Origin: Promethearchaeota archaeon
GTDB lineage: Archaea > Asgardarchaeota > Lokiarchaeia > Sigyniarchaeales > SOKP01
Length of the DNA stretch: 11,182 nt
Direction: 5' to 3'
NCBI GenBank assembly: GCA_048941265.1
Contig: JBHLNT010000135.1
Span: forward strand, 1 to 11,182
A program made the position numbers and the translations under genes. Below the pieces are notes generated by a model, which made no database searches, was not told the DNA's origin, and saw only the letters and a list, made by a program, of their open reading frames with translations. Below, one piece after another: positions 1 through 11,182 of this stretch. Each line of letters starts with the position of its first letter. The stretch's first letter is position 1.

Positions 1-474
1 TATTTACCAATAGGTAATACTGAAGTCATAGCGAAGATGATAAATGAGTTTACAGGAGGAGATATGTTTTATATTGATACAGTAAAACCATATCCTGAAG
101 ATTATGAGGAAACGACTAAAGTTGCAAAACAAGAATTAAAAGGAAATGCAAGACCAGAACTTTTAGATCATGTTGCAGATATAGATGCATATAATGTGGT
201 ATTTTTAGGTTACCCTAATTGGTGGGGAACTATGCCGATGGCAGTTTGCACTTTCTTAGAATCCCATGATTTTTCAGGAAAAACAATTATCCCTTTCTGT
301 ACGCATGAGGGAAGTGGGCTTGGAAATAGTGTAAAAATTATCGTAAGACTTTGCACTAAAGCAGAAATTATTGACGCAATTTCTTTTCGCGGAGGAAGCG
401 TAGAGAATGCAAGGAGTGAAGTAGAGAACTGGCTTAATAAAATTCATATTAAGAATAATAAGGGCTCAACTTAA
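1..474 (+). CDS. Flavodoxin (Flavodoxin_4-like), 5'-truncated by the window edge
   Basis: Frame is open from base 1 (YLPIGNTEVIAKM...), so the ATG at 37 is internal. Contains GNT phosphate-loop end, VFLGYPNWWGTMP and GKTIIPFCTHEGSGLG FMN-binding motifs. Confidence 0.9.
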   Translation, partial: YLPIGNTEVIAKMINEFTGGDMFYIDTVKPYPEDYEETTKVAKQELKGNARPELLDHVADIDAYNVVFLGYPNWWGTMPMAVCTFLESHDFSGKTIIPFCTHEGSGLGNSVKIIVRLCTKAEIIDAISFRGGSVENARSEVENWLNKIHIKNNKGST

Positions 475-496
475 ATTGTAATTTATTATAATATAA

Positions 497-1513
<1,017 letters not shown>

Positions 1514-1520
1514 TTTTTTT
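1514..1520 (+). terminator. Oligo-T tract, candidate archaeal intrinsic terminator
   Basis: T7 immediately after the AKR stop codon. Weak evidence in AT-rich DNA. Confidence 0.35.
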
Positions 1521-1837
1521 AAATTCAATGAGATCATGTCTCTAATTATACAGCATGAATGGTATAAGAAATTATCAAGCGAAAAATGGCTTAGCAGGGA
1601 TAGAGAGCAGGATGCTATAGCTGCAGACCATGAAGAAGAGAAATATTATGGATATTTTCTTTTTATTTTTAATTTTAAAAAACAGATATAAAAATATCAT
1701 TTTATAGTATTTTTTAATCCTACTAACTATGTTTTTTAGAGAGATTACACTTCTATAATTACCTTTTAATATTGGATTAAAATGAACATAAGACTAATCT
1801 ACGAAACATTCAAAAAGTTAGATTAAGGTAATATATT

Positions 1838-3241
1838 ATGAAATATATAGAAGAGCAATCAAGAAAAACCCCTGTTATGGCGGAAGCTGATGTTTTAGTA
1901 ATTGGAGGAGGGCCAGCAGGGCTTTCTGCTGCGTTAGCGGCAGCCAGAGAGGGAGCGAATACAATACTTGTAGAACGATATGGTTTTTTTGGAGGAATGA
2001 TAACACAGGTAATGATGGGAACTATCGCATGGTATCGTTATGCAAAAACGATCGATGCCGGGGGGATTGAAAGAGAATTTGAACTAAGAGCTAAAGAAAT
2101 GGGGGCAACCATAGACATAATGGGTAAAATCAAGAATCCAGAGATGGTAGAAATGCTTGAACAAGAAGGCTTGATGGTAAATGGGAAACCAACATTTGAG
2201 GTAATAGATACAGAGGTATTTAAATATGTGGCTGATGTGCTAATTCAGGAAGCAGGAATTACTCCCATTTTGCATTGTTTAGCTGTTGATGTGGTCATGG
2301 AGGGGAATATAGTCAAGGGGATTATTACTGAGAGCAAATCCGGCAGACAAGCAATTTTAGCTAAAAGAATAATCGATGCGACGGGGGATGCCGATATTGC
2401 ATTTTTTGCTGGGACTCCATTTCGAAAAAGTCCTAAAAATGAATTGATGGAAGTAACCACAAATTTCGGTTGCAGCGGTATTAATATTGGAAAATTTTTG
2501 ATGTATATCTATTTAAATCGTGGTAGTATAGGAGACTGGGGTGAAACATCAGGAAAGGAAGAAGATGCGTTCAGTACATATCTGGTAGAACCTTTTAACA
2601 AAGCAATATTACCCAATAAATTTCCTAAGGATATTAGAATAGAAAGCTTTTGGAGTACCTATACAGATGCGGGAGAAATCACATCCCTTAATACAGTTCA
2701 TATGACCGATATTGATTGTACAGATGTTAGGGATCTTACCAAAGCAGAGATTGAGGGGAGAAAATGGGTGATGTGGGCCATTGACGCTTTAAAAAAGCAT
2801 ACTCCAGGATTTAAAAAAGCGAGGCTAAGAAACATTGGATCATCATTAGGTACCAGAGAATCAAGAAAAATAATAGGAGAATACAATATTACAGAATATG
2901 ATGTGAGAAATGAGGCCCGTTTTGAGGACTCTATCGGTATTTGTCCGGAATTTATTGATGGTTATGACATTGCTATTTTACCTACAACGGGCCGATATTT
3001 CCAAGTTCCTTACGGTATTATTCTACCACAGAAAGTGGAAAATCTTTTAGTGGCTGGCCGCTGTGTTGGCGGAGATAAAATTTCGCATGCAGCCACACGT
3101 CAAATGGTGTGTTGTATTGTTACGGGTCAAGGTGCGGGAGTAGCTGCTGCTTTATCTCTTAAGGACAATGTAACTTGTAGGCAGGTTGATATCTCAAAAA
3201 TTCAGAAGGCCCTCAAAAAACAGGGTGTTAGAATTGAATAA
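1838..3241 (+). CDS. FAD-dependent oxidoreductase (FAD_oxidored/PF12831-like), substrate unknown
   Basis: N-terminal Rossmann DVLVIGGGPAGLSAALAAAREG...LVERYG; IIDATGDADIA; LTKAEIEGR; GTRESRKIIG; VPYG...ENLLVAGRC...GQGAGVAAA. Confidence 0.93.
   Translation: MKYIEEQSRKTPVMAEADVLVIGGGPAGLSAALAAAREGANTILVERYGFFGGMITQVMMGTIAWYRYAKTIDAGGIEREFELRAKEMGATIDIMGKIKNPEMVEMLEQEGLMVNGKPTFEVIDTEVFKYVADVLIQEAGITPILHCLAVDVVMEGNIVKGIITESKSGRQAILAKRIIDATGDADIAFFAGTPFRKSPKNELMEVTTNFGCSGINIGKFLMYIYLNRGSIGDWGETSGKEEDAFSTYLVEPFNKAILPNKFPKDIRIESFWSTYTDAGEITSLNTVHMTDIDCTDVRDLTKAEIEGRKWVMWAIDALKKHTPGFKKARLRNIGSSLGTRESRKIIGEYNITEYDVRNEARFEDSIGICPEFIDGYDIAILPTTGRYFQVPYGIILPQKVENLLVAGRCVGGDKISHAATRQMVCCIVTGQGAGVAAALSLKDNVTCRQVDISKIQKALKKQGVRIE
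2997..3241 (+). repeat. Direct repeat A, copy 1 (3' end of the FAD oxidoreductase); partner at 4860-5104
   Basis: Ungapped 245-bp alignment at offset 1863, about 38 mismatches by hand count (about 84% identity). Confidence 0.95.
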
Positions 3242-3293
3242 AGATTTATGGTAAATAAAGTCTCATGGATATAATTTTTGAAGAATTTCTTTA

Positions 3294-3308
3294 CAAAGTT
3301 TTTATATA
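3294..3308 (+). promoter_or_regulatory. Candidate archaeal BRE/TATA promoter for the membrane-RING gene
   Basis: CAAAGTT followed by TTTATATA about 130 bp upstream of ATG 3436. An SD-like AGGTGAT lies at 3412-3418. Confidence 0.35.
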
Positions 3309-3435
3309 GCCAGAGGATTATTATTACTCAAGAAAATAAATCTAAAGTAATATAAAGAAATCCTTGTGTAGTGATAAATACTGCATTTTTTTGAGTTTAA
3401 GAAGAATTAATAGGTGATTTAAAATCGCAGAGGTT

Positions 3436-4602
3436 ATGATTTGGGATCCAATAGAGCGACTTTTATGGGGAATAGCGATAGCTTTACTTTTATTCGGGGG
3501 AATTATATATATTGTTAAAGGGAGAAAGAGAGAAAATTCTCAAGAAAGGTTAATTATGTATGGTTTTGCTAGTTTTTTAATAGGATATGCGTTTGATAGG
3601 ATTTTTAGATATTTAAGTGAGTTTTTTATAAGTGGCACATTTAAGGATTTTACATTTTATGGCGATTACAGCAATCCACCTGTTATTTTTGAGATATTGC
3701 GTAGATGTGCATATATTTCATTGCTTTTAGGATTTAGTATTTTCTTGATGTCTTTTGAAAGAATAATAAAGCATACTAGATATATTATTACATTAATTAG
3801 TCTTGTTTCGATACCACTATTTATATTACTACCATTTGAAGACATCCAGTTAGTGTTTTTGATATATTTAGCCTTCGGCATTTCTATGTTTCTTATTATT
3901 CTTTTATTATTTACGAAATGGTCTGAAAGAGAATTTAAGGCAGTTTCAGCATTAATCCTTCTTGGGTTTGTTATCAGTGATGCTGCTTATTTTTTATCGG
4001 TATTTCAAGTAAAAACACTTAATTTAATTCCTTTAATAATACCTCCTATTCTATCCATTATAGGAATAGCTTTTATGATTTCTCCAATGATATTAAATCC
4101 GGATTTTTTTTCAAAAAACAGGAAATATTGGACGTTTATTATCAGTATTTCGATAATAGTTAATATAATTATGGCTTTTATTATGATTTTAATACCTCTT
4201 TTTAGATTAATGTCTATAGCATTTTTTTTTATTATATATTTAAATTTGAGAATTCTAAAATTAATGACTTTTGAAACCGAAAAGGAAAGAGAAAAAGAGC
4301 ATCCTGATATTTTAGCGGCACTTACAAAACCTCAAAAAGTCACTGAAGAAGAAGTAACGGTTTCGAAAGAAAAAAAAATTTGCTTAGTGTGTAAAGGAAA
4401 GGTTATCCGGTTTAACAGTTATATTTGTGTATGTGATGCTTTATATTGTGAAAAATGTGCTCTAGCATTGATAAAGATAGACAACGCATGTTGGGCGTGT
4501 AATGCTCCGATTGATGAGTCAAAACCTGTGAGATTGACGGATAAGAGGAATAAAGAAATAATAATTGAGAGTGCGGATCATAAGGAAACTAAAAAAAAAT
4601 AA
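3436..4602 (+). CDS. Multipass membrane protein (about 9 TM) with C-terminal C4C4 RING-like zinc finger
   Basis: About 9 hydrophobic segments in residues ~8-277, then a charged linker (KPQKVTEEEVTVSKEKKI), then C-x2-C-x11-C-x-C-x4-C-x2-C-x10-C-x2-C. Confidence 0.88.
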   Translation: MIWDPIERLLWGIAIALLLFGGIIYIVKGRKRENSQERLIMYGFASFLIGYAFDRIFRYLSEFFISGTFKDFTFYGDYSNPPVIFEILRRCAYISLLLGFSIFLMSFERIIKHTRYIITLISLVSIPLFILLPFEDIQLVFLIYLAFGISMFLIILLLFTKWSEREFKAVSALILLGFVISDAAYFLSVFQVKTLNLIPLIIPPILSIIGIAFMISPMILNPDFFSKNRKYWTFIISISIIVNIIMAFIMILIPLFRLMSIAFFFIIYLNLRILKLMTFETEKEREKEHPDILAALTKPQKVTEEEVTVSKEKKICLVCKGKVIRFNSYICVCDALYCEKCALALIKIDNACWACNAPIDESKPVRLTDKRNKEIIIESADHKETKKK

Positions 4603-4619
4603 ATCTCTTTTTGAGAGAT
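4603..4619 (+). terminator. Small hairpin directly after the stop codon
   Basis: ATCTCT-TTTTG-AGAGAT followed by GTTATTTT. Confidence 0.3.
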
Positions 4620-4647
4620 GTTATTTTCATAAAAATATTACTAAGTG

Positions 4648-4782
4648 AAAAACAATGAATTAGAGCTCACTTTTGAGTCAAAAGGAAAATTTACGGCGGT
4701 TTATAGTCGGATTGTGGCAGAAAAAATTCTTTATCAATTCGAAAATCCAGACGAATAAACTCAAAAAAATATATATTTTTAA
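4648..4782 (+). pseudogene. Orphan 3' fragment of a paralog of the NAD(P)H reductase at 6546-7169 (repeat B, copy 1)
   Basis: Translates KNNELELTFESKGKFTAVYSRIVAEKILYQFENPDE*TQKNIYF* versus KSNVLTLTLEPKGKFKTIYRGTAAEKIIHQFENPKGYIQKNIYF* (7035-7169). Ungapped, 26/44 aa and about 99/135 nt identical, with a premature TAA at 4756. Not in the ORF track. Confidence 0.92.
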
Positions 4783-4859
4783 AAAATTGAGAATAAAATG
4801 AAATTTGTTATTAAAAAAAATAAGTGAAAAATCTAATTTTTTTTTGATTTGTAGCTTGA

Positions 4860-5104
4860 ATTTCCAAGTTCCTTACGGTATTATTGTACCAAAGAAAGTG
4901 GAAAATCTTTTAGTGGCAGGTCGCTGTGTTGCCGGAGATAAAATATATCATGCCGCAACCCGTCAAATGGCATGCTGTACAGTTACAGGTCAAGGTGCTG
5001 GGGTGGCTGCTACCGTGTCTCTTCAGGACGCCGAAGTATGCAGGCGGGTTGATATCTCGAAAGTCCAGAAGGTCCTCAAAAAACAGGGTGTTAGAATTGA
5101 ATAA
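4860..5104 (+). pseudogene. Orphan 3' fragment (last 80 codons) of an FAD-oxidoreductase paralog (repeat A, copy 2)
   Basis: 65/80 aa identical to residues 388-467 of the 1838-3241 protein. Homology starts abruptly at 4860 and the FAD-binding N-terminus is missing. The TTG start at 4805 lies in non-homologous AT-rich DNA. Confidence 0.92.
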
Positions 5105-5146
5105 GAAGTAATCGTTGTGATCAAACAAATTAACTTAAAAATTCAA

Positions 5147-5566
5147 TCAAAAATTTTCTAAGAAGTCATCTATTTTTGTTTTATACTTGGATTTCAATTT
5201 TTCGGAAAAATCTCGCATAATTGAGAGATCTCCATCAAAGTTCTGAATAGTTTGTTTATCAAAGGAATTAGTGAATAATTGATGGATTTCTTTTAAATGT
5301 TTTTTAAGATGTTTCTTTTTCGAATCTTGGCTAACTAAAGCAATAACAACATTATATTCTTCATCAATTAAAAATGAAACATATTTGTCCTTTAATGTAA
5401 GGTCTTGAATCCCTGAACCAAATGATTTCTGAGCAAAATCCATAATTGCTGAGATGAAACTTCCAAATAGTAAATTACTTTCTTTTTCTTCAAAATAATT
5501 TATATCTATCTGAAGTAATACTTCTCCACTTCTCCTCAAGATAAAAAGCTCTTCCCCTATATTCAT
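5147..5566 (-). CDS. Stand-alone longin-like domain protein (Asgard type)
   Basis: 139 aa with a beta-beta-alpha-beta-beta-beta-alpha-alpha pattern: ELFILRRSGEVLL, LLFGSFISAIMDFAQK, IQDLTL/YVSF/VVIALVS strands, LKEIHQLF, NFDGDLSIMRDF. Assignment is by pattern recognition, not a search. Confidence 0.75.
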   Translation of the reverse strand: MNIGEELFILRRSGEVLLQIDINYFEEKESNLLFGSFISAIMDFAQKSFGSGIQDLTLKDKYVSFLIDEEYNVVIALVSQDSKKKHLKKHLKEIHQLFTNSFDKQTIQNFDGDLSIMRDFSEKLKSKYKTKIDDFLENF

Positions 5567-6288
5567 ATATTATCTTCATCTCTCATTTTAATCTTCATTG
5601 TAAATCCTCTCATCATAAATAATCCTCCAATCATTATGATAATTCGCGCAATTAATATTCCTATATTACTTGGAAATCGAGCACCATCCAATATTGTCCC
5701 GATTGTAAATAATAATAGTCCTATTTCTATAATCTGAACCTTTTTGTAGGCGAAAGTAGTTTTTGAAAGACCTTTTCTTAGATAATTGAAAAATATAGAA
5801 TTTGGAAGTGCTAGGTAAAAAAGCAATAAAATTAGGAAGTATATATATACCAATGAATTTACAATGCGTAGATCCGAAACATCCATAAAAATAGTTATTT
5901 CAACTTCAAAACCTAAGAAGAGGATTGTAGCCATAACGATGTAAGTGACAATAATTAATAAATATAAGAGGATTAATAAACTTTTATTGCTGATTTCAGC
6001 GAGTTTTAGACTAGCTAAATCTAAAAAAATTAAGGACAAAGATGCAAATAAATAAGCCGCCCTCCAATAGGGTAAAAGAACTGTTATATTACGCTCGTAT
6101 TGAGATATTAATATAACTCTTAATCCCCAGACTAAATAAGTTATTGTTGTTGCAAAAAATGATATAGAAAAAAATAAGGAACTTATATTTTTAGACTGGA
6201 TATACGACTTTAATGTAATAATGAAATATATCCCAAAAACAAACACTATTGAAAATGTTCCAACTAATCCATATATAGATACTGCCAT
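5563..6288 (-). CDS. 7-transmembrane protein (putative sensor/receptor, no fused output domain)
   Basis: Seven hydrophobic segments fill all 241 aa. Its stop overlaps the longin-like start codon (ATGA, 5566-5563). Confidence 0.82.
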   Translation of the reverse strand: MAVSIYGLVGTFSIVFVFGIYFIITLKSYIQSKNISSLFFSISFFATTITYLVWGLRVILISQYERNITVLLPYWRAAYLFASLSLIFLDLASLKLAEISNKSLLILLYLLIIVTYIVMATILFLGFEVEITIFMDVSDLRIVNSLVYIYFLILLLFYLALPNSIFFNYLRKGLSKTTFAYKKVQIIEIGLLLFTIGTILDGARFPSNIGILIARIIIMIGGLFMMRGFTMKIKMRDEDNI

Positions 6289-6403
6289 TTTAATTCTTTC
6301 TTTAATTGATTTATAATTTATGTGATTGAAATCATAACTTCTTTATTTGTAATAACTTATTTTGTATTAATATTTTTCCAATATATTTTTATACTATCAG
6401 TAG

Positions 6404-6469
6404 AAACAACTTGATTATACAGAAAAAATTGGGGTCGGTTCAACTGAATATCAATTGATTGAGGTTTAA
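6404..6469 (+). pseudogene. Probable orphan 3' tip of a DUF362-family Fe-S protein gene
   Basis: Translates KQLDYTEKIGVGSTEYQLIEV*, resembling the QLxYAExIGLGSxxYELIxx* terminus I recall for DUF362 proteins. Preceded by an in-frame TAG, with no start codon. Confidence 0.5.
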
Positions 6470-6531
6470 GACATAAAAAGGTTTTGAGAAAAAAATAAAA
6501 ATACAAAAAAATAATACAATGTAGAAAAAAG

Positions 6532-6539
6532 AAGGAGGT
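6532..6539 (+). promoter_or_regulatory. Shine-Dalgarno site
   Basis: AAGGAGGT ending 6 nt before ATG 6546. Confidence 0.75.
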
Positions 6540-6545
6540 AAAAGT

Positions 6546-7169
6546 ATGAAAATTGCAGTATTCGGCGCTACGGGAGGATTGGGACAACAATTCCTCGATA
6601 AGGCGTTAGGGAAAGGTCATGAGATCGTTGCGTATGTGAGAACTCCGGAAAAGATCCAATATAAACATGGCAATCTTACGGTCATTAAGGGGGATGTCTT
6701 TGATAAGCAAAAAATTATTGAATCCCTTAAAGATGTAGATGCGACCTTCATTGCTTGGAGGATGAGGACTCAGCGAATTCCTCTATTCTCAGAGGGAACT
6801 CAGAATGTAGTGGATGCAATGAAACAAAACGGGGTAAAGAGAATTATTGTAATGTCTGAATATGCTTATGATGAGCATGCTAATAACTTCAGTATTTTTA
6901 CAAGAGGGCTGATCAGGCTCTATGGTAAATTTCAGAAGTTTCAATTGAATGAGCGAAGACAACAGGACGAAATAATTTATAATAGTGGTCTAGAATGGAC
7001 TATTAACAGGATCAGGGCTCTTAACGATGATGAAAAAAGTAATGTACTAACACTTACCCTTGAGCCTAAAGGAAAGTTTAAAACAATTTATCGTGGCACA
7101 GCAGCAGAAAAGATTATTCACCAATTCGAGAATCCAAAAGGATATATTCAAAAAAATATTTATTTTTAA
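6546..7169 (+). CDS. NAD(P)H-binding oxidoreductase (atypical SDR, NAD_binding_10/flavin reductase BLVRB-like)
   Basis: MKIAVFGATGGLG Rossmann motif, AYVRTPEK, GDVFD, GTQNVVDAMKQNGVKRII, SGLEWTINR; strong SD. Confidence 0.92.
   Translation: MKIAVFGATGGLGQQFLDKALGKGHEIVAYVRTPEKIQYKHGNLTVIKGDVFDKQKIIESLKDVDATFIAWRMRTQRIPLFSEGTQNVVDAMKQNGVKRIIVMSEYAYDEHANNFSIFTRGLIRLYGKFQKFQLNERRQQDEIIYNSGLEWTINRIRALNDDEKSNVLTLTLEPKGKFKTIYRGTAAEKIIHQFENPKGYIQKNIYF
7035..7169 (+). repeat. Direct repeat B, copy 2 (3' end of the intact NAD(P)H reductase); partner at 4648-4782
   Basis: Ungapped 135-bp alignment at offset 2387, about 73% identity by hand count. Confidence 0.9.
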
Positions 7170-7237
7170 AAAGATAGAAATGAATCAACACTTTTTTTTG
7201 ATAATTTTTAATTGAAACAAGGGATGTAATTCTAAAA

Positions 7238-8185
7238 ATGGACTTTTTTACTCATTTAGTTTTTGGAGCACTTATCTATTTACTTTTCTTGAATGAGATT
7301 CCTGCTGATTATTTAATATTAGCGATATTTTTCTCAATGCTACCCGATTTAGATATATTTCTAAGGCCTTTTAAAAGATTTACTAAATCAAATTATATTG
7401 AACATCGCGGAGGGTCTCATTCATATATTGTAGGGATAATAATATCATTTATTGTAAGTGTTATATATTATCTTTTTACAGGTCAATCCATTCTTATCGT
7501 TTGGATTATTGGTATGACGTTTTATGGATTGCATGTCTCTATGGATCTTCTTACCACTACAAAAATTCCTTTCTTATATCCGCTTTCTAAAAAAGAAAAC
7601 AGTTTTAATATCGAAAAAGCAGGCAGTTTATTTACCTTACTCAATTCGGCACTATTTCTTTTGATAATTATCCCGCTGTATATCTATTCTGTAGGTACAT
7701 ATGTTTTATGGTTGTTCATTAACGGCTTTACTTCTTTTTTCATTCTTTATTATGTATATCGAATTTTTTCAAAACTCTGGTTTTCTAAAGATCTAAAAGA
7801 GAGTCAGAAATTCCTGCCAGGAATTTTGCCCTTTTATTTCGCAATATTTAACTATGAAATCAATGGAAATAAAGTATCATCTAGTTTAGAAATGAGATCT
7901 CATTTCTCAAAAAGAAAGGAGATAATTAATACCAATATTATCTTAAATACCGAAGAACTGATCCTTTATGAAAAGGGGTTAGAGCTATGTAGGTCAAACT
8001 ATTATTTTGCAAAATGGACTATATTTCCAATCTTTATTAGGAATGGAGAAATTTTTACTATTAAGTTCTTTTTCTTAGAAACGATGATGCGTAAAAGAAC
8101 TATGTATATTCAATTTGCTTTTGACAAAATACATCACTATTTAATTGGTTATAGTCAAGGTTCGGGACGTATCCAATCTCAATAA
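7238..8185 (+). CDS. Membrane-bound metal-dependent hydrolase (YdjM family) with C-terminal extension
   Basis: MDFFTH, LPDLD, HRGGSHS, LHVSMDLLT and PFLYP motifs, with multiple TM segments. Confidence 0.9.
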   Translation: MDFFTHLVFGALIYLLFLNEIPADYLILAIFFSMLPDLDIFLRPFKRFTKSNYIEHRGGSHSYIVGIIISFIVSVIYYLFTGQSILIVWIIGMTFYGLHVSMDLLTTTKIPFLYPLSKKENSFNIEKAGSLFTLLNSALFLLIIIPLYIYSVGTYVLWLFINGFTSFFILYYVYRIFSKLWFSKDLKESQKFLPGILPFYFAIFNYEINGNKVSSSLEMRSHFSKRKEIINTNIILNTEELILYEKGLELCRSNYYFAKWTIFPIFIRNGEIFTIKFFFLETMMRKRTMYIQFAFDKIHHYLIGYSQGSGRIQSQ

Positions 8186-8213
8186 TTTATATAAAAAGAA
8201 TAAAAAAAACAGG

Positions 8214-9392
8214 TTAATTTTCTCTTGATTTATATCGAATTTTAACCATTAAGTCCCTAAGTTCTAATTTATCACTGCTGGGTTTAATATACTTCTTTTT
8301 CACTCCCTCTTCAAGTGGAAAAGTAGTAATATCGGTCCCTTGGAGGGAGACCATTTTTCCGAATTTTCCTTCTAGCACCAGTTTCATGGCAGCTAAGCCA
8401 AATCTCAGCCCTAATATTCTATCATAAGAATTGGGAGTTCCGGCTCTCATAGTATGACCAAGAACTACACTACGGCATTCAAAATCCGTGCCGTTTTTCT
8501 TAAATACTTCTTTCAAATCATCTCTTAGATTTAATTCTTTTACTAATATGTTTGAAATATTTAATGCGGGTAAGACAGGATTTCCAAAGACATCTTTTGG
8601 TAATTTATCAATGGTTTCTTGGGAAATTGTCTTAAAATCTCTCTTAAGTGATTCCGAATCGGGATATGCTCCTTCAGAGCATGCGATCATATGATATTTA
8701 TGTCCAGCTTCTGCTCTCTTTTTAAGGACCTCTACTACATCTTTCTCAAAATCGAATGGCGTTTCAGGAATGAGAATGATATCTGCTCCCGAAGAAATTC
8801 CGCTGTACATGGTTAAAAAACCGGCATCTCGACCCATAATTTCAACAACAAATACTCTTTGGTGAGATCTTGCAGTGGTTGTAAGATTATCCATGGCATT
8901 TGATGCAAGTTGAACGGCACTCCAGAATCCAAAAGTGTAATGAGTTCCCGCTAAATCATTGTCAATCGTCTTTGGACAACCAACAACTTTAGCATTAGTA
9001 TATTTATAGAGAGCATCCGCAACCCCTAGGGTATCATCTCCCCCTATTGCGATTAGAGCATCGATTCCTAACTCATTAAACTTGCTAGCCATTTCCTTCG
9101 AAATTTTTTGTTTAAGAGATTCTTTTTCTTCTTCTGTTTTTGCTTTTTCGATTGATTTAAAGGGATTTGTCCTGCTAGTATATAATAGCGTTCCACCAAT
9201 TGTATGAAGATCGTCATGTTCTGCAATATTAAGGGGGATAGTTAAATTTTCTAAAAATCCCTTCCATCCTTTCTCTATTCCTACACATTCAACACCAGCG
9301 TCGAAAGCTTTTAACATAATACCATACAGTACACTATTAAGTCCGGGGCAATCGCCTCCGCCAGTAAGGATTCCAACTTTTTTAATAGTCAT
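8214..9392 (-). CDS. pfkA: 6-phosphofructokinase (PfkA family), predicted pyrophosphate-dependent
   Basis: ILTGGGDCPGLN, GGTLLYTSRTNP, IGGDDT, PKTIDND, VEIMGRDAG, ILIPE, SEG, LGHTMRAG motifs. Confidence 0.96.
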   Translation of the reverse strand: MTIKKVGILTGGGDCPGLNSVLYGIMLKAFDAGVECVGIEKGWKGFLENLTIPLNIAEHDDLHTIGGTLLYTSRTNPFKSIEKAKTEEEKESLKQKISKEMASKFNELGIDALIAIGGDDTLGVADALYKYTNAKVVGCPKTIDNDLAGTHYTFGFWSAVQLASNAMDNLTTTARSHQRVFVVEIMGRDAGFLTMYSGISSGADIILIPETPFDFEKDVVEVLKKRAEAGHKYHMIACSEGAYPDSESLKRDFKTISQETIDKLPKDVFGNPVLPALNISNILVKELNLRDDLKEVFKKNGTDFECRSVVLGHTMRAGTPNSYDRILGLRFGLAAMKLVLEGKFGKMVSLQGTDITTFPLEEGVKKKYIKPSSDKLELRDLMVKIRYKSREN

Positions 9393-9484
9393 TTACAATC
9401 ACTTTAATTATAACTCATCAATATAGATTTTCTAAGTAATTTAAATTAAAAAAGTTATTATATCTGAAAAATCCTTGGTTAATA

Positions 9485-10054
9485 CTATTCCATTTTTATA
9501 TTATCTAATTTTTTAAACGAATAATGTGAAGCATCTTGGGGTATTATATAGCTTCCTCCCCCAGGATCCGTTATTATTAAAGTAAACTTTAATTCTCCGT
9601 TTATTGCTTTCTTTAAATCTCCTAAGATATCTTCAATTTCATTGGATTGGGGATCATTTTTTTCAAGATTATTTCTATAAATTAAGACCGCTTGTTCGAA
9701 TCTAAAAAGAATACCCTGCACATTAGTGTAATAAAAATCCGCCCTTGGTCCCGGCTCAACGATAAGTTCTAATTCAGGAATCTCTAATTTTCCTGTGGGT
9801 GAACGATAAATCTTCGATTTAAGATCATTCTCATCTTGTATTTTTAGAGTCATAATTCCAGGATCTATTCTTGTGGTCATAGGAATAACGTCATTTTTAC
9901 GATAATTACATTGATCGCAGGAGAATTTAACAATCAACATTTTATCCCCATCGGGAAGATCATAATCGATTGTATTAATTGTTATAACTCCCTTATCACA
10001 AGAGGGACATTTGAATGAAAACTGTTCTTCCTCGTTGCTCCCTTTTCCAGACAT
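9485..10054 (-). CDS. ZPR1-type C4 zinc finger protein (archaeal single module)
   Basis: CPSC...FSCDQCNYRKNDV, DLKSKIYRS, EIPELELIVEPG, YTNVQGIL, FTLIITDPGGGSYI. Confidence 0.93.
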   Translation of the reverse strand: MSGKGSNEEEQFSFKCPSCDKGVITINTIDYDLPDGDKMLIVKFSCDQCNYRKNDVIPMTTRIDPGIMTLKIQDENDLKSKIYRSPTGKLEIPELELIVEPGPRADFYYTNVQGILFRFEQAVLIYRNNLEKNDPQSNEIEDILGDLKKAINGELKFTLIITDPGGGSYIIPQDASHYSFKKLDNIKME

Positions 10055-10362
10055 AATATGAAGTTAATTTTTTCTAAAATTTAGTGAATTTATGTGGTAA
10101 ATATGATTTTAATGATTTTTAAGCATAAGATTTAATCATTTTAGTAGTCATTTAAAGAGCTACCTTAAAAAGTTTATGCAAAAATTTTTAATATTACCAA
10201 ATTTTAACTCCATTAATACTTAGTTAATTATCTTCTGTATAAATAATATAAAGTTGGGAAAAAATGCTTAATCTTACGATAAAAAAGTCAACAATTCTTC
10301 TTAACTCTATATTATTGTTAGTACTCTCAGTAATTCAAGTAGTAGTATTAATTTTATAAAGA

Positions 10363-10400
10363 AATCAATAAAAACTTGCGCTTCTGGGTTTTTATTGGTT
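10363..10400 (+). promoter_or_regulatory. Inverted repeat upstream of porG (operator or leader hairpin)
   Basis: Perfect arms CAATAAAAAC (10366-10375) and GTTTTTATTG (10388-10397), extendable to 15 bp with G:U pairs. TTTATAAA lies at 10353-10360. Confidence 0.5.
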
Positions 10401-10449
10401 GCTTAGATAATAACTATATTAAAATCAAAAAATAAAATGTTGGAAAAAA

Positions 10450-11025
10450 TTGAAAGATAACGGAATAATAGAGGTGACGCTTCACGGGAGAGGCGGCCAA
10501 ACAGCAGTCACCGCGAGCCAGCTGTTGGCAGAATTAACTTTTGAAAAAGGATTCAAAGATACAATTGCAATACCAATTATAGGTGCTGAAAGAAGGGGAG
10601 CCCCTATCCAAGCTTTTACTAAAATTTCTGAAAAAAAATCAATTAGAACTTATGACAGTGTGAAAAATCCCGATTACATGCTAATATTTGACACTTCATT
10701 ATTAGGGATCCCAGCTATAAGAGATGGTATTAAGGAAGGTGTAACAGTTATTGCGGATAGCGTGAATGCATTAAATAAGGTTAAATTACCTAAAAATATT
10801 AGAATCTTTATTGTTGATGCAACAGGTATTTGTATTAAACGAGATTTTATGCATTCCAGCGGTCCTATATTAAATATCCCGATGTTGGGTGCATTTGGAA
10901 AGGTTTCGGGATACTATGATCTCAAAATAATGGAAAAAGTCTTAAAAAAAGAATTTGGAGAAGAGAGAATAGAGAAGAATATGGCTGTAGCGAAAGATGC
11001 ATACGAATCAGTAAAGGAGGTTTAA
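10450..11025 (+). CDS. porG: Pyruvate/2-oxoacid:ferredoxin oxidoreductase gamma subunit
   Basis: HGRGGQ..VTA, GAERRGAP..AF, PDYMLIFD, VDATGI, NIPMLGA motifs. TTG start; exact start uncertain. Confidence 0.94.
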   Translation: MKDNGIIEVTLHGRGGQTAVTASQLLAELTFEKGFKDTIAIPIIGAERRGAPIQAFTKISEKKSIRTYDSVKNPDYMLIFDTSLLGIPAIRDGIKEGVTVIADSVNALNKVKLPKNIRIFIVDATGICIKRDFMHSSGPILNIPMLGAFGKVSGYYDLKIMEKVLKKEFGEERIEKNMAVAKDAYESVKEV

Positions 11026-11027
11026 AT

Positions 11028-11182
11028 ATGGCAGATATAGAAAAATGGAAAAAAATAAATAAATCGAGGGAAGAGCGCCCTATAGTCCAAGAATATTCTT
11101 GTTGGGAGGAGTTATCACCAATTCCAATCTCATTACCTATCGATGGGGCTATGGGTACTACTGGAGATTGGCGTACATTCAG
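11028..11182 (+). CDS. porD: Pyruvate/2-oxoacid:ferredoxin oxidoreductase delta subunit, 3'-truncated by the window edge
   Basis: Not in the ORF track. MADIEKWKKINKSREERPIVQEYSCWEELSPIPISLPIDGAMGTTGDWRTF..., carrying the delta-subunit TGxWRxF motif. SD AAGGAGGT at 11014-11021; starts 2 bp after the porG stop. Confidence 0.9.
   Translation, partial: MADIEKWKKINKSREERPIVQEYSCWEELSPIPISLPIDGAMGTTGDWRTF

Follow-up and report, generated by a model that had tools for sequence, protein, structure and literature searches.

The window, that is, the whole stretch of 11,182 nucleotides that was analysed, from the chromosome of a Promethearchaeota (Lokiarchaeia-type Asgard) archaeon, has the gene order A - TM/Cys8 - B' - A' - (longin, 7TM) - B, in which the bracketed genes lie on the minus strand and the primes mark orphan gene fragments. 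This is the order given in the initial annotation, which described two diverged units in tandem. The features are as follows.

1838..3241, + strand: gene A, FAD-dependent oxidoreductase, 467 aa, intact (PF12831 FAD_oxidored, E=7.8e-96)
2997..3252, + strand: A 3' anchor (A3'), the 81 terminal codons of A and a further 11 nt; start of unit 1; direct repeat D1
3436..4602, + strand: cargo 1 (TM-Cys8), polytopic membrane protein of 388 aa whose C-terminal domain is a Cys8 zinc finger (RING-like)
4648..4790, + strand: B', orphan fragment with the 44 terminal codons of a gene for an NAD(P)-binding reductase; repeat D2
4797..4831, + strand: spacer remnant (from just outside the PFK stop codon), aligning with window 8186-8213 and the spacers of the related loci L001, L002 and L003
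4832..4863, - strand: PFK' stub, the stop codon and about nine terminal PFK codons, with a 2-nt indel
4860..5104, + strand: A', orphan fragment with the 81 terminal codons of a diverged gene A, frame open; start of unit 2
5147..5566, - strand: cargo 2a, longin-domain protein, 139 aa
5563..6288, - strand: cargo 2b, 7TM membrane protein, 241 aa, HisKA_7TM-like predicted fold
6546..7169, + strand: gene B, NAD(P)H-binding reductase, 207 aa, intact (PF13460, E=1.9e-35)
7238..8185, + strand: YdjM-family membrane protein, in unit 2 only (PF04307, E=8.7e-23)
8186..9392, - strand: spacer (8186-8213) and intact PFK gene (8214-9392; PF00365, E=2.5e-88)

Anchor pairs and cargo of the two units

Comparison of the window with itself by blastn recovered both repeats, and the observation of tandem repeats was confirmed. 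The A 3' end (2997-3241) aligns with A' (4860-5104) over 245 nt without a gap, at 84.5% identity (207/245 positions, E=1.9e-74). There are exact blocks of 26, 25 and 31 nt between the two, and the longer pair (2997-3252 and 4860-5115) is 83% identical. A' covers positions 335-416 of PF12831 (E=6.6e-23). The B pair (4648-4817 and 7035-7204) is likewise ungapped, with 70% identity overall, 77% in the core (4673-4785 and 7060-7172, E=4.5e-19, blastn) and 73.3% in the 135 nt of coding overlap between B' (4648-4782) and the B 3' end. The values of about 84% and 73% without indels in the initial annotation were thus reproduced. An in-frame TAA lies within B' (translation KNNELELTFESKGKF...PDE*TQKNIYF*). 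With the spacer and PFK' stub, the collinear anchor pairs are three in number. No residual similarity was found when the unit interiors were compared with each other.

The TM-Cys8 protein has no Pfam match in this copy. Of the 8000 candidates scored, 279 are homologues at E<=1e-3, with 44-45% identity for the best non-self match; eight Cys are invariant in the family, and 17 of 46 members match zf-C3HC4_3. The AF2 model (pLDDT 84) gives local Foldseek matches to RING1B/BMI1 with probability 0.97-0.99, none of them at E<=1e-3, and a RING identity may be regarded as a lead. A 6-bp hairpin can be read at 4603-4619, directly past the TM-Cys8 stop codon.

The longin identity of cargo 2a was verified. 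PF19036 Fuz_longin_1 is matched by 27 of 40 family members, the family profile finds MON1 in the PDB (E=7e-5), and the AF2 model (pLDDT 90) has a beta-beta-alpha-beta-beta-beta-alpha fold with 46 Foldseek matches at E<=1e-3, which include Mon1-Ccz1, LAMTOR, AP and TRAPP longins. The protein thus shares its fold with Mon1-Ccz1, Ragulator/LAMTOR, TRAPP and AP sigma/mu. Unlike the longins of these eukaryotic platforms, it consists of one domain standing alone, and its gene accompanies that of a 7TM protein; unlike the case of trafficking GEF/adaptor platforms, a GTPase gene is absent from the window. The start of the longin gene overlaps the stop of the 7TM gene by 4 nt. The 7TM protein has no Pfam match and 12 homologues (best non-self, 63%). 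Its structural neighbours in the atlas are HisKA_7TM families (TM 0.72-0.76 by query), and it is only the predicted fold that supports the "7TM" label. A predicted complex of the 7TM and longin proteins scores 0.72 (best control, 0.00); the HisKA_7TM-like protein is thus predicted to bind the longin protein. Gene B has 118 homologues, the best non-self one at 85%.

The initial annotation spoke of alternative 7TM modules. The two membrane proteins gave an hhalign probability of 0.2% and a BLASTP E of 9, and they belong to unrelated families; that the modules are alternative 7TM ones is therefore not shown.

The PFK' stub and the joint

It was also proposed that both units end with B followed by a T-tract. 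The T9 run (4837-4845), the T8 run (7192-7199) and the 14 bases (4846-4859) between T9 and A' do exist, but the two tracts are not equivalent, because T9 sits inside the PFK' stub, in sequence without homology to that following B. The whole stretch 4797-4863, including T9 and the 14 bases, is homologous to the spacer and the last PFK codons. In Smith-Waterman alignments with four reference copies (window 8150-8250, L001, L002 and L003), the score was reached by 0/1000 shuffles each, and positions 11474-11569 of L003 match by blastn (E=4e-6). The best nhmmer match in the whole window is 4812-4856, in an AT-rich stub and at a window-wide E-value of just 0.4. The spacer part of the stub carries AATAAGT, as in L001 and L003 and unlike the window's own spacer. 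An alignment of the same stretch with the sequence after B (7178-7260) was reached by 126 of 1000 shuffles and was rejected. There are eight T-runs of at least 7 in the window, including T9 and T8, and they are ordinary oligo-T terminator-like tracts.

Since what follows B' derives from the spacer and the PFK end, each unit runs from A codon 387 to the PFK stop codon. Unit 1 (2997-4863) consists of the A 3' end, the TM-Cys8 gene, the B' remnant, the spacer remnant and the PFK' stub; unit 2 (4860 to about 8245) consists of the A' remnant, the longin/7TM operon, B, YdjM, the spacer and the PFK 3' end. Thus, a third anchor had been overlooked, and each unit ends in PFK sequence. The conserved flanks are the convergent pair of A (left) and PFK (right), not A and B, and gene B is content of unit 2 and no conserved flank.

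At the junction, PFK sequence about 30 nt inside the gene abuts A codon 387, and ATTT (4860-4863) is common to both sides, although at a genomic G+C content of about 32% a four-base microhomology carries little weight. In this one assembly, the two units meet at a single illegitimate, non-homologous joint.

Related loci and mobile-element hallmarks

Gene A has relatives in 25 related loci (67-83% amino acid identity). In three of them (L001, L002 and L003), A is followed directly by PFK-ZPR1-POR, with an A-PFK gap of 100-210 nt; the slot is empty. TM-Cys8, longin, 7TM or B genes were found within 10 kb of A in none of the 25 loci, and a second A fragment was likewise found in 0/25. The variability of the interval claimed earlier was thus borne out, while B did not hold as a flanking anchor. 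A YdjM remnant (residues 275-314) is kept in L001 only. The dS values against L001 are 0.15 for AKR, 0.54 for flavodoxin and 1.85 for the 5' part of A, 1.02 for PFK, 0.54 for ZPR1 and 1.54 for POR-gamma. By this range of 0.15 to 1.85, mosaicism is the rule in the region. Along the right flank, the identity values do not outline a clean recombination tract, and a genome arranged A - TM-Cys8 - B' - PFK that could have been the donor was not found.

Where an integrative element restores the gene it targets, direct repeats of that gene's 3' end remain beside an intact copy. The tandem might accordingly be read as a decayed site-specific integrative element at the A 3' end, with a surrogate A 3' end and with A3' and A' as attL and attR. 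The repeats do correspond to a gene 3' end with the intact gene on the left, and they contain the three exact blocks. Arrays of such elements are reported for tycheposons (10.1101/2020.12.28.424599). However, no integrase or transposase domain was found in the 13 ORFs scanned, in line with the initial annotation; no other element gene, tRNA or Rfam family was found in the window, and phage or plasmid records gave no match. A second A fragment is also missing from the relatives, and the would-be element holds debris of the same chromosomal locus (B', the spacer and the PFK' stub), which points to a piece of a homologous chromosome. The element reading is very improbable.

Could the tandem be an artefact? 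Chimeras from displacement amplification have joints with few shared nucleotides, as here, where only 4 nt are shared. The source is evidently a metagenome assembly, the related loci all come from MAGs, and the units are as diverged as different genera; a chimeric contig or amplification chimera might thus have fused two co-occurring related populations at 4859/4860. Against this, a de Bruijn assembler would need k-1 shared bases, which the joint does not offer, and the exact blocks between A3' and A' would be expected to switch the assembly inside A, leaving no tandem. The left and right flanks fall in the same dS range to L001, with no split between two organisms. In addition, identical TM-Cys8, 7TM and B proteins each occur on two contigs, not necessarily independent ones (the longest is 27,769 nt). 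An artefact is therefore unlikely.

Divergence of the fragments and origin of the tandem

The A3'/A' pair has a dS of 0.48, a dN of 0.10 and a dN/dS of 0.21 over 81 codons; the B/B' pair has a dS of 1.31, near saturation, a dN of 0.21 and a dN/dS of 0.16 over only 44 codons. By these low ratios, both orphan fragments diverged mostly as coding sequence, and the initial annotation was in the main right to regard the anchors as coding alleles. The 12 changes that only A' has fall evenly on the three codon positions (4/4/4); 8 are non-synonymous and 4 synonymous, a pattern that recent neutral drift would give.

In the tree of A sequences, A' groups with L002 and L003 (support 94/86) and A3' lies near L001, yet the AU test does not reject a clade of A3' and A' (p-AU 0.169). 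Of the sequences compared, A' has the smallest synonymous distance to A3' (0.48, versus 0.71-0.84 for L001-L003). Because of these two results, a duplication within the lineage is possible. In that case, the segment between A codon 387 and the PFK 3' end would have been duplicated in tandem, in situ and long ago, and unit 1 would later have lost the longin/7TM genes, the 5' part of B and YdjM and gained TM-Cys8. A tandem duplication with a single novel joint would give precisely this topology, and the stop codon in B' and the neutral-looking changes in A' would also fit. The substitution pattern fits poorly. For a fragment non-functional since an in-situ duplication, I estimate a dN/dS near 0.5 and about 40 non-synonymous differences in A'; the ratios found are too low, and about 17.5 such differences are seen. 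The A and B pairs differ in synonymous distance (pS 0.35 with S=58 for A, 0.62 with S=26 for B; about 2.4 SE), and B' is closer to 11 of 27 C-termini from other lineages than to the window's own B (up to 32/44 versus 26/44). The interiors lack residual similarity, and at least three further events are required. Thus, the old duplication, which had been offered as an equally possible history, is a minority possibility.

In the main proposal of the initial annotation, the locus is a dedicated slot, and homologous recombination through the ends of A and B exchanges or stacks its 7TM cassettes. The coding-type anchors and the different gene content of the units agree with it. However, B adjoins A in none of the relatives, the units end in PFK, the membrane proteins have no relationship to each other, and the joint is non-homologous, with no crossing-over inside the anchors. 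Nothing points to a dedicated exchange mechanism, and this proposal has hardly any credibility left; the earlier interpretation as a whole is partly supported.

There is about an even chance that the tandem arose when the slot version of a diverged relative was added next to the resident version, through a single illegitimate joint. The three anchor pairs, the place of the joint, the empty slot of the relatives and the coding-type divergence are observed; that one unit is foreign, in which order things happened and by which route the DNA recombined are inferred. Besides the substitution pattern, the grouping of A' with L002 and L003, the AATAAGT of the stub's spacer, the mosaic dS values and the absence of mobile-element signs favour this reading, while the shortness of the anchors and the missing donor and recombination tract speak against it. 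In the nearest relatives, A (+) and PFK (-) converge on a short spacer. DNA with a diverged relative's version of the same locus would most likely have joined next to the resident version, which would need one illegitimate joint at the level of microhomology and homologous pairing in a shared flank. One intact A and one intact PFK would result, with A', B' and PFK' left as decaying stubs and no dedicated mobile machinery involved. Possible routes are homology-facilitated illegitimate recombination and Campbell-type insertion of a circularised chromosomal fragment. Both are reportedly known from bacterial transformation (de Vries and Wackernagel; Prudhomme et al.). The likeness to these routes would be that homology to a diverged relative anchors one side, that a few bases of microhomology (here only ATTT) make the joint on the other, and that foreign DNA is thereby added and part of the anchor duplicated. 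Neither route is known to have been demonstrated for archaea of this phylum, nor DNA uptake or chromosome mixing in this lineage.

Tandem arrays of integrative elements at gene 3' ends, such as tRNA-targeting islands and tycheposons (10.1101/2020.12.28.424599), reportedly also have direct repeats of a gene 3' end and cargo stacked by one intact target copy; unlike them, the window lacks an integrase, a tRNA and element genes, and its repeat unit also holds the 3' end of the opposite flank (the PFK' stub). The aloposons of Heimdallarchaeia, tRNA-targeting elements with giant genes as introduced in PMC8813620, are unrelated to this locus. There is also a likeness to the flexible genomic islands of prokaryotes (Lopez-Perez, Rodriguez-Valera and co-workers, PMC4033161), which are of an additive or a replacement type and lie between conserved core genes. 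Shared with these islands, as characterised there, are a fixed position between conserved genes with unrelated content per lineage, exchange among relatives inferred from discordant divergence, and no clear hallmarks of mobile elements; the comparison here is one of presence and absence, with three relatives having an empty slot. Unlike the islands in that account, both versions lie in one genome, with an illegitimate joint at which both flanking genes have left stubs. The head-to-tail pair of diverged versions of one variable gap between A and PFK, two converging housekeeping genes, looks like ordinary genome-island dynamics rather than a new exchange system.

The conserved A/PFK frame and its variable slot

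The genes of the window are listed here.

1-474, flavodoxin
530-1513, aldo/keto reductase (AKR)
1838-3241, A, FAD-dependent oxidoreductase
3436-4602, 388-aa polytopic protein, Cys-rich at its C-terminal end (TM-Cys8)
5147-5566, minus strand, 139-aa ORF (longin)
5563-6288, minus strand, 241-aa ORF (7TM), overlapping the 139-aa ORF by 4 nt
6546-7169, B, NAD(P)H-binding reductase
7238-8185, YdjM-family membrane protein
8214-9392, minus strand, PFK
after PFK, ZPR1 and POR-gamma (pyruvate:ferredoxin oxidoreductase gamma subunit)

One scan with protein A yielded 25 related loci (67-83% amino acid identity), all on Asgard (Promethearchaeota-type) MAG contigs, one of which is titled otherwise. This contig (L008, "Candidatus Nanopelagicaceae bacterium") carries an A gene near-identical to those of L004 and L007 (end branches 0.004-0.013) and was probably mis-binned into an actinobacterial MAG. 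In three relatives at genus-level distance, L001 to L003, PFK, ZPR1, and POR-gamma follow A within 100-210 nt, on the same strands as in the window. A and PFK are thus adjacent genes there, versus a gap of about 5 kb in the window. The other 22 loci have different genes after A (nitroreductase, DUF362, PFL, acyl-CoA dehydrogenase, and others). TM-Cys8, longin, 7TM, and B were found within 10 kb of A in 0 of 25 loci (tblastn at 1e-5; blastp at E<=1 with all ORFs of at least 60 aa), and none of these loci has a second A fragment. The initial annotation had treated B as a conserved flank. Since PFK follows A in L001 to L003 and B lies away from A in 25/25 relatives (10 kb), the conserved frame consists of A and PFK in convergent orientation (A-> <-PFK), and B is variable content. 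The nearest relatives have an empty slot. Between A and PFK, L001 retains just the final 40 codons of YdjM, and no significant relic of B or YdjM was detected in the L002 and L003 spacers (the best, L003 versus the L001 remnant, was equalled by 10/500 shuffles). With the same A/PFK flanks in L001 to L003 and different content between them, the locus behaves like a flexible genomic island, which likewise has a fixed position between core genes (PMC4033161). The window shows it in an additive state, holding the two versions together.

The left side of A was also inspected. An orphan 3′ fragment of an acyl-CoA dehydrogenase gene (ACAD′, 1526-1654, within an ORF at 1536-1691; the last 42 codons) lies between AKR and A. 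The truncation is common to the window and L001 (95% amino acid identity); L002 and L003 have an intact ACAD (412 aa) immediately upstream of A. L001 has an additional ~3.7 kb (L001 2019-5731) between the ACAD′ remnant and A, missing from the window and encoding a 4Fe-4S protein, an MFS transporter, a 196-aa ORF, and a 244-aa multi-TM ORF. Thus, the left side of A is also a variable slot. The multi-TM ORF beside A in L001 was considered as a homologue of the window's membrane proteins and proved unrelated to both TM-Cys8 and 7TM. Upstream of its intact ACAD, at 300-2842, L002 has a type II DNA methyltransferase (PADLOC MTase_II, E=5.8e-95) beside an unannotated 389-aa ORF, possibly a restriction-modification pair. 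The L003 PFK gene may be interrupted or mis-assembled; the longest ORF over it (11545-12225) has 226 aa, while tblastn matches PFK residues 15-392 at 88%.

Three anchor pairs and one joint

The initial annotation described a tandem of two units that both start with A and end with B followed by a T-tract. Both repeats are real. The 3′ end of A (A3′, 2997-3241) recurs as an orphan fragment (A′, 4860-5104), 2997-3252 and 4860-5115 being 83% identical (blastn, 84.5% over 245 ungapped nt, E=1.9e-74). The 3′ end of B recurs as an orphan fragment (B′, 4648-4790), with 70% identity between 4648-4817 and 7035-7204 (core 77%, E=4.5e-19). The T9 (4837-4845) and T8 (7192-7199) tracts are also present, in a window with eight T-runs of at least 7.

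It was found that a third anchor pair exists. The sequence 3′ of B′ (4797-4863) aligns with the spacer outside the PFK stop codon and the last ~9 PFK codons, both in the window (8186-8245) and in the copies of three relatives. This stretch is the top nhmmer match of the entire window, with a window-wide E of only 0.4 in AT-rich sequence. In local alignments of the stub region, 0 of 1000 dinucleotide shuffles were as good, against each of four reference copies. The PFK′ stub (4832-4863, minus strand) ends in YKSKKN-stop and PFK in YKSREN-stop. Homology of the junction to the sequence after B was rejected, with 126/1000 shuffles as good. Since T9 falls inside the PFK′ stub, it does not correspond to the T8 that follows B, and the proposed pairing of the T-tracts has to be dropped. 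The spacer/PFK homology and the joint between the stub and A′ also move the unit boundary away from B; each unit spans A codon 387 to the PFK 3′ end. Unit 1 has the order A3′, TM-Cys8, B′, spacer, and PFK′ stub, and unit 2 the order A′, longin/7TM, B, YdjM, spacer, and PFK.

The three anchor pairs are collinear and there is a single novel joint, from the PFK′ stub into A codon 387, which is the topology of a tandem duplication. The joint reads GAATTT|CC, in which ATTT (4860-4863) belongs to both the PFK and the A sequence. Across it, an ORF of 99 aa (4805-5104, TTG start) begins in the spacer remnant, spans the PFK′ stub, and continues into A′; a gene caller would call it a chimeric "FAD oxidoreductase" fragment. 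All remnants observed (ACAD′, B′, A′, and PFK′, plus the YdjM remnant in L001) are gene 3′ ends.

Divergence of the copies and origin of the tandem

A3′ and A′ differ at 38 positions, distributed 8/9/21 over the codon positions (dS 0.48, dN 0.10, dN/dS 0.21). For B and B′, dS is 1.31 (near saturation), dN 0.21, and dN/dS 0.16. The earlier view that the anchors diverged as coding sequence is thus borne out in both pairs. B′ has one in-frame stop codon, and the codons beyond it are conserved. The 12 changes unique to A′ fall 4/4/4 over the codon positions (8 non-synonymous, 4 synonymous) and fit a brief and recent phase of neutral change. In a 26-sequence tree built from the final 240 nt of A, A′ groups with L002 and L003 (94/86) and A3′ lies near L001. 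B′ resembles the C-termini of B from 11/27 other lineages more than that of the window's own B (best 32/44 versus 26/44).

Is the tandem then an old duplication in situ? Its topology is the one expected, and the same tree is compatible with it (constrained A3′+A′ grouping, p-AU 0.169). However, the parts of the copy should then be of equal age, while A3′/A′ and B/B′ have a pS of 0.35 and 0.62, a difference of about 2.4 SE between short sequences. A fragment dead since the duplication should moreover show a pairwise dN/dS of about 0.5, versus the 0.21 and 0.16 found; this expectation is my own estimate, with an omega of ~0.07 for the intact copy taken from orthologue pairs. Several additional gains and losses would also be required, and I consider a duplication in situ unlikely.

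The simplest account, to which I give about an even chance, is that two A/PFK slot versions diverged in separate lineages and were united in one chromosome. The tree and dN/dS suggest a diverged donor; no donor was found. One illegitimate joint plus homologous pairing in a shared flank would suffice to unite the two versions. A linear fragment may have entered by homology-facilitated illegitimate recombination, or a fragment circularised at ATTT may have been inserted by a single crossover. In either case, A and PFK would each keep one intact copy, and A′, B′, and PFK′ would be decaying stubs. Homology-facilitated illegitimate recombination calls for microhomology at the joint and for a diverged donor that supplies the homologous anchor; the ATTT is a candidate for the first, and the tree and dN/dS suggest the second.

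Synonymous distances were also compared along the flanks.

dS of window genes versus their counterparts in relatives
flavodoxin, 0.54 (L001)
AKR, 0.15 (L001)
A 5′ part, 1.85 (L001)
PFK, 1.02 (L001) and 0.55 (L002)
ZPR1, 0.54 (L001)
POR-gamma, 1.54 (L001)

Judged by these distances, mosaicism is general across the region. The distance to L001 ranges more than ten-fold between the neighbours AKR (530-1513 versus L001 895-1875) and the A 5′ part, which suggests a recent exchange of AKR, or a replacement of A, among relatives. Sliding identity to L001 to L003 gave a mosaic pattern on the right flank, with no clean switch that would mark a recombination tract. A possible breakpoint inside A at 2997 was examined with a sliding profile of synonymous differences; values fall towards the 3′ end of A, but they do so in the L001 to L003 pairs as well, so the fall does not mark a breakpoint. 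A chimeric contig is quite improbable, as the joint offers a k-mer assembler no shared sequence and the dS of the two flanks shows no split into two organisms. Provided that reads support this one joint, the locus is a real, neatly resolved structural feature of an ordinary kind.

Pfam detected no recombinase or transposase domain in the 13 ORFs of the window, in agreement with the initial annotation. PADLOC gave no match for five cargo and neighbouring ORFs, a phage and plasmid DNA search with 3242-7237 gave none, and the window has no tRNA gene or Rfam family. Inverted repeats bracketing either unit were absent among the 25 pairs listed of 56. A transposon or IS was thus rejected, there being no transposase domain and no bracketing inverted repeats among the pairs listed. 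A site-specific integrative element was also rejected, with no recombinase domain among the 13 ORFs; any att core would have to be sought among the exact blocks of 26, 25, and 31 nt within the 84%-identical A repeats. The locus is not a dedicated cassette-exchange system and reveals no new kind of genetic system. Aloposons (PMC8813620) are unrelated and not comparable to it. A narrow literature search found no description of stacked slot versions in Asgard genomes.

Cargo proteins and implications

The 388-aa TM-Cys8 protein falls in a large family, specific to Asgard archaea, of polytopic proteins with ~400 aa (279 homologues at E<=1e-3 among 8000 scored). Its best non-self match among 5.8 billion proteins is 44-45%; the flanking genes reach 83-94%. 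Eight C-terminal Cys residues are invariant, with the spacing C-x2-C-x11-C-x-C-x4-C-x2-C-x10-C-x2-C. Among 46 family members, zf-C3HC4_3 matches 17, C1_2 21, and DZR 19; the window copy matches none. Foldseek matches to RING1B/BMI1 are local only (E>0.5), and a RING assignment is only a lead. The two membrane proteins had been regarded as alternative modules of one kind. Grouping TM-Cys8 and 7TM in one family was rejected (BLASTP E=9, hhalign probability 0.2%), and they are unrelated.

The 139-aa ORF encodes a longin-domain protein, whose AF2 model (pLDDT 90) has the beta-beta-alpha-beta-beta-beta-alpha fold, and Foldseek retrieved the longins of Mon1-Ccz1, LAMTOR, AP, and TRAPP. The family profile matches MON1 in the PDB (7e-5), and 27/40 family members match Fuz_longin_1, the window copy having no Pfam match at E<=0.1. 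For the 241-aa protein, homologues number only 12 and there is no sequence-level Pfam match. Its predicted-structure neighbours in the Atlas are HisKA_7TM (PF16927) sensor modules (TM 0.72-0.76 by query), a lead to a possible sensor module of this type. The predicted complex of the two proteins (5147-6288, minus strand) scored 0.72, versus 0.00 for the best of three controls. The mark for this score is reached by 116/157 solved complexes and 2/215 mismatched pairs, and is rough here as own alignments were used. The runs share at least 91% of contacts, the partner pLDDT is at least 76, and the C-terminal helix of the longin protein, residues 128-139, rests on the cytoplasmic loops of 7TM in the model. 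Binding of the longin protein by 7TM is thus supported by prediction. The 7TM protein with its predicted longin docking and the membrane Cys8/RING-like protein are two eukaryote-like cargo modules flagged for experiment.

A broader proposal, which I hold to be unlikely, is that this Asgard group enlarges its membrane-signalling repertoire by "allele stacking", in which slot versions from diverged relatives accumulate next to each other and none displaces another. If true, gene-end stubs would be left behind and inter-lineage alleles would become paralogous neighbours; here, a 7TM-longin receptor pair would have come to lie beside a RING-like polytopic protein. If the joint is real, the locus would be a clean, datable footprint of a diverged relative's DNA added to an Asgard chromosome without mobile-element machinery, and would bear on how the unusually large Asgard genomes gain accessory and paralogous genes.
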